DNA of 64,000 bases from Acidimicrobiia bacterium (GCA_017577575.2 PKRG02000004.1:28742-92741); one strand, 5' to 3'; counted from the first letter of the stretch, positions 1-64,000 are shown. The notes: generated by a model not told the origin, from the sequence alone. Numbers and translations are program-made.

Positions 1-383
1 ACATCGACGGTGACCGCCTCGGCATCCGCAGCCACCAGTGTCCCACGATGGGTGCGGACCTTGCCGTCTTCGTCACGGGCCTTGATCACCACCTCCCGCC
101 CGACCGACTTCTCGAAATGGCGCGGCCGTTTCAGGGCCCGCTCCAGGCCGGGAGAGGTGACCTCCAACTGATACGGTCCTTCGAGGTCCGATTCGGCGTC
201 GTAGAGCCGCGAGAGCCCCCGGGAGACCTCGGCTATCCGGTCGAGGTCCAGGCCTTCCCCGTCGATCGTGACCTTGAGGGTCCGGCCCCGCCCGCGTCCG
301 ACCAGTTCGAGATCGTCGAGCTCCAGCCGCTCCGCGGCCAGATATTCGTGGGTGATCTCCCACAACTCGGCTTCCACACTCAT
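1..383 (-). CDS. rimP: Ribosome maturation factor RimP (partial; C-terminus runs off the window start)
   Basis: Not in the ORF track because there is no stop inside the window. My translation of the minus strand from ATG (383..381) gives MSVEAELWEITHEYLAAERLELDDLELVGRGRGRTLKVTIDGEG...YQLEVTSPGLERALKRPRHFEKSVGREVVIKARDEDGK. The 'EV(S/T)SPGLxRxL' block is the RimP signature as I remember it. Confidence 0.8.
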   Translation of the reverse strand, partial: MSVEAELWEITHEYLAAERLELDDLELVGRGRGRTLKVTIDGEGLDLDRIAEVSRGLSRLYDAESDLEGPYQLEVTSPGLERALKRPRHFEKSVGREVVIKARDEDGKVRTHRGTLVAADAEAVTVD

Positions 384-428
384 CTGTCGTTCTCTCTTCG
401 CAGGCACGGCCGGTGTCCACAGCAATAA

Positions 429-447
429 GGTGGGCCAGACGCCCACC
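429..447 (-). terminator. Stem-loop GGTGGGC-N5-GCCCACC followed on the minus strand by TTATTGCT; either the serC terminator or an attenuator in the rimP leader
   Basis: Perfect 7-bp GC-rich stem with a 5-nt loop. The minus-strand RNA continues UUAUUGCU. It lies between the serC stop (528) and the rimP start (383). Confidence 0.4.
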
Positions 448-482
448 TCATGCGAGAAGACCGGTTCAGTTGGCAGGTTCCG

Positions 483-488
483 ATTATA
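483..488 (-). promoter_or_regulatory. Candidate -10 hexamer TATAAT (minus strand) inside the small palindrome CCGAT-TAT-ATCGG
   Basis: Plus strand reads ccgATTATAtcgg (480..492), so the minus strand reads TATAAT. This is a rare AT-rich island in GC-rich DNA, about 100 nt upstream of the rimP ATG. No convincing -35 element. Confidence 0.3.
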
Positions 489-527
489 TCGGTCGGTGCC
501 GCCCAAGCCGAACGGATGTGAGCCCGC

Positions 528-1604
528 TCAGGGGCGGTTGTCTGCGGCGAATTCCTCCATGAACGCCACCAGGGCTTCCACCGCCGGCATCTCCGTGGCG
601 GCGTAGATGGAGGCGCGGATTCCGCCCACGCTGCGATGCCCCTTCAGCCCGACGAGGCCCGCTCGCTTCGCCTCGGCGACGAACGTGGCCTCCAGCTCCT
701 CAGTGGGGAGCCGCCAGACGACGTTGGTGTGGGACCGGACCGCGGGGTCCACCGGCGAACGGTAGAAGCCGTCGGAGGCGTCGATTGCCTGATAGACGAG
801 AGCCGACTTCTCCTCCGAGCGCTTCTGGAGGCCCTCCACTCCGCCCCGCTCTTCCAGATGGCGGAGCACCTTGCCCATCAGATACACCTGGAACATCGGA
901 GGGGTGTTGGCGAGGGAATCGCCTTCCACATGGGTCGCATACCGCAGGTACGCACCCAGCTCGGGGCGGTCCTCGACGGCCGACTTGCGGACGAACACCA
1001 GCGCCATCCCGGCCGGAGCGAGGTTCTTCTGCACTCCCCCGTAGACGATGTCGTAGAGCCTCCAATCGATCGGGCGGGCCAGGTAGTCCGACGACATGTC
1101 GGCGACGAGCGGGACTCCCAGATCGGGGAAGTCGACCATCCGGATCCCGTTGATGGTCTCGTTCGAGGTCACGTGCAGGTAGCGGGTGCCGGGGCGGACC
1201 TCGATCTCGTCCGGCGCCGGCATGGTCGTGTATCCCGACTCCTTGCCGCTCCACGCCACATAGCCGCCCAGCGCGGCGGCGTCGGCCAATGCCTTCTCGC
1301 CCCACGAGCCGGCGACCACGTAGCCGGCCGTGTTCCCCTCCGACAGGAGGTTCATCGGCACCATCGAGAACTGGAGCGTCGCCCCGCCCTGCAGGAAGAG
1401 GATCTCGAAGTCGTCCGGCGCTCCGGAGACCCGCCGCACCCTCTCCTTGGCGTCGTCGTGGATCGCCTGGTACTCGGCCGAGCGGTGGCTCATCTCGATG
1501 ACCGTCATGCCGGTGTCCCCGTACTCGGGGAACTCGTCACGGACCTCTTCGAGGACCTCGAGGGGGAGGGCGCAGGGGCCGGCTCCGAAGTTGTGGACGC
1601 GCAT
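528..1604 (-). CDS. serC: Phosphoserine aminotransferase
   Basis: Track ORF 528..1841 trimmed to the internal ATG at 1604: MRVHNFGAGPCALPLEVLEEVRDEFPEYGDTGMTVIEMSHRSAEYQ...FLQGGATLQF. The upstream 79 aa are R/S/A-rich junk that overlaps the fdhD start region. Confidence 0.9.
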   Translation of the reverse strand: MRVHNFGAGPCALPLEVLEEVRDEFPEYGDTGMTVIEMSHRSAEYQAIHDDAKERVRRVSGAPDDFEILFLQGGATLQFSMVPMNLLSEGNTAGYVVAGSWGEKALADAAALGGYVAWSGKESGYTTMPAPDEIEVRPGTRYLHVTSNETINGIRMVDFPDLGVPLVADMSSDYLARPIDWRLYDIVYGGVQKNLAPAGMALVFVRKSAVEDRPELGAYLRYATHVEGDSLANTPPMFQVYLMGKVLRHLEERGGVEGLQKRSEEKSALVYQAIDASDGFYRSPVDPAVRSHTNVVWRLPTEELEATFVAEAKRAGLVGLKGHRSVGGIRASIYAATEMPAVEALVAFMEEFAADNRP

Positions 1605-1659
1605 GCCGCCATGGTGCCACAACGGCTGCGGGCCCAACGCGGGCCCTACGCTGGGGCCG

Positions 1660-2451
1660 ATGACCGTCGTCAAACGTGCCGTGATCGCCGTGGAAGGCGC
1701 TGAGGCGGCGGAGCGCCACGACCACCTCGCCGAGGAGGGCCCGCTCGAGATCCGCATGTCCGCCACTCCCCTGGCGGTGCTCATGCGCACGCCCGGAGCC
1801 GACGCCGATCTGGCACGCGGCTTCGCCCTCACGGAGGGCATCGTGCTCTCTCCCGACGAGATCGCCTCCGTCGAGCCGGTGGGAGACGGCGACCGGGTGG
1901 AGCTGCGCCTCGCTCCCGGGGTGGTCGTCGACCCAGAGAGATTCCGCCGCTCTGCCTACGTCTCCTCGTCGTGCGGCGTGTGCGGCAAGGCCTCGATCGA
2001 CGCGGTCCGGGTGGCGGGCCGCAAGCCGCCTCCGGGCCCCCGCCTGGATCCGTCGATGCCGCCGCGGTGGATCGATGCGCTCGAGGGGTCCCAGCCCGGG
2101 TTCGCCCGGTCCGGCGGACTCCACGCCGCCGCCGTGTGCCTTCCCGACGGCACCGTGCTGGCGGCCGCCGAGGACGTCGGCCGTCACAACGCCGTGGACA
2201 AGGCGATCGGGGCGCTCTCGACGCGTAGGTGGCCCTTCGGCGAGGTGGTGCTGGCTGTGTCGGGGAGGATCTCCTTCGAGATCACCCAGAAGGCGGCGGT
2301 CGTCGGCATCCCGGTGGTCGCCGGCGTCTCGGCGGCATCGTCGCTCGCCGCCGAGTTGGGCGACGAGCTGGGCCTGACGGTCATCGGGTTCAACCGGGGG
2401 AACCGGTTCGTCGTGTACTCCGGGGCGGACCGCTTGACCGGCCTGGGTTGA
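1660..2451 (+). CDS. fdhD: Sulfur-carrier/formate dehydrogenase accessory protein FdhD
   Basis: Track ORF 1330..2451 trimmed to ATG 1660 (MTVVKRAV...). Motifs SSCGVCGKASID and GRHNAVDKAIG are typical of FdhD. Confidence 0.85.
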   Translation: MTVVKRAVIAVEGAEAAERHDHLAEEGPLEIRMSATPLAVLMRTPGADADLARGFALTEGIVLSPDEIASVEPVGDGDRVELRLAPGVVVDPERFRRSAYVSSSCGVCGKASIDAVRVAGRKPPPGPRLDPSMPPRWIDALEGSQPGFARSGGLHAAAVCLPDGTVLAAAEDVGRHNAVDKAIGALSTRRWPFGEVVLAVSGRISFEITQKAAVVGIPVVAGVSAASSLAAELGDELGLTVIGFNRGNRFVVYSGADRLTGLG

Positions 2452-4164
2452 TCAGCGGGCCGCTTCCACCGCCGCGGCCACCGTGGCGACGACCTCGTCG
2501 AGGGGGACCTCCCGGGTCTCCATCGTGGCCCGTTCCGTCACCTCCACGGTCCCGGCCTCGATCCCGCGGGGACCGACGGTGACCCGCCACGGGATCCCGA
2601 TGAGCTCGGCGTCTGCGAACTTCACCCCGGGGCGCTCCAGGCGGTCGTCCAACAGCACCTCCACGCCGGCTTCGATGAACCTCCGGTAGAGGTCCTCGCC
2701 GGCGGCCGCCGCCGCCTCCTCGTCGGCGCGCAACACGGTGACCACCACCTCATAGGGGGCGACGCTCACCGGCCACACGATCCCTCGCTCGTCGTGGTGG
2801 GTCTCCACCACCGCCGCCATGTTGCGCTCGACGCCGATGCCGTAGGAGCCCATCACGATGGGATGGGACTCGCCCTCCTCGTCGAGGACGTAGGCGTCGA
2901 AGGCGATCGAGTACTTCGTGCCCAGCTTGAAGATGTGGCCGACCTCGATCCCCTTCCACATCTCGAGGGGCGAGCCGCAGGCGATGCAGGGCTCGCCGGC
3001 GGCGACGGCCCGCAAATCCGCCCACGTGAACTCTCCGAAGTCCCGCTCGGGATCGACCCCGGTGAGGTGCCAGTCGTCCTCGTTGGCGCCCGTGACCATG
3101 TTGTAGCGGCCCCGGAGGGCTTCGTCGACGTAGATCGGGATCCCGCTGACCCCGACCGCGCCGAGGCTCCCGGGCAGGGCGCCGAGCGCCTCCTTCACCT
3201 CTTCGGGCTGGGCCGGGCGGGCCTCGGCCGCTCCCGTGGCGTCGAGGAGCTTCTGCTCCTGCAGGTCGTGATCTCCCCGGACGACCGCCAGCGTGAGCTC
3301 GCCGTCGACGACGTAGACGAGTGTCTTGAGCTGCCGCTCCGGCGAGGCGACGTCGGGGTGCGCCTCGGCGAGAGCGGCGATGGTGCGGATCCCGGGCGTG
3401 GCGAGGCGCTCCGGTGAGGGGGCCCGCTCGCCATCGTCGACGTCGGCGACGCGGGAGACGGCCTTCTCCAGGTTGGCCGAGTAGTCGCAGTTCGGGCAGG
3501 TGACCACCCAGTCCTCGCCGGCGTCGCTTCGCACCATGAACTCGACGGACTCGGACCCTCCCATGCCCCCGGAGGAGGCGTCGACGGGGGTGACGTCCAG
3601 CCCGAGGCGACGGAAGATCGCCAGATACGCCTGGCGGTGTTTCTCGAAGCCGACGTCGAGGCCGGCCTCGTCGATGTCGAGGGTGTAGGAGTCCTTCATC
3701 GTGAACTCCCTGACCCGCAGCAGGCCGGCCTTGGGGCGGGGCTCGTCGCGGTACTTGGTGTGGATCTGGTACCAGATCTGGGGCAGCTGCCGGTAAGAGG
3801 TGAGCTCGGAGGCGACGATGGCGAAGAGCTCCTCCTCGGTCATCCCCATGACGTGCTCTACGCCCTTTCGGTCGACCATCTTGAAGAGGTTGTCGCCCAT
3901 CAACTCGTAGCGGCCCGACCGCTTCCAGATCTCGGCGGGGTGCAGGGTGGGCAGCACCACTTCCTGGCCGCCGATCCGGTTCATCTCCTCGCGGATGATG
4001 TTTTCGATCTTGAGCCGGGTGCGCTGGCCCAGCGGCAGCATCGAGTAGTGGCCGGCGGCCAGCTGGCGGATGAAGCCGGCGCGGACGAGGAGCCGGTGGG
4101 AGACCGCTTCGGCGCCGGCGGGGTCGTCACGGAGGGTGGGGATGAACGCTTGCGACCAACGCAT
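2452..4164 (-). CDS. proS: Prolyl-tRNA synthetase (bacterial type with editing insertion)
   Basis: 570 aa. MRWSQAFIPTLRDDPAGAEAVSHRLLVRAGFIRQLAAGHYSMLPLG is the classic ProRS N-terminus. Class II motifs follow throughout. Confidence 0.95.
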   Translation of the reverse strand: MRWSQAFIPTLRDDPAGAEAVSHRLLVRAGFIRQLAAGHYSMLPLGQRTRLKIENIIREEMNRIGGQEVVLPTLHPAEIWKRSGRYELMGDNLFKMVDRKGVEHVMGMTEEELFAIVASELTSYRQLPQIWYQIHTKYRDEPRPKAGLLRVREFTMKDSYTLDIDEAGLDVGFEKHRQAYLAIFRRLGLDVTPVDASSGGMGGSESVEFMVRSDAGEDWVVTCPNCDYSANLEKAVSRVADVDDGERAPSPERLATPGIRTIAALAEAHPDVASPERQLKTLVYVVDGELTLAVVRGDHDLQEQKLLDATGAAEARPAQPEEVKEALGALPGSLGAVGVSGIPIYVDEALRGRYNMVTGANEDDWHLTGVDPERDFGEFTWADLRAVAAGEPCIACGSPLEMWKGIEVGHIFKLGTKYSIAFDAYVLDEEGESHPIVMGSYGIGVERNMAAVVETHHDERGIVWPVSVAPYEVVVTVLRADEEAAAAAGEDLYRRFIEAGVEVLLDDRLERPGVKFADAELIGIPWRVTVGPRGIEAGTVEVTERATMETREVPLDEVVATVAAAVEAAR

Positions 4165-4195
4165 CGTGCGCAGGTTAACGACCCTGGCGGAGGCC

Positions 4196-5398
4196 CTACT
4201 CAGCGATTTGGGCGACCCGGGCGCGCCGCTCGGCGGTCCGGTTGGCGTCGCCTTGGATCTCGACCAGTTGCTTTCTCGTCTCTTGCGCGATGGCGGCAGC
4301 GCCGACGTCGGCGGCGGCGAGCCGCGCCTCGACGCCTTCGGCGGCGAGCTTCCTCGCCTCGTCCAGCAGGGCTTCGACCATCTCCTGTTCCGGCACGACC
4401 CTGACGACCTGGCCCTTTATGAACAGGTGGCCCCTCCCCCGCCCGGCGGCGATGCCGATGTCAGCTTCCCGGGCCTCTCCCGGCCCGTTGACCACGCATC
4501 CCATCACCGCCACCTGGATGGGGAGCCCTTCGGCTTCGAGCGCCTTCTGCGCCTGGGTGGCCACCTCGATCACGTCGACTTCGGCTCGGCCGCAGGAGGG
4601 GCAGGCGATCAGGTCCAGGCTGGTCCGTTCCCGCAGGCCCAGGTACTCGAGGAGCTGGCGGGCCGCCTTGGCTTCCTCGATCGGATCGGCGGTGAGGGAG
4701 AAGCGGATCGTGTCGCCGATCCCTTCCATCAGCAGCGTCCCGATGCCCGCCACGGACTTGATGATCCCGCCCGGCGGCGGCCCCGCTTCGGTGACCCCCA
4801 GGTGCAGCGGGTAGTCGACCTTCTCCGACAGCAGTCGGTAGGCGGCGACCATGGAGGGCACTTGGGAATGTTTCACCGAGATCTTGATGTCGGTGAAATC
4901 GACCTCCTCGAGGTAGCGGATCTCCTTGAGCGCCGACTCCACCAGGGCCTCGGGGACGGGCCCGCCGTACTTCTCCAGCAGGTCTTTGTCGAGCGAGCCG
5001 GCGTTGACGCCGACCCGGATCGGCAGGCCCCTGTCCTTGGCTTCGCGGGCGACCGTCTTGATGTGCTCCTCGTTGCGGATGTTCCCCGGATTCAGACGCA
5101 ACCCGTGAACCCCTGCCTCCATGGCAGCGAGAGCGAGCTTGTACTGGAAGTGGATGTCGGCCACGATCGGCACCGGCGAACGCGGCACGATCTCGGCGAG
5201 GGCTTGGGCGGCTTCGACGTCGTTGCAGGTGATGCGGACGATGTCGGCTCCGGCGCCGCGCAACGCGTAGACCTGGGCGAGGGTGCCTTCGACGTCGGCC
5301 GTCTTCGTCGTGGTCATCGACTGGACGGACACGGGGGCCCCTCCGCCGACCGCGACATCACCCACGCGGATCTGGCGGGTTTCCTTGCGGGGGATCAC
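4196..5398 (-). CDS. ispG: 4-hydroxy-3-methylbut-2-enyl diphosphate synthase (IspG/GcpE)
   Basis: This is the 3' part of track ORF 4196..6412: ...RQIRVGDVAVGGGAPVSVQSMTTTKT...GVNAGSL...ISVKHS...LHLGVTEAG...CPSCGR...MGCVVNGPGE. There is no in-frame ATG near the N-terminus, so I place the start at GTG 5398. A rare CTG at 5443 is the only other option after the rseP stop. Confidence 0.85.
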   Translation of the reverse strand: MIPRKETRQIRVGDVAVGGGAPVSVQSMTTTKTADVEGTLAQVYALRGAGADIVRITCNDVEAAQALAEIVPRSPVPIVADIHFQYKLALAAMEAGVHGLRLNPGNIRNEEHIKTVAREAKDRGLPIRVGVNAGSLDKDLLEKYGGPVPEALVESALKEIRYLEEVDFTDIKISVKHSQVPSMVAAYRLLSEKVDYPLHLGVTEAGPPPGGIIKSVAGIGTLLMEGIGDTIRFSLTADPIEEAKAARQLLEYLGLRERTSLDLIACPSCGRAEVDVIEVATQAQKALEAEGLPIQVAVMGCVVNGPGEAREADIGIAAGRGRGHLFIKGQVVRVVPEQEMVEALLDEARKLAAEGVEARLAAADVGAAAIAQETRKQLVEIQGDANRTAERRARVAQIAE

Positions 5399-5439
5399 GA
5401 CGTCATGGTAGGAACGCTCGCCCCGAACAGGAAGCCCCG

Positions 5440-6549
5440 TCAGAGCCTGATCGGGTCGATGATGTCCAGGACGATGGCGGCCAGGCCGAGGAAGGTGAAC
5501 AGGACGATCACCGCCACCGCCACCGGCACCAGCTTGCGGACGTCGGGCTCCCTCCCTGTGATCTTCTGCCACAGGGCGACGGCGAAATGCCCTCCATCGA
5601 GGGGCAGCAGCGGGATCACGTTGAAGGTGGCGAGGATCACGTTGATCTGGGCGAGCATCATGACGTAGGTGGCGGGCCCGAAGGTGCCCACCTGGGAACC
5701 GACGTTGACGATGCCGATGGGGCTGATCGGCCGTATCTCCGGGGGGACGTCGGTCTGGCCGACGAACACGCCGGCGAGGCGCATCAGCGACTCGGGGCGC
5801 ACCAGCTCGCCCATGACCTGGAAGGTGAGGCGGATGTTCTGCCACACCTCCTGGACGGCGAGCGACGCCCCTTCGACCACGCCCACCGATCGCTCCCGGA
5901 TCGCGGCCTGCACGCCCAGGAACCCGATCTCGCCCGCTTCCGTCTCGAACGTTCCCAGCGTGACGGGGACTTCCAGGGACTCTTCCCCGCGGAGGATGGT
6001 CAGCGTGACCCGCTCGCCCGGCCGGGCCGACAGCTCCTCTTGGATCTCGGTCCACGACGCGTAGGGGGTCCCGTCGATGGCGACGATCCGGTCGCCTATG
6101 CGGATGTCGGCCGAGGCGGCGGCGGTGGGGACACCGTCGCGAGCCTCGACGATGTCGGCGACCATCGGGACCGGCTCGCGGATGCCGGAGGCGACGATGG
6201 CCCCGAAGAACATGACGAAGGCCATGAGGAAGTTCATCCCGACGCCGGCGAGGACCACCACCGACTTCTTCCAGAACGGCTTCTCCCGGTAGGTGCGGCC
6301 GACGTCCTCGGGGGCCACCTCCTCGAAGGGGTTCATCCCGATGATGCGGACGTACCCGCCGGCGGGGATCGCCTTGATGCCGTATTCGGTCTCCCCCCGC
6401 TTGATCGACCACAGCTTCGGCCCGAACCCGAGGAAGAACTCGGTGGCTTTCATGCCGGTGGCTTTGGCAGCGAGGAAGTGGCCGGCCTCGTGTGCCATCA
6501 CGAACAGGGCGATGGCGACGACGGCGATGAGGCCTCCGATCATGGACAC
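5440..6549 (-). CDS. rseP: Site-2 (M50) zinc metalloprotease with PDZ domain, RseP/Rip1-like
   Basis: 369 aa, multi-TM, with HEAGHFLAAKATG (HExxH) near the N-terminus and a central PDZ-like segment. It occupies the conserved dxr-rseP-ispG position. Confidence 0.85.
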   Translation of the reverse strand: MSMIGGLIAVVAIALFVMAHEAGHFLAAKATGMKATEFFLGFGPKLWSIKRGETEYGIKAIPAGGYVRIIGMNPFEEVAPEDVGRTYREKPFWKKSVVVLAGVGMNFLMAFVMFFGAIVASGIREPVPMVADIVEARDGVPTAAASADIRIGDRIVAIDGTPYASWTEIQEELSARPGERVTLTILRGEESLEVPVTLGTFETEAGEIGFLGVQAAIRERSVGVVEGASLAVQEVWQNIRLTFQVMGELVRPESLMRLAGVFVGQTDVPPEIRPISPIGIVNVGSQVGTFGPATYVMMLAQINVILATFNVIPLLPLDGGHFAVALWQKITGREPDVRKLVPVAVAVIVLFTFLGLAAIVLDIIDPIRL

Positions 6550-6556
6550 AACCTAC

Positions 6557-7708
6557 TCACGAAGACGATCTAGCAGAAGCCACCAATTCGGACGCCAAGG
6601 CCCGGGCCTCTGCGTCGGCGGCCAGCACCTGGTCGACGGACGTCAGCTCCGGCTCCCATGCCGCCCTCTGCAGCGTCTCTGCCACCACGTCGACGATAGC
6701 CAGGAAGCCGATTTGGCCGGCGAGGAATGCCTCCACCGCCACTTCGTCGGCGGCGTTGAGGACGCAGGGGGCGGTGCCGCCCCGGCGGGCGGCGTCGAAG
6801 GCGAGGTCGACCGCCGGGAAGGTCTGGCGGTCGACTTCCTCGAACTCGAGGGTCCGCCCGACGAAAGAGAACGGCTCTCCCAGCCCGTCGACGCGCTTCG
6901 GATACGTCAGGGCGTATTGGATCGGGATCCGCATGTCGGGATGGCCGATGTGGGCTTTGAGGCTGCCGTCGACGAACTCGACGGCGGAGTGCACGATCGA
7001 CTGGGGATGCACCACCACGTCGATCCGGTCGAGGTCGACGTCGAACAGGTGGTGGGCTTCGATCACCTCGAGGCCCTTGTTCATCAGTGTCGCCGAGTCG
7101 ACGGTGATGCGGCCGCCCATCCTCCACGTGGGGTGGGCGAGAGCCTCCTCGACCGACACCGACACGAGCTCTTGGCGGCTCCGGCCCCGGAACGGCCCAC
7201 CGGATGCGGTGAGCACGAGGCGGGAGACCGCGCCGCGGTCTTCGCCCTCCAGGCACTGGTGGAGGGCGGAATGCTCGGAATCCACCGGGATGAGCTCACC
7301 GGCCTCGGCGAGCGCCCCCATCACCAGCGGCCCCCCGGCCACGAGGCTCTCCTTGTTGGCGAGGGCCACCCGGTTGCCGGCGTGGAGCGCGGCCAGCGTG
7401 GCACGCAGCCCGGCGGCGCCGACGATCCCGTTGACGACGATGCGTCCCGGCCGTGAGGCCATCTCGGCGACCGCGTCCGGCCCGAAAGCGACCGGGTTGT
7501 CGACGCGGGATGCGAAATCCCTCGCCTCGGCGTCGTCGCCTGCGGCCACCACGATCTCGGTGTCGGGGTAGCGCCGGGCGAGCTCGGCGAGCCGGCGGCT
7601 GGGGCGGTTGGCGGCGAGGCCGTCCACCGACCAGCCGAGATGGGAGATCACATCGAGCGCCTGGCTCCCGATCGAGCCCGTGGCGCCGAGCACCACGACC
7701 TGGCTCAT
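6557..7708 (-). CDS. dxr: 1-deoxy-D-xylulose-5-phosphate reductoisomerase
   Basis: MSQVVVLGATGSIGSQALDV..., LANKESLV, and the HPxWxMG-type block (AHPTWRMGGRITVDSATLMNKGLEVIEAHHLF). Confidence 0.95.
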   Translation of the reverse strand: MSQVVVLGATGSIGSQALDVISHLGWSVDGLAANRPSRRLAELARRYPDTEIVVAAGDDAEARDFASRVDNPVAFGPDAVAEMASRPGRIVVNGIVGAAGLRATLAALHAGNRVALANKESLVAGGPLVMGALAEAGELIPVDSEHSALHQCLEGEDRGAVSRLVLTASGGPFRGRSRQELVSVSVEEALAHPTWRMGGRITVDSATLMNKGLEVIEAHHLFDVDLDRIDVVVHPQSIVHSAVEFVDGSLKAHIGHPDMRIPIQYALTYPKRVDGLGEPFSFVGRTLEFEEVDRQTFPAVDLAFDAARRGGTAPCVLNAADEVAVEAFLAGQIGFLAIVDVVAETLQRAAWEPELTSVDQVLAADAEARALASELVASARSSS

Positions 7709-7712
7709 CGGA

Positions 7713-8960
7713 TCACAGCAGGCCGCGGATCAAAAAGAGCACGTAAGCGGCCGGGACGGCGAACAGGAAGCTGTCGATGCGGTCGAGCATGCCCCCGTGG
7801 CCGGGAAGCACCGAGCCCATGTCCTTGACGCCGAGGGAGCGCTTGACCATCGACTCGGCCAGGTCCCCCAGCGGACCGACCAGGGAGACGACTGCTCCGA
7901 GGATGAGCGAGCCCGTGAACCCGACCTCCTCGTAGGGAGGGAGGGTGGACAGCACCGCAGCGGTCATGACGCCGAACACGACGCCTCCGATGAATCCCTC
8001 GACCGTCTTGTTGGGTGAGAGAGTGGGGGCGAGCGGGCGGCTGCCGAATCCCCGTCCCACGAAGTACGAGCCGATGTCGACCATCGCGCACACGAGGCCG
8101 ACCATGATCACGAAGGCGACGGGATGCTCGGAGCGGCCGAAGGGCACGACGAAGCTGAGGAGGCCCACCCACACCATGCCGAACACCGTGATGGAGGCGT
8201 TCTCCAGCGGGTTGCGCCGGTTGGCGAGCGAATAGACGAGCACCACCAGGACCGTCGCCAGGACGGTCACGCCGGCGATGGCGAAGACGCTGGACACGTG
8301 GGTGAGGATCGGCATGGCGATGACGCCCAGCAACCCGACGATCGCCAGAGGGGCGTACCCCACCCGGCGAACGGTGGCGTAGAACTCGCCCAGAGCCAGC
8401 AGCATCACGATGGCGAGGAAGGACGTGAACCACCAGCCGCCGAGATAGAGGCTGCCGACAAGCAGGCCGACGAGGCCGACGGCGGTGACGACCCGGAGCG
8501 TGAGGTCGGACGCCCGGGCCTGCTCGTAGGCTTCCACCTCCTCTTCGGTGATGCCGCGGCGACCGGTGACGTCCTCGAAGCCGACGAGGCCGGTGTCGAC
8601 CCCCGGCATCGTGGCGACCACCGCCTGCCGCTCGAACTCGGCGTCGCGGAGGCGGGCGATCTCTTCGGCCAGGCCCTTGTACTCCTCGGTGGTGGCGGTT
8701 ATGTAGGTCTCTTCGGACAGGTCGTCGAGGTCGGACGGCTCGCTCGCCATCCTCTCCCAATCGGTCAGGTCGACGTCGGGGGAATCCTGGTCGGGCTCCT
8801 GGTCGGGAGACGCCGGTTCCGCTGGGTCCTCACCGGAGCGGGCCGCCTCCACGGGGCGGGCCGCTGGGGTGGGGTCGTCGCCTTTGGTCTCGCCGGCCGG
8901 GGTCTCGCCCTCTTCGGGCTGTTCCCACGGCCGTCGAAACCGGGGACGTTCCTCGGTCAC
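7713..8960 (-). CDS. cdsA: Phosphatidate cytidylyltransferase with a ~130-aa acidic/Pro-rich N-terminal extension
   Basis: The C-terminal ~280 aa are multi-TM with SPNKTVEGFIGG and GHGGMLDRIDS signatures. The ATG at 8960 sits 1 nt after the frr stop (8962), which supports use of the long form. Confidence 0.85.
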   Translation of the reverse strand: MTEERPRFRRPWEQPEEGETPAGETKGDDPTPAARPVEAARSGEDPAEPASPDQEPDQDSPDVDLTDWERMASEPSDLDDLSEETYITATTEEYKGLAEEIARLRDAEFERQAVVATMPGVDTGLVGFEDVTGRRGITEEEVEAYEQARASDLTLRVVTAVGLVGLLVGSLYLGGWWFTSFLAIVMLLALGEFYATVRRVGYAPLAIVGLLGVIAMPILTHVSSVFAIAGVTVLATVLVVLVYSLANRRNPLENASITVFGMVWVGLLSFVVPFGRSEHPVAFVIMVGLVCAMVDIGSYFVGRGFGSRPLAPTLSPNKTVEGFIGGVVFGVMTAAVLSTLPPYEEVGFTGSLILGAVVSLVGPLGDLAESMVKRSLGVKDMGSVLPGHGGMLDRIDSFLFAVPAAYVLFLIRGLL

Positions 8961-8961
8961 T

Positions 8962-9513
8962 TCATACTTCCCTGAGCTCGGCTTCCTTCTCTTCCAGGAG
9001 AGAGTCGATCTGACCGATGAAGCGGTCGGTGAGGTCCTGGAGGTCCTTTTCGGCCCGGCGGATGTCGTCGTCGGAGATCTCGCCGTGGAGGGCTTCGATG
9101 TCGGTCTTCGTGTGGCGGCGTATGTTGCGGACCGCCACCCGGCCCTCCTCGGCCATGTTGCGAACGAGCTTGACGAGCTCCAGGCGCCGTTCCTCGGTGA
9201 GGGGCGGGAAGGAGATCCGGATCACCTTGCCGTCGTTGCTTGGGTTCAGCCCCAGGTCCGACGAGGAGATCGCCTTCTCGATGTCGCTCAACGAGTTGGG
9301 GTCGTAGGGGGAGACGACCATGAGCCGGGGCTCCGGCACGTTCACCGACGCCAGCTGCAGCACGGGTGTCGGGGTGCCGTAGTAGTCGACCGTGACCCGT
9401 TTCAGGATCTGGGGGTTGGCTCGGCCGGTGCGCACGGTGGCGAACTCGGAGACCACGTGATCGACGGCCTGGCTCATCTTCTGCTCTGCCTCTGCCAGTA
9501 AGTCTTGAATCAT
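8962..9513 (-). CDS. frr: Ribosome recycling factor
   Basis: 183 aa. MIQDLLAEAEQKMSQAVDHVVSEFATVRTGRANPQILKRVTVDYYG... is a typical RRF. Confidence 0.95.
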   Translation of the reverse strand: MIQDLLAEAEQKMSQAVDHVVSEFATVRTGRANPQILKRVTVDYYGTPTPVLQLASVNVPEPRLMVVSPYDPNSLSDIEKAISSSDLGLNPSNDGKVIRISFPPLTEERRLELVKLVRNMAEEGRVAVRNIRRHTKTDIEALHGEISDDDIRRAEKDLQDLTDRFIGQIDSLLEEKEAELREV

Positions 9514-9543
9514 CGATGCCTCCTAACGACCGTCGCGACCCGT

Positions 9544-9561
9544 CCCCTCTCCTCGGAGGGG
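9544..9561 (-). other. Short stem-loop CCCCTC-N6-GAGGGG in the pyrH-frr spacer
   Basis: 6-bp inverted repeat seen directly. No U-tract follows. It lies 30 nt upstream of the frr SD (AGGAGG). Function unknown. Confidence 0.25.
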
Positions 9562-9580
9562 ATGCCGTCGTCCGAGATGC

Positions 9581-10294
9581 CTACTGGACGACCGTTCCGA
9601 TGGGCTCCTCGCCCAACACTGCCTTGACGATGTTCCCGGGCTCGGTCATGTCGAAAACGACGATCGGCACCTCGTGCTCTTTGCACATGGTAACTGCCGT
9701 CGAATCCATCACCCTGAGATCCCGGGCGAGGAACTCCATGTAGGTGAGCTTCGGGAGCAGCTTCGCCGAGGGGTCCGTGTTCGGGTCGGCGTCGTAGACA
9801 CCGTCTACCTTCGAAGCCTTGAGGAGGGCGTCGGCCCCGATCTCCACGGCGCGCAGCGCGGCGGCGGTGTCGGTGGTGAAGAACGGGTTCCCGGTGCCGG
9901 CGGCGAAGATCACCACCCTCCCCTTCTCGAGATGGCGTATCGCCTTGAGGCGGATGTACGGCTCCGCCAGCTGCTGCATGGTGATGGCGGACTGCACCCG
10001 GGTCTCCACCCCGGCTTTCTCGAGGGCGTCGCGGAGGGCGAGGGCGTTGATCACGGTGGCGAGCATCCCCATGTAGTCGGCGGCGGCCGGGTCCATGCCC
10101 TTGGCCGCCTGCGACACCCCACGGAAGATGTTCCCGCCGCCGACCACGATGGCGACCTCGGCGCCGGCGCGGTGGGCTTCCGCCACCTCCTCGGCGACGC
10201 GCTTGACGGTGAGGGGATCGATCCCGTAGCCGACCGCCGGGTCGGCGAACGCCTCGCCGGACAGCTTCAGAAGGACCCGACGGCGGGCGGCCAT
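9581..10294 (-). CDS. pyrH: UMP kinase
   Basis: [16 protein letters not shown]...[10 protein letters not shown]...: amino-acid-kinase fold signature of PyrH. Confidence 0.95.
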
Positions 10295-10295
10295 C

Positions 10296-10913
10296 TCAGC
10301 CGCCTTCTCCCACCGCGAAACGGGCGATGCGGCGGACGCTGATGTTCTCGCCCATCTTGGCAGCCAAAGCGCCGACCATCTCGCCCACGGTCCCCTCGAA
10401 CCGCTCCGGATTGACGAACGTCTGGTCGTACAGGACGTTCTCTTGATAGAACTTCTCGATCCGGCCTTCGACGATGTTGGGGATCACGTTCTCCGGCTTG
10501 CCCTCGGCCGCAGCCTGGCGAGCGATGAGGTCGCGCTCCTTGGCGAGCTCCTCTTCGTCGACCTGCTCGCGTGTGACCCACCGGGGATTGCCCCACGAGA
10601 CGTGGAGGGCGATGTCGTTGGCGGTCTGCTTGAACTCTTCGCTCTTGGCGACGAAGTCGGTCTCGCAGGCGAGCTCCACCAGCACGCCGACCACGGGCCG
10701 GTCGTTCTGGACGTGGATGTAGTAGCCGATGGCGCCCTCCGAGGCCTCGCGGTCGGCCCGCTTGGCGGCCTGGGCGAGCCCCCGCTCCCGGAGCAGCTCG
10801 AAGGCCTTGTCGAAGTCTCCCCCGGCCTCCGCCAACGCCTGCTTGGCGTCCATCATGCCGACGCCGGCGGCCTGACGCAGCTTCTGTACGTCTTTGGCGG
10901 TGAACTCAGGCAT
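10296..10913 (-). CDS. tsf: Elongation factor Ts (short, ~205 aa form)
   Basis: [45 protein letters not shown] (UBA-like N-domain) followed by the EF-Ts core. Overlaps the rpsB stop by 8 nt. Confidence 0.9.
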
Positions 10914-11661
10914 TGGCCTCCTCCTGCTGTTGCGCCTTCTGGTCGTCGCCCTCCGCCTTGACCACGCGGCGCTTGGCGGCGATCTCCTTGCCTTCGATGG
11001 CGGCTTCGGCGATGGCGCCGGCCACCAGCTCGGCGGAGCGGATGGCGTCGTCGTTTCCGGGGATGACGAAGTCGATCAGGTCGGGGTCGCAGTTGCTGTC
11101 GACGAGGGCGATCACCGGGATGCCGAGGCGGGATGCTTCCTTCACGGCGGTGGCCTCGGCGTTGACGTCGACCACGAACAGGGCGTCGGGGAGCCGGGTC
11201 ATCTCGGCGACCCCGCCCAGGTTGAGCTCGAGCTTCTCCCGTTCGCGGCGCAGCCTGAGGCGTTCCTTCTTGGGGAGCGCCTCGATCTCTTTGGTCTCCT
11301 CCATCTGGCGGAGCTCCTTCAAGTAGTAGATCCGCTTCTGGATGGTGGAGAAGTTCGTCAACATGCCGCCCAGCCACCGGTAGGTGACGTAGGGGTTGCC
11401 GGATCGGCGGGCCTGTTCGGCCACCGGGCCCTGGGCTTGCTTCTTGGTGCCGACGAACAGCACCGTGCCGCCGTTGGCGGACAGGTCCTTGACGAACTGG
11501 GTCGCCTTCTCGATCTGTTCCAGCGTCTGACGCAGATCGATGATGTGGATGCCGTTGCGCTCGCCGTAGATGTACGGCTTCATCTTCGGGTTCCAGCGGC
11601 GGGTCTGGTGCCCGAAGTGCACACCGGCCTCCAAGAGCTGCTTCATCGTGACAGCGCTCAT
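10906..11661 (-). CDS. rpsB: 30S ribosomal protein S2
   Basis: [43 protein letters not shown]... Confidence 0.95.
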
Positions 11662-11806
11662 GGATGCGGTTCCTTTCCTGGTTGCTTCCTCCGTCCGCCG
11701 GCGAATCTCGCCGTCCTCGCGGACGCCCCGTCTACAGCCGCGGCTGCACCAGGCGGAGCGAGCGGACGTGTGTGATCGGCCGGATGATACCGGCGGGGTG
11801 CTCCGA

Positions 11807-12589
11807 CTAGAGAATCGGCGGCTCGGCCAACCGGTTCCTGAGGGACATCACGGTCTTGGCGTGGATCTGACAGACCCGGGACTCGGTCACGCCGAGCACC
11901 TCGCCGATCTCGGCCAGGGTCAGGCCCTCGTAGTAGTACAGGGTGACGACGAGGCGCTCCCGGTCGGGCAGGCGATTGATCGAGTCCACCAGGATCCGCC
12001 TCGTCTCCTCGGCCTGGAAGGCCGCCTCCGGGGACACGCCCGACGGGTCGGTGACGAGGTCTTTGAGCGTCACGGTGGCGTCCCCCGACCCGACCGTCTG
12101 GTCGAGTGCGGCGATGCCGAGTTGGGAGATCTCGGCCAGGTCGTTCTGGATGGTCTCGACGTCCGTCTCCATGTACTCGGCGAGCTCCTCGTCGGTGGGG
12201 CTGCGCTGGAGGGTGTGCTCGAGCTCGCCGATGGACCGCTCGATCTCCCGCGCTTTAGCCCGCACCGAGCGGGGCACCCAGTCGAGTGACCGCAGCTCGT
12301 CGAGGATGGCGCCCTTGATGCGGTTGATGGCGTACGTCTCGAACTTGAAGCCCCGCTCGGGATCGAACTTGTCGATGGCGTCGATGAGCCCGAAGATCCC
12401 GTAGGAGGCGAGGTCGTTCTGGTCGACGCTCCTCGGGAGACCGGCGGCGACGCGGCCGGCGACGAACTTGACCAGGGGCGAGTAGTGCAGGATCAAGCTC
12501 TCGCGGACCTTCGGGTCCCCCGTCTCCTTGAACCGCGTCCACAGCTCGTCGATGTCTGACGTCTGATCGCTCTCCACGCGATCGGTCAT
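11807..12589 (-). CDS. whiG: FliA/WhiG-family (sigma-28 type) RNA polymerase sigma factor
   Basis: 260 aa. Region 2: [16 protein letters not shown]...[42 protein letters not shown]. Region 4: [25 protein letters not shown]. It lies next to rpsB, as whiG does in Streptomyces as I remember it. Confidence 0.8.
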
Positions 12590-12666
12590 GTGGTGTTCGC
12601 CTCTGCCTCGCTGGTCCGGGGAGTGTAGGACGACGGGGCCCGACCACCGCTGATCACTTGCGGCGA

Positions 12667-13500
12667 TCAGGCGAAGAAGACCTGGCCGGCTTCGATCCTC
12701 ACGCTGCCCTCGGCTTCCATTCTGCCCAACAATTGCAGAACCGCCGCCGCATCTCCACCGTTCGCCTCCACGATCTCCTCCAGCGTGGCGCCCTCGTGGG
12801 GGACTTCGAGCGGCGGGCTCGTCGACGGGACGGGGCGCGGCGGGCCGAGGACCAGGCTGAGCGCTTCGATCAAGTCGTCGGCGCCGAGGACCGGCACGGC
12901 GCCGTCCCGGATCAACAGGTTGGTTCCCCGGGACGTGTCGCGGTGGACGTCACCGGGCACGGCGAACACGTCCCGTCCCTGTTCGGCGGCGAGCCGGGCG
13001 GTGATCAACGCCCCTCCTTTGGCAGCCGCCTCGACGACGACCACGGCGGCAGCGAGTGCGGAGATGATCCGGTTGCGGGCAGGGAATCTCCAGGGCTCGG
13101 GGCGGGTGCCCGGCGGATATTCCGACACTACCGCCCCGCCTGCGGCGACGAGCTGTCTTCCCAGCGCCTCGTGCTCCGGCGGGTACCACACGTCGATGCC
13201 GCAGCCGAGGACGGCGATGCCTCTCCCGTCGGCGTCGATGCAGCCGCGGTGGGCGGCGCCGTCGATTCCCCGGGCCAGGCCGCTGACCACGACCCACCCG
13301 GCCCGGGCGACCGCCCGGCCCATCTCCCGCCCGAGGCTCAGCCCGTAGCGGGTGGCCCGGCGGGTCCCGACGATCGCCACCGCCGGGCCGACGGGCAACG
13401 TCCCCCTCACCCACAGGCGCTCGGGCGGGTCGGCGATCTCTTCGAGAACCGACGGGTAGGAGGGGTCTTTGCGGGCGATTACCTCGACGCCGGTCACCAC
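12667..13500 (-). CDS. dprA: DNA-processing protein DprA (short form, Rossmann core plus C-terminal wHTH-like tail)
   Basis: Track ORF 12667..14229 trimmed to GTG 13500 (or 13497), which overlaps the comM stop (GTGGTGA). Sequence: ...YPSVLEEIADPPERLWVRG...VGTRRATRYG...SGLARGIDGAAHRG...PARNRIISAL... Confidence 0.85.
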   Translation of the reverse strand: MVTGVEVIARKDPSYPSVLEEIADPPERLWVRGTLPVGPAVAIVGTRRATRYGLSLGREMGRAVARAGWVVVSGLARGIDGAAHRGCIDADGRGIAVLGCGIDVWYPPEHEALGRQLVAAGGAVVSEYPPGTRPEPWRFPARNRIISALAAAVVVVEAAAKGGALITARLAAEQGRDVFAVPGDVHRDTSRGTNLLIRDGAVPVLGADDLIEALSLVLGPPRPVPSTSPPLEVPHEGATLEEIVEANGGDAAAVLQLLGRMEAEGSVRIEAGQVFFA

Positions 13501-14957
13501 GATCCGCGGAGGGCCAGCGCCTCGGAGAGGTGGGGCTCGGCCACCGTCTCGGCTTCGTCGAGGTCGGCCAACGTCCGGGCGACGCGACGGATGCGGTCGA
13601 AGCCGCGGCCGGTCAGGCCCACCCGGTCCACCGCGCGCTCGAGGAGGTCGCCGGCGGCGGGATCCATGGGCAGGGCGTCGAGCTGGGCGCGGGTCAGGTC
13701 CCGGTTGAGCGTGCCCCTCTCGGCTTGCCGCTTGCGGGCGGCCGCCACTCGGGGGGCGACCGCCGCCGTCGTCTCGCCTGGCGGTGCCTGGAGCTCCTCG
13801 GCGCTCAGCCGCCTGACTGCGACCCGCAGGTCGAAGCGGTCGAACAACGGGCCGGAGATGCGGCGCCGGTATCGGTGGACGTCTGCCGGAGAGCAGCGGC
13901 ATGCCTGGATCCGGTCGCCGGCGTATCCACACGGGCAGGGGTTGGTGGCGGCCACCAGCTGGACACCGGCGGGGAGCGTCACCGACAGCCCCCGGCGGGC
14001 GATGACTACCTGGCCTTCTTCGAGGGGCTGGCGGAGGGCGTCGAGCGACCGGGCGGGGAACTCGCCGAGCTCGTCGAGGAAGAGGACCCCGTGTGTGGCG
14101 AGGGAGATCTCTCCGGGCACGACCGCACCGGTTCCTCCCCCGATCAGGGCGGCGAGGCTGGCCGTGTGATGAGGCGCCCGAAACGGCGGGGTGTGGTCCA
14201 CGCCTCGGCCCCTTCCCGCAGCCGTCCACACACAGGCCGTCTCGAGGGCCTGCTGGTCGTCGAGCGGCGGGAGCAGCCCAGCCAGCCGGCGTGCCAGCAT
14301 CGTCTTGCCGGACCCGGGTGGACCGTGGAGGAACAGGTGATGGCCCCCGGCGGCGGCTACCTCCAGAGCCCGGCGGGCGAGAGGCTGCCCGCGAACGTCG
14401 GCCAGGTCGGGGACCGGAGGACGTTGGCGGCTGGCCGCCTCGACGGGCCGTCGCCGCGCCTGGCCGGCGACCAACGCCGCCGCCTCCGCCAGGGTCCTCA
14501 CCGGCACGACGTCGGCTCCCGCCACCGAAGACGCCTCCGCCGCCGCTTCATCGGCCACCAGACACGGCACCCCCATCCGCGACGCCACGATCGCCGCCCC
14601 CAGCGATCCCCTGCCTGCGCGGACCGTGCCGTCGAGGGCGAGCTCGCCCAGAGCGACGATGGGCCGGGCCGGGATGGTCCCGGCGGCACCCAGCACACAC
14701 AGGGCGATGGGCAGGTCGTAGTCGGCACCACCCTTCGGCAAGTCGGCGGGCGCCAGGTTCACGGTGATGTGCCGGGCCGGAAACGACATCGAAGACGACG
14801 CCACCGCCGCCCGGACCCGCTCTTTCGCCTCGCGCACCGCGGTGTCGGGCAGACCGCTGAGCTTGAAGACGTCCTTGGCTCCACCCACGTGCGCCTCCAC
14901 CCGCACCGGTCGCGGCTCGGCTCCGACCATCGTCACGGAAGTCGTCTCGGCGAACAT
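13494..14957 (-). CDS. comM: Mg-chelatase-like AAA+ ATPase ComM/YifB
   Basis: 487 aa. Lon-protease-like N-domain (VEAHVGGAKDVFKLSGLPDTAVREAKERV), then Walker A LHGPPGSGKTMLA and the C-terminal ChlI-like part. Confidence 0.9.
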   Translation of the reverse strand: MFAETTSVTMVGAEPRPVRVEAHVGGAKDVFKLSGLPDTAVREAKERVRAAVASSSMSFPARHITVNLAPADLPKGGADYDLPIALCVLGAAGTIPARPIVALGELALDGTVRAGRGSLGAAIVASRMGVPCLVADEAAAEASSVAGADVVPVRTLAEAAALVAGQARRRPVEAASRQRPPVPDLADVRGQPLARRALEVAAAGGHHLFLHGPPGSGKTMLARRLAGLLPPLDDQQALETACVWTAAGRGRGVDHTPPFRAPHHTASLAALIGGGTGAVVPGEISLATHGVLFLDELGEFPARSLDALRQPLEEGQVVIARRGLSVTLPAGVQLVAATNPCPCGYAGDRIQACRCSPADVHRYRRRISGPLFDRFDLRVAVRRLSAEELQAPPGETTAAVAPRVAAARKRQAERGTLNRDLTRAQLDALPMDPAAGDLLERAVDRVGLTGRGFDRIRRVARTLADLDEAETVAEPHLSEALALRGSW

Positions 14958-15002
14958 GTCGCCGAACCTACGGGCTGGAGCCGCCCCTGAACAGGGGTGC
15001 GT

Positions 15003-15407
15003 CTAGTCGAGGCCGCGCTCGGCCAGGTACTCCCTGGAGAGACGCTTGGGCGCCTGCGCGGCCCAGGCTTCGAGGATCACCTCTTCCAGGTCCTCCACCG
15101 ACGCCGCGTCGAGGTCGACGAGCACGGCCGGATAGCCGTCGAAGTGCGGCGTTGTGAAGAAGACATCGGGCGCGTCGGAGATCAGAGCCTCCTTCACCCC
15201 CACGTCCGGGGTGCGGACACCCAGGATGGGGCCTTCGGGCGCCGCCTCGCCGAGGGCTTCGTAGTCGGAGCGGCGCAGCGGCCGTTCCCACGCCACCGGC
15301 TTTCCCCGCACCCGCCAGGACCCGTTCGTCTCGACGACCTCGGGCAGAGCACCGGCGATGCGCCTGACGTCTTCCCAGGTGGCCACGTCCCCTCCTTTCG
15401 GGCCCAC
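15003..15407 (-). CDS. MmcQ/YjbR-family protein
   Basis: 134 aa. WEDVRRIAGALPEVVE...WRVRGKPVAW... The pattern resembles the YjbR/MmcQ family. Recognised from memory only. Confidence 0.65.
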   Translation of the reverse strand: MGPKGGDVATWEDVRRIAGALPEVVETNGSWRVRGKPVAWERPLRRSDYEALGEAAPEGPILGVRTPDVGVKEALISDAPDVFFTTPHFDGYPAVLVDLDAASVEDLEEVILEAWAAQAPKRLSREYLAERGLD

Positions 15408-15419
15408 CCGGCCCCGACC

Positions 15420-16196
15420 CTAGCGATCTCTGAACTCCGGCGGCCTCTTGTCCACGAACGCCTGGACGCCTTCGGCGAAGTCCTCCGTCGACAGGCAGAT
15501 CGACTGCGACTGCCCTTCCCAGGCCAATGCCTCGCCGAACGACACGTCCCAGCTGGCGTCGATGCCCTGCTTGATGAACATCTGCGCCACCGGGGCCCCG
15601 GAGAGGAACGACTCGGCGATCTCGGTGACCCGGGCCGTGAGGCGCTCCGGCTCGACCACCTCGAGGCACAGGCCGATGCGCACCGCCTCCTCGGCCTCCA
15701 CGATGCGCCCCGACAACGCCAGTTCCTTGGCCCGCTGCATCCCCACGGCCCGCGGGAGCAGCCACGTGCCTCCGAAATCGAGGCTGAGGCCACGACGCAC
15801 GAAGATCTCCGAGAACCGGGCGCGGGTGGTGGCGACGACCACGTCGCAGCCGAGCGCCAAGTTCATCCCCGCCCCCACCGCCACGCCGTCGACGGCGGCG
15901 ATGGTCGGTTTCGTGGTGCGGTGCAGGGCGGTGGCGGCGGCGGCGACTTGTTTCATCCGCCGGTGCCGGTCGATGAGCGGGACGTCACTCGCCATCGACG
16001 GGTCGAGCTCAGCTCCCGCACAGAAGTCCTCGCCGTCTCCGCGGATGACGAGGACGCGGGCTTCCGATCGCTCGAAGTCTTCGAGGGCTTCCCTCAGCTC
16101 GGCCCAACCCCCCGGGGGCACTGCGTTCTTGCGCCCGGGATTGGACAACGTCAGCCAGCGGATCGGACCCGCGTCCTCTGTCGACACCCAGCTCAT
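15420..16196 (-). CDS. Enoyl-CoA hydratase/isomerase (crotonase) family protein
   Basis: 258 aa. VLVIRGDGEDFCAGAELD and AAVDGVAVGAGMNLALGCDVVVA are crotonase oxyanion-hole blocks. Confidence 0.85.
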   Translation of the reverse strand: MSWVSTEDAGPIRWLTLSNPGRKNAVPPGGWAELREALEDFERSEARVLVIRGDGEDFCAGAELDPSMASDVPLIDRHRRMKQVAAAATALHRTTKPTIAAVDGVAVGAGMNLALGCDVVVATTRARFSEIFVRRGLSLDFGGTWLLPRAVGMQRAKELALSGRIVEAEEAVRIGLCLEVVEPERLTARVTEIAESFLSGAPVAQMFIKQGIDASWDVSFGEALAWEGQSQSICLSTEDFAEGVQAFVDKRPPEFRDR

Positions 16197-16238
16197 GGCC
16201 CGTGACGGTAACCGTCTAGGCCCGAGCAGATGGAGAAA

Positions 16239-17087
16239 TCACCGTCGGAGGCTCTCGCAGGCGATGCCGTCGTTGTCCCTGTCGAGCTTGGCGACGTCTC
16301 CGTAGTACGGGTAGTAGTACTCGAACCAGGCCTGGGCCTCTTCCCAGCTGTCGAAGTCGTCACAGTTCTTCGAGTCGCCCGGATAGGGCGGCTTGGCCGG
16401 CTGGGTGGTCGTCGTCGATGTGGTCGTCGTGGTCGTCGGACGCGCCGGGGGCTCGATCGGGTCCAGGCCCAGGGCTCGGGACAAAAACGACGCCATCTGT
16501 TCGCGGGTCACCGGGTCGTCGGGACAGAACCGATCGTTCCTCGGCGGATTGCATCCCCTCGTGATGCCGGCGTCTGCCAGCGCGGCGATGTCCCCCGCGA
16601 ACACCGAGCCGGCCGTGTCGGTGAACCAGGCGCCGCCGCCGGACAGCCCCAGGGCCCGGACCAGGAAAGCGGCCATCTGGCCGCGGGTCACGGACTCTTC
16701 GGGGCAGAAGCGGTCGTTCTTCGGGGGATTGCACCCTCGAGTCACCCCCACGGAGACCAGCCAGGCGATGTCCTCGGCGAAGACGCTGTCCACCGAGTCG
16801 ACGAACACCACCCGCTCTCCCACAACGGGGAGATCGGGCAGTGCCCGATGGAGGAACGCCGCCATCTGCCCGCGGCTGACCGGCTCGTCGGGACAGAACA
16901 GGTCGTTGTCAGGCGGGTTGCACCCTCGCGTGATGCCCGCCGCGGCTATGGCCTCGATGTTGCCCTGGTGCACCGAGGCGTCGTCGTCGCGGAACGTTCC
17001 CCCCGGGGGCAGCGCGGCGTAGGCGACGCTGCCCACCATCAGCAGCGAGGCCAGGAATCCCAACACGAAACGAGATCGTCGGTTCAT
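16239..17087 (-). CDS. Secreted protein: signal peptide, 3 Cys-containing SLH-like repeats, Thr-rich linker, C-terminal Excalibur-like Ca-binding motif
   Basis: MNRRSRFVLGFLASLLMVGSVAYA (signal peptide). Three copies of ~FxxDIxxLxxxGITRGCNPPxNDxFCPDxxVTRGQMAAFLxRAL, then PTTTTTTSTTTTQ, then DRDNDGIACE (DxDxDGxxCE). Confidence 0.8.
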   Translation of the reverse strand: MNRRSRFVLGFLASLLMVGSVAYAALPPGGTFRDDDASVHQGNIEAIAAAGITRGCNPPDNDLFCPDEPVSRGQMAAFLHRALPDLPVVGERVVFVDSVDSVFAEDIAWLVSVGVTRGCNPPKNDRFCPEESVTRGQMAAFLVRALGLSGGGAWFTDTAGSVFAGDIAALADAGITRGCNPPRNDRFCPDDPVTREQMASFLSRALGLDPIEPPARPTTTTTTSTTTTQPAKPPYPGDSKNCDDFDSWEEAQAWFEYYYPYYGDVAKLDRDNDGIACESLRR

Positions 17088-17216
17088 TGCATCCTCCCTT
17101 TCGGACCCACGGGATCGCTGTCAGCTTGGAGGTGGGACCGGCGTTCGGCAACGGGCCCTTCTTCCCATTTTTTCGGCTGCTGTGGACTGTTCGGCGGCGC
17201 GTCTACTGTGATCCGC

Positions 17217-17330
17217 ATGGGTTTCAACCCGTTCCGCGAGCAGAAGAAGGGCCTCCTCGACGTCGCCATGGTCGTGGCGGCGGTGGCCGTCACGATCGCT
17301 CTCGTCGCCTGGGGTTTCCTGGGAGGGTGA
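17217..17330 (+). CDS. Possible 37-aa single-TM micro-protein
   Basis: Tail of track ORF 16230..17330: MGFNPFREQKKGLLDVAMVVAAVAVTIALVAWGFLGG. No SD. A TAnnnT-like hexamer (TACTGT) ends ~8 nt upstream, so it may be leaderless. Coding status unproven. Confidence 0.4.
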   Translation: MGFNPFREQKKGLLDVAMVVAAVAVTIALVAWGFLGG

Positions 17331-17334
17331 TCCG

Positions 17335-17541
17335 ATGCTCCGCTGGGGACACTTCGAAGTGACAGTGACGCCTGTCCAGCCCTACGCCGCCCGCAAGACG
17401 TACGTGTGCCCGGGCTGTGAGTCGTCCATACCTCCGGGCACGTTCCATCTCGTCGTCGTCCCCGACGAAGCGCCGGACCTTCGGCGCCACTGGCACCACG
17501 GTTGCTGGCACCGTCAGCAGAGGATGCAGCGCCGGCGGTGA
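17335..17541 (+). CDS. Small Cys/His-rich (zinc-ribbon-like) protein
   Basis: 68 aa: ...KTYVCPGCESSIPPGTFHLVV...RRHWHHGCWHRQ. A strong SD (GGGAGGG) lies 7 nt upstream of the ATG, 4 nt after the preceding micro-ORF stop. Confidence 0.6.
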   Translation: MLRWGHFEVTVTPVQPYAARKTYVCPGCESSIPPGTFHLVVVPDEAPDLRRHWHHGCWHRQQRMQRRR

Positions 17542-17542
17542 C

Positions 17543-18310
17543 TCAGGGGTCCCGGCGGGCCAGCGACCACCAAGCCCCGGCCACCCCGAGGAGGGTCCAC
17601 AGGGCCACCACCACGACGGCCCGCCCCGGAGGTATCCCCGAGCCCGGGATCATCTGGGCGAAGACGCTTCCCTCCAGGGTTCCCAGCAGGGCGGTGGAGT
17701 TGGCGGTCAGCGACACGTTGGCGTAGGGCCTCCACAGCCCGAGCAGCGACTCGCCGAACGAGAACGCCAGGGCGGCGCCCACGGCCGGGCCGACGCCGCG
17801 GAGGAGCCCCACCAGAGCCAGGCCCAGCGACACCCAGGCGACCTGCACGAGGAGCGAGCTGGCGTAGATCTTCAACCAGTCCGAGGCCGGCAGCGTGCCC
17901 TCCCCCACGCCTCCGACCGCCACCACCGCCGCCGCCCCGGCGATCGCTGCGCCTATCGCCAACCACGAGGCGCCGGAGAGCACGAGGAGTCGGGCGCCGA
18001 CGTGACGCAGCCTCCTCGCTTCCCGGGTGAGGCTGGTCGCCCAGAACGAGCTGGATATCTCCGTTCCCAGCATCATCGCCGCCAGGATCAGCGGGAACCA
18101 CGTCTGGCCGATCACCTGCTGCGCGGCGATGAGATAGCCGTCGGGCTTCGGCATCGGGGCGAGCCCTTCAGCGGCGTCGGGGGCTATGCGGGGGAAGACG
18201 ACGGTGAAGAACGCCATCATGGCGACCAGGACGCCGAGAATGGCCACCATGAGGAAGTAGGCCTTGCGGCGCAGCAGCTTCACCAGCTCGGCGCGGACCA
18301 GGTACGTCAT
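17543..18310 (-). CDS. ABC-2 type transporter permease
   Basis: 255 aa with ~6 predicted TM helices. N-terminus MTYLVRAELVKLLRRKAYFLMV is typical of ABC-2 permeases. 4-nt overlap with the upstream ATPase gene. Confidence 0.75.
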   Translation of the reverse strand: MTYLVRAELVKLLRRKAYFLMVAILGVLVAMMAFFTVVFPRIAPDAAEGLAPMPKPDGYLIAAQQVIGQTWFPLILAAMMLGTEISSSFWATSLTREARRLRHVGARLLVLSGASWLAIGAAIAGAAAVVAVGGVGEGTLPASDWLKIYASSLLVQVAWVSLGLALVGLLRGVGPAVGAALAFSFGESLLGLWRPYANVSLTANSTALLGTLEGSVFAQMIPGSGIPPGRAVVVVALWTLLGVAGAWWSLARRDP

Positions 18311-19191
18311 CCCGACGTCAGCTCCAAGAAGACCTCTTCCAGGCTCTGGTTGGCGGGCACGAGGGCCGACGGATAGATGCCGGCCTCGGCCAGCGTCTTG
18401 GCGACGACCGCACCGTCGTCTGCCGTCACCACGAGGACCGAGTCGGAGACGCGGGCGTCCAAGCCGGCGGAACGGAGCACATTCAGCGCCGCCGCCGGCT
18501 CGCCCACGGTCACGCGGATCTCGCGGGCGCCGCCGAGCAGGGTGGGCAGCGGGCCCTGGTAGCGCAGCGCGCCTCGGGCGATGACGACCACGTGGTCGGC
18601 CAGCGCCTGCACGTCGGAGAGGTTGTGGCTCGATATGACCACGGTCTTTCGGTCCTGGTCGACCAGGCGGCGGAGTCGTTGCTTGAACGAGCTCTGCCCC
18701 GCCGGGTCGAGGCCATCGAGCGGCTCGTCGAGGAACAGCACGTCGGGATCGCCCAAGAGCGCCGCCGCCAGGGCGAGGCGCTGGCGCATCCCCTTGGAGT
18801 AGCCGCTGACCGGACGGTCGAGATCGTCGGAGAGCTCGACGAACTCGGCCAACGCCTCGATCCGCTCGTGACCGAATCCAAGGGTGTGGGCGGCGACCAC
18901 CAGGTTCTGGCGGCCGGTTAGCGGCCGCAGCAGACCGGGCTCGTCGATGATCGCCCCGACCCGCTTCACGATGCGGGCGAGGTCGTGGTCGATGGACATG
19001 TCGCCGATCCGGGCCGTCCCCTCGTCGGGGCGGGTGAGGCCCAGCAGGATCCGAAACGTCGTGGTCTTGCCGGCGCCGTTGGGTCCGAGGAAACCGGAGA
19101 GCTTCCCGGCCGGGAACTCGAGCGACAGCCCGTCGACGGCCACCGTGGAGCCGTAGCGCTTGCGTAGGCCGGTGACGACGACGCCCATCAT
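18307..19191 (-). CDS. ABC transporter ATP-binding protein
   Basis: Walker A GPNGAGKTT, signature SGYSKGMRQRL, Walker B VLFLDEPLDGLD. The start ATG overlaps the yraN stop (ATGA). Confidence 0.9.
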   Translation of the reverse strand: MMGVVVTGLRKRYGSTVAVDGLSLEFPAGKLSGFLGPNGAGKTTTFRILLGLTRPDEGTARIGDMSIDHDLARIVKRVGAIIDEPGLLRPLTGRQNLVVAAHTLGFGHERIEALAEFVELSDDLDRPVSGYSKGMRQRLALAAALLGDPDVLFLDEPLDGLDPAGQSSFKQRLRRLVDQDRKTVVISSHNLSDVQALADHVVVIARGALRYQGPLPTLLGGAREIRVTVGEPAAALNVLRSAGLDARVSDSVLVVTADDGAVVAKTLAEAGIYPSALVPANQSLEEVFLELTSG

Positions 19192-19514
19192 GCCGCCGCC
19201 CTCACCCAGCGCACCTCCGCCGCCTCCGGGGTGAGGCGTATGGCGACCAGATCGACCCGGGCGGCGCCGACCCGATGGGCGAGGCGGGCTACCTGGGCGC
19301 GTTTGCGGGCGTCGAACGCGCTGAGAGGGTCTTCTCGGCCGGTCACCGTCCGCACCTCCACGACCAGGCGCGTGGTTCCTTGGCGGGCGAGGATGTCGAG
19401 CTCGCCGGGACCGACGGCGACGTTGCGAGCCAGGATCTCGATCCCGTGTCTCTGCAAGAAGCGGGCCGCCACCATCTCTCCTGTCCGTCCGAGGCGGCGG
19501 CGGTATTCGCTCAT
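19188..19514 (-). CDS. yraN: YraN-family (UPF0102) endonuclease-like protein
   Basis: 108 aa. GRTGEMVAARFLQRHGIEILARNV...GELDILARQG..LVVVEVRT matches the YraN pattern. Confidence 0.85.
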   Translation of the reverse strand: MSEYRRRLGRTGEMVAARFLQRHGIEILARNVAVGPGELDILARQGTTRLVVEVRTVTGREDPLSAFDARKRAQVARLAHRVGAARVDLVAIRLTPEAAEVRWVRAAA

Positions 19515-19843
19515 TCGTCCTCGGGCCGGGACAGTTCTTCGATGTTGATGTCGTTGAAGGTGAGGACCCTGACCTTGTTGAGGAAGCGGGCGGGGCGGAA
19601 CATGTCCCAGACCCAGGCGTCCTCCATCACCACCTCGAAGTACAGGGCGTCGCCCTCGGTGTGACGCCTCACCTCGACGGCGTTGGCGAGATAGAAGCGC
19701 CGTTCGGTCTCGACCACGTAGCGGAACAGCGGGAGTACGTCTTTGTACTCCTTGTATATGGCCAGTTCCGATTCGGTTTCGTAGCGTTCGAGGTCTTCTT
19801 CCATGGATCCCTCTCGGTGAGGATTAGCAGACGGTAGTGACAA
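19511..19843 (-). CDS. DUF2469-family protein (conserved actinobacterial)
   Basis: ELAIYKEYKDVLPLFRYVVETERRFYLANAVEV. The start may instead be the internal ATG at 19804 (MEEDLERYE...). Confidence 0.8.
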   Translation of the reverse strand: MSLPSANPHREGSMEEDLERYETESELAIYKEYKDVLPLFRYVVETERRFYLANAVEVRRHTEGDALYFEVVMEDAWVWDMFRPARFLNKVRVLTFNDINIEELSRPEDE

Positions 19844-19847
19844 TCGG

Positions 19848-20480
19848 TCAGAGAGTGCCGAACCGGTCCAGGGGCCAGATACGCAGGATCGCCTGGCCGA
19901 TGATCTCTTCGACGGGCACCGGACCGAATGCGCGGGAGTCGAGGCTGGAGTTGCGGTTGTCGCCCATCAGGAACACGTGGCCCTCGGGCACGACCTGAGG
20001 GCCGAACGTCCCGCGGATGTCGGGCTCGAGCAGGTACGGCTCCTCCTGGGGCACGCCGTCTATGTACAGGCGGCCGTCCGCCACCTCCACCGTCTGGCCT
20101 TCCACCGCGACGACGCGCTTGATCAGGTCGACCTCGGGCCGGGAACGGACGCCCACCGCCTCGAGGATCGACCGGATGACGGCTTCCGGGATCGACTCCT
20201 GCAGCTGCTCGTCGGTCAGCGCCGGGTTGAGGACCACGACCACGTCGCCCGGCTCGGGCTCGCCGAAGCGGTAGGCGAGCTTGTTGACGATGACACGATC
20301 GTTGATCTCGATCGTGGGGAGCATCGACTCGGAGGGGATGTAGAAGGGTTGGATCAGAAAGGTCTTGACGACCACGGCGACGGCGAGCGCCGTGAACAAG
20401 AGACCCGGGAGCTCCAGCCAGAGCGGAGTCCTACGGGTCTCTTCTTCGGGGATCTCCTCCGGTCCCGCTCGCTCCTCCAA
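19848..20480 (-). CDS. lepB: Signal peptidase I
   Basis: Track ORF 19848..20942 trimmed to TTG 20480, the first start after the rplS stop, with GAGGGA upstream. Sequence: ...IPSESMLPTI...GDVVV...GDNRNSSLDSR... Confidence 0.85.
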   Translation of the reverse strand: MEERAGPEEIPEEETRRTPLWLELPGLLFTALAVAVVVKTFLIQPFYIPSESMLPTIEINDRVIVNKLAYRFGEPEPGDVVVVLNPALTDEQLQESIPEAVIRSILEAVGVRSRPEVDLIKRVVAVEGQTVEVADGRLYIDGVPQEEPYLLEPDIRGTFGPQVVPEGHVFLMGDNRNSSLDSRAFGPVPVEEIIGQAILRIWPLDRFGTL

Positions 20481-20488
20481 GGGAACGC

Positions 20489-20833
20489 TCAGTCCCTCAG
20501 TTCCTTGATGCGTGCCGACTTGCCGGTGCGCTCGCGCAGGTAATACAGCTTGGAGCGCCGGACGTCGCCCCGACGGACGACCTCGATCTTGTCGATTATC
20601 GGGGAATGCAGCGGGAACACCCGCTCCACACCCACTCCGAAGCTGATCTTGCGGACGGTGAAGGTGGCTCTGGGGCCCGACCCCTGCCGGGCGATGACCA
20701 CGCCCTCGAAGACCTGGATCCTCTCGCGCCCGCCTTCGACCACGCGGACGTGCACCTTCACGTTGTCGCCGGCGCGAAACTGCGGGATGTCGTCGCGCAG
20801 TTGGGCGCTCTCGAGTAGCTGCAGATCGTTCAT
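20489..20833 (-). CDS. rplS: 50S ribosomal protein L19
   Basis: Trimmed to ATG 20833: [51 protein letters not shown]... Confidence 0.95.
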
Positions 20834-20954
20834 GAGGGCTCCTGGTCGTCGTGTACTCACCGGGCGCCCGACGCCAGCCGAGACGGCGCAGGCGGCCCGC
20901 GGAAATGTCGAAGAGGTCGGCGCGCCGCGGTCGCGGACGCAATCCGGAAGTGTA

Positions 20955-21641
20955 TCAGCTATCCGATCCGGCTACGAACCGCTCCCACAGGTCGGGCCGC
21001 CGCTCCCGAGTGCGGAGACGGCGCTGCTCCTCTCTCCAGGCCTGGATCCGGGCGTGGTCGCCGGACAGGAGCACCTCGGGGACCCTGAGCCCGCGGTACT
21101 CCGCCGGCTTGGTGTACACGGGCTCTTCCAGGAGACCGTCGCGGAACGACTCGTGGGCGACCGAGTCGGGGTTGCCCACCACGCCGGGCAGGAGGCGCGT
21201 GACGGCCTCGATCACCACCAGGGCCGCCGCCTCACCGCCGGCCAGGACGTAGTCGCCGATCGAGATCTCCTCGTCGATGCACGCGTCGATCACCCGCTGG
21301 TCGATCCCTTCGTACCGGCCGCACACCAGCGTGAGGTGGTCCACGGTCGCCAACCGGTCGACCGTTGCCTGGTCGAGGGGTCTTCCCGCCGGGCTCATCA
21401 GCACCCGATGCGAGCCGGCCAACGGTTCGAGCGTGGCGAAGAGCGGCTCCACCCGCATCACCATCCCCGCCCCTCCCCCATACGGCGTGTCGTCCACCTG
21501 GCGGTGCTTGCCGAGCCCGTGGTCGCGGATGTCGTGTAGGTCGACCGTGAGGATGCCCGCATCGATGGCCCGCTTGATGAGCCCCACGTCCAACGGACCG
21601 CTGAAGTAGGTCGGGAAGATCGTGACGACGGAGATCCGCAT
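20955..21641 (-). CDS. trmD: tRNA (guanine37-N1)-methyltransferase
   Basis: [31 protein letters not shown]...[14 protein letters not shown]... Confidence 0.95.
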
Positions 21642-21678
21642 CCGTCCCAGCCTAAGGCGAAGCCCTTACCCTGTCGTC

Positions 21679-22539
21679 GTGCGCCGCCTGGTTCCCTGCA
21701 TCGTGTGGCTCGTGGTGCTCGCCGCCTGCGTCGACGAAGCCGCTGCTCCTTCGACGTCGGCAAGGGAGCCGCAGCCGACCAGTACGACCACCCCGGTGGA
21801 GACCACCCAGGCGCCGACCACCACCGCACCGGAAGGAGCTTGCCCGCCAGGGGACGTCATGCTCGCCGACGGTGGCCTCGCCGACTTCGACCCCTCCTCG
21901 TCGGACTCCACCCGCATCGCCGGCATCACCTGGCGCACCTCCGGCGTGTGTCAGACCTTCACGATCAGCTTCGCCACCGAGGACGGTGCTCCGGCCACCA
22001 CCCCGCCGGCGTTGTCGGCGCGCCTGTTGCGGGGCGCCGGCGTTCTCCGGATCGAGACGGCGGCCACCGACTCGGTGATCGCGGACCAGGTCGTGGAGAC
22101 CGGTCTCGTGGAGCGACTCTTCGTCCCTGTGAGCGACGACGGCAGCCGCTTCGTCGACCTCGTCCTCGGCGAGCCCGTCGTGGCCCGGGCCCGCTTGGAG
22201 ACCACTCCGGCGCGGGTGGAGATAGAGATCCAGCCGGGCGGTCCCCCGATCGGCCGTCCGTTGATGACAGGAGACCTGGTCGTGATCGAGCCGGGGTCGG
22301 CTGCGGTGGCCACCCCGGTGCTCGACGTGGCCGGCTATTCGATGGGCGAGGCTTCCACCTACGACGTGACGATCAACCGGGCCGGCCAGCCCGTCGCCGA
22401 CACCACCTTGGAGACCGCGGACAGCCATATCTGGTCCGCGTTCCACCTGGTGGTCCAGGTGGGAGACGACGCCTACGACATGCTGCAGGTGACCGACGAC
22501 GAAGGCTCGGTAGTGGCGGCGATCCCGTTCAATCGATGA
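21679..22539 (+). CDS. Lipoprotein of unknown function; Thr/Pro linker, possible AMIN-like and Gmad2-like beta domains (tentative)
   Basis: Track ORF 21622..22539; I prefer GTG 21679. VRRLVPCIVWLVVLAACVDE carries a lipobox (L-A-A-C). GC3-rich codons. It lies on the opposite strand to the flanking trmD and rimM, and its last 11 nt overlap the rimM 3' end. Confidence 0.7.
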   Translation: MRRLVPCIVWLVVLAACVDEAAAPSTSAREPQPTSTTTPVETTQAPTTTAPEGACPPGDVMLADGGLADFDPSSSDSTRIAGITWRTSGVCQTFTISFATEDGAPATTPPALSARLLRGAGVLRIETAATDSVIADQVVETGLVERLFVPVSDDGSRFVDLVLGEPVVARARLETTPARVEIEIQPGGPPIGRPLMTGDLVVIEPGSAAVATPVLDVAGYSMGEASTYDVTINRAGQPVADTTLETADSHIWSAFHLVVQVGDDAYDMLQVTDDEGSVVAAIPFNR

Positions 22540-23044
22540 GACCCGGAGGCGGGTCGATCACCACCCGCCGCCCTTCCACGTCGACCTCAGGGACGATCTC
22601 GCGCACGAATGGGACGCTGATCGTCCTCCCCCCGAGGTCGACCGCGAGGCGGTCCTGGCCGACGCCCACCTCGACGTCGACCACCTGGCCGATGCGCTGC
22701 CCGTCGGGCCCCACAACCTCCGAGCCGACGAGCTCGTCGGGCCAGAACTCATCCTCCTCGAGCGGACGGCGCTTCTCGGCGGGAATGAACAGCTCCTGGC
22801 CCCGGAGCCGCTCGGCGGCGTCGCGGTCGGGAGCCTCCTCGAAGGTGACGAGTGGGAGGCGGTCGGTGGTCTTGAACGCGGCCACGGTGAGGGTGGTGCC
22901 GTCGCTCAACTCGACGACCTCCCCCGGGGCGAACCGGGTGTGGGGGCGGTCGGTGAAGACTTCGACGACGACTGCGCCTCTCAGGCCGTGCGGCCGGACG
23001 ACCCGGCCCACGACGACGCGGTCACCGGGGACGTCAGTCGACAA
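22529..23044 (-). CDS. rimM: 16S rRNA processing protein RimM
   Basis: VVVGRVVRPHGLRGAVVVEVFTD...PFVREIVPEVDVEGRRVVIDPPPGL. Confidence 0.9.
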   Translation of the reverse strand: MSTDVPGDRVVVGRVVRPHGLRGAVVVEVFTDRPHTRFAPGEVVELSDGTTLTVAAFKTTDRLPLVTFEEAPDRDAAERLRGQELFIPAEKRRPLEEDEFWPDELVGSEVVGPDGQRIGQVVDVEVGVGQDRLAVDLGGRTISVPFVREIVPEVDVEGRRVVIDPPPGLID

Positions 23045-23285
23045 ACTCGACTTGGGCGGTTACGCCTTCTTCGTCGGCGGCGGCGCTGGCCACCGTGCGG
23101 ATCGCCCGGGCGACACGCCCGCGGCGACCGATCACCCGCCCCATGTCTCCCTTGGCGGTCCGCACCTCGGCGAGGACCTCGTCGGGCCCTTGCTCGATGA
23201 TGGTCACGTCGACGGCGTCGGGGTTGTCGACGATCTCTTTGACCACGTACTTGACGACCCGTTCGACGATCTCGCCCTTCGGCAC
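23034..23285 (-). CDS. KH-domain RNA-binding protein (YlqC-like)
   Basis: 83 aa. GDMGRVIGRRGRVARAIRTV (GxxG KH motif). Classic rpsP-KH-rimM arrangement. Confidence 0.85.
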   Translation of the reverse strand: MPKGEIVERVVKYVVKEIVDNPDAVDVTIIEQGPDEVLAEVRTAKGDMGRVIGRRGRVARAIRTVASAAADEEGVTAQVEFVD

Positions 23286-23287
23286 GC

Positions 23288-23740
23288 TCAGCTCTCCTCG
23301 GACTCGGACTCGGCCTCGGCCTCGTCGGCGGCTTCCTCGTCGGCAGCTTCTTCTGCCGCGGCCTCGTCGGACTCGGCTGCCGTCGCCTCCTCTTCCGCCT
23401 CGGCGGCCGGTTCTTCGGCTGCTTCCGGTTCCGGAGCGGCGGGCTCCTCCTTCTTGGCGCCGACGGTGTGGATCTTCCCGGCTTTGATCTTGAACTCGGT
23501 GAGCGCACCCGAGACCTCGAGGAGCTTGGCGGCCGCCTCGGTGGGCTGAGCGCCCTTGCGCAGCCAGTCGACTGCCTTCTCCTTGTCGATCTCGATCAGC
23601 GACGGCTCCTGGCGCGGGTCGTAGTGCCCGATGAGATCGATGTAGCGACCGTCACGCGGGGCGCGTGAATCCATCACCACCACGCGGTAGTAGGGCGACT
23701 TGGTCTTGCCCATCCGCATCAATCTGATCTTGACGGCCAT
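23288..23740 (-). CDS. rpsP: 30S ribosomal protein S16 with acidic Ala/Glu-rich C-terminal tail
   Basis: Trimmed to ATG 23740: [42 protein letters not shown]... Confidence 0.95.
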
Positions 23741-23885
23741 CAACTCACCTCTCGTGGCCACGACTCCCAAATGCGCGGCCGTTCATCGACGTCTCTTCTC
23801 GGATTGCCGGACTCGCGAAGCGACACAGAGGAGCCCGGGAAACCCGCAAAGCATAGCAACGGGACGTGCCGGTACCTATCCGGGG

Positions 23886-25208
23886 TCACCGGCGCCACCC
23901 ACCGAGACCCGCCAGACCGGCGAGCCCGCGTCCGGCGAGGCTCTTCATCATCTTCTGGGCGTCGGCGAACTGACGCAGCAGCTTGTTGACGTCCTGCGGG
24001 CTGGTGCCGGATCCCGCCGCCACCCGCCGCTTCCGGCTCCCGTTCATGATCTTCGGGTTGCGGCGCTCCTCGGGCGTCATCGAGTAGATGATCGCCTCCA
24101 CCCGCTTGATCTCCCGCTCGTCGATCTCGACGTTGCGCAGCGCCGACGACGCCCCGGGGATCATGGCGAGGAGCTCCTGGAGCGGCCCCATCTTCTTCAT
24201 CTGCTGGAACTGGGCGAGGAAGTCCTCGAGGGTGAACTCGCCCTTGACCATCTTCTCGGCGGCCTTCTCCGCCTCCTGGGCGTCGAAGGTGGCCTCGGCC
24301 TTCTCGATCAGGGTGAGGACGTCGCCCATCCCGAGGATCCGGGACGCCATCCGGTCGGGGTAGAACGGCTCGAGGTCGTCCAGCCCTTCTCCCACGCCGG
24401 CGAACTTCACGGGCGCCCCTGTCACCTCGCGCACCGATATGGCGGCGCCGCCCCGGGCATCGCCGTCGAGTTTGGAGAGCACGACACCGGTGAGGTCGGT
24501 GTGCTCGACGAAGCCTTTGGCGACGTTGACTGCGTCCTGGCCGGTCATGGCGTCGACCACCAGCAGCGTCTCGTCGGGCTCGGCCACCTTGGCGATGTCG
24601 GCGAGCTCTTTCATGAGGGCGTCGTCGATCTGGAGACGACCGGCGGTGTCGACGATCACCACGTCGTGGCCCGCTCGGGTCGCCTCCTTCAAGGCGGCCT
24701 TGACCACCCGGGCGGGCTTGGACTTCCGCTCGGCGTAGACGGGGACGCCGACGCGCCGGCCCAGCGTCTCGAGCTGGTCGATGGCGGCCGGGCGCTGCAG
24801 GTCGGCAGCGACGAGCAGCGGGCGGCGACCCTTCGACTTCAGGTGCTTGGCGAGCTTGCCGGCGGTCGTGGTCTTGCCGGAGCCCTGGAGGCCGACCATC
24901 AGGATGACCTGGGGCGGGCTCGACTGGCGGAGCGGGGCCACCTCGCCGCCGAGCGTGTTCACCAATTCCTCGTGGACGATCTTGATGACCTGCTGGCCGG
25001 GAGTGAGGCTCTTGGAGACGTCGGCCCCCAGTGCCCGGTCCCTGACCCGGGCGAGGAAGGACCTCACCACCGCCACGTTCACGTCGGCCTCGAGCAGGGC
25101 CAGGCGCACTTCGCGGAGGGCGGCATCGACGTCGGCTTCAGACAGCCGGCCCTTGCCGCGCAGGGCCGAGAAGATGCCCTCGAAACGTTGCGTGAGTGAG
25201 TCGAACAT
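23886..25208 (-). CDS. ffh: Signal recognition particle protein Ffh
   Basis: MFDSLTQRFEGIFSALRGKGRLSE...GLQGSGKTTT...DTAGRL..., M-domain and basic tail. Confidence 0.95.
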   Translation of the reverse strand: MFDSLTQRFEGIFSALRGKGRLSEADVDAALREVRLALLEADVNVAVVRSFLARVRDRALGADVSKSLTPGQQVIKIVHEELVNTLGGEVAPLRQSSPPQVILMVGLQGSGKTTTAGKLAKHLKSKGRRPLLVAADLQRPAAIDQLETLGRRVGVPVYAERKSKPARVVKAALKEATRAGHDVVIVDTAGRLQIDDALMKELADIAKVAEPDETLLVVDAMTGQDAVNVAKGFVEHTDLTGVVLSKLDGDARGGAAISVREVTGAPVKFAGVGEGLDDLEPFYPDRMASRILGMGDVLTLIEKAEATFDAQEAEKAAEKMVKGEFTLEDFLAQFQQMKKMGPLQELLAMIPGASSALRNVEIDEREIKRVEAIIYSMTPEERRNPKIMNGSRKRRVAAGSGTSPQDVNKLLRQFADAQKMMKSLAGRGLAGLAGLGGWRR

Positions 25209-25269
25209 CGACGCTCCACGCTACCGGACGGCGCCGATCACCGAGAACCCTGGCTGGCCTTGCGTCAGG

Positions 25270-25305
25270 CTGAACAGGCGTTTAGTGTCCTGAACATGCG
25301 TTCAG
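25270..25305. promoter_or_regulatory. Two tandem 16-bp palindromic boxes (candidate TetR operators)
   Basis: CTGAACAGGCGTTTAG (25270..25285) and CTGAACATGCGTTCAG (25290..25305). Centres are 20 bp apart. The second box is centred on the ATG I chose for the TetR gene. Confidence 0.4.
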
Positions 25306-25964
25306 TCGTGGAGCGTGATGATCTCACCGCCGAGGCCCGGATACGCCAGGCGGCGATCACGCGCTTCCCGGCGGAGGGGATCGAGGGCACCACGATCCGG
25401 GCCATCGCCGCCGACGCCGGAGTCTCCCCCGCCCTCGTCCTCCACCACTTCGGGTCCAAGCAAGGCCTGTTGGACGCCTGCGATCGCTACGTCGTCGACC
25501 TCGTCCGCACCACCAAGACGCAGGCCGTGATCGACGGGACCGCCACCGACTCCGGCTTCATGGCTTCGATGTACCGCATCGCACCTCCCGTCGTGAGGTA
25601 CCTGGGGTGGTCACTGTCCCGGGGCGCCCCTGCCGCGGCCCGCTTGTTCGACGAGCTCGTCGCGGAGTCGGAGCGCCTCCTCTCGGCCGCAGAGGAGCGC
25701 GGGTTGGTACGGCGGACCCCGGACCCTCACGGCCGGGCGGTCGTCGTTCTCACGATGCAGCTCGGGTTCGTGGTGCTCCGCGAACACGTCACCCGGGCCC
25801 TCGGGATGGACGCGTTCGGCATGGAAGGGCTGATGCGTATCACCGAGCGGCAGATGGAACTGTTCGGCACCGGGCTGTTCACCCCGGAGGCTGCCCGGGA
25901 GACCGCACAGGCACTGGACCAGGCTTCCAGGCTGCTCGCACAGGAGGGACCCGATGGCCGATGA
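25296..25964 (+). CDS. TetR/AcrR-family transcriptional regulator
   Basis: AEARIRQAAITRFPAEGIEGTTIRAIAADAGVSPALVLHHFGSKQGLL (HTH). Start ATG 25296. The track's longer TTG 25260 start is possible. Confidence 0.85.
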   Translation: MRSVVERDDLTAEARIRQAAITRFPAEGIEGTTIRAIAADAGVSPALVLHHFGSKQGLLDACDRYVVDLVRTTKTQAVIDGTATDSGFMASMYRIAPPVVRYLGWSLSRGAPAAARLFDELVAESERLLSAAEERGLVRRTPDPHGRAVVVLTMQLGFVVLREHVTRALGMDAFGMEGLMRITERQMELFGTGLFTPEAARETAQALDQASRLLAQEGPDGR

Positions 25965-26859
25965 AGCGATCCTGGCGAGTCGGCTCACCAAGAGCTACGG
26001 CCCCGTGCTGGCGCTCGACCACCTGGATCTGGAGGTGCGGCGGGGCGAGATATTCGGGTTCCTCGGCCCCAACGGCGCCGGCAAGACGACGGCGATACGC
26101 CTCTTCTTGGACCTCCTCCGCCCCGACTCCGGCCAGGTCACCGTGTTGGGGCTCGATCCCCGCGCCCAGGGCGTGGAGCTGAGACGGCGTGTCGGATACC
26201 TGCCGGGCGACTTCACGGTCGACGGGAACCAGACGGCACGCCAACTCCTGACCTACCTGGGGAACCTCCGCGGTGGCATCCGCCGGGACCGCATCGAAGG
26301 TCTCGCCGAGCGACTCGACCTCGATCTCGACCAGAAGATCCGCAGCCTGTCGAAAGGCAACCGGCAGAAGGTGGGGCTGATCCAGGCGTTCATGCACGAG
26401 CCCGAGCTCTTGATCCTCGACGAGCCGACGAGCGGCCTCGACCCGCTGATGGCCCGGGAGTTCCTGACCATGACGCTGGAGGCACGCGCCCATGGCCAGA
26501 CCGTCTTCATGTCGTCCCACATCCTCAGCGAGGTCCAGAAGGTGGCGGACCGGGCGGGGATCATCCGCCGAGGCGAGCTGATCGCCGTCGACGAGGTGGA
26601 AGCGTTGCGGGCGAAGTCCCTGCGCCGGGTGGAGGTGACCTTCGACGAGCCGGTCGACGCATCGGCCTTCGCCGACGTCCGGGGGGTGTCGGACCTCGTC
26701 GTCGAAGACGGCGTGCTCCGTTGCCGGCTCCTGGGCGAGGCGGATGCCCTGGTGAAGGCGGTGGCGAGGTACCGGGTCCGCGACTTCATCTCCGAGGAGC
26801 CCGACCTCGAGGAGTTGTTCTTCCACTACTACGCGGAGGGCACCGACGGTGTTTCGTGA
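25954..26859 (+). CDS. ABC transporter ATP-binding protein
   Basis: GPNGAGKTT, LSKGNRQKVGL, LLILDEPTSGLD. 11-nt overlap with the TetR gene. Confidence 0.9.
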   Translation: MADEAILASRLTKSYGPVLALDHLDLEVRRGEIFGFLGPNGAGKTTAIRLFLDLLRPDSGQVTVLGLDPRAQGVELRRRVGYLPGDFTVDGNQTARQLLTYLGNLRGGIRRDRIEGLAERLDLDLDQKIRSLSKGNRQKVGLIQAFMHEPELLILDEPTSGLDPLMAREFLTMTLEARAHGQTVFMSSHILSEVQKVADRAGIIRRGELIAVDEVEALRAKSLRRVEVTFDEPVDASAFADVRGVSDLVVEDGVLRCRLLGEADALVKAVARYRVRDFISEEPDLEELFFHYYAEGTDGVS

Positions 26860-27640
26860 CGTCTGGACGAAGACCCTGTGGGACAACCGGCGCAGCCTCC
26901 TCGGCTGGGCGGTGGGGCTGATCGGCGTGACCCTCGTCTACGGCGCCTTCTACCCGTACATGGCCGAGCCTGGCTACGCCGACCTGCTCGACACGCTGCC
27001 GCAGGGGTTGATCGAGGCGATGGGGTGGGAGGACTTCACCTCGGCCGAGGGCTACATGGGCGCGGCGGTGTTCGGGGTCCTCGGCCAGGTGCTGACCGTC
27101 GTCATGGCCGTCGGCTTGGGCGCCCGGATGATCGCCGGCGACGAAGAGACCGGCGGGATGGAGCTGCTGATCGCCCATCCGGTGAGCCGAAGGCGCGTCG
27201 TGATCCAGCGTGCCGTCTCGCTCACCCTCTCGATGGCGCTCGCCGGGTCGGTCGTGTTCCTGGCGGTCCTCGCCCTCAGCGAGCCCATCGACCTCGGCAT
27301 ACCGGTGGGGAACCTGGCGGCCGCTTCCTTCCAGATGGCGCTCCTCGGACTGGTCTTCGGCGCGTTGGCCATGGCCGTCGGAGGGATCCGGGGTCGACGA
27401 GGGCTGGTGGTCGGCGTGACCGCGGCTGCGGCGGTTGTCGCCTATCTGGCCGACACGGTGGCACCGATGGTCGAGGCGCTCACCTGGATCGAGGATCTCT
27501 CGCCTTTCGACTGGTACGAGCCGACGGCGATCCTCCGGGATGGTGTCACGACCGGAGACGCCCTCCTCTCCTTGGGCGTCGTCGTCTTCTTCGTGGCGGT
27601 GGCGGCGGTGGCCTTCGATCGCCGCGACGTCGGTGTCTGA
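26849..27640 (+). CDS. ABC-2 type transporter permease
   Basis: 263 aa, ~6 TM helices. 11-nt overlap with the ATPase gene. Confidence 0.75.
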   Translation: MFRDVWTKTLWDNRRSLLGWAVGLIGVTLVYGAFYPYMAEPGYADLLDTLPQGLIEAMGWEDFTSAEGYMGAAVFGVLGQVLTVVMAVGLGARMIAGDEETGGMELLIAHPVSRRRVVIQRAVSLTLSMALAGSVVFLAVLALSEPIDLGIPVGNLAAASFQMALLGLVFGALAMAVGGIRGRRGLVVGVTAAAAVVAYLADTVAPMVEALTWIEDLSPFDWYEPTAILRDGVTTGDALLSLGVVVFFVAVAAVAFDRRDVGV

Positions 27641-30392
27641 GTCGGCGGCACACGATCCCGATAACCTCCTCTCGGTGAGCGACCGCGACCAGGCACTCCG
27701 CGCCGACATACGCCGACTGGGGGCCCAGCTCGGGGAGGCGTTGACCCGCCAGCACGGCCCTCGCCTGCTGGAGCTGGTCGAGGAGGTCCGCGCCCTCACG
27801 AAGACGAGCCGCCAGACCGACAGCGCCGAGCCGGTCGAAAAGCTGGATGCGCTGCTCGAGTCTCTCGACCTCGAAGAGACCATCCAGCTCATGCGGGCCT
27901 TCACCGCCTACTTCTACCTGGCGAACGTCGCCGAGCAGGTCCACCGGGTCGAAGAGCTCGCCGACCAGGAGGAACAGCACCGCCTGTCGGTGACGGTCGA
28001 TCGGATCCTCGCTTCCCGCCTCGATCCCGACCTGGTGGCCGAGGTCCTCTCCCGGCTCGAGCTCCGGCCAGTCTTCACCGCACACCCGACGGAGGCGGCG
28101 CGTCGCACGATCCTGACGAAGCTGCGGACCTTGGCCGACCTGCTCGACGAGCGTCTCGACCCGCGCTCCACCGACCACGACAGAGCCCGCATCGATCGCC
28201 GGGTGGCCGAGATCATCGACCAGATCTGGCAAACCGACGAGCTCCGTCAGGTGCGCCCCGAGCCCATCGACGAAGCCCGGTCCATGGCCTTCTATCTCGA
28301 CCAACTCTTCACGGACGTGCTCCCGGCGCTGGGCGAGGCGATCGACCTGGAGCTGGACCGGCTCGCGCCCGGGTTCCACGCTCCGATCCGGTTCGGCACC
28401 TGGGTGGGCGGCGACCGCGACGGCAATCCCCACGTGACGCCGGAGGTCACCCTGCGGGTCCTGGAGATGCAGCACGACCGCGGCCTGCGCAACCTCATAG
28501 CCGCCGTGGAGGAGGTGGCAGAGGAGCTGTCCACGTCGGAGCGGATCCAGGACATCTCGGCGGAGCTGCGTGCGTCCCTCGACGAGGACCGCCGGCTCCT
28601 GCCGTCCGTGTGGGCCCGGTTCAGCCGCCTCAACGCCGGCGAGCCCTACCGGCTCAAGTGCGCCTACATCCACCAGCGACTGATCAACACCCGTCAACGG
28701 ATCCTGGAGGGCTCCCGCCACGAGCCGGGCCTGGACTATCGGAGCCCTTCCGAGCTCCTGGCCGAGCTCGAGCTCATGCGGGACAGCCTGATGGCCCACA
28801 ACGGCCAGCTCATCGCCGAAGGCGTGCTGGCCCGGCTGATCCGCAACGTCGTCACCTTCGGGTTCCACCTCGCCACGATGGACGTCCGCGAGCACGCCCG
28901 CCGCCACGAAGAGGCGGTCACTGCCCTGTACGCCCGCCTCGGCGTGGACTACGGGTCGCTGCCCCCGAAGGAGCGGACCGAGCTCCTCGCCCGGGAGCTG
29001 GAGGGCCTGCGACCCCTCTCCTCCCCTGCCACTCACCTCGACGAGCGGGCGTCGGCCACGCTCGAGATCTTCCGGGCCATCCGCCAGGCCCACGAGCGCT
29101 ACGGCGAGCACGTGATCGAGTCCTACATCGTCTCGATGGCGGCGGGAGCCGACGACGTGTTGGAAGCCGTCGTCCTGGCCCGCGAGGCAGGCCTGGTCGA
29201 TGCCGCCGCCGGGGTCGCCCGCATCGGCTTCGTTCCTCTCGTGGAGACGATCCCCGACCTGAGACGGGCAGGAGACCTCCTCGACGATCTGCTGTCGATC
29301 CCGGCGTATCGCCGGCTGGTGGAGCTGCGCGGGAACGTCCAGGAGGTGATGCTCGGCTACTCCGACTCCAACAAGGCCGGGGGAATCACCACCTCCCAGT
29401 GGGAGATCTACAAGGCACAGAAGGCGCTGCGCAGCGCCGCCAGCCGCAACGGCGTGACGCTTCGGCTCTTCCACGGCCGCGGCGGCACCGTGGGCCGGGG
29501 CGGTGGGCCCACCCACCAGGCGATCCTCGCTCAGCCGTTCGGGACGATCGACGGTGCCATCAAGGTCACCGAGCAGGGAGAGGTCGTTTCCGACAAGTAC
29601 GGCCTGCCCGAGCTCGCCAGCCGCAACCTGGAGCTGGCGATGGCCTCCGTGCTCGAGGCTTCGCTCCTCCATCGCGAGTCTCGCCAGCCGAAGGAAGTCC
29701 TCGACCGCTGGACGGAAGCGATGGAGGCCTTCTCGGAGGGCGCTCACCGCGCCTATCGCCGCCTCGTGGAGGACCCGTCGCTCGTGCCATATTTCCTGTC
29801 GTCGACGCCGGTCGAAGAGCTAGCCGACATGAACATCGGCTCCCGGCCCTCCCGACGACCCGAGGGTGGGGGGACGCTCGACGACTTGCGGGCCATCCCG
29901 TGGGTGTTCGGCTGGACGCAGTCCCGCCAGATCATCCCCGGCTGGTACGGCGTCGGGTCGGGGCTGGTCGCCGCCCGGGACGCCGGGTACGGGGAGGTCC
30001 TCGACGACATGTACGAGAAGTGGCTGTTCCTGCAGACGTTCCTCTCCAACGTCGAGATGACCCTCTTCAAGACCGACCTCGAGATCACCCGCCGCTACGT
30101 CGACCGCCTGGTGGAGCCGGCCCACCACCACATCTTCGACATGATCTACGAGGAGTACGACCGCACGGTCGCGGAGTTGCTCCGCCTCACCGGCCAGCCG
30201 GAGCTGCTGTCCTCCAACCCGCTCCTCCGCCGAACGCTGCAGGTGCGCGACGCCTATCTGGACCCTATCAACCACCTGCAAGCGTCGCTCCTCGCCCGAG
30301 CGCGTCGCATGGGCACTCCCGACCCGGACCTGCAGCGGGCCATCCTCCTCACCGTCAACGGCATCGCCGCCGGGATGAGGAACACGGGTTGA
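27633..30392 (+). CDS. ppc: Phosphoenolpyruvate carboxylase
   Basis: Track ORF 27435..30392 trimmed. LRADIRRLGAQLG..., VFTAHPTEAARRT, GYSDSNKAGG, FHGRGGTVGRGGGP, ends ...NGIAAGMRNTG. The start is GTG 27633 (overlaps the permease stop) or GTG 27675. Confidence 0.9.
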   Translation: MSESAAHDPDNLLSVSDRDQALRADIRRLGAQLGEALTRQHGPRLLELVEEVRALTKTSRQTDSAEPVEKLDALLESLDLEETIQLMRAFTAYFYLANVAEQVHRVEELADQEEQHRLSVTVDRILASRLDPDLVAEVLSRLELRPVFTAHPTEAARRTILTKLRTLADLLDERLDPRSTDHDRARIDRRVAEIIDQIWQTDELRQVRPEPIDEARSMAFYLDQLFTDVLPALGEAIDLELDRLAPGFHAPIRFGTWVGGDRDGNPHVTPEVTLRVLEMQHDRGLRNLIAAVEEVAEELSTSERIQDISAELRASLDEDRRLLPSVWARFSRLNAGEPYRLKCAYIHQRLINTRQRILEGSRHEPGLDYRSPSELLAELELMRDSLMAHNGQLIAEGVLARLIRNVVTFGFHLATMDVREHARRHEEAVTALYARLGVDYGSLPPKERTELLARELEGLRPLSSPATHLDERASATLEIFRAIRQAHERYGEHVIESYIVSMAAGADDVLEAVVLAREAGLVDAAAGVARIGFVPLVETIPDLRRAGDLLDDLLSIPAYRRLVELRGNVQEVMLGYSDSNKAGGITTSQWEIYKAQKALRSAASRNGVTLRLFHGRGGTVGRGGGPTHQAILAQPFGTIDGAIKVTEQGEVVSDKYGLPELASRNLELAMASVLEASLLHRESRQPKEVLDRWTEAMEAFSEGAHRAYRRLVEDPSLVPYFLSSTPVEELADMNIGSRPSRRPEGGGTLDDLRAIPWVFGWTQSRQIIPGWYGVGSGLVAARDAGYGEVLDDMYEKWLFLQTFLSNVEMTLFKTDLEITRRYVDRLVEPAHHHIFDMIYEEYDRTVAELLRLTGQPELLSSNPLLRRTLQVRDAYLDPINHLQASLLARARRMGTPDPDLQRAILLTVNGIAAGMRNTG

Positions 30393-30688
30393 CCCGGAGC
30401 TTCGACGACGCGGTCCTCGAGGTCCTCCGCCGCCTGCAGCCCGGCGAGGTCGTCACCTACGGGGAGGTCGCCGAGGAAGCCGGCTTCCCGGGAGCGGCCC
30501 GGGCGGTGGGCACGTTCCTGCGGCGAACCGGCGAGGAGGTGCCCTGGTGGAGGGTCGTGGCCGCAGGAGGGCATCTCCGCGCTCCCGATCGCCGCCTCCA
30601 GACCGAGCTGCTGCGGGCCGAGGGCGTGGTGGTCCGCTCGGGGCGGGTCGTGGCGGCGGCGAGGCAGACCCGCCAGCCGACGGGATAG
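30389..30688 (+). CDS. MGMT-fold DNA-binding protein lacking the acceptor Cys (alkyltransferase-like, Atl/YbaZ-type)
   Basis: Tail of track ORF 28610..30688. The TTG start overlaps the ppc TGA (TTGA). Sequence: VVTYGEVAEEAGFPGAARAVGTFL...VPWWRVV. PWWRV replaces the PCHRV active site. Confidence 0.7.
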   Translation: MTRSFDDAVLEVLRRLQPGEVVTYGEVAEEAGFPGAARAVGTFLRRTGEEVPWWRVVAAGGHLRAPDRRLQTELLRAEGVVVRSGRVVAAARQTRQPTG

Positions 30689-30719
30689 GCTGATCTGAGC
30701 CGTCCAACGGAAGCGAGAG

Positions 30720-32027
30720 ATGAACGCGGTCGAACTCATCGAGCGGAAACGGGACGGCCAGCGTCTCACCGAGGACGAGATCCGCTGGCTGATCCAGGCT
30801 TACACGGACGGCACCGTCACCGACTACCAGATGTCGGCGATGGCCATGGCCATCTACTTCAACGGTCTCGACGCCGAGGAGCTGTGGGCGTGGACCGGCG
30901 CCATGCTCGAGTCCGGGGAGGTCCTCGACCTCTCCGACATCGACAAGCCGAAAGTCGACAAGCACTCGACTGGCGGCGTCGGCGACAAGGTCTCGATACC
31001 CCTCGCGCCCCTCGTCGCCTCCTGTGGGGTGGCCGTGCCGATGATGTCGGGCCGTGGCCTGGGCCACACCGGGGGCACGCTCGACAAGCTGGAGTCGATC
31101 CCCGGGTTCGTGGCCGAGCTCGACGCCCGGACCTTCCACGACATCCTCGCCCGGGTGGGCGTGGTGATGGCCGGTCAGTCCGAGACGCTCGTTCCGGCGG
31201 ACCGCAAGCTCTACGCCCTGCGCGACGCCAGCGGCACCGTCCCCTCGATCCCGTTGATCGCGTCGTCGATCATGTCGAAGAAGCTGGCCGAGGACCTCGA
31301 CGGCCTCGTCCTCGACGTCAAGGTCGGGGAGGGCGCGTTCATGCGCGACATGGGCCGGGCCCGCCAGCTGGCCGAGACGATGATCGGCATCGGCCGGTCA
31401 CACGGCCTCGCCGTCACCGCCCTGATCACCGACATGAGCCAGCCGCTCGGTCGGATGGTGGGCAACGCCAACGAGATCGCCGAGTCCATCGATGTGCTCG
31501 CCGGGCGGGGCCCCGACGACCTCGTCGAGATCACCGTGGCCTTGGCCGTCGAGATGCTGGAGCTGGCCGGGATCGACGACCCCCGGACGGCGGTCGACGA
31601 GGCGCTGTCGTCGGGTGCGGCATTGGAGAAGTTCGAAGAGCTGGTGGAGGCTCACGGCGGCGACCCCGCGGTGGTGTCCGACCGCTCTCTCCTCCCTTCC
31701 GCTCCCGAGCAGACCCCCATCCGGGCTGAGGCCGGGGGCTACGTGGCGGCATGCGATGCCCGCGCCATCGGCCTGGCGGCGATGCGCCTGGGAGCGGGCC
31801 GGGAGCGCAAGGAGGACGACATCGACCCCGGGGTCGGCATCGAGGTCCTGAAGAAGGTCGGCGACGAGGTCTCTCCCGGCGACGTCCTGGGGGTCCTCCA
31901 TCACCGTCCGGGCGACATCAGTGACGCGCTGGCCCGGGCGAGCTCGGCGTGGGCGATCTCGGAAGAGCCGACGTCTCCCCCACGTCTCATCCACGACCGG
32001 ATCGAGTCCTCGGGCCCCAGTATTTGA
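30720..32027 (+). CDS. deoA: Thymidine/pyrimidine-nucleoside phosphorylase
   Basis: MNAVELIERKRDGQRLTEDEIRWLIQAYTDGTVTDYQMSAMAMAI...DKHSTGGVGDKVS. Confidence 0.9.
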   Translation: MNAVELIERKRDGQRLTEDEIRWLIQAYTDGTVTDYQMSAMAMAIYFNGLDAEELWAWTGAMLESGEVLDLSDIDKPKVDKHSTGGVGDKVSIPLAPLVASCGVAVPMMSGRGLGHTGGTLDKLESIPGFVAELDARTFHDILARVGVVMAGQSETLVPADRKLYALRDASGTVPSIPLIASSIMSKKLAEDLDGLVLDVKVGEGAFMRDMGRARQLAETMIGIGRSHGLAVTALITDMSQPLGRMVGNANEIAESIDVLAGRGPDDLVEITVALAVEMLELAGIDDPRTAVDEALSSGAALEKFEELVEAHGGDPAVVSDRSLLPSAPEQTPIRAEAGGYVAACDARAIGLAAMRLGAGRERKEDDIDPGVGIEVLKKVGDEVSPGDVLGVLHHRPGDISDALARASSAWAISEEPTSPPRLIHDRIESSGPSI

Positions 32028-32039
32028 GTGTGCACTCAA
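32024..32039. promoter_or_regulatory. AT-rich perfect palindrome TTGAGTG-TG-CACTCAA upstream of etfBA (operator or short hairpin)
   Basis: 7-bp arms with a 2-bp spacer. It overlaps the deoA stop codon and is embedded in an unusually AT-rich 40 bp (tatttgagtgtgcactcaatatttgtggcatagttagcat), about 50 bp upstream of the etfB ATG. Confidence 0.35.
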
Positions 32040-32089
32040 TATTTGTGGCATAGTTAGCATCGCCACAGCTACGAGAAGGAGGAGCCCGC

Positions 32090-32848
32090 ATGCAGGTGGT
32101 CGTCTGCGTGAAGCAGATCCCCGACCCCTCCGGCACTTACACCCTCGATCCCGAGACGCACTTCTTGGTCAGGCCGGACGAGCAGGTCCTGGACGACACC
32201 GACCGTTACGGCGTCGAGATGGGGCTGCAGATCGCCCAGGCCCACGGCGGATCGGTGACATTGGTGTCGATGGGCCCCAAGGGATCGATGCAGGGGATCC
32301 GTCAGGCCCTGGCGATGGGAGCCGACCGCGCCGTGGTGGTCGACGACGCCGACCTCAAGGGATCGGACGCCCTGACCACGGCCCAGGTGCTGGCAGCCGC
32401 CATCCAGCGCACCGGATTCGACCTCGTGATCACCGGCACCGAATCGACCGACGGCTATTCCGGCGTCGTGCCCCAGATGCTCGCCGAGCTGCTCGACGTC
32501 CCCGCCCTCACCTATGCCACCGAGGTCGAGGCGCGCGACGGCAAGGTGACCATCAACCGCCAGACCAGCGCCGGCTACGACGTCGTGGAGGCGTCACTGC
32601 CCGCGGTGGTGTCGGTCACCGCCGGAGTCGTCGAGCCCCGCTACCCGACCTTCAAGGGGATCATGGACGCCAAGAAGAAGGAGGTCGAGGAGCTCACCGC
32701 CTCCGATCTGGGTGTCGACACCTCCCTCCGCCAGCGCGTGACCGCCGTGGAGCCCGCCCCCGAGCGGGAGGCCGGCGTCAAGATCGAAGACGACGGTGAG
32801 GCGCACCTGAAGGTCGTGGAGCTGCTCCAGCAGAAGAAGGTGATCTGA
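32090..32848 (+). CDS. etfB: Electron transfer flavoprotein beta subunit
   Basis: MQVVVCVKQIPDPS... is the typical EtfB N-terminus. SD GGAGGAG upstream. Confidence 0.9.
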   Translation: MQVVVCVKQIPDPSGTYTLDPETHFLVRPDEQVLDDTDRYGVEMGLQIAQAHGGSVTLVSMGPKGSMQGIRQALAMGADRAVVVDDADLKGSDALTTAQVLAAAIQRTGFDLVITGTESTDGYSGVVPQMLAELLDVPALTYATEVEARDGKVTINRQTSAGYDVVEASLPAVVSVTAGVVEPRYPTFKGIMDAKKKEVEELTASDLGVDTSLRQRVTAVEPAPEREAGVKIEDDGEAHLKVVELLQQKKVI

Positions 32849-32849
32849 G

Positions 32850-33800
32850 ATGGCAAGCGTGTGGGTTTTCATCGAGGAAGAAGACGGCGCCCCCGCCACG
32901 GTCGGCCTCGAGCTGTTGACCAAGGCGAGGTCGCTGGGTGACGTCACCGTCGTGTACTCCGGCCCCGGCTCCGACCAGGCCTTCGCCACTCTGGGCGAGC
33001 ACGGCGCGGCGCGGGTGCTGCACGCCGATCCCGGCGACGCCCTCCCTTCGGCTCCCGTGGCCGCGGCGATCGCGGCTCGCTGCGAATCGGAGGCTCCCGA
33101 TCTCATCCTCTTCGGCCAGACCTACACCGACCGCGACGTCGCCGGTCGCCTCGCTGCCCGGCTCGGACGGTCGGTCCTCTCCAACGCCTCCGACGTCGAG
33201 CTCCGGGACGAAGCCGTGGTCACCACCCACGAGATCAGCGGCGGCACGCAGATCGCGACCGCGGAAGTGGCCGGCGAAAAGCCCCACATCGTTCTCGTTC
33301 GACCCAAGTCGTTCCCCGTCGAGCCGGCGGGCGGTGGCGCCCCCCAGGTCGAGAAGCTCGACCTCCCCGACGTCGGGCGCTCGGCGGCCCGCATCGTCGA
33401 GCACCACGTCGAGGAGCGGGAGGGGCCGCAACTGGAAGACGCCGCCGTGATCGTCTCCGGTGGCCGGGGCTTGGGCTCCGCCGAGGCGTTCGGCATGGTC
33501 GAGAGGCTGGCCAAGCTGCTCAATGCCGCCACCGGCGCCACCCGCGCCATCGTCGACGCCGGATGGGTGCCATATGCCATGCAGGTCGGCCAAACCGGCA
33601 AGACGGTCAAGCCCGACGTCTACATCGCCTGTGGCATCTCGGGCGCCATGCAGCACCTCGTGGGGATGAAGGATTCGAAGACGATCATCGCCATCAACAA
33701 GGACCCGGACGCGCCGATCTTCTCGATCGCCGACCTGGGCATCGTCGGCGACGTCCACAACGTCCTCCCCAAGCTGATCGAGGCTCTCGAGAACCGCTGA
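32850..33800 (+). CDS. etfA: Electron transfer flavoprotein alpha subunit
   Basis: C-terminal FAD block ...VSGGRGLGS...[11 protein letters not shown]...[29 protein letters not shown]... Confidence 0.9.
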
Positions 33801-33801
33801 C

Positions 33802-35400
33802 TCAGTCGGTGGCTCGCCCGACGGCGACGGCCTCCACGTGGTCGCCGTCGGGCGACATCCCCACCACCATCACGAAGCCGCGAGCGGCGTGGAGGTCGAC
33901 GTCCCCGGCGGTGTCCCGCCCGGTGATCTCATCCCAGGTCGACTCGCTCCATCGGGTGCCGTCGAGGCTGTGGATCACCCGCGGACCGGGAGTCGGGCGC
34001 GGGCTCACGAGCGGGGCGGTCATCGCCATCCACCGGTCGATCGGCATCGAGAAGGACCCTCCCGAACCCTCGAAGACGATGTGCTGGTCGACCAACCGCG
34101 CCGTCGACCCGGGGTCTCGGTCGCTCCAGACGACTTCGCCGTCCCTGAGGACAGCCAGCCCATCCGTGGTCTGCAACCGGTAGCTGTGGTCGCCGACCAG
34201 GACGGGGCGGCTCTCCGGGCGGACGTCTCCGCTCGGCCGCTCCCGCTCCAGGATGGCGATCCCCACCTCCGACCCTGCCGCCAGCGCCTGGTAGCGGTCG
34301 GGGTGGAACCCGAGCACAGGCGGCAGCAGGATCTCGGCGTCGGTAGTTCCGGGACGCCACCAGAAAGGCGCCCCGCTGCGTCCCGCTGCCGCGATGCCGT
34401 TCACCCACGGCGCGATGTCGAAAGCGGTCGCGCTCACCGGTGCCAGCTCCCACTGATGGCCATCGGGCGAGGTCAGTAGGACACCCTCCGACAGCCCGAC
34501 ATAGAGGCCGCCTGGCGTGCGAACGATCTCCTGTGGCACGGGCTCGGACGACGTGGCGATGTCGAGGAGGTCCAGGGAGTGGAGGTCGTCTCCGGTCCAG
34601 ATCGCCCGCTCCCTCACCCCTATGACGGGCTCGAATCGGGGAATGTCGGCTGTCGGGATCTCGGCGACCAACAGACCCGGGTTCAGGCGGATCCGCACCC
34701 GGTCGGGCCACACTTCGGCGCGGGCGTGGCCGTCGCGGAGGAGGCTCCCGAACGGCTCGGTCAGGTACTGGGCGACCGGGTTGGGCCCCACCCACCCTTG
34801 CACGAGGTAGCCGTCGGCGACGGGTTGGATCGCAGTGAACTCCGTGACGGCCGTCTGCGGCTCTGGGAGCGGCACCTCGCGGAACGCCCATTGGGACCCG
34901 TCCGGGGAGACGAAGATGAAGTTCTTCCACCTTCCGGTGCTCCAGCCGGAAACGGCTATCGCCAGTTCGTCCTCGGTGGCGCTGACGGCGTCGATGCTCC
35001 AATCGCCGGTGATGGTGATCGGCCCCTCCTCGGACCAGCGGACGCCGTCGGTGCTCGTCCAGACGGTGATGCCGCGGTCCTCCGTGCCGAACAACCAGTA
35101 GAGATCGCGGAACTCCACCACTCCGCCGATCTGTCGGGCGTCACCCAAGCCGACCGCCTTCGTCCACTCGAGTGTCCGGGAGACGACTTCCCCTTCGGCC
35201 ATGCTCGGCGGCACGGTGACCATGGGGATGTCGGGGAGCGTAGAGCCGGGCGGGTCGAGCTCGTTGGCCGCCGACGACGTGACCACGGCGATGACGACGA
35301 CCACCGCCACGCCGGCCAGCGCCGCCCAGACCCCTTTCAGCGGCGGCGAGTCGGGCTCTTCTCTTCGCTCGTCGTCGAGGAGAACGCCACGCTGGTCCAC
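33802..35400 (-). CDS. N-terminally membrane-anchored protein with four Asp-box-like (S-x-D-G-x-x-W) motifs; probable beta-propeller
   Basis: Track ORF 33802..35991 trimmed to GTG 35400 (start uncertain). TM helix [21 protein letters not shown]. Motifs [32 protein letters not shown]. The upstream part of the track ORF is R/P-rich and overlaps the neighbouring gene. Confidence 0.65.
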
Positions 35401-35488
35401 CCATCCGAGCCTACGCCGGCGAGGACGGCCGCGTTGATCGAACGCCTGCCCGATCCTGCCCCGGCCTCGGTACCCCTCGGACAGGTCC

Positions 35489-36127
35489 TCACGGGGTCTC
35501 GTCCGACACCGGCTCCCCTCCGCCTGAGTCGGCCGGTGCTTCCTCTTCCACGAGGGTCGTGGTGGTGGTGCCGGCAGGATCCGGTGCCTCGTCTGCGGGG
35601 ACGGTGCTCGTGGTGGTCGTGGTGGTGGCCGTCTCCTCGGGTGTCTCCGTCGCCTCGGGCTCCGAATCCGGCGGTTGGGTCTCGGCCGGATCGGTCGTGG
35701 TCGTGGTGGATCCGGCCGAGCGATCGTCGGGCTCCGGCTCGGCGGCTGCTCGCCGCGTCGGATCCGGGTCCTGGCGCGGCCAAGTGCATTCCTCCCCCGG
35801 CTGCACGACGTAGCTCGGATGTGCGTCGGAGAAGCCCTCCTGGGCGTCCACGCTGTGGACGCTGACGTGGATCGGGTTCTCTCCCGGGGCGAGGAAGTAG
35901 TTGCCGGGCGAGCCGACGACTTTGCACACCCACACCTTCCCGTCGGCGGCCTCGTCGGTGACCTCGTCGGAGGTCTCGTCCTGCTGGCCATCGCCCGAGA
36001 CGCCTGCTGCCGTCACCGTGTACCGCCACGACCCCGAGTCGGAGAAGAACCCGAACGAAGGCGCGATCGTCGAAGCGGCCAGTGCGGCGACGATCACCGC
36101 CAGGGCGATTCTCGTGAGACGGCTCAT
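35489..36127 (-). CDS. Secreted protein with SipW-cognate-like signal peptide, small Cys-containing domain and Thr/Pro/Glu-rich tail
   Basis: Track ORF 35489..36565 trimmed to ATG 36127, which overlaps the sipW stop (ATGA). MSRLTRIALAVIVAALAASTIAPSFGFFSDSGSW..., then KVWVCKVVGSPGNYFLAPGENPIHVSV...GFSDAHPSYVV, then a T/P/E/D-rich tail. Confidence 0.7.
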   Translation of the reverse strand: MSRLTRIALAVIVAALAASTIAPSFGFFSDSGSWRYTVTAAGVSGDGQQDETSDEVTDEAADGKVWVCKVVGSPGNYFLAPGENPIHVSVHSVDAQEGFSDAHPSYVVQPGEECTWPRQDPDPTRRAAAEPEPDDRSAGSTTTTTDPAETQPPDSEPEATETPEETATTTTTTSTVPADEAPDPAGTTTTTLVEEEAPADSGGGEPVSDETP

Positions 36128-36702
36128 GCCGGAGCTCCCAGGTGCCGGCCGTGGGCGGAGGGCCGGAAGGCCTCCTCGCCGTAACGGACGAACCTGTACC
36201 AGACCCGGGCCTCGCTGACCAGGATCACGATGGACGGCAGGAACAGGAAGACGACTATCCCCGCCTTGGAGCTCATCCATTCCACGAGGAACCCCGCCTT
36301 CGGGACCCGGAAGACCACACCGCGGGAGATCTCTGCCGGATGGAGGGCCCAGGGGTCGACGGCGTCGTTGGCGTCGCCCTTGGTGAGGACCATCCCCTCG
36401 CCATCGAACCCGACTACGCGGTGGACCACTTCTCCGTCCCCGTGGATCGGATCCACGAAAGTCACCACGTCCCCGACCTCGAGCGGCTTCGCCATCGGAG
36501 CGGTGAGGATGACGTCGCCGGGGTGGATCACGGGGCGCATGCTCCCGCTCACCACGGTGCGCCACTGGTAGTCGGTGGCGAGGGGCAAGGCGATGACCGC
36601 CAGGGCCACCGCCACGACTGCGACCTGGACGACGGTCGCCGCGGCTCGCAGCAGACGGCGACCGATCGGGTCGGGACGCAGGTGGCGGGCCCTGGCGGTC
36701 AT
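36124..36702 (-). CDS. sipW: Signal peptidase I, SipW/archaeal-eukaryotic (Ser-His) type
   Basis: 192 aa. N-terminal TM helix, VVSGSMRPVIHPGDVIL, VGDVVTF, VVHRVV (His box), TKGDANDAVDPW, and a C-terminal TM helix. The layout matches B. subtilis SipW as I remember it. GGAG SD 6 nt upstream. Confidence 0.8.
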   Translation of the reverse strand: MTARARHLRPDPIGRRLLRAAATVVQVAVVAVALAVIALPLATDYQWRTVVSGSMRPVIHPGDVILTAPMAKPLEVGDVVTFVDPIHGDGEVVHRVVGFDGEGMVLTKGDANDAVDPWALHPAEISRGVVFRVPKAGFLVEWMSSKAGIVVFLFLPSIVILVSEARVWYRFVRYGEEAFRPSAHGRHLGAPA

Positions 36703-36721
36703 GCGTTGCTCCGTCGAGTGA

Positions 36722-37294
36722 TCAGCCGGTGTATCCGGTGACGGTGGAGAGGAAATCGAACGTCGCGTTCTGCAGCGAGTTCTGGTTCCCGCCGGTGTCC
36801 TGGAAGACGGCCGACGCCCGCACCATCATGGAACGGCCCTCGGCCAGCGCGCCGAGGTAGCAGCCGCGCTCCGACGTGAAAGCGCCTCCGTGCGGCGCAT
36901 CCCAGCCGCAGGCGGCGACCCAGTCGGTGCCGTCCCAGACCTCGTAGAGGATGGCGAGCGAGTTCCTGAACGCCGTGCTCCCGTGGAAATCGCTGTGCTC
37001 GACGAAGACCTGCAGGTCACCGTCGCCGACGTTGTTGATCCGATAGCAGTCCGAGGTCTGGTCCCCGGGCACGATTCCCTGCCACCGGTCGAAGTTGGCC
37101 GGCGTGTCGAAGTCGTACGCCGGGCTCCAAGGCCCGCTGCATTCGCTTCGGACCTCGAACGTCAGCTGCGGGGTTCCCGCCTTGATGGTGACCCGGGCGG
37201 AACCGCTGTCGGAGAACCAGGCGAATGCGCCTGCGGTGAGAGCGAACGCTGCCAGCCCCATCAGCACGAGCGACAGCGTGAGCCGCTTGTACAT
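36722..37294 (-). CDS. TasA/camelysin-like secreted protein with SipW-cognate-like signal peptide
   Basis: Track ORF 36722..37393 trimmed to ATG 37294 (GGGAGG 8 nt upstream). MYKRLTLSLVLMGLAAFALTAGAFAWFSDSGSARVTIKAGTPQLTFEV matches the 'A-x-F-S-D ... AGT-x-x-L' N-terminal signature of TasA/camelysin-type proteins. Confidence 0.7.
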   Translation of the reverse strand: MYKRLTLSLVLMGLAAFALTAGAFAWFSDSGSARVTIKAGTPQLTFEVRSECSGPWSPAYDFDTPANFDRWQGIVPGDQTSDCYRINNVGDGDLQVFVEHSDFHGSTAFRNSLAILYEVWDGTDWVAACGWDAPHGGAFTSERGCYLGALAEGRSMMVRASAVFQDTGGNQNSLQNATFDFLSTVTGYTG

Positions 37295-37477
37295 CGTGTG
37301 TACCTCCCAATTTGCCCCAATGCAGCTTCGGGCTGCTTCCGGCCGGTCTTCTCGCCCATACCCCTGAGACCGGCGGCAGGGGTGTCTACTCACGTCCTAC
37401 GCGATAGCACCTCCTGTGGATCACTGGAAGACCGCCTACAACGTAGAACATCGGTATGACAAATTCTCGTTGTGAGG

Positions 37478-37501
37478 TTCTGCCGAGGTAGGTCGGCAGA
37501 A
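37478..37501. promoter_or_regulatory. Perfect 9-bp inverted repeat TTCTGCCGA-N6-TCGGCAGAA in the divergent tasA-like/trmH-family intergenic region
   Basis: Read directly. It lies 47 bp upstream of the methyltransferase GTG (37548) and 184 bp upstream of the tasA-like ATG (37294). Terminators are not expected in a divergent region, so an operator or a 5'-UTR structure is more likely. Confidence 0.35.
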
Positions 37502-37547
37502 TCAATCCGGTGTCGGTGCGACCTGCCGCCGTCGCCATACTGGGGCC

Positions 37548-38372
37548 GTGCAACTGATCCGGATCGACGATCCCGACGACCCTCGGATCGACCCCTACAC
37601 CCGTCTCACCGACGAGCAGCTCCGACGGAGACGGGAAGGCCCTGGCGGGGACCTCCATGGCATCTTCATCTGCGAGGGGGAGCTGGTCGCCGAACGGGCC
37701 CTGGCAGCCGGGCTGGAGCCGGTGTCGATCCTCGTGGCCGACAACACCCTGCACAAGGTCCCGCCCGCCGTCGCCGAAGGGGTGCCCGTCTACGTGGGAT
37801 CGTCGGAGCTGGTGGAGAAGGTGACCGGGTTCAGGTTCCATCGGGGGTTCGTGGCCGCCTTCCGCCGGCCTCCCGAGCGCCGCCCCAAAGACGTGTTGGC
37901 GTCGTCCCGGCGGGTGCTGGTCTGCGAGAACGTCAACAACCCGACGAATCTCGGGGTGATGGTCAGGTCGGCCGCGGCACTCGGCATCGATGCCCTCCTC
38001 ATCGACCCCACCACCTGCGATCCGCTCTATCGGCGGGTGGTGCGAGTGTCGATGGGGACCGTGTTCGCCTTTCCCCACGCCCGTCTCCCGGCGTTCCCCG
38101 AAGGGCTGGAGGTCGTCGCCGCACACGGCCACCTCCTGGTGGGCCTCAGCCCCGATCCCGCCGCACCGTCGATCGGCAGCTTCCGTTTCCCCGACCGTGT
38201 CGCCCTCGTCCTCGGCGCGGAGGGCCCCGGCCTGACCGAGGAGACCAAGCGACGGGTCGATCAGATGGTCCGGATCCCCATGCGAGCGGGCATCGACTCG
38301 CTCAACGTCGGCGCTGCCGCCGCCATCGCCGCCTACGTGGTCGGCGGGCTGGACTCTCCCCCTAGAGGGTGA
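37548..38372 (+). CDS. SpoU/TrmH-family RNA 2'-O-methyltransferase
   Basis: GTG start. LVCENVNNPTNLGVMVRSAAALGIDALL, LVLGAEGPGL, IPMRAGIDSLNVGAAAAIA (SPOUT motifs). Confidence 0.85.
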   Translation: MQLIRIDDPDDPRIDPYTRLTDEQLRRRREGPGGDLHGIFICEGELVAERALAAGLEPVSILVADNTLHKVPPAVAEGVPVYVGSSELVEKVTGFRFHRGFVAAFRRPPERRPKDVLASSRRVLVCENVNNPTNLGVMVRSAAALGIDALLIDPTTCDPLYRRVVRVSMGTVFAFPHARLPAFPEGLEVVAAHGHLLVGLSPDPAAPSIGSFRFPDRVALVLGAEGPGLTEETKRRVDQMVRIPMRAGIDSLNVGAAAAIAAYVVGGLDSPPRG

Positions 38373-38754
38373 ACCGGTGCGGGAGCAGCTCGTCGAGGGT
38401 GTGGCTCTTCACCAGGGAGCCAGGCCCGGCGGTGACGTGGATCTCGTCGACTGAGAACTCCGACATGATCTGTCGGCACCGGCCGCAGGGATAGGCCTCC
38501 TCGGGCGTGGGCGCATCGATGCAGGCGACGGCAACGGCGTCGATCTTGCGCACCCCGGCTGACACGGCGGCGGCGATGGCGTTGGCTTCGGCGCACGAAG
38601 ACGACGGGTACGCCGCGTTCTCCACGTTGGCGCCCGTGTAGGTGATCCCGTCCGATCCCAACACCGCCGCTCCGACCCGAAACCGCGAGTAGGGGGCGTA
38701 TGCGTTGAGGGCCGCCTGCCGGGCGAGATCCACGAGGTCGTTGCGGCTACGCAT
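38362..38754 (-). CDS. cdd: Cytidine deaminase
   Basis: 130 aa. AYAPYSRFRVGAAV..., CAEANAI, PCGRCRQ zinc ligands. Confidence 0.9.
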   Translation of the reverse strand: MRSRNDLVDLARQAALNAYAPYSRFRVGAAVLGSDGITYTGANVENAAYPSSSCAEANAIAAAVSAGVRKIDAVAVACIDAPTPEEAYPCGRCRQIMSEFSVDEIHVTAGPGSLVKSHTLDELLPHRFTL

Positions 38755-39775
38755 CGGCGAGCAGGGCCTCGACGAACTCGTGGGGATCGAAGGGGACCAG
38801 GTCCTCCATCCCCTCCCCCACGCCGACGTATTTCACCGGCACCCCCAGCAGGCGCTCCACGGCGACCACCACGCCGCCGCGGGCGGTGCCGTCGAGCTTC
38901 GTCAGCACGATGCCGGTGACGCCGACAGCCTCGGTGAACACCTGGGCCTGTGAGATGCCGTTCTGGCCGCCGGTGGCATCGAGGACCAGCAGCACCTCGT
39001 CGACGGCGGACTCCTTCTCGAGCACCCGCCGGATCTTGGCCAGCTCTGCCATCAGGTTGTGCTTGGAGTGCAGGCGGCCGGCCGTGTCGACCAACACGAC
39101 ATCGCGTCCGCGGGACCGAGCCGCCTGGAAGGCGTCGAAGGCGACGGCTGCCGGGTCGGCGCCTTCCTGGCCGCCGACCACGTCGACGCCGAGACGGTCC
39201 CCCCAGGTGCGGAGCTGGGCGTCGGCCGCCGCCCGGAAGGTGTCGGCTGCGCCCAGCAACGGGACCTTGCCGTCGGCTTTCAGCCGATGGGCGAGCTTGG
39301 CGATCGTGGTCGTCTTCCCGGTCCCGTTGACACCGACGACCATGATCACCGCCGGCTTCGACCCGAGGTTCAGCTCCCGGTCGCGGCCCGACAACTCCGC
39401 CTCCAGCTCCTCCCGCAGGAGGCGCCGGGCGTCGTCTGTGCTCTCCGGCTTGCGCTCACGGATGCGGGCGACGATGTCGGTGGAGGCCGCCACACCCACG
39501 TCGGCGCCGATCAGCGCCTCCTCCATGGAGTCCCAGAACTCCTGGTCCAGCGCTCCCCGTCCGAACACCGACCGCAACGCACCGCCCAGCGACTGGGATG
39601 CCTTCGAGATGCGCCCGGTGATGCGGCCCGCGGTCCGCGGTCGGGGCGGTGCAGCGGGCGCGCCGGCCAGGGCAGCATCGTCGCGCCGGCGGCTCACCAC
39701 GAACCAGGCCACCCCCGCGATCACCAGGACGGCGAGGACGATCTGGAGGATGACGATGACTTCGGCTGATCCCAC
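38747..39775 (-). CDS. ftsY: SRP receptor FtsY with N-terminal TM helix
   Basis: N-terminal IVILQIVLAVLVIAGVAWFVV, then the NG domain: VGVNGTGKTTT, DTAGRL, TKLDGTARGG. Confidence 0.95.
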   Translation of the reverse strand: MGSAEVIVILQIVLAVLVIAGVAWFVVSRRRDDAALAGAPAAPPRPRTAGRITGRISKASQSLGGALRSVFGRGALDQEFWDSMEEALIGADVGVAASTDIVARIRERKPESTDDARRLLREELEAELSGRDRELNLGSKPAVIMVVGVNGTGKTTTIAKLAHRLKADGKVPLLGAADTFRAAADAQLRTWGDRLGVDVVGGQEGADPAAVAFDAFQAARSRGRDVVLVDTAGRLHSKHNLMAELAKIRRVLEKESAVDEVLLVLDATGGQNGISQAQVFTEAVGVTGIVLTKLDGTARGGVVVAVERLLGVPVKYVGVGEGMEDLVPFDPHEFVEALLADA

Positions 39776-39784
39776 GGGGCGATT

Positions 39785-42700
39785 CTATGCCGGGACGGAG
39801 CCCTCGCTCGCCGGCGTCTCCGCCGACTTGAGCTCCTTGCGGACCACCTTCGACGAGCCACCCGGCTCCATGGTGACGCCGTAGAGGACGTCGGCGGCCT
39901 CCATCGTCTGCTGCTGATGGGTGACGATGATCAGCTGGGCGTCGTGACGGAAAGCCTCGATCAGCCGGAGGAATCGCCGCAGGTTGGCGTCGTCGAGGGC
40001 GGCCTCCACCTCGTCGAGGATGTAGAACGGGCTGGGCCGGGCTTTGAACACGGCGAACAGGAAGGCGAGCGCCGCCAACGAGCGCTCCCCGCCGGAGAGG
40101 AGGCTGAGCTGGCTCACCTTCTTGCCGAGCGGCTGAGCCTGGATCTCCACTCCGGTGGTCAGAGGCTCGTTGGGGTCGGTGAGGCGGATCCGGCCCACCC
40201 CGCCGGGGAACAGCACTGCGAAGTTCTGCTCGTAGGCGGCCGCCACCTCCTCGAACGCCTGCAGGAAACGGCTCTGGATCTCGTCGTCGAGCGCCGCGAT
40301 CACTCGCTCGAGCTCGTCACGGGACTTCTCCAGGTCGTTCAGCTGGTCCTGGAGGAAGTCGTACCGCTCCTCCAGCTCGGCGTACTCCTGCGCCGCCAGC
40401 GGGTTGACGGGCCCCATGCGCCGCAGGCGCGCCTCCAGGTCCTGGACCACCGCCTCGAGGTCGGCGTCGGGATCGACGCCTTCGATCTCGGGGCGGGGTG
40501 CCGCCAGCGCGGTCGCTTCGTCGGCGTCGGCGTCCCGCCGCAGAGCCTCGGCGACGTTCTCACGGCGCACCCGGATCTCCGTCTCCTCGACCTCGATCTC
40601 GCCGAGCCGGCGCCGGGTGTTCTCCAGACGCGTGCGAGCCTCCTCGTGACGGCGCCTGACCGCGTCCCGCTGCACACCGGTCTCGCCGGCACGTTCCCGC
40701 AGCTCGGCCTGGCGCTCCCTCAGCTCGGCGAGACGCCGGCCGATCACCTCGATGGCGCGCCGCGCCGTGGCCGCCACCAGCTCCAGCCGGTCCAGCTCCT
40801 CCTGGCTGACGGGATTGGAGACCTCGGCCTCGAGCGCCTCGGCTACCGCGCTCCGGCGCCGCTCCAGGAGCTGCCGGCGCTCCTTCACGGCCCGGAGGTC
40901 GCTGGCGGCCTGCTGCCAGGAAGCCCGTGCCGCCTCCCGCTCGGCTTCGATCGCCGCCCGCCGCGCCTCGAGCTCCTCCCACGCCCGCTGGCGCTCTGCC
41001 TCCTCGCCTTCCAGGGCGGCCAGGCGGGTGCGCAGACGTGCGAGGGCCGCCTCTCGCTCGGCCTCGGCTTCACCGAGGGAGCGGCGCCGGTCCTCGAGCC
41101 TGGTGATCTCGCCCTCGAGGTTGGCCCGGGAGCGGTGCGACCTCCCCAGGGCCTCGGTCGCCCCGGACAGGCGGGCTTCGACCGACTCGAGCGCCTCCAG
41201 GGCCTCCCGTTCCACCGCTCGGGCGTTCTCGAAATCGCGTTTGGCGCTGGTGTGGAGGGACTCGACGCGGGCGAGCTCGATCTCGGCCCGCTCCAGCGCT
41301 ACCTCGGCGGCCTCGACCATAGCCGGGGTGGCACCGTCGGGGTGGGCGACACGGACGCCGTAGACGGACACGAGGTCGCCTTCGGGGGTGACCGCCCTCA
41401 CATGGGGATGGCGGGCCACGATGCGCAGGGCCATGGACCAGCCCTCGACGAGGATCACGTCACCGAGGAGCCTCTCTGCGAGGCGACGGTCGGCACCGGG
41501 CCCCAGACGGTCCACGAGGGCTTCGACTCCGTTCTCTGCCGCCACCTGCCGGGCGATCGAAGCATCGCCCTCGGCTCCGTGGACGACCGGTACCCCGCCG
41601 CGCCCGCCGGACTTGAGGGCGCTCACGGCCGCCTCCAGCGCCTCCTGCGAGTCGAACACGGAGGCGTCCGCCCACGGGCCCAACCCGGCGTCCACCGCCG
41701 CAGCCAGCTCTGCGGGCACGTCGAGGAGGCTGGCGAGGCTCCCGCGATGGCCCGCGGACTCGGCGACGATGCGGCGGGCCTCCGGGTCGGCGGCGCCCTC
41801 GACGGCCGCCGACACGGCTTCGAGGCGGGCCCGGGCGGAGGCGACTTCCAGGCGGGCCTCGTTCAGATCCGCCTCCATCGCCTCCCAGTGCTTCTGGAGC
41901 CGGGCCCGCTCCTCGGCGGCCTTCTCGTATCGGCGCTGGGCGGCACCGGCTTCCTCGTCGAGGCGGCGGATCTCCTCGTTGAGCTTCTCGGATTCGGAGA
42001 CCTCGTCGGCGATCTGCGCCTTGACGACTTCGAGGCGCCTCTCGAGTTGCTCCATCTCCCTACGGTCTCGCTGGGCGGAGCTCTCGAGCGACCGCATCTC
42101 GCCGCGCACCACGGCCAACGCGCCTTCCAGGCTCAGGTTCTCCTGGTCGGCCAGCGAGCGTGCTTCGTCCTCCAGGGCCCTGAACCGCCGTTCCTCCCGC
42201 TCGGCCACGATCTCGGCCTCGGCGACCTCGGCCTCGAGCGTGACGAGCTCGGCCGCCAGTGCCTGTTGCTCTTCTTCCAGGTCGCGGCGGCGTTCGTCGG
42301 CGCCGTCACGGCGGGCGATCGCCGCCCGGTGGCGCTCCTGGGCGACGGAGGCGCTGCGGCGGAGCCTCTCGAGGATCGTCTCCAGACGGGCGGCCGCCGC
42401 GGTGTCGCGGTCGAGGGCTTCACCGACTTCGCCGGCCTCGGCGGTGAGGATCCCCAGGGCGGCGGCCAGCTCGGAGACCTCCGCCTCGAGGTCGTGCATC
42501 TCCTGGGTCAGGCGCTGCCTCTCTTCGGCGAGCGAGTTGGCGCGCCCGTCGAGCATGCGCAGCCTCTCTCCTCCCAGGTACAGGTGCAGGGAGCGCACGG
42601 TGTCTTTGAGCGTGGCGTACTCCTCGGCGGCCTTCGCCTGCCTCTTCAGCGGCCGCATCTGGCGCACGAGCTCGCCGACGATGTCGCCGAGACGGAGGAG

Positions 42701-43261
42701 GTCGGCGTCGGTCCGCTCCAGGCGACGGATCGCCCGCTCCTTGCGCTGCCGGTGCTTGAGGATGCCGGCGGCCTCTTCGATCACGGCCCGGTGCTCCATG
42801 GGCCCCGAGTTGAGGACCGAGTCGATCTGGCCCTGGCCGACGATGACGTGCTGGTGACGGCCGACGCCCGAATCGGACAGGAGCTCCTGGATGTCGAGCA
42901 GGCGGCAGGCGGCGCCGTTGATCTCGTAGTCGGAGGAGCCGTCACGGTAGAGGCGGCGGGTGATGCTGACCTCGTCGAGGTCGAGGGGCAGTGTCCGGTC
43001 TTCGTTGTCGAACACGATGGTCACCTCGGCCCGGTTGAGGGCGGGCCGGGTGGCGGTCCCGGCGAACACCACGTCCTCCATCTTCGGTGTGCGGAGGCTC
43101 TTGGCGGACTGGGTGCCCATGACCCAGGACACGGCGTCGACCAGGTTCGACTTGCCGGAGCCGTTGGGGCCGACGATCACCGTCACCCCGGGGCGCAACT
43201 CGAGGCGGGTGCGGTCGGCGAACGACTTGAAGCCGACGAGCTTCAGTGACTTCAGATACAT
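39785..43261 (-). CDS. smc: Chromosome partition protein Smc
   Basis: 1158 aa. MYLKSLKLVGFKSFADRTRLELRPGVTVIVGPNGSGKSN, long coiled coils, hinge, C-terminal LSGGERSLAALAFLFA...FYILDEVEAALD. Confidence 0.95.
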   Translation of the reverse strand: MYLKSLKLVGFKSFADRTRLELRPGVTVIVGPNGSGKSNLVDAVSWVMGTQSAKSLRTPKMEDVVFAGTATRPALNRAEVTIVFDNEDRTLPLDLDEVSITRRLYRDGSSDYEINGAACRLLDIQELLSDSGVGRHQHVIVGQGQIDSVLNSGPMEHRAVIEEAAGILKHRQRKERAIRRLERTDADLLRLGDIVGELVRQMRPLKRQAKAAEEYATLKDTVRSLHLYLGGERLRMLDGRANSLAEERQRLTQEMHDLEAEVSELAAALGILTAEAGEVGEALDRDTAAAARLETILERLRRSASVAQERHRAAIARRDGADERRRDLEEEQQALAAELVTLEAEVAEAEIVAEREERRFRALEDEARSLADQENLSLEGALAVVRGEMRSLESSAQRDRREMEQLERRLEVVKAQIADEVSESEKLNEEIRRLDEEAGAAQRRYEKAAEERARLQKHWEAMEADLNEARLEVASARARLEAVSAAVEGAADPEARRIVAESAGHRGSLASLLDVPAELAAAVDAGLGPWADASVFDSQEALEAAVSALKSGGRGGVPVVHGAEGDASIARQVAAENGVEALVDRLGPGADRRLAERLLGDVILVEGWSMALRIVARHPHVRAVTPEGDLVSVYGVRVAHPDGATPAMVEAAEVALERAEIELARVESLHTSAKRDFENARAVEREALEALESVEARLSGATEALGRSHRSRANLEGEITRLEDRRRSLGEAEAEREAALARLRTRLAALEGEEAERQRAWEELEARRAAIEAEREAARASWQQAASDLRAVKERRQLLERRRSAVAEALEAEVSNPVSQEELDRLELVAATARRAIEVIGRRLAELRERQAELRERAGETGVQRDAVRRRHEEARTRLENTRRRLGEIEVEETEIRVRRENVAEALRRDADADEATALAAPRPEIEGVDPDADLEAVVQDLEARLRRMGPVNPLAAQEYAELEERYDFLQDQLNDLEKSRDELERVIAALDDEIQSRFLQAFEEVAAAYEQNFAVLFPGGVGRIRLTDPNEPLTTGVEIQAQPLGKKVSQLSLLSGGERSLAALAFLFAVFKARPSPFYILDEVEAALDDANLRRFLRLIEAFRHDAQLIIVTHQQQTMEAADVLYGVTMEPGGSSKVVRKELKSAETPASEGSVPA

Positions 43262-43277
43262 GAATTACACACGTGTT

Positions 43278-43308
43278 ATCCCGCCGGCAGGCTAGCAGCG
43301 GGCGGGAT
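43278..43308 (-). terminator. Imperfect long hairpin (ATCCCGCC ... GGCGGGAT) downstream of the hypothetical gene, immediately upstream of smc
   Basis: 8-bp outer stem with an inner GCTAGC palindrome. An adjacent AT-rich ACACGTGT palindrome (43269..43276) lies 8 nt upstream of the smc ATG. Confidence 0.35.
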
Positions 43309-43328
43309 GTGCGACGCGGAACCCGGCT

Positions 43329-44192
43329 TCAGGCGGGCCGGCCCAACCCTGCCTCGAAGTGGTGGAGGTAGTTGTCGGCGAGGTAGTTGAGGACCCTCCG
43401 CGCTGCCGTGAAGTTGTCTGCCAGGTACAGCAGCTCCTCGGGGCCTTTTCCGACCAGGGCGGCGGCGGCTTCGACCGCCCGCCGGTACCACGCCGCGCCC
43501 AGCAGCTCGTGGAAGGCGAGATCCTCGGTCACGAGACCGGCCGACGCCTCCAGGCCCGCCATCTTGACGAGCCGCTCCCGGTGGAGAGGGGCGATCGGAT
43601 GCCGCGCGGTGTGGTCGGGGAACACCCCTGTCAAGAACAGGGCGATGTCGCCCAGGCGCCGGTACCCGCCCGGCCGTTGTGCGGGCGGCAGCTGCTGGAC
43701 GACGTCCACCATCCGCACCAGGTCCAGCTCGCTGAACCGCCGCGACTGGTAGCCGCGGCGGGTCTTCACCCAGATCCGCCCGCTCGCCACCTTGGTGAAC
43801 GAGGCGAGGAACTCGATGAGGAGGTAGCGGCGGGCCGCTTCGGCGAGAAACTCCCGCATCGAGGCGACGTCGAACACGGGGAGCCTCTGGCCCGCCCCGG
43901 CCCACTCGAAGGCGTAGTTGACGTGCTGCAGGTCGGCGGCCACGCGGTTGACGAGGATCCCGAACAGGAGGAACGGCGTCAGCCGCACTCGCAGGTCGGG
44001 GTCGGGGGTCTCGAAGACGAGCTCGAACAGGGACGGCTCGGCCAGCAGCTCGTCGATCACCTCCGGGCGCTGATGGAGGTACCGGCGGACACTCTCGGGG
44101 TCGCTGCCGACCGCCGCCGCCAGGAGGGCCATGTCGGAGTCACTCAAATGCTCGGTGTAGAGCAATTGGTGATTCATGGTGGCCCGATCCAT
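43329..44192 (-). CDS. Hypothetical protein (~287 aa, predicted all-alpha, no family recognised)
   Basis: Track ORF 43329..44375 trimmed to ATG 44192 (or 44177), because the upstream part overlaps acyP. Normal GC3-rich codon use and non-repetitive sequence: ...LLFGILVNRVAADLQHVNYAFEW...YLLIEFLASFTKV... Confidence 0.6.
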   Translation of the reverse strand: MDRATMNHQLLYTEHLSDSDMALLAAAVGSDPESVRRYLHQRPEVIDELLAEPSLFELVFETPDPDLRVRLTPFLLFGILVNRVAADLQHVNYAFEWAGAGQRLPVFDVASMREFLAEAARRYLLIEFLASFTKVASGRIWVKTRRGYQSRRFSELDLVRMVDVVQQLPPAQRPGGYRRLGDIALFLTGVFPDHTARHPIAPLHRERLVKMAGLEASAGLVTEDLAFHELLGAAWYRRAVEAAAALVGKGPEELLYLADNFTAARRVLNYLADNYLHHFEAGLGRPA

Positions 44193-44224
44193 CGTAAGCC
44201 ATCGGGCGCGAAAACTGAGGGGAA

Positions 44225-44512
44225 TCAGCGGGGATTCGGCTGGATGAAGAAGTCCCTCAGGGTCACGTCGGGGGCCACCGAGTCCGTCTCCACGCCCGTC
44301 ACCTGGGCGGCCGGGGGCCCTTGCCAGAGCCAGTCGACTAGCCGGTCGCACGCTTCGGGATCCCCTTGTGCCCACACCTCGACTCGCCCGTCCGGGAGGT
44401 TGCGAACCCAGCCGACCAACCCCAGGGACCTGGCGACCTGGCGGCAGCTCTGCCGGTAGGTCACTCCCTGGACTCGTCCGCTCACGTAGGCGTGGATCGC
44501 CTTCATCGCCAT
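44225..44512 (-). CDS. acyP: Acylphosphatase
   Basis: 95 aa. HAYVSGRVQGVTYRQSCRQVARSLGLVGWVRNLPDGRVEVWAQG. Confidence 0.9.
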   Translation of the reverse strand: MAMKAIHAYVSGRVQGVTYRQSCRQVARSLGLVGWVRNLPDGRVEVWAQGDPEACDRLVDWLWQGPPAAQVTGVETDSVAPDVTLRDFFIQPNPR

Positions 44513-44519
44513 CAGTCTC

Positions 44520-45350
44520 TCATCTCTGACAGGTGGGGCAGAAGTGGCTGGAACGTTGGGCGACCACCACCCGCTCGATCGGCGTTCCGCACACGAGGCA
44601 CGGCTCGCCTGCCCTCCCGTAGACCATCAGCCGGTCCAGGTACTCCCCCGCCCGCCCGTCTGGCAGCAGGTAGGCGAGGTCGTCCAGGGACGTTCCTCCC
44701 ATCTCGACGCCGGCGAGCAGCACCTCGGGGATGGCGGCGACGAGATCGGCCAGCTCCTCGGGCGTCAGGTCCCCTCCCGGCCGGGTCGGCCGGACGCGGG
44801 CCCGGAACAGCACCTCGTCGGCGTAGATGTTGCCCAGACCGGCGAGGATGCGCTGATCCAGCAGCAGCGCCTTGATCGGCGCTCTCCGTCCGGCCAGACG
44901 GGCGCCGAGCGTCGCCGCGTCGGGCAACTCCTCGAGCGCATCGGGCCCCAACGCCGCCAGGGAATCGTGCTCCAGCTCCTCGGGGGTGAACACGGCCACG
45001 AAGCCGAACGTGCGGGGGTCGATCAAACGGACCTGGTCGCCACGGTCGGTGGTCACGACCAGCTGGGTGTGGGGGTCGAGCGGATCCGACGGGGAGGTGA
45101 TGCGCATCCGCCCGGACATGCCGAGATGGATCACCCAGGTGAGGTCGCCTTCCACCTCGATCAGCAGGAACTTGCCCCGGCGGCCGACCCGTCCCACCCG
45201 CCGACCGAGCAGCCGCTCCGGGATGTCCTGGGGGCGCATGTTGCGGCGAGCCATCCGGTCACGGCCCAGCTCGACCGCGCTGATCCTCGCCCCTTCTAGC
45301 ACGGGGGCGATGTGGCGGCGGGTCGTCTCGACTTCGGGTAGCTCGGGCAT
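44520..45350 (-). CDS. mutM: Formamidopyrimidine-DNA glycosylase
   Basis: MPELPEVETTRR... N-terminus, H2TH, C-terminal zinc finger CLVCGTPIERVVVAQRSSHFCPTCQ. Confidence 0.9.
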   Translation of the reverse strand: MPELPEVETTRRHIAPVLEGARISAVELGRDRMARRNMRPQDIPERLLGRRVGRVGRRGKFLLIEVEGDLTWVIHLGMSGRMRITSPSDPLDPHTQLVVTTDRGDQVRLIDPRTFGFVAVFTPEELEHDSLAALGPDALEELPDAATLGARLAGRRAPIKALLLDQRILAGLGNIYADEVLFRARVRPTRPGGDLTPEELADLVAAIPEVLLAGVEMGGTSLDDLAYLLPDGRAGEYLDRLMVYGRAGEPCLVCGTPIERVVVAQRSSHFCPTCQR

Positions 45351-46281
45351 GGATCGGCTACCGTACCCGCCGATGTACAGCTCCCGGCCCGACCTGCGCC
45401 CTCTCAGCGTCGGCGAGATGGTCGACGGGGCGATCCGCCTCTACCGCACCCACTTCACGACCCTGATCAAGATCGCCGCCGTCGTGCTCGGACCCATCGC
45501 CTTGATAGACGTGATCGCGACCGCGGCGATCGGGCCCGTCGACATGTCCACCATGCTCCTCGTCGACCCCGAGGCGAACCCCATGGAGGTCTTCGAGCCT
45601 CTGATCCCCCTCTACGTCGTCCTGACGATCACGTCGGTGCTCTCGTTCCTGGGATCCACGCTGGTCCAGGGTGCCTCGATCTCGGTCCTCGCCCACAGCT
45701 ACCGCGGGGAGACGATCGACTGGCAGACGTCGCTGAAGACGGGGGCGCGCCGGCTGGTCCCTCTGGTGGTGGCGACGGTCCTCATCTCGCTCGGCTCCGG
45801 GATCGGCCTGGTCTTCTGCCTCGTCCCCGGCATCTACCTGTTCACCATGTGGTCGGTGACCCCCGCCGCCCTCGTCACCGAGAGGCTGGGCGCCATCCGG
45901 GCCATGGGCCGGTCCTTCGACCTGGTCCGGGGCAGGTTCTGGCCGGTGCTGGGGGCGCTGGTGCTGTCGTACCTGTTGTACATCGTCGTCAGCCAAATCA
46001 TCGGAGGGGTGGCGTCGGCCATCACGGTGGTCTCGGCCCTCGCCAGCGACCAGTTCTCGTTCCTCCCCTCGGTGATCGGATCCGCCATCGTCCAGGTCGT
46101 GGCGGCGCCGTTCGTGGCGTCGATGGTGACGATCATCTACTTCGACTTGCGGGTGCGGAAAGAGGGCTACGACCTGGAGTTGATGGCCCGGGACCTGGAA
46201 CGCATGGAAGGGAACGACCGGCGGGATCTCCCTCCTGCGGGTGACGACCCGTTCGGTCTGGGGTCGCCGGGATCCCGATGA
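45349..46281 (+). CDS. Polytopic membrane protein (GP-PDE-membrane-domain/DUF975-like), first gene of the MoxR cluster
   Basis: 3' part of track ORF 44872..46281. The start is ATG 45349 (shares CATG with the mutM start) or ATG 45373. ~6 TM helices; C-terminal ...IIYFDLRVRKEGYDLE. Confidence 0.7.
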   Translation: MDRLPYPPMYSSRPDLRPLSVGEMVDGAIRLYRTHFTTLIKIAAVVLGPIALIDVIATAAIGPVDMSTMLLVDPEANPMEVFEPLIPLYVVLTITSVLSFLGSTLVQGASISVLAHSYRGETIDWQTSLKTGARRLVPLVVATVLISLGSGIGLVFCLVPGIYLFTMWSVTPAALVTERLGAIRAMGRSFDLVRGRFWPVLGALVLSYLLYIVVSQIIGGVASAITVVSALASDQFSFLPSVIGSAIVQVVAAPFVASMVTIIYFDLRVRKEGYDLELMARDLERMEGNDRRDLPPAGDDPFGLGSPGSR

Positions 46282-46880
46282 GGTCGGAGCCTCCGTCGCC
46301 GGAGGAGATCCTCGCCCAGATCGCCGCCGAGTTGGCGGAGCCGCAGTATCGGATGGGGACGCCGTGGTGGGAGCGGGTCATCGAGTGGCTCACCCGGGCA
46401 TGGATCGTCTTCGTGGAGTGGCTCACCGAGATCTCCGATCTCGTCGGCGGCCCTCTGGTGTTGGCGTCGATCGTCGCCGTGGTGCTCGGCGGGGCGATAG
46501 CGGCGATCACGGTGAATCTCGGCCGCCGCCGGGCCCGTCGAATCGACGAGCGGCTCAGGCGGGAGCACGAAGCGGTGCGTGGCCTGGATCCGGTCGATCT
46601 GGACCGCAGGGCTGCGGAGGCCGAGTCCCGGGGCGACTACGCCACGGCGCTGCGGCTCGCGTTCCAGGCGGGCCTGATCCGCCTCGACCGCGCCGGGCTG
46701 ATCGATCTCCGCCCGGGGACCACCTCCGGCACCGTCGCCGAGGCCCTCGGCTCGGCCGAGTTCGCCGCGCTGGTGGAGCGGTTCGACGCAGTGGTGTACG
46801 GAGGCAGGCCGGCCCACCCCTCCGATCCCGCGTCGGCGAGGGAGGTGCTGGCGTCCCTCCTGGAGGCCCAGCGCACATGA
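46278..46880 (+). CDS. DUF4129-like membrane-anchored protein
   Basis: 200 aa. TM helix VGGPLVLASIVAVVLGGAIAAI; C-terminal ...RGDYATALRLAFQAGLIRLDRAGLI...GTTSGTVAEAL...FDAVVYGGRP resembles DUF4129. 4-nt overlap upstream. Confidence 0.65.
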   Translation: MRSEPPSPEEILAQIAAELAEPQYRMGTPWWERVIEWLTRAWIVFVEWLTEISDLVGGPLVLASIVAVVLGGAIAAITVNLGRRRARRIDERLRREHEAVRGLDPVDLDRRAAEAESRGDYATALRLAFQAGLIRLDRAGLIDLRPGTTSGTVAEALGSAEFAALVERFDAVVYGGRPAHPSDPASAREVLASLLEAQRT

Positions 46881-47986
46881 TCCCGCCGTCGACGACGATC
46901 ACCGAAGAAGGCCGCCGCACCCGGCGGGCGCTCTTGTGGCTGGCGGGCCTGGTGGTGGCCGTGAACCTCCTCGCCTGGGGCATCACGCGGCTGACCAGCG
47001 GCCGCGGAGTGGACGGCCCCGACGGCTCCTCGTACGTGACGACGCCGGACGGCGCCGCCGCGGTGGAAGGGCTCCTCGACCGCCTGGGTGTGGCCACGGT
47101 CCGTATCCGCCGCCCCCTCGACGAGATCGAACTGGACCCTGCCGGGACCCTCCTCGCCCTGGACGTCTCCTCCTCCCCGTACACGTCCTCGGAGCTGGAG
47201 GCGATCGACGAGTTCATGGCGGCGGGCGGTCGCCTGGTCGTGGCGGGGCAGGCCGAGTTCGTGGAGCGGCTCTTCCCCGACGCCCCCCGCTGGCGCACGG
47301 CCGGGGCCGACTCGGCCCTCACCGTCGGAGACGTCGCCGGCGCCGGCGAGGAGGTCCGGCTGGGCAGGTTCGGGTCCTTCGAGGTGACCGCGGCCGACGA
47401 GCCCTTCCTCACCGACGGCGACACCGTGATCGGTGTCAGCCGCCGGGTCGGCCGGGGAACGTTCGTTTGGATCGCAGATTCCTTCCCCTTCCACAACGGG
47501 GGGATCGGGCGGGGACGCAACGCGGTGGCGGTCGTGGGCATGATCGATCCGGCCGGGCCCGTGTACTTCGACGAGTACCGCCACGGCTACCGCGACGACG
47601 CCTCGCTGTGGGACGTCATACCCTCCGGTTGGCAGACGGCGCTCCTTCTGGGGGCGGTGGTGGTGGCCCTGGCGCTCGTCGCCTATGGGCGGCGCTTCGG
47701 GCCCCCGTACGATCTGGAACGGCGCCTGCCGCCGGGGCGCGAAACGTACCTCGAGTCGGTGGCAGGGATCCTGAGCCGGGCGGGAGCGGTTTCCGACTCC
47801 CTCGAGGTCCTGCGGGAAGAGGCGCTCCGCCGCCTGTCCGAGCGCGGCGACCCGCGGGCGGCCGCAGTGGCCGCCGGTTTGGAAGATGCAGAGATCGAGG
47901 CGCTCTTCGCCGACGACGTCAGCGAGGAGTCCCTCGTCTCGGTCGATCGTGCGCTAGCGAAACTGAGCCGGGAGAAGGCGAGATGA
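46877..47986 (+). CDS. DUF4350-like membrane protein
   Basis: Tail of track ORF 46241..47986. ATG 46877 overlaps the upstream TGA (ATGA). N-terminal TM helix, ...LLALDVSSSPYTSSELEAIDEFMAAGGRLVVAG..., and a second TM helix near aa 250. Confidence 0.65.
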   Translation: MIPPSTTITEEGRRTRRALLWLAGLVVAVNLLAWGITRLTSGRGVDGPDGSSYVTTPDGAAAVEGLLDRLGVATVRIRRPLDEIELDPAGTLLALDVSSSPYTSSELEAIDEFMAAGGRLVVAGQAEFVERLFPDAPRWRTAGADSALTVGDVAGAGEEVRLGRFGSFEVTAADEPFLTDGDTVIGVSRRVGRGTFVWIADSFPFHNGGIGRGRNAVAVVGMIDPAGPVYFDEYRHGYRDDASLWDVIPSGWQTALLLGAVVVALALVAYGRRFGPPYDLERRLPPGRETYLESVAGILSRAGAVSDSLEVLREEALRRLSERGDPRAAAVAAGLEDAEIEALFADDVSEESLVSVDRALAKLSREKAR

Positions 47987-48912
47987 GAGAGTTGCGAGAC
48001 CGGGTACACGCCGCCACGGAAGCCGTCGTCCGCGGCCAGACCGCCACCGTCGACGCCTTGCTCATCGCCGCGCTCGTCGGCGGCCATGTGCTCCTCGAAG
48101 GGGTCCCGGGGACCGCCAAGACGCTGCTGGCCCGGGCCGTCGCCAAGGCCCTGGGCGTGTCGTTCTCCCGTGCCCAGTTCACCCCCGACATGCTGCCCTC
48201 GGACCTGATCGGGACCATGACCCTGCGAGGAGGCGAGCTTGCCTTCCGGCCCGGGCCGGTTTTCACCAACCTGCTCCTCGCCGACGAGATCAACCGGACT
48301 CCCCCGAAGACGCAGGCGGCCCTCCTCGAGGCGATGGAGGAGCACCAGGTCACCGTGGACGGCGTCTCCCGGCCGCTGCCGGAGCCGTTCCTCGTCGTGG
48401 CGACGCAGAACCCGATCGAATACGAGGGCACCTATCCGCTGCCGGAGGCACAGCTCGACCGCTTCATCATGAAGGTCGAAGTCGGGTACCCCTCCGAGGA
48501 CCACGAGAAGGAGATCGTGATGCTCCCCCGCTCCGGGTTGGCGCCTTCGGGGGTGGAGGACATCGAGGCGGTGGTCGATGGCCCCCAGCTCATGTCTCTC
48601 CGTGCCGTCGTCGACGAAACCCACGTCGAAGACAGGGTGGCCGGCTACGCCGTCGCCTTGGTGCGCCGCACCCGTGAGCTCCCTTCCGTCGAGCTGGGGG
48701 CGTCGCCCCGGGCCGCGGTTCACCTCCTGGGCGCGGCCAAGGCGCTGGCGAGGCTGTCGGGCCGCGACTTCGTCACTCCCGACGACATCACCCGCCTCGC
48801 CCCGGCGGTGCTGACCCACCGGATCCTCGTCCGCCCCGAAGCCGAACTCGAGGGCTACCGCCCCCACGACGCGGTGGCGGCGGCGTTGGAAGACGTGGAA
48901 GTCCCCCGGTGA
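47983..48912 (+). CDS. moxR: MoxR-family AAA+ ATPase
   Basis: Tail of track ORF 46936..48912. ATG 47983 overlaps the upstream TGA. HVLLEGVPGTAKTLLARAVA, LLADEINRTPPKTQAALLEAMEE, ATQNPIEYEGTYPLPEAQLDRF. Confidence 0.9.
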   Translation: MRELRDRVHAATEAVVRGQTATVDALLIAALVGGHVLLEGVPGTAKTLLARAVAKALGVSFSRAQFTPDMLPSDLIGTMTLRGGELAFRPGPVFTNLLLADEINRTPPKTQAALLEAMEEHQVTVDGVSRPLPEPFLVVATQNPIEYEGTYPLPEAQLDRFIMKVEVGYPSEDHEKEIVMLPRSGLAPSGVEDIEAVVDGPQLMSLRAVVDETHVEDRVAGYAVALVRRTRELPSVELGASPRAAVHLLGAAKALARLSGRDFVTPDDITRLAPAVLTHRILVRPEAELEGYRPHDAVAAALEDVEVPR

Positions 48913-50159
48913 GCATCACCTCCCGCGGGATCGTCCTGCTCGCCTCCTGCGCAGCGCTCGGGCTCATCGTGCCCCGCGGCCTGGCGTTCGCCGCGTTCGG
49001 CGGCGCCCTCGTGGCCATCGTCACGGACGCATTCGTGGTCCGCCACGTCCCCGCGGTGCGAGTCGCCGTGCCGGCGATCCTGTCGCGAGGGGTTCCCTCC
49101 GCCGTAGTGGTCGAAGCCGACCCGGCGACCGGGACTCGGGTGAAGGTCGCCCAGAGCGCCGACTTCCGCATCGAGCCCGACGAGGGCAGCGGCCGCCTCG
49201 AGGCGACGATCACCGCAATGCGCCGCGGAAAGCACACCATCCCCCGCCCCACCACTCTGCGCGTCGGCCCGCTCGGGCTCGGTTGCTGGTACCACCGTGC
49301 CGGGGAGGAGACGGAGGTGGTCGTCTACCCCGACATGCCGCAGGCCCGCAGGATCGCCGCCGAGGTGCGGCACGGCCGGTTCGGGGAGGCGGTCCGGCGC
49401 TCGCGGGGGCCGCTCGGGTTGGGGACCGACCTGGAGTCGATCCGCGACTACCTCCCCGACGACGACATCCGCCAGGTGAACTGGCGGGCGACGGCCCGCG
49501 TCGGCTCTCCGATGTCCAACACCTACCGGATCGACCAGGAGCGGGAGGTGATCGTCCTGCTCGACACCGGACGGCTCATGGCCTCCCCGGTCGGTGACGG
49601 CTCCGAGCGGACCCGCCTCGACGTGGCGGTCGACACCGTCGCCGCCATGGCGGCCGTGGCCGACGAGGTGGGCGACCGTGTCGGAGTGTTGGCCTTCGCG
49701 GGAACGATCCGGCGCCGCCTCAACCCGCGGCGAAACGGAGGGGAGGCGGTGCTGGCCGCGGTCTTCGACCTGGAACCGGTCGACGAGGAGAGCGACTACT
49801 CGCTCGCGTTCCGGGCCATCGCCCACAACAAGCGCGCCTTCGTCCTGTTGCTCACCGACTTCCTCGAGGAGACCGCGTCGGCCCCGCTCGCTGAAGCGAT
49901 GCCCATCCTCGCCCGCCACCATGCGCTGGCGGTGGCGAGCGTGAGCGATCCCGCCGTGGAGGAGGCGCTGACGACGCCGGCACCGAACGCCGCCGAGGCG
50001 ATCCGCACCGCGGTCGCCGTGGACATCGAGTCGTCCCGCCGCAGGGCGGCGAGCCGGATAGAACGCTACGGGGCGACGGTCATCGACGTGCCGGCGCCGC
50101 AGCTGGCGCGCCGATGCGTGGCCGCCTATCTGCGGGCGAAGAGCCGCGCCCGCCTGTGA
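48909..50159 (+). CDS. DUF58 (vWA-like) protein, MoxR partner
   Basis: 416 aa. LESIRDYLPDDDIRQVNWRATAR is the DUF58 hallmark, followed by a vWA-like region. 4-nt overlap with moxR. Confidence 0.8.
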   Translation: MSITSRGIVLLASCAALGLIVPRGLAFAAFGGALVAIVTDAFVVRHVPAVRVAVPAILSRGVPSAVVVEADPATGTRVKVAQSADFRIEPDEGSGRLEATITAMRRGKHTIPRPTTLRVGPLGLGCWYHRAGEETEVVVYPDMPQARRIAAEVRHGRFGEAVRRSRGPLGLGTDLESIRDYLPDDDIRQVNWRATARVGSPMSNTYRIDQEREVIVLLDTGRLMASPVGDGSERTRLDVAVDTVAAMAAVADEVGDRVGVLAFAGTIRRRLNPRRNGGEAVLAAVFDLEPVDEESDYSLAFRAIAHNKRAFVLLLTDFLEETASAPLAEAMPILARHHALAVASVSDPAVEEALTTPAPNAAEAIRTAVAVDIESSRRRAASRIERYGATVIDVPAPQLARRCVAAYLRAKSRARL

Positions 50160-51111
50160 CCACCCTCCGGCCGCGCCACCACGCCAGGCCCCAGAACGCA
50201 CCCCCGAGGACGACCCCGACGATCGTGGTGGGGACGAGGGACAGGCCCACTCGGCTCACGTAGCCCTCCACCAGGCCGGCCACGACCAGCCACGGCGCCG
50301 TTCCCAGCGCCAGGGCGAGCGAGTTCCGAGCCTCCCGGGCCATCGCCTCGGTGCGCCGGAGGTGGCCGGGGCGGAGCATCGCCTTCCCCAGGCTGAGGCC
50401 GGCGGCCCCGGCGACGACGATGCATGACAGCTCGAGGATCCCGTGGGCGAGCGTGGCCTCCCCCAGCAGGCGGAGGTTGCCCGCTCCGGCGGCGAGGCCG
50501 GTCAGGCCCCCGAACAGCAGCCCGTTGTAGGCCACCAGGAGGCCGGTGACGACCCCCCAGGTGATCCCGGCGACGAACGCCGTCAAGGCGACCCGGATGT
50601 TGTTGGTGAGCACGTACGTGGAGAAGCCCGCCAGCCCGACCGGGCTCAGGCCCTGGTCGGTGGTCTGAGCCTGGGTGACCCAGAGGAACTCGGGCGGGAC
50701 GATGCCCGAGACGAGCTCGGGGGCGGTGAGCGCCCACGCCGCCATCAGGAGCGCCGGCACCACGAGCAGGGCCGCGGACAGCGCCAGAGCGCCACGGCGC
50801 TCCCATAGGAGCTGCCAGTAGCGGTCGGCGAAGAAGTCGGCGAGGTTGCCGCGGCGGCTGGACCGCTCGTAGATGAGGCCGTGACCCCGTCTCACCAGCC
50901 GTTCGAGGCGGTCGACGACCGAAGCGTCGGGGAACCGGCGGCGGGCCGCCACCAGGTCGGCGGCGGTGGCCCGGTACAGGGAGGCGAGGCGGCGGATGCG
51001 CCGACCGCCGAGCCTCTCGGGCCGCTTTCCGGCTTCGTCCAGGAGCGCCTCGAGCTCCTCCCAGCGGGCCTGGCGGTCCTCCTCGAACCGACGTAGCGTG
51101 TCCACATGCAC
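50080..51111 (-). CDS. SpoIIM-like (DUF95) polytopic membrane protein
   Basis: 343 aa. N-terminal cytosolic helix bundle (RWEELEALLDEAGKRPERL...LYRATAADLVAARR), then ~6 TM helices with ...TNNIRVALTAF..GI...HGILELSCIVVAGAAG. GTG start at 51111. The 3' end overlaps the DUF58 gene by 80 nt. Confidence 0.75.
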   Translation of the reverse strand: MHVDTLRRFEEDRQARWEELEALLDEAGKRPERLGGRRIRRLASLYRATAADLVAARRRFPDASVVDRLERLVRRGHGLIYERSSRRGNLADFFADRYWQLLWERRGALALSAALLVVPALLMAAWALTAPELVSGIVPPEFLWVTQAQTTDQGLSPVGLAGFSTYVLTNNIRVALTAFVAGITWGVVTGLLVAYNGLLFGGLTGLAAGAGNLRLLGEATLAHGILELSCIVVAGAAGLSLGKAMLRPGHLRRTEAMAREARNSLALALGTAPWLVVAGLVEGYVSRVGLSLVPTTIVGVVLGGAFWGLAWWRGRRVVTGGRGSSPADRRPRIGAPAAAPARR

Positions 51112-51828
51112 CTCGACGACCGTCTGCAGATCGAGACCCCCGAGGGGGTCACGATCGAGTTGACGCTAGCGGGGCTCGGGTCCCGTTTCGGAGCCTGTGC
51201 GCTCGACCTGCTGATCCAGGGCGTGCTGATGGTGGTGATCATCACCGTGCTCGGGCTGGCGGGCACGGTCGTGGACCCGGACCTCCTGGTCTTCTTCCAG
51301 GGAGTGGGGACCTTCGTGCTGGCCGTCGTCGTCGTGGGCTACTACGTGCTCTTCGAGGGTTTCAACGGGGGTCGCACCCCCGGCAAGGCGGCGTTCGGGA
51401 TCCAGGTCGTGTCGGCGGACGGCACCCCGTTGACCCTCGGGGCGGTGATGCTGCGCACGCTGATGCGCCTGATCGACTTCCTGCCGGTGCTGTACGCCGT
51501 TGGAGCGATCTCGATCGTCGTGTCGTCCAAGAACCAGCGGCTGGGCGACCTGGTCGCCGGCACCGTGGTGATCCGGTCCCGCTCCAGGGCATCGCAGCCG
51601 GCCTCCGTTGCCCGGGGCGAACGCAGGGGATGGGACACCGCCACGATCACCCGCGAGGAGGTGGCGTTGGTGAGGCGGTTCGTGGAGAGGCGGAACGAGC
51701 TCACGCCGGAGGCCCGCCGCCGTCTGGCTTCCGAGCTCGCCGCCAAACTGCGGCCGCGTGTGGACGGCGGCTCCGAGTTGGACGACGAGCGGTTCCTCAT
51801 CCAGCTGCTCGCCGAAAAGGACGCCTGA
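51106..51828 (+). CDS. RDD-family membrane protein
   Basis: 240 aa. GLGSRFGACALDLLIQGV..., ...GRTPGKAAFGIQVV..., 3 TM helices. The start is ATG 51106 (overlaps the divergent GTG) or TTG 51160. Confidence 0.75.
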   Translation: MHLDDRLQIETPEGVTIELTLAGLGSRFGACALDLLIQGVLMVVIITVLGLAGTVVDPDLLVFFQGVGTFVLAVVVVGYYVLFEGFNGGRTPGKAAFGIQVVSADGTPLTLGAVMLRTLMRLIDFLPVLYAVGAISIVVSSKNQRLGDLVAGTVVIRSRSRASQPASVARGERRGWDTATITREEVALVRRFVERRNELTPEARRRLASELAAKLRPRVDGGSELDDERFLIQLLAEKDA

Positions 51829-51842
51829 GGGCCGGGCCTCTG

Positions 51843-52517
51843 TCAGCCCCTGGTCTCGAGGGCGTGGCGGGCGGCCTCCTGTTCCGCCTCCTTCTTCGAG
51901 CGGCCCTCTCCCCTGCCCCATTCCTCGCCGTCGACGAGCACGACCGCCGTGAACACCCGGGCGTGGTCGGGCCCCCGCCCTTCGACCACGTATTCGGGGC
52001 GGCGCTGGTCGGCGGCCAGCAGCTCCTGGAGCCGGGTCTTGTAGTCGCGGGCGCCCGGGGAGGCCGCCTTGGCTCGCACCCGGTCCTCCCACAGGCGCAG
52101 GACGATCTGGCGGGCCTTCGGGTACCCGGCGTCGAGGTGGATGGCGGCGATGAGCGCCTCCATGGCGTCGGCGAGGATCGAGGCCTTCTCCCGGCCGCCG
52201 GAGGCCTCCTCTCCCTTGCCCATCCGCAGATAGGCCCCAAGGTCGAGGGAGCGGGCCACCGCGGCGAGCTCCTCGCCGCTGACCGACGCCGCCCGGATCT
52301 TGGCGAGCTCGCCTTCCGGATAGCCGGGGTAGGTGGCGAACAGGAACTCGGTGACGGCCAGGCCCAGGACGGCGTCGCCCAGGAACTCGAAGCGCTCGTT
52401 GTGGCCCACGCCGGGGTGTTCGGCGGCATAAGAGCTGTGGGTCAGCGCCTCGGCCAGCAGCTCCCGGTCGGAGAACGTGTGGCCGAGCGCCTCTTCGAGA
52501 GGCTCGGTGTCTCTCAT
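51843..52517 (-). CDS. rnc: Ribonuclease III
   Basis: Track ORF 51843..53114 trimmed to ATG 52517: ...NERFEFLGDAVLGL... and a C-terminal dsRBD (GPDHARVFTAVVLVDGEEWGRGEGRSKKEAEQEAA). Confidence 0.95.
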   Translation of the reverse strand: MRDTEPLEEALGHTFSDRELLAEALTHSSYAAEHPGVGHNERFEFLGDAVLGLAVTEFLFATYPGYPEGELAKIRAASVSGEELAAVARSLDLGAYLRMGKGEEASGGREKASILADAMEALIAAIHLDAGYPKARQIVLRLWEDRVRAKAASPGARDYKTRLQELLAADQRRPEYVVEGRGPDHARVFTAVVLVDGEEWGRGEGRSKKEAEQEAARHALETRG

Positions 52518-53488
52518 GCCTCGCTGATCCGCTGAGCCAGGCGGCCGACCAGGTCCGCCTGGGCGCCTTCGCTGGCCATCTTGAGGGCGTTGGCGACCGA
52601 ACGCGCCGTCGAGGATCCGTGCCCGATCACCACGACCCCGTCGACACCCAACAGGTGGGCCCCTCCGTAGGTCTCCGGGTCGAGGCGGGCCCGGAGCTCG
52701 GTCAGGGCGGGCTGCATCTTGGCCTGGTCCTCGGCCGGGAGATGCGATATCGCCTCGACGGCCAGCATCATCACCATCCGGGCGGTGCCTTCGACCGACT
52801 TGAGGAACACGTTGCCGGTGAACCCGTCGGTCACGATCACGTCGGCTTTGTCCAAGCCCACGTCCCGGCCCTCGACGTTGCCGACGAAGTTGAGGCCGGA
52901 CTCGGCGAGCAGCCGGTAGGTGGCCCGCTCCAGATCCCGGCCCTTGCCTTCCTCTTCGCCGATCGACAGCAGGCCGACTCGCGGGTCGGGCATGTCCAGG
53001 AAAACCTCGGCTGCCACGGCCCCCATCAGGGCGAACTGGAGGAGGTGGATGGGCTTGACGTCGGGGTTGGCGCCCGAGTCCAGGACGACGGTGGGCCGGG
53101 GCGGGGTAGGCCATATCGAGGCGATCGAGGGCCGCTTGACGCCGGGGATGCGCCCGATGTGGATGGCACCGGCGGCCATCGCCGCCCCGGTGGAACCGGC
53201 GGAGAGGAACCCAGCGGCTTCGCCGGATTTCACCAGTTTCGCCGCCACCGACACCGAGGCGTTGGGCTTCTCCCGGATCGCCCGCGCCGGGTCCTCGTGC
53301 ATGCCGATGACCTCGGGAGCGTGGACGATGGGCAAGGACGCCCCCAGCTCTTCCAGTTGGGGCTTGATCGCCTCCTCGTCGCCCACGAGCACGACTTCGA
53401 CGCCCGCCCGGGCGGCCTCCACGGCCCCGGCGACGGGCTCGGCGGGGGCGTGGTCACCCCCCATCGCGTCGAGGGCGATGAGCGTCAA
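52514..53488 (-). CDS. plsX: Phosphate acyltransferase PlsX
   Basis: MTLIALDAMGGDHAP... Confidence 0.95.
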   Translation of the reverse strand: MTLIALDAMGGDHAPAEPVAGAVEAARAGVEVVLVGDEEAIKPQLEELGASLPIVHAPEVIGMHEDPARAIREKPNASVSVAAKLVKSGEAAGFLSAGSTGAAMAAGAIHIGRIPGVKRPSIASIWPTPPRPTVVLDSGANPDVKPIHLLQFALMGAVAAEVFLDMPDPRVGLLSIGEEEGKGRDLERATYRLLAESGLNFVGNVEGRDVGLDKADVIVTDGFTGNVFLKSVEGTARMVMMLAVEAISHLPAEDQAKMQPALTELRARLDPETYGGAHLLGVDGVVVIGHGSSTARSVANALKMASEGAQADLVGRLAQRISEA

Positions 53489-53491
53489 GTG

Positions 53492-53668
53492 TCAGTCGAC
53501 CTCGAGAGCCTCTCGACCCTTGTAGTGGCCGCAGTTCGGGCAGGCCCGATGCGGGCGCCGTGGCGCCTTGCACTGCGGACATGTCGACAGTGAAGGCCGA
53601 TCGAGCCTCCAAGCCGCCTTGCGCTGCCGGGTGCGGCTGCGCGACATCTTCTTTTTGGGCACCGCCAT
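53492..53668 (-). CDS. rpmF: 50S ribosomal protein L32 (Cys-containing form)
   Basis: Trimmed to ATG 53668: MAVPKKKMSRSRTRQRKAAWRL...CPQC...CPNCG. Confidence 0.9.
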   Translation of the reverse strand: MAVPKKKMSRSRTRQRKAAWRLDRPSLSTCPQCKAPRRPHRACPNCGHYKGREALEVD

Positions 53669-53697
53669 GCGGAGCACTCCTCCATCGATGGTCGACG

Positions 53698-54198
53698 TCA
53701 ATGATCCGGGGGATCGAAAAGTCCCTGGAGAGCGGCGAATGGAGAGCTCACCGGCTCGTCGTGACCGCCGCAGGGGTCTCTATTCAAGTCGCTTCCGCAC
53801 GTCGGGCAAAGTCCCAGGCACTCGGGCTGGCACAGCGGGCGGAGCGGGATGGCGAGGGCGATCTCGTCGCGGACCGGCCCGGCCAGGTCGATGGTGTCGT
53901 CGGCGCCCAGTCTGTAGCCGTCGTCGTCGGGCTCGGGCTCGTACAGCTGCTCCTCGGACACTTCGAGGTCCACGTCCCATTCGATGAGACAGCGGGTGCA
54001 GACGAGGTGGGCGCTGGCGGTCGCCCGGAACCGGGCGCGGACCCCGTCGGGGATCCCTTCGAGGGTCGCTTCGGCCGCGACGGGGCCCCGGACCCACGAC
54101 TCGCCGACGCGCAGGTCGACGTCCATGGTCCCGCTGACCGACCGGCGCTCGCCGGGTCGGCCCACGAGGTCTGAGACTTGGAACAGCAGCTCTTTCAC
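53698..54198 (-). CDS. yceD: YceD/DUF177 family protein
   Basis: Track ORF 53698..54510 trimmed to GTG 54198, which overlaps the upstream stop (GTGA). ...CTRCLIEWD...DLAGPVRDEIALAIPLRPLC...CLGLCPTCG... Confidence 0.8.
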   Translation of the reverse strand: MKELLFQVSDLVGRPGERRSVSGTMDVDLRVGESWVRGPVAAEATLEGIPDGVRARFRATASAHLVCTRCLIEWDVDLEVSEEQLYEPEPDDDGYRLGADDTIDLAGPVRDEIALAIPLRPLCQPECLGLCPTCGSDLNRDPCGGHDEPVSSPFAALQGLFDPPDH

Positions 54199-54809
54199 AG
54201 GGGGACTTCTGGTGGTTTGGGACGCGCTTTGTGCAGCTCTTCGCGGGAGTAGTGGACCTTGCCCAACAGCTCGCTGAGCAGGTTCTCCACCCTCTCCAGC
54301 ATACGTTCGATCTCGTCTTCTGCTTCGAGTCGGAGGCGCCTCGCCTCCCCTTCCGCCCGCCGGACGAGGATGTTCGCCTCTTCGACCGCCTCGGCGAGGA
54401 TGTGCGACTCGGAGACCAGGCGACGTGACTCGGCTTTGGCCTTCTCGATGATCTCCTCGGCCTTCTCGTTGGTCCGGGCGATGAACGCCTCGCGCTCCCT
54501 CACCATCCACCGGGCTGCCCTCAGCTCGTCGGGAAGCTCGGCGCGCAGCTTCTCGAGCATGACGAGGAACTGGTCACGGTCGATGAGCACGCTCGAGGAC
54601 AGCGGCATCGTCTTGGCGGCGTGGAGGTGGGCGATGAGGTCGTCGACGATGTCCTGGAGCTCTCCGACCGTGGCCCGGTTGCGCGGGGCGTGGACCGGCC
54701 CCTCCACGGCGTCGTCGGCCGGTTCCTCGACGTCGTCCAACCCGACGGGGATCTCGTCGAGCGGGTCCGGCTCCACGTGGTCCTGACGGGTGGGCGGGTC
54801 CTGGTTCAT
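54195..54809 (-). CDS. Coiled-coil protein with acidic N-terminus (often annotated ATPase-subunit-b/H-like); function unknown
   Basis: 204 aa. ...MPLSSSVLIDRDQFLVMLEKLRAELPDELRAARWMVREREAFIARTNEKAEEIIEKAKAE... Translationally linked between coaD and yceD. Confidence 0.6.
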   Translation of the reverse strand: MNQDPPTRQDHVEPDPLDEIPVGLDDVEEPADDAVEGPVHAPRNRATVGELQDIVDDLIAHLHAAKTMPLSSSVLIDRDQFLVMLEKLRAELPDELRAARWMVREREAFIARTNEKAEEIIEKAKAESRRLVSESHILAEAVEEANILVRRAEGEARRLRLEAEDEIERMLERVENLLSELLGKVHYSREELHKARPKPPEVPL

Positions 54810-55273
54810 CCCAATCGCTCCTCCAACGCGGCGGCGACGTGTTCGGGCACTAGACCTCGGTATTCGCCCCCGAGTCTGGCAACCTCACGCACCAACGAGG
54901 AAGACAGGTAGGACCACTCGGGGTTGGTGGGCATGAACACCGTCTCGACCCCGGCGAGCGAGCGGTTCATCTGGGCCATCTGCAACTCGTAGTCGAAGTC
55001 CCCGACTGCCCGCAGGCCCTTGACGATCACGTCGACGCCGACGGCTTTGGCGAAGTCGACCAGAAGGCCGTCGAAAGATTCCACCTCGACACGTTCCCCG
55101 AACGACTTGCGGATCATGTCGACCCGGTCCTCGACGGAGAACATCGGCTCCTTGGAAGGGTTGCGGACCACCGCCACCACGACGCGATCGAAGACCCGCA
55201 GGCACCGTTCGATCACGTCGATGTGTCCGTTGGTGGGCGGGTCGAAGCTCCCTGGGCACAGTGCGGCGGTCAT
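54806..55273 (-). CDS. coaD: Phosphopantetheine adenylyltransferase
   Basis: Trimmed to ATG 55273: MTAALCPGSFDPPTNGHIDVIER... Confidence 0.95.
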   Translation of the reverse strand: MTAALCPGSFDPPTNGHIDVIERCLRVFDRVVVAVVRNPSKEPMFSVEDRVDMIRKSFGERVEVESFDGLLVDFAKAVGVDVIVKGLRAVGDFDYELQMAQMNRSLAGVETVFMPTNPEWSYLSSSLVREVARLGGEYRGLVPEHVAAALEERLG

Positions 55274-55830
55274 CCTCGGTCGTCCTCGTCGCTCAGTTTC
55301 ACGTACCGGTAGATTCTCGCGTCTCCGTAGCGCCGATCGGCGGCAAGTTCCCAGCCGGCCGGCGGCTGCGGGGGGACATCGCCGGCCCGGCGGCTGACCA
55401 CCACCTCCCCGTCGTCGTGGAGGATGGCGTCGATCTGGGCGAGTTGGCGGTCGACGACTTCGGTCGGCAGGTCCCAGGGCGGGTCGATGAACACGAGGTG
55501 GTAGCGGCGGGTACCCGGCCTCTCCAGGAACGCCTCCACGGTGGTGGCCACGACGCTGCCGCCCAGCCCCACGGCGGCGATGTTGGCACGGAGCGCCTCG
55601 AGTGCCGCCCGGCCGCTCTCCACGAACGTGGCCGATGCCGCGCCCCTGCTCAGCGCCTCCAGCCCGTAGGAGCCGGACCCGGCGTACAGGTCGAGCACGT
55701 CGGCGTCCACCACCCACGTCCCGAGGGCCGAGAAGACCGCCTCCCGGACCCGGTCGGTGGCCGGGCGGGTGTCGGGCGTGTCGGGGGCGACGAGGCGGCG
55801 GCCCTTGGCCGCGCCGGTGATGATTCGCAT
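55270..55830 (-). CDS. rsmD: 16S rRNA (guanine966-N2)-methyltransferase RsmD
   Basis: Trimmed to ATG 55830, which overlaps the recG stop (ATGA): [13 protein letters not shown]...TRPATDRVREAVFS...DLYAGSGSYGLEALSRGA...VFIDPPW. Confidence 0.9.
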   Translation of the reverse strand: MRIITGAAKGRRLVAPDTPDTRPATDRVREAVFSALGTWVVDADVLDLYAGSGSYGLEALSRGAASATFVESGRAALEALRANIAAVGLGGSVVATTVEAFLERPGTRRYHLVFIDPPWDLPTEVVDRQLAQIDAILHDDGEVVVSRRAGDVPPQPPAGWELAADRRYGDARIYRYVKLSDEDDRG

Positions 55831-58007
55831 CAGGCCCGCGCCTCGGTCACGAGCCAGGCGACGGCGTCCCCCATCATGACCTCGACCTCCTCGCGCAGGT
55901 CGGGGTAGCGCTCGAGCTCGGGGTCGGCGCCCACCAGTGCGAACGCCTCGTTGCGGGCGATCTCGAGGACGTCGAAGTCGGTGAGGATGTCGGCGATCTT
56001 CAGGTCGGTCATGCCGGACTGCCGCTTGCCGAACACCGTGCCTTGGCCCCGGATCTGCAGATCGACGGTGGCGAGGTCGAACCCGTCGTTGGTGCGGACC
56101 ATCGCCGCCAACCGTTGCTCGCCTTCCTCGGTGGTGGGGTCGGCTATGAGGATGCAGGTGCCGGGATGCCGCCCGCGGCCCACCCGACCCCGCAGCTGGT
56201 GGAGCTGGGACAACCCGAAGCGGTCGGCGTCTTCGATCACCATGACGGTGGAGTTGGGGACGTCGATGCCCACTTCGATGACGGTGGTGGAGACGAGCAC
56301 GTCGATCTCGCCGTCCCGGAACGCGGCCATCACCGCCTCCTTGTCCGCCGGGGGCAGCTGCCCGTGGATCAGCCCGACCCTCACCCCGTCGAGTATTTCC
56401 TGGAGCCTCTCGTACTCGGCGGTGGCGGACGACACTTCCACCTTGGGGCTGTCGTCGACGAGGGGGCAGACGACGAACGCCTGGCGGCCCTTGGAGACCT
56501 CGCGTCTGATTAGGTCCCATGCCTCGTCCTGGCGGCTCCACGGCAGGGCGATCGTCTCGATGGGTGTGCGGCCGGGAGGCAGCTCGTCGATCACGGACAC
56601 GTCGAGGTCGCCGTAGAGGGTCATCGACAGTGTCCTCGGGATGGGGGTCGCCGTCATGATCAGGAGGTCGGGGTCGACCCCCGACCCTTTGGCTTTGAGG
56701 TCCACCCGCTGGCCCACTCCGAATCGGTGCTGCTCGTCGACGACGGCGACGCCGAGCCGGTGGAATTCGACGCCTTCCTGGATGAGTGCGTGGGTCCCGA
56801 CCACCAGCTGGGCGTCGCCGGTGCGGATCGCCTCGATCACTTCCCGCCGCCCGGCCCCGGGGTGGTTGGAGAGCACGGCACGGGTGCCGGTGAGCAGGGC
56901 GACGGACACGCCCGGTTTCCGTTCGCCGGCGAACAGCGACTCCATGCCCAGGGAGGCTCCTTCGCCCACCGGCTCTGCGGCCATCCCCGCCTCGACGAAG
57001 AGCCGGGTGATGCCGAGGTAGTGCTGCTCGGCCAGCACCTCGGTCGGGGCCATGACCGCCCCCTGGTAGCCGCCTTCGATCCCGGCGAGGAGGGCGGCCA
57101 CGGCGACGACCGTCTTGCCCGACCCCACTTCTCCCTGGAGGAGGCGGTGCATCGGCTGGGGTCGCTCGAGGTCGCGGCGGATCTCGTCCAGCACGCGCTC
57201 CTGGGCGGGGGTCAGCCGGTACGGCAAGCCGGCGAGGAAACGTCGGGTCAGCGACCCGTCGGGCCGGTGGGTGATGCCGGTGGCGGCGAGCTCCTGGCGC
57301 TTCTTGTGCATCGCCAGGGCCAGCTCCAGGCGGAAGAACTCGTCGAAGACGAGCCGGCGGCGGGCGTCTCTCACCTCCGACAGGTCGTCGGGGAAGTGGA
57401 TCAGGGAAAAGGCCCGGTCACGGTCCATGACCTCTGCCCGGCGCAGGATCGGCTCGGGGACCGGGTCGGGTATCGGACGGCTCCGTCGCAGTGCATTGTG
57501 GATTCCCCGTCGCATGTATCCGGGTGTCACCGATCCCACGGAGGGATGGATGGGCACGATCCGGCCGGTGTTGAGCGCCTCGCTGGGCGAGGACAGGACG
57601 TCGACCGCCGGGCTCTTCATCTGCAGGCGCCCCCGGAAACGCTCGATCTTGCCGGACAGCGCCACCTCCGAGTCGGTGGCCAGCTGCCGCTCCCGGTAGG
57701 TCTGGTTGAACCAGATCGCCTTCAACCGGGACACGCCGTCGGTGATGGTCGCCTCCACGATCACCAGGTTCTTGCGCACCCGGCGCGAGTCGAGCGAGTG
57801 GACACGGCCGATCACCGTCACCTCGGTGTCGAGGGGCGCTTCGGCGATGGGGGTGCTGCGCGACCGGTCGATGTACGTGCGCGGCACGTGCATGAGGAGG
57901 TCGGCGACGCTCACGATGCCGGCCTTCCGCAGCTCTCGGCCGCGGCTGCCGCCGAACGTCTTGACCTCCTCCACGGGTATCCGGGCGAGACGGCTCAGGG
58001 TCGCCAC
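55830..58007 (-). CDS. recG: ATP-dependent DNA helicase RecG
   Basis: 725 aa. Wedge domain, then [14 protein letters not shown] (motif I), VVDEQHRFG (DEQH), [21 protein letters not shown]. Confidence 0.95.
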
Positions 58008-58126
58008 GTCGATGGGATCGGGGGGAGAGACACCACGAACTGCGAGGATACCGACCGGGCACGGACGTCGAATTTCGGCAGCCCTCTGGCCCTAGTTATC
58101 ATTCCCGGCTGTTCCCGAGGAGTTCC

Positions 58127-58315
58127 ATGTCCTACCGCTGTGAGATCTGCGGGAAGGGGCCCGGTTACGGCAAGACCGTGAGCTTCTCCCACAAGCGAAA
58201 CAACCGGCGTTGGCTGCCCAACATCCAGCGCATCCGGGTCCGGCACGGATCCAACACCCGCCGCGCCCGCGTGTGCGCTTCCTGCATCCGCGCCGGCAAA
58301 GTCGAAAAGGCCTGA
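58127..58315 (+). CDS. rpmB: 50S ribosomal protein L28 (Cys-containing form)
   Basis: [38 protein letters not shown]...CASC. Confidence 0.95.
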
Positions 58316-58322
58316 GACCGCG

Positions 58323-58541
58323 ATGGCCGTCCAGGGCGTGGTCCAGACATACGACCCGGTCACCGGAGTGGGTGTCGTCGTCCGCGACGACGACCGCTCG
58401 TTGGTGCTGTTGCGTCCTGGATCGCTCGAGGGTTCGATCTTCCGCACCCTGCGCCAGGGCCAGCGGATCATCTTCGACCCCGTGGAAGAGGACGGCACCG
58501 TCTACGTCAGCAAGGTACGGGTCGGCCAGGACACGTACTGA
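58323..58541 (+). CDS. Small cold-shock-domain-like beta-barrel protein with degenerate RNP motifs
   Basis: 72 aa. VQGVVQTYDPVTGVGVVVRDDDRSLVLLRPGSLEGSIFRTLRQGQRIIFD aligns by eye with the CspA pattern (GTVKWFN..KGFGFI...DVFVH.S.I...GFR.L.EGQ.V.F), but the aromatic RNP residues are replaced. Confidence 0.55.
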   Translation: MAVQGVVQTYDPVTGVGVVVRDDDRSLVLLRPGSLEGSIFRTLRQGQRIIFDPVEEDGTVYVSKVRVGQDTY

Positions 58542-58606
58542 ACCGCTCCTACGCAGCCTGAACGCGCTGGGTATAGTCCGCCATTCGAGACCTCGAGGAG
58601 GGTTTA

Positions 58607-58840
58607 GTGGTCCAGGCGTACGTGCTGATCCAGACGGAGGTTGGTAAGGCCGCCCTGGTGGCCGAAGAAGTCCGTCAGATCCCCGGCGTGGACACCGCCG
58701 ACGACGTGACCGGCCCCTACGACGTCATCGTCAAGGCGACAGCAGACGACGTCGACGCGCTGGGCAAGCTGGTGGTGGCGCGCATCCAGGCCATCGAGGG
58801 CATCACCCGCACCCTCACCTGCCCGGTCGTCAACCTCTGA
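58607..58840 (+). CDS. Stand-alone Lrp/AsnC ligand-binding (RAM) domain protein
   Basis: 77 aa, GTG start. VQAYVLIQTEVGKAALVAEEVRQIPGVDTADDVTGPYDVIVKATADDVDALGKLVVARIQAIEGITRTLT. Confidence 0.75.
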   Translation: MVQAYVLIQTEVGKAALVAEEVRQIPGVDTADDVTGPYDVIVKATADDVDALGKLVVARIQAIEGITRTLTCPVVNL

Positions 58841-58844
58841 CCTT

Positions 58845-59927
58845 CTAGCCCAGTTTCGAGGCGATCGTGCCCGCGTTGCGCAACGCGGTGCCGTCGGACC
58901 CTGCGGTCGAGAAGACCCTCGCCGGCTTGGCCCGCGCTTCGGCCACCAGGTCGCCGAACAGCTCCTGCCGCGTCCGCGGCGGGTCGGTCCACAGGTAAGC
59001 GGCCATCGAGCCGGGGATGGTGTTGATCTCGTTCACCCACACCTCCCCGTCGCGCTCGAGGAAATCGATGCGGGCGATGCCGCGGATGCCTGTGACCGTG
59101 GCGACGGTGCGCGCCAAAGACCGGATCCGCTCCTCCGTCTCCGCCGGGATCCGGGCGGGTAGCTCCCGGCCCGACGACACTTCCCCTCCCCAGGCGAGGT
59201 ACTTCTGGGCGTAGCCGTAGATGGCGCCGCCTTCCTCCCGGGCGGGCGCTTCGATCGCCGACAGCTCCAGTTGCGGATACGTCCTCACGCCGATCTGGAG
59301 GTCGCGGCTCCCGGCGACGAAAGGCTCCACCACCCCACCCGAGCCGAAGTAGGGGCTCTGGGAGACGAGGGCCTTCACCGTGTCCCAGTCCTCGGCGACC
59401 TCGATGCCGATCGACGAGCCCCCGAAGCGGGGTTTGACGATGTACGGGCCCTCGAAGGGCGCGTCGGGCAGGTGGTCGGGGCCGACCAGCACCCGATCGA
59501 GCGTCGGCAGCCCGGCCGACCGCATCACCGCTCCGAAAGCGAACTTGTCCATGCCGATGGCCGACGCCGCCTGGCCTGGCCCGGTGTAGCGGATCCCGGC
59601 GAGGTCGAGCGCCCCTTGCAGCGAACCGTCCTCCCCCGGCCCTCCATGGCAGGCGATCACCACCACGTCGATCGGGAGAGGCTTGCGTTTCAGCACGAAA
59701 CCGCCGCCGGGTGCGGCGACGAACGTCACGGGGCGGGCCTTGCGGGGCACGCCCTCGACGAAGTCGGCGGCCTCGGAGGTGGCGTCGACGAGGAACCACT
59801 CCCTCGTCTTCGACCAGTAGAGGGCGAGCGGGTCGCCGGGAAGGGCGCGGGCGACCTGGAGACCGGTGAGGATCGAGATGTCGTGTTCGTCGCTGGGTCC
59901 CCCGAAGAGGACGGCTGCCTGCGTCAT
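58845..59927 (-). CDS. ddl: D-alanine--D-alanine ligase
   Basis: MTQAAVLFGGPSDEHDISILTG..., HGGPGEDGSLQG, ATP-grasp C-terminal part ...EINTIPG. Confidence 0.95.
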   Translation of the reverse strand: MTQAAVLFGGPSDEHDISILTGLQVARALPGDPLALYWSKTREWFLVDATSEAADFVEGVPRKARPVTFVAAPGGGFVLKRKPLPIDVVVIACHGGPGEDGSLQGALDLAGIRYTGPGQAASAIGMDKFAFGAVMRSAGLPTLDRVLVGPDHLPDAPFEGPYIVKPRFGGSSIGIEVAEDWDTVKALVSQSPYFGSGGVVEPFVAGSRDLQIGVRTYPQLELSAIEAPAREEGGAIYGYAQKYLAWGGEVSSGRELPARIPAETEERIRSLARTVATVTGIRGIARIDFLERDGEVWVNEINTIPGSMAAYLWTDPPRTRQELFGDLVAEARAKPARVFSTAGSDGTALRNAGTIASKLG

Positions 59928-59970
59928 GGGCGGGATGGTACGGCCTTTCTAGGACTGCTCGGTCGCTTTG

Positions 59971-60110
59971 CCGGGTGGGGGGTGGGGACGGGCGGCGCGG
60001 AATCGAACGGGGCGGTGGGTGGGGACGGGCGGCGCGGAATCGAACCGGGTGGCGGATGGGGACGGGCGGCGCGGAATCGAACCGGGTGGTGGGCGGGGAC
60101 GGGCGGCGTG
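59971..60110. repeat. 37-bp tandem repeat, 3 full units plus flanking partial units
   Basis: Units start at 59984, 60021 and 60058 (exact 37-bp period). A truncated unit starts at 60095. The first 25 nt, GGGGACGGGCGGCGCGGAATCGAAC, are identical in the 3 full units; the 12-nt tails vary (GGGGCGGTGGGT / CGGGTGGCGGAT / CGGGTGGTGGGC). A tail-like 13-mer precedes unit 1. Confidence 0.9.
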
Positions 60111-60129
60111 GAGATGTGCTCGCGAGGCA

Positions 60130-60152
60130 GGGGCCGGGATGGTCCCGGCCCC
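60130..60152 (-). terminator. GC-rich hairpin GGGGCCGGG-N5-CCCGGCCCC, 40 nt downstream of the stop of the 60192..61784 gene
   Basis: Perfect 9-bp stem with a 5-nt loop, read directly. No U-tract, which is common for terminator-like hairpins in high-GC actinobacteria. Confidence 0.5.
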
Positions 60153-60191
60153 CGCTTCCGAGGAGGAGGCTTTCTCCCAGTCTCCTGCGTC

Positions 60192-61784
60192 TCAGCCGTT
60201 GGACTCGTCGAGAACGTCGCGCAACGCCCGGAACAGGAACGCGGCCATCTCGCCGCGGGTGATGTCCCGGTCGGGGCAGAACTGGTCGTTCACCGGCGGG
60301 TTGCACCCGCGGGTCACGTCCGCCGCGGCCAGGGCGTTGATGTCGCCTTCGAAGATCGACCGGTCGTCGTCGGTGAAGGCGTCGTCCTCACCCGGCGGCA
60401 GATCCAGGGCCCGCACGATCACCGCCGCCATCTCGCCGCGGGTGATCGGCTCGTCCGGGCACGCCCGGTCGTTGATGGGCGGGTTGCAGCCACGGAAGAT
60501 GTCGGCGGCCTTGGCCGCGTTCAGGTCGCCCTCGAAGATCGAGTGGCCGTCGTCGACGAACCCGTCGACATCCGACGCCGGCAGGTCCAGGGCCCGGACC
60601 AGGAACGCCGCCATCTGGCCGCGGGTGATGCTGTCGTCCGGGCAGAACATGTCGTTCGCCGGCGGGTTGCAGCCCCGGGTGATGTCGTGGCGGGCGAGCC
60701 ACATGATCTCACCCCAGAACAGGTGGGTCTCCGGGACGTCGCGGAAGCCCGGATGCTCCGGCGAGGGAGCAGCCACCACCCGGAGGATGAACTGCGTCTG
60801 GCCGTAGTCGTTGGAGATCCTCACGTAGCGGTCGCCGAGGGCGGCGTCGTCGGGCACGACGAAGGACAGCTCGGTGCCTTCGTCGTTCCACGTCGCGTCG
60901 ACCACACCGGCGCCGTTCAGCTGCACGGTGACGTCCGCCAGGTTCTTTCCGGTCACGGTGACGGTGTCACCCCGGGCGGCCTCTTCGGGCCACTCGGTGA
61001 GGATCGGCCGGGGGTCCTCCCCGAACTTGTAGGTCTGGTCGCCGATGGTGACCTGATCGACGTAGCTGGAGACCGTGACACCTGCATCGGTGCCCAGGTT
61101 CAGGCCGACGCCGATCGCCACCGGATCGAGGGCGTCGTCCGGGTAGGTGTCTTTGTCCTCGCTGGCCTGCTCGTAGATCTGAGTCAGCCAGTTGTCCAGC
61201 GAGTCGGTCGCTCCAGCGGCCGTGCTCAGCGTCACCGTGTCCCCCGACCAGTCGAACGTCTGCCACTGGTCGAGCTCCAGCCCGTTCGCGCCCGGCATGA
61301 GGCTCAGGGTCGTGAACCGAGGGCTGTCACCGTCCCAGCCGTAGAAGACTTCGACCACGAGCTGAGTCGACGCGTTCACGTTGGTCGCTTCGTCGACGTA
61401 CAGCGTGTAGCCGAGGCCCGACTCGAAGAACTCGCGCAAGTCGGGTCGCTCCGCCGCCTGGAAATAGGAGATGACCCGTGCATGGTCCTCGGGGTCGGCC
61501 ACCCCGGCGTCGATCGCCAGGTGCAAGCTGTGTGCCGAGCCCTCGTTGACCGGGTCATCGACGATTTCGTAGATGCCCGGCTGGTAGGCGGTGTCGTGGC
61601 GTTTCCACCACGTATCCAGTCCGACCTCCAGGGGCTCGCCTTCCATGTTGCTCCCGTCCGGGAGCTCGCTGATGAAATGCAGGTCAGTTTCCTGAGCCAC
61701 GGTCGGCGCCGCGAACAGGGGCGCCAGGCCGAGGCTGAGAATGAGTACCCCGATCGCAAATCGAGGCTTGGTAGTTCGTCCCAT
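60192..61784 (-). CDS. Secreted protein: signal peptide, ~300-aa unknown N-domain, IPT/TIG-like domain (tentative), 3 Cys-containing SLH-like repeats
   Basis: MGRTTKPRFAIGVLILSLGLAPLFAAPTVAQE (signal peptide). ...RGDTVTVTGKNLADVTVQLNG...LSFVVPDDAALGDRYVRISN (IPT-like). Three copies of ...(I/V)(T/F)RGCNPPxNDxxCPDxxITRG(Q/E)MAA.. as in the 16239..17087 protein. Confidence 0.8.
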   Translation of the reverse strand: MGRTTKPRFAIGVLILSLGLAPLFAAPTVAQETDLHFISELPDGSNMEGEPLEVGLDTWWKRHDTAYQPGIYEIVDDPVNEGSAHSLHLAIDAGVADPEDHARVISYFQAAERPDLREFFESGLGYTLYVDEATNVNASTQLVVEVFYGWDGDSPRFTTLSLMPGANGLELDQWQTFDWSGDTVTLSTAAGATDSLDNWLTQIYEQASEDKDTYPDDALDPVAIGVGLNLGTDAGVTVSSYVDQVTIGDQTYKFGEDPRPILTEWPEEAARGDTVTVTGKNLADVTVQLNGAGVVDATWNDEGTELSFVVPDDAALGDRYVRISNDYGQTQFILRVVAAPSPEHPGFRDVPETHLFWGEIMWLARHDITRGCNPPANDMFCPDDSITRGQMAAFLVRALDLPASDVDGFVDDGHSIFEGDLNAAKAADIFRGCNPPINDRACPDEPITRGEMAAVIVRALDLPPGEDDAFTDDDRSIFEGDINALAAADVTRGCNPPVNDQFCPDRDITRGEMAAFLFRALRDVLDESNG

Positions 61785-61914
61785 GTCGTCCTCGCTTTCT
61801 CCTCTGGTCCCGCGCAGGGACTTTCGGTTTCGGTTTGGACGCCTCCCCCTCTTGCAGACATCGACGCTAGGCAGCTCCCGTCGTTAGGCAAACGCGCCGG
61901 GGCTGACCTCCCGG

Positions 61915-62631
61915 ATGCGACCAGCCTCGGTCCACAGCGGCGATACTGGCGCCGTGGAAGCTCTGGTCTTGTTGGTCGAGGACGACCGCTCGATCCGCGA
62001 CGTCACCCGGATGGGGCTGTCCGACGCCGGGTTCACGGTGGTCACAGCGGGCGACGGCGAAGAGGCTCTGGCGGCCTTCCGCCGGCACGCCCCGGACGCG
62101 GTCGTGCTCGACGTGATGCTCCCCCGCCGCGACGGCCTCGAGGTCCTGCGGGCGATCCGCCACACCTCGAGCGTCCCCGTGCTGATGCTCACCGCCCGCG
62201 ACACCACCACCGACGTGGTCCTCGGCCTGGAGCTGGGAGCCGACGACTACATGACGAAGCCGTTCGAGATGCCGGTCCTGGTGGCCCGTCTCCGCTCCGT
62301 ACTGCGCCGGGCGAACCGGGCCGACGTGGGCGACGAGCTGCGCGTGGGCGATGTGAGAGTCGACGTCGCCGCCCACCGGGTCACACGCGGCGGCGACGAG
62401 ATCGACCTCTCCCCCACCGAGTTCCGCCTCCTCTGCGAACTGGCGCGCCGGCCCGGGCGGGTGTTCACCCGGGAGATCCTGTTGGAGAACGTGTGGGGGT
62501 ACCCGGCCGTCGGCGACACGCGCCTGGTAGACGTCGCCATCCAGCGTCTCCGGGCCAAGCTGGAACGGGACCCCTCCCACCCCGAGCTGATCCAGACGGT
62601 CCGGGGGTTCGGATACCGGGCGGCGGGATGA
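61915..62631 (+). CDS. OmpR-family response regulator
   Basis: LVLLVEDDRSIRD..., VVLDVMLPRRDG, wHTH C-terminus ...LSPTEFRLLCELARRPGRVFTRE...VDVAIQRLRAKL. The start may be GTG 61954 instead of ATG 61915. Confidence 0.9.
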   Translation: MRPASVHSGDTGAVEALVLLVEDDRSIRDVTRMGLSDAGFTVVTAGDGEEALAAFRRHAPDAVVLDVMLPRRDGLEVLRAIRHTSSVPVLMLTARDTTTDVVLGLELGADDYMTKPFEMPVLVARLRSVLRRANRADVGDELRVGDVRVDVAAHRVTRGGDEIDLSPTEFRLLCELARRPGRVFTREILLENVWGYPAVGDTRLVDVAIQRLRAKLERDPSHPELIQTVRGFGYRAAG

Positions 62632-64000
62632 GGCCGCTGGGGCTGCGCGGCCGGCTCGTCGCCACGCTGACCGCCGTCGTCGCCCTCGCCGTCGTGGTGG
62701 TGGGGGTCACCTCCGTCTTCCTGGTCGACCGCTCCCTGCGCAGCCGGCTCGCAGAAGAGGTCATCGCCACCACCGAGTTCAACCTGACGGTGCTGCTGCC
62801 CGCCGCCGGGATCGGCGACCCGGCCGACCCGCAGGCCCTCGAGGCCGCCGGGGTCATCGACCGGTTCCTCCGCCGGGGCACCGCCGGCGCCTGGGTCGAG
62901 TTCGAGGACGGCTCCCGCGTCAGCGGTGGGCTGGCGCCGGTCCAGACCTCCCCGGAGCTGGCCGAGATCGCCCGGCGGGGCGAGATCGCCTACGAGTTCG
63001 TGGACGCCGGGGGCGACCAGGTCGTCGTGTCGGCGGCGCGGCTCCCCCCGTCGGGGCCCTTGTTCTACTTCGTGACCCCGGCCCAGGTGCTCGCCGACAC
63101 CACCCGCCAGCTGATCGCGGTGGTGTCCCTGGCGGGCGCAGCCGCCGTGGTCGTCGGGGCCGCGGCGGGAGCGGCCGCCGCCCGGCGCATCCTCCGGCCC
63201 GTGGCGGCAGCCAGGGACGCGGCCGGGCGGATGGCGAGCGGCGACCTGGGGGTCCGCCTGCCCGCCGAGCGCGACGACGAGCTGGGGCGACTGTCGGCGT
63301 CGTTCAACCACATGGCGGAGTCCCTGCAGGCGACGATCGAGGAGCTGGACGCCGCCCGGGCCCGGGAACGCCGCTTCGTGGCCGACGTGTCCCACGAGCT
63401 GAGGACCCCCCTCACCGGCCTGGTGAACGAGGCGCAGATGCTGAGCCGCCGCCTGCAGACGGGAAACGAGGTCACCGACGACGTGCGCACCCTCGCTTCG
63501 CTGCTGGACTCCGACGTGGCCCGCCTCCGCCACCTGGTGGAGGACCTGCTCGAGATCTCGCGTCTCGACAGCGACGGCGAGCCGTCCCGGCCCACGCCCA
63601 CCGATGTGAAGGCGTTGGTCTCCGCCCTCATCGCCGAGCGGCACCCGGAGGCGACCTTCGAATCCGACATCTCGGCGCCGGTGACGGTCGACGGGCGGGC
63701 ATTGGAACGGATAGTGGCCAACCTGTTGGACAACGCCCGGTTGCACGCCCCGGGCGCCGAGACGACCGTCACGGCTCGCCTCGACGGCGGCTGGCTCGAG
63801 ATCGTCGTCGCCGACCGCGGGCCCGGCGTCCCCGCCGAGGCGCTGGAGACGATCTTCGAGCGCTTCACGACGGTGGACGAGGCGCGCTCTGCGGGCACGG
63901 GGCTCGGCCTGGCGATCGTCCGCCAGCACGCCACCCGGCTGGGCGGGCACGTGGAGGCGTTCAACCGGGGCGGCGGCGGCCTGGCCGTCGTGGCCCGGAT
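62628..64000 (+). CDS. Sensor histidine kinase (partial; runs off the window end)
   Basis: Not in the ORF track because there is no stop in the window. ATG 62628 overlaps the response-regulator TGA (ATGA). My translation: MRPLGLRGRLVATLTAVVALAVVVVGV..., HAMP (ASGDLGVRLPAERDDELGRLSASFNHMAESL), H-box FVADVSHELRTPL, N-box LLDNARLHAP, G-box ADRGPGVP...GTGLGLAIV. Confidence 0.9.
   Translation, partial: MRPLGLRGRLVATLTAVVALAVVVVGVTSVFLVDRSLRSRLAEEVIATTEFNLTVLLPAAGIGDPADPQALEAAGVIDRFLRRGTAGAWVEFEDGSRVSGGLAPVQTSPELAEIARRGEIAYEFVDAGGDQVVVSAARLPPSGPLFYFVTPAQVLADTTRQLIAVVSLAGAAAVVVGAAAGAAAARRILRPVAAARDAAGRMASGDLGVRLPAERDDELGRLSASFNHMAESLQATIEELDAARARERRFVADVSHELRTPLTGLVNEAQMLSRRLQTGNEVTDDVRTLASLLDSDVARLRHLVEDLLEISRLDSDGEPSRPTPTDVKALVSALIAERHPEATFESDISAPVTVDGRALERIVANLLDNARLHAPGAETTVTARLDGGWLEIVVADRGPGVPAEALETIFERFTTVDEARSAGTGLGLAIVRQHATRLGGHVEAFNRGGGGLAVVAR

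Follow-up and report, generated by a model that had tools for sequence, protein, structure and literature searches.

A candidate SipW-type secretion module for a TasA-type fibre in an uncultured Acidimicrobiia bacterium

With moderate confidence, we read three consecutive genes of an uncultured Acidimicrobiia bacterium, here called A, B and C, as a self-contained secretion and assembly module for a TasA-type extracellular (surface or biofilm) fibre. The genes lie in a 64,000-nt stretch of DNA (GCA_017577575.2 PKRG02000004.1:28742-92741; hereafter the window), of which positions 33,802-37,294 were the focus, and the sequences of its gene families all come from metagenomes. The earlier note had described four co-directional minus-strand genes, and all four open reading frames are present in the window sequence: gene A (36722..37294, 190 aa), gene B (36124..36702, 192 aa), gene C (35489..36127, 212 aa) and gene D (33802..35400, 532 aa). 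The GGGAGG ribosome-binding site that it placed 8 nt 5' of the gene A ATG reads directly at 37303..37308 on the same strand. Genes A and B are separated by 19 nt, and C and D by 88 nt. Between B and C there is a 4-nt overlap, in which the C start ATG shares bases with the B stop (ATGA), again as described; the same ATGA overlap occurs in two other loci (L017 and L019). The GC3 of A-D is 0.85-0.90, within the range of eight flanking genes (0.86-0.92), so the composition looks native, as had been supposed. At least six different flanking contexts contain the A-B-C block, or B-C where the contig is truncated, with C directly 3' of the B gene in every examined locus where that side is readable; A-B-C is a conserved unit. 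The module proposed earlier thus stands as a block of three genes, from which D separates in the neighbourhood survey.

Gene B encodes a protein that classifies as an archaeal/ER-type (SipW-type) Ser-His-Asp signal peptidase I, with the motifs SGSMRP, HRVV and TKGDANDAVD. It scores 74.7 bits on TIGR02228, above the cutoff of 51.85, and 40.7 bits on the bacterial-type model TIGR02227, under the cutoff of 47; a PF10502 match (2.9e-8) was also obtained. The closest solved relatives in the PDB are human SEC11A/C, whose catalytic Ser, His and Asp positions align with those of B: SGS54M, VH94RV and GD110AN..D116 line up with the SEC11A/C positions, and 7 orthologues all keep S54, H94, D110 and D116. 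Two hydrophobic/TM segments, at residues 16-46 and 142-169, lie toward the two ends of the protein, and the C-terminal tail is cytoplasmic and conserved. The layout given in the earlier note, a Ser-His enzyme with TM helices at both ends, is therefore upheld, and the LepB-type (Ser-Lys) identity that it had named as the contrary outcome is not what the alignments indicate. Against NF046067, the equivalog model of Bacillus SipW, B reaches 65 bits, below the cutoff of 190; we class it as the same type of enzyme as Bacillus SipW, not as its orthologue. Adjacency and the leader common to A and C support a putative dedication of B to cleaving these two proteins.

The protein of gene A, which begins with MYKRLTLSLVLMGLAAFALTAGAFAWFSDSGSARVTIKAGTPQLTF, is best classed as a divergent secreted member of the TasA/camelysin family, the window copy itself lying under the curated cutoffs of PF12389 and TIGR04088. 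On PF12389 (Peptidase_M73) it scores 18.9 bits, the gathering cutoff being 22.5. Matches at E≤0.01 are found in 24 of the 26 A-family members, A included (best 8.5e-9); several members exceed the 22.5-bit cutoff, relatives 45-50% identical to A reaching 25-36 bits, and the matches fall in collinear order at the N-terminal (profile positions 4-48) and C-terminal (150-188) ends of the model. The hhalign alignment of the A profile to TasA extends over 89 columns (E 3.8e-5), and the motifs are spaced identically: AWFSDSGS..AGT.DL falls opposite AAFNDIKS..SGTLDL, and IVPGD..N.G opposite LKPGD..NNG. In this alignment, A displays the features of the family, namely the leader, F-x-D, the G-T-x-(D/Q)-L strand, and the PGD and N-x-G strands. 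Once the signal peptide is left out, hhalign finds only a weak similarity between A and TasA (E 0.0035 and 0.077), and the A profile retrieved no TasA in a search of PDB sequences. The resemblance to TasA/camelysin noticed earlier is thus sustained by the family matches and the TasA alignment, although the window copy taken singly falls short of both curated models. The family alignment also reveals four invariant cysteines (C52, C83, C129 and C145) and a conserved TGYTG at the C-terminus. The AF2 model of A is an all-β sandwich (pLDDT 76), and among its PDB matches in Foldseek the best TM-score belongs to the TasA-like pilin AbpA (7ueg; 0.36/0.38, probability 0.99). All Foldseek TM-scores are ≤0.38, other β-sandwiches score similarly, and TasA (5of1, 8aur) is not among the best 50 matches. 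A is the putative major subunit of the fibre.

The hydrophobic segment of A (residues 4-28) and the TasA alignment predict a SipW-type signal peptide of residues 1-25 (37220..37294, minus strand), with cleavage between AFA and WFSD. In this alignment W26-F27-S28-D29 of A stand opposite A28-F29-N30-D31 of TasA, and mature fibre TasA (8aur, against which the TasA sequence was verified) starts at A28 with AFND. The cut is therefore placed before (W/F)FSD and not, as had been suggested, after the FSD region. The mature N-terminus so predicted, WFSDSGSARVTIKAGTPQLTF (37157..37219, minus strand), aligns by hhalign to TasA AFNDIKSKDATFASGTLDL. Family conservation is high here: F27, S28 and G40 never vary, and W26, D29, G31, V35 and F46 hardly do. 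By analogy with TasA (PMC10151520, PMC9674648), this segment is a putative donor strand.

C has a counterpart of this region at 36005..36127 (minus strand), composed of a predicted signal peptide (residues 1-26, cleaved between SFG and FFSD) and a donor-strand-like segment, FFSDSGSWRYTVTAA (residues 27-41). Its leader ends in ...SFGFFSDSGSW, the near-identity to A that first drew attention to the pair. When the A-family and C-family profiles are aligned with hhalign, 38 columns match with probability 97.5 and E 8.5e-12; the aligned part runs through leader, FSDSG motif and first β-strand only, and there is no other similarity between A and C. Judged by this alignment, the shared FSDSGS is not a chance resemblance and the leaders are homologous. 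Across 15 C-family members there is no variation at D30, A40 and A41 and hardly any at S29 and S31, and in both A and C the conserved strand runs about 15 residues beyond the predicted cut. The leader and strand region of C is of low confidence in the AF2 monomer model. The model for SipW-cognate signal peptides, TIGR04088, a search of which had been proposed as a check, scores A at 17.5 bits, short of its cutoff of 19, and yields no match to C at E≤1; weak matches occur in 9/26 A-family and 1/15 C-family members. A leader HMM built from the A and C families themselves matches only A and C among the 747 ORFs of the window.

Behind its leader, C carries a 55-aa globular domain at residues 62-117 (35777..35944, minus strand), with two invariant cysteines and the pattern KVWVCK..NPIHVSV..GFSDAHPSYVV..C.WP. 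The domain has no Pfam or NCBIfam model, the 8 members tested have no Pfam cover here, and no relative was found in the PDB. At E≤1e-3 the profile of the domain (A4) retrieves 442 representative clusters, 56 of which pass E≤1e-10; the E-values go down to 1e-30. Among the top 150 matches, at least 43 have an LAxTG/LPxTG sorting signal at the C-terminus, and a SipW-type leader is present in about 7. As a domain typical of sortase-anchored actinobacterial surface proteins, it fits an envelope or adhesion role. The remainder of C, residues 118-212 (35492..35776, minus strand), is a low-complexity tail rich in Thr, Pro and Glu, whose sequence has no membrane anchor and no sorting signal. The tail is disordered in the AF2 model, which is poor overall (pLDDT 52), and may be a wall-spanning stalk, possibly O-glycosylated.

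C has no NCBIfam or Pfam match, to TapA or otherwise, and no TapA chain was returned by the PDB profile searches; by this measure C is not homologous to TapA. Nevertheless, the earlier statement that no TapA-like gene is present is not supported in the functional sense, for C shows TapA's three functional hallmarks (Roske 2023, PMC10151520). Its predicted mature N-terminus shares homology with the putative donor strand of A, as the alignment of A with C indicates, its gene is translationally coupled to sipW, and an unrelated globular domain is joined to a disordered tail. On these grounds we count C as a TapA analogue and as the putative initiator or anchor of the fibre.

The module would then work as follows. 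The special leader would send A and C out through Sec, and B, with its Ser-His-Asp residues, would cut both leaders just ahead of (W/F)FSDSG. Mature A, which would be a disulfide-containing β-sandwich of the TasA/camelysin family, would polymerise by donor-strand exchange, the freed N-terminal strand of one subunit inserting in the next. C would present a mature N-terminal strand like that of A on an unrelated body made of the two-cysteine domain and the long Thr/Pro-rich tail. Given to the first A subunit, the C strand would start or cap the fibre and tie it to the envelope, much as TapA serves TasA.

A and C might instead be processed by B and never form a fibre, serving as soluble or wall-associated adhesins or as matrix-binding or antimicrobial proteins, with the segment that they share after the cut acting as a peptidase recognition element only. 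The similarity of A to TasA is indeed concentrated in the leader and first strand, the fold match of A is weak, and the C domain is mostly found in ordinary sortase-anchored surface proteins. We consider this unlikely, however, in view of the similarity of A to PF12389, which also spans the C-terminal strands (profile positions 150-188) and the PGD/N.G strands, and of the reach of the conserved A/C strand some 15 residues past the predicted cut. In addition, the characterised members of the superfamily with a dedicated signal peptidase I, namely TasA, BsaA and AbpX, all form polymers (PMC9674648, PMC11580942, bioRxiv 10.64898/2026.01.04.697558). Database names invite two further readings, both very improbable: that A is a camelysin-type (peptidase M73) metalloprotease, after the Pfam family name 'Camelysin metallo-endopeptidase', or that A and C are ribosomal peptide precursors with a SipW-like leader, after the three homologues that JGI names 'predicted ribosomally synthesized peptide with SipW-like signal peptide'. 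Neither HExxH nor another metal-binding motif occurs among the invariant residues of A, and the peptidase label of the family is regarded as a probable misidentification (PMC11580942). As for a peptide, the AF2 model of A is a folded β-domain of 165 aa, and no modifying enzymes are encoded in any locus.

Gene D, which was originally taken for a membrane-anchored propeller belonging to the same system, is a lineage-specific membrane protein and a neighbour outside the A-B-C module. It starts with GTG, where an orthologue has M at the same position, and spans the membrane once by a single hydrophobic segment (residues 19-49). Exactly four S-x-D-G-x-x-W motifs are present, at residues 116, 165, 311 and 478; the canonical Asp-box is S-x-D-x-G-x-T-W, one residue longer. 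The membrane anchor and the four motifs were thus correctly seen, whereas the propeller is unproven: no Pfam or NCBIfam family matches D at E≤1, propeller/BNR families included, a PDB search gives a single match, to the sialidase NanC (E 1.5), and self-hhalign finds weak internal repeats only (E 0.01-0.03). That all four genes constitute one system, with D as a β-propeller platform or anchor of the fibre, draws on the co-direction of D with C, 88 nt downstream and with no terminator predicted between them, and on the C-D adjacency kept in close relatives of the window, down to 63% A identity. We judge it improbable because comparative genomics separates D from the other three genes. D is absent beside A-B-C in six loci (L005, L006, L008, L010, L011 and L019). 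B-C directly abuts etfA in L017, where D is missing, and in L013 D comes after the end of an HNH-endonuclease gene. The D gene itself always adjoins etfA, and the protein is known from 3 protein clusters only. D also has no FSDSG leader.

Bioinformatic work has already reported homologues of PF12389 from Actinobacteriota and TasA-superfamily genes with a signal peptidase I gene beside them (PMC9245690; bioRxiv 10.64898/2026.01.04.697558), which makes the novelty first claimed for high-GC actinobacteria overstated, although our literature search found no experimental study of such an actinobacterial TasA/SipW-type module. More tentatively, we suggest as a possibility still open to considerable doubt that the Acidimicrobiia fibre is a disulfide-stabilised TasA-type fibre and that C is a chimera, in which a leader and donor strand taken from the major subunit sit on a widespread and uncharacterised actinobacterial surface domain with a Thr-rich stalk. 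If so, initiators of TasA-superfamily fibres evolve by strand grafting onto arbitrary surface domains, and Actinomycetota would have their first defined TasA-type fibre system.

The closest parallel is the tapA-sipW-tasA operon of B. subtilis, where three genes likewise encode a major β-sandwich subunit, a dedicated ER/archaeal-type signal peptidase and a minor secreted protein whose mature N-terminus mimics that of the major subunit (PMC10151520). The gene of the minor protein overlaps sipW in both systems (tapA/sipW and C/B), and the start-stop overlap of C and B parallels this arrangement as well as the low abundance of TapA and SipW in Bacillus (PMC10151520). In A, the motif of leader and strand known from TasA, (A/W)F-x-D ... 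GT-x-L, recurs with identical spacing. The order differs, being A-sipW-C here, as does the host, a high-GC member of the Acidimicrobiia. TapA has an Ig domain, in contrast to the 55-aa two-cysteine domain and Thr/Pro-rich tail of C, and TasA has no cysteines, whereas A has four invariant ones; with 165 mature residues, A is also the shorter protein, and its resemblance to TasA is remote.

The sipW-bsaA-bsaB-bsaC operon of Clostridium perfringens likewise encodes a dedicated SipW together with distant homologues of TasA and a secreted accessory protein that is unrelated to them, but has two TasA-like genes where the present locus has one. Isopeptide bonds lock the polymers that BsaA forms by donor-strand exchange, and the accessory protein, BsaC, is of the von Willebrand A type and type IV pilin-dependent (PMC11580942). 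Among archaea, the AbpA/AbpB bundling pili of Pyrobaculum are built from a jelly-roll subunit to which the A model has a weak fold match (TM 0.36-0.38), and the strand that complements the first subunit has been proposed to come from AbpB (PMC9245690). No dedicated peptidase accompanies AbpA; Pyrodictium AbpX does have an adjacent TIGR02228 peptidase gene, although the AbpX-linked peptidases, bacterial and archaeal, are reported to have ten TM helices and B has two (bioRxiv 10.64898/2026.01.04.697558). The accessory proteins of the archaeal Abp systems are unrelated to C. The globular domain of C belongs to the unannotated 'KVWVCK' N-terminal domain family of actinobacterial LAxTG/LPxTG surface proteins. 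Those proteins often contain two copies of the domain or added DUF7507, TIG or CWB2 domains; their signal peptides are ordinary and they carry a sorting signal at the C-terminus, whereas C, with no sorting signal, combines the domain with a SipW-type leader and a donor-like strand.

All four minus-strand genes were found exactly where the earlier note had described them. Gene A (36722-37294), encoding a putative secreted TasA/camelysin-like protein of 190 aa, starts with ATG 8 nt after the ribosome-binding site GGGAGG (37303-37308, minus strand). It is followed after 19 nt by gene B (36124-36702, 192 aa), for a candidate SipW-type signal peptidase, which overlaps by 4 nt with gene C (35489-36127, 212 aa), for a second secreted protein with the same leader; the ATG of C is shared with the TGA of B as ATGA. 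A further 88 nt separate C from gene D (33802-35400, 532 aa, GTG start), for a single-pass membrane protein. GC3 in A-D (0.85-0.90) matches that of eight flanking genes (0.86-0.92), so their composition is native, as the earlier note had held, and a recent horizontal import was rejected. Both flanks consist of housekeeping genes: one carries ppc, an alkyltransferase-like gene, deoA and etfBA, the other a trmH-like gene, cdd, ftsY and smc. The nearest public sequences are Acidimicrobiia metagenome-assembled genomes, and near-identical contigs occur, for example, in the SRR24097782-87 series. No Rfam family reached its gathering threshold, and a tRNA scan found no tRNA gene, across the 64-kb window (1-64000). 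A 98-aa protein (30392-30688, plus strand), whose gene shares one base with the end of ppc, matches PF01035, the 6-O-methylguanine-DNA methyltransferase DNA-binding domain (1.2e-19). In this protein VPWWRVV stands in place of the active-site PCHRV cysteine; rather than a working methyltransferase, it is therefore probably a damage sensor of the alkyltransferase-like (ATL) kind.

Against TIGR02228, the model for archaeal-type signal peptidase I, B scores 74.7 bits, above the curated cutoff of 51.85, and against the bacterial-type model TIGR02227 it falls short (40.7 bits; cutoff 47). Its best solved relatives are SEC11A and SEC11C, the catalytic subunits of the human ER signal peptidase, with which its SGSM, VHRV and GDAN..D motifs line up, and residues S54, H94, D110 and D116 are invariant (n=7 orthologues). 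The model score, the aligned motifs and the invariant residues together identify B, on sequence grounds, as a Ser-His(-Asp) signal peptidase like SipW, as had been proposed, and not as a LepB-type Ser-Lys enzyme. Judged by the 65 bits of B against NF046067, the equivalog model for Bacillus SipW (cutoff 190), the two enzymes are not orthologues. Hydrophobic segments occupy residues 16-46 and 142-169. The cytoplasmic tail after the second transmembrane helix (36124-36216, minus strand; residues ~163-192) is strongly conserved as E..RVWYRF(I/V)RYG..AF.P...GRH, with W168, Y169, R170, R173, G175, F179, R186 and H187 invariant in the seven orthologues. As the C-terminal tail of SipW in B. subtilis is reported to have an additional role, distinct from proteolysis, in the formation of surface-adhered biofilms, the tail of B is, by analogy, a candidate for a regulatory or partner-binding role.

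The relationship of A to TasA emerges at the level of the family. Alone, A scores below the cutoffs of both the TasA/camelysin family PF12389 (18.9 bits; cutoff 22.5) and the SipW-cognate signal peptide model TIGR04088 (17.5 bits; cutoff 19), and sequence and profile searches with A against PDB chains returned nothing relevant. Nevertheless, 24 of the 26 A-family members (A included) match PF12389 at E≤0.01; the 25 homologues are metagenome-derived throughout, and such counts are probably low, the searches for A and C having been word-indexed or pattern-based. Ten homologues scanned singly score 25-36 bits, above the PF12389 cutoff, and align collinearly with profile positions 4-48 and 150-188, also outside the signal peptide. 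The family also aligns by hhalign with B. subtilis TasA (E 3.8e-5, 89 columns), the TasA sequence having been checked residue by residue against the fibre structure 8aur, whose chain starts at A28 (AFND...). In this alignment, AWFSDSGS..V.I.AGT.DL stands opposite TasA AAFNDIKSKDATFASGTLDL with identical spacing, and IVPGD.T.DC..V.N.G opposite LKPGDKLTKDFQFENNG. With the signal peptide removed the match is weak (E 0.0035), as is that of the C-terminal half (E 0.077), both being collinear. The AF2 model of A is an all-β sandwich (pLDDT 76). Its Foldseek matches in the PDB are weak β-sandwiches with TM ≤0.38; AbpA (7ueg), a TasA-like pilin of archaea, has the best TM-score (0.36/0.38), and TasA is not among the top 50. 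By the sequence evidence, the TasA-like character that the earlier note saw in A holds for its family and not for A's own scores, and A is likely a divergent member of the TasA/camelysin family. It has a single hydrophobic segment, at the N-terminus (residues 4-28), and the family has a conserved C-terminal TGYTG. Invariant cysteines number four in the A family (C52, C83, C129 and C145) and two in C (C68 and C114); TasA has none, which suggests extracellular disulfides in A and C. Two other identities for A were rejected: a camelysin protease, as the metal-binding motif is missing, and a RiPP precursor, as A forms a folded domain of 165 aa and modifying enzymes are absent.

When the profile of the A family (26 sequences) is set against that of the C family (15), 38 columns align (probability 97.5, E 8.5e-12), running from the signal peptide through (W/F)xSDSG to the β-strand after it; nothing aligns outside the leader and first strand. 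The C-family consensus at the predicted cleavage site is ATA followed by W(F/Y)SDS. Cleavage had earlier been expected after FSD, but the alignment with TasA puts the cut ahead of this motif, so that it should fall between AFA and WFSD in A and between SFG and FFSD in C. Cuts at these sites would leave residues 26-190 as mature A and 27-212 as mature C, and would bring the conserved Phe, together with the strand, to the mature N-terminus of both proteins. In TasA, the corresponding segment is the donor strand, and F29 belongs to the most conserved protomer interface (PMC10151520).

Beyond the strand, C parts company with A. Its only hydrophobic segment is N-terminal (residues 3-29), and the strand gives way to a conserved stretch of ~55 aa, KVWVCK...NPIHVSV...GFSDAHPSYVV...C.(V/W)P, containing the two invariant cysteines, and then to a Thr/Ser/Pro-rich tail that ends without an anchor. 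The AF2 model is poor (pLDDT 52), below the quality that a fold search calls for, and shows no structure in the tail or in the segment that follows the leader. Neither C nor its domain matches Pfam or NCBIfam, and PDB profile searches with either found no relatives, TapA included. A profile of the domain, searched against 1.84 billion proteins, retrieved 442 representative clusters at E≤1e-3; among the best 150 of these, at least 43 have a C-terminal LAxTG/LPxTG sorting signal and only about 7 a SipW-type leader. DUF7507, TIG or CWB2 wall-binding domains are present in some of the proteins; in eight members scanned, no Pfam model covers the domain, which looks like a candidate new domain family. 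Since it otherwise occurs mostly in sortase-anchored proteins, with a SipW-type leader in few of the best matches, C looks like a chimera, in which the leader and strand of a fibre subunit are joined to a domain of sortase-anchored actinobacterial surface proteins. The domain (35777-35944, minus strand, in C; elsewhere in proteins P0040-P0187) has the pattern KVWVCK...NPI.VS...F.DA.PS[FY]V and is usually found, sometimes doubled, directly behind the signal peptide of actinobacterial proteins with a terminal LAxTG/LPxTG sorting signal.

The triad A-B-C (B-C at contig ends) recurs in the same order and with the same B/C overlap amid varied flanks: trmH and etfA in the window's close relatives, and elsewhere redoxin, WS_DGAT and EamA; an ABC-transporter ATPase and SDR; Trp_oprn_chp; or a K+ transporter. 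A GTDB genome scan with the A alignment returned 3 loci, probably an under-count, as it relied on leader-peptide patterns. At two loci in related genomes (L005 and L011), and not at the others, the second gene downstream of the triad belongs to the AhpC/Redoxin family. D had been counted as a partner in the module, and the comparison speaks against this. At one related locus (L017), the B tail (…RVWYRFVRYGREAFEP…GRH) and a C-family gene directly abut etfA, with D absent. At another (L013), which keeps the synteny D-etfA-etfB-deoA-ppc, an HNH-type endonuclease gene, present by its 3' part (1-180, plus strand; …LILLCRYHHTLIHRQGW…; 18.5 bits against PF01844 for the fragment), ends 10 nt before D, which suggests a mobile-gene insertion at the spot occupied by A-B-C in the window. 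D also lacks the FSDSG leader of A and C, and only three homologous clusters are known, always beside etfA. Comparative sequence evidence therefore indicates that the conserved unit is A-B-C and not A-B-C-D, D being a lineage-specific neighbour. No Pfam, NCBIfam or PDB family matches D, including the propeller families that its former description called for. It has one hydrophobic segment (residues 19-49), four S-x-D-G-x-x-W motifs (residues 116, 165, 311 and 478) and weak internal repeats by hhalign self-comparison, in which residues 68-171 have a faint counterpart in the final ~100 residues of the ectodomain (E 0.019). D and its two orthologue clusters share a conserved acidic cytoplasmic N-terminus before the transmembrane helix, GVL(L/I)DDE..(D/E)EP..SPPL(K/R)GVWAA. 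Co-transcription of D with A-B-C in the window's lineage is possible, given the lack of a terminator and a C-D intergenic hairpin that is neither significant (z = -1.7) nor conserved among relatives. A scan of 33600-37700 found no promoter-like sites and a single terminator-like hairpin, within A, no more than expected by chance.

By analogy with tapA-sipW-tasA, A and C would be exported and B would take off their leaders, after which mature A could polymerise by donor-strand exchange. C, whose body would be unable to accept a strand, may donate the one at its own N-terminus (residues 27-41) to the first subunit of A and would thereby start or cap the fibre, which its domain or Thr-rich tail might tie to the envelope or a substrate. 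The polymer-forming analogy is supported by those studied TasA-superfamily proteins that have a dedicated signal peptidase I, all of which polymerise (PMC9674648; PMC11580942; bioRxiv 10.64898/2026.01.04.697558). The analogy with the B. subtilis operon is strengthened by the gene layout, in which C overlaps the peptidase gene and a strong ribosome-binding site is reserved for A. The B. subtilis genes tapA and sipW overlap too, and the products of both are low in abundance (PMC10151520).

Bacillus biofilms have TasA-type fibres as their main protein scaffold, and relatives of these fibres make archaeal pili and cannulae. To our knowledge, nothing is known of the surface structures of uncultured Acidimicrobiia, which are common in soils and waters. 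Literature searches found no experimental SipW/TasA system in Actinomycetota. PF12389 homologues in Actinobacteriota were reported by Wang et al. 2022 (PMC9245690), and a 2026 preprint places Actinomycetota sequences within the central TasA cluster and finds signal peptidase I genes often co-localised with TasA relatives (bioRxiv 10.64898/2026.01.04.697558). Systems of this kind, and their presence in the phylum, are thus already known from sequence surveys, and the value of the locus is moderate. What is new is the cysteine-containing Acidimicrobiia subfamily of A, the gene order and, above all, a TapA-like partner that lacks homology to TapA and is built on a surface domain without annotation. 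Through C, this domain, present in hundreds of actinobacterial surface proteins, gains its first context, and the minimal three-gene locus would test whether a donor-strand mimic alone suffices to nucleate TasA-type fibres. As in B. subtilis tapA-sipW-tasA, the gene for the minor protein overlaps that for the peptidase, but the initiator role of TapA is here apparently taken by a protein that is not its homologue.
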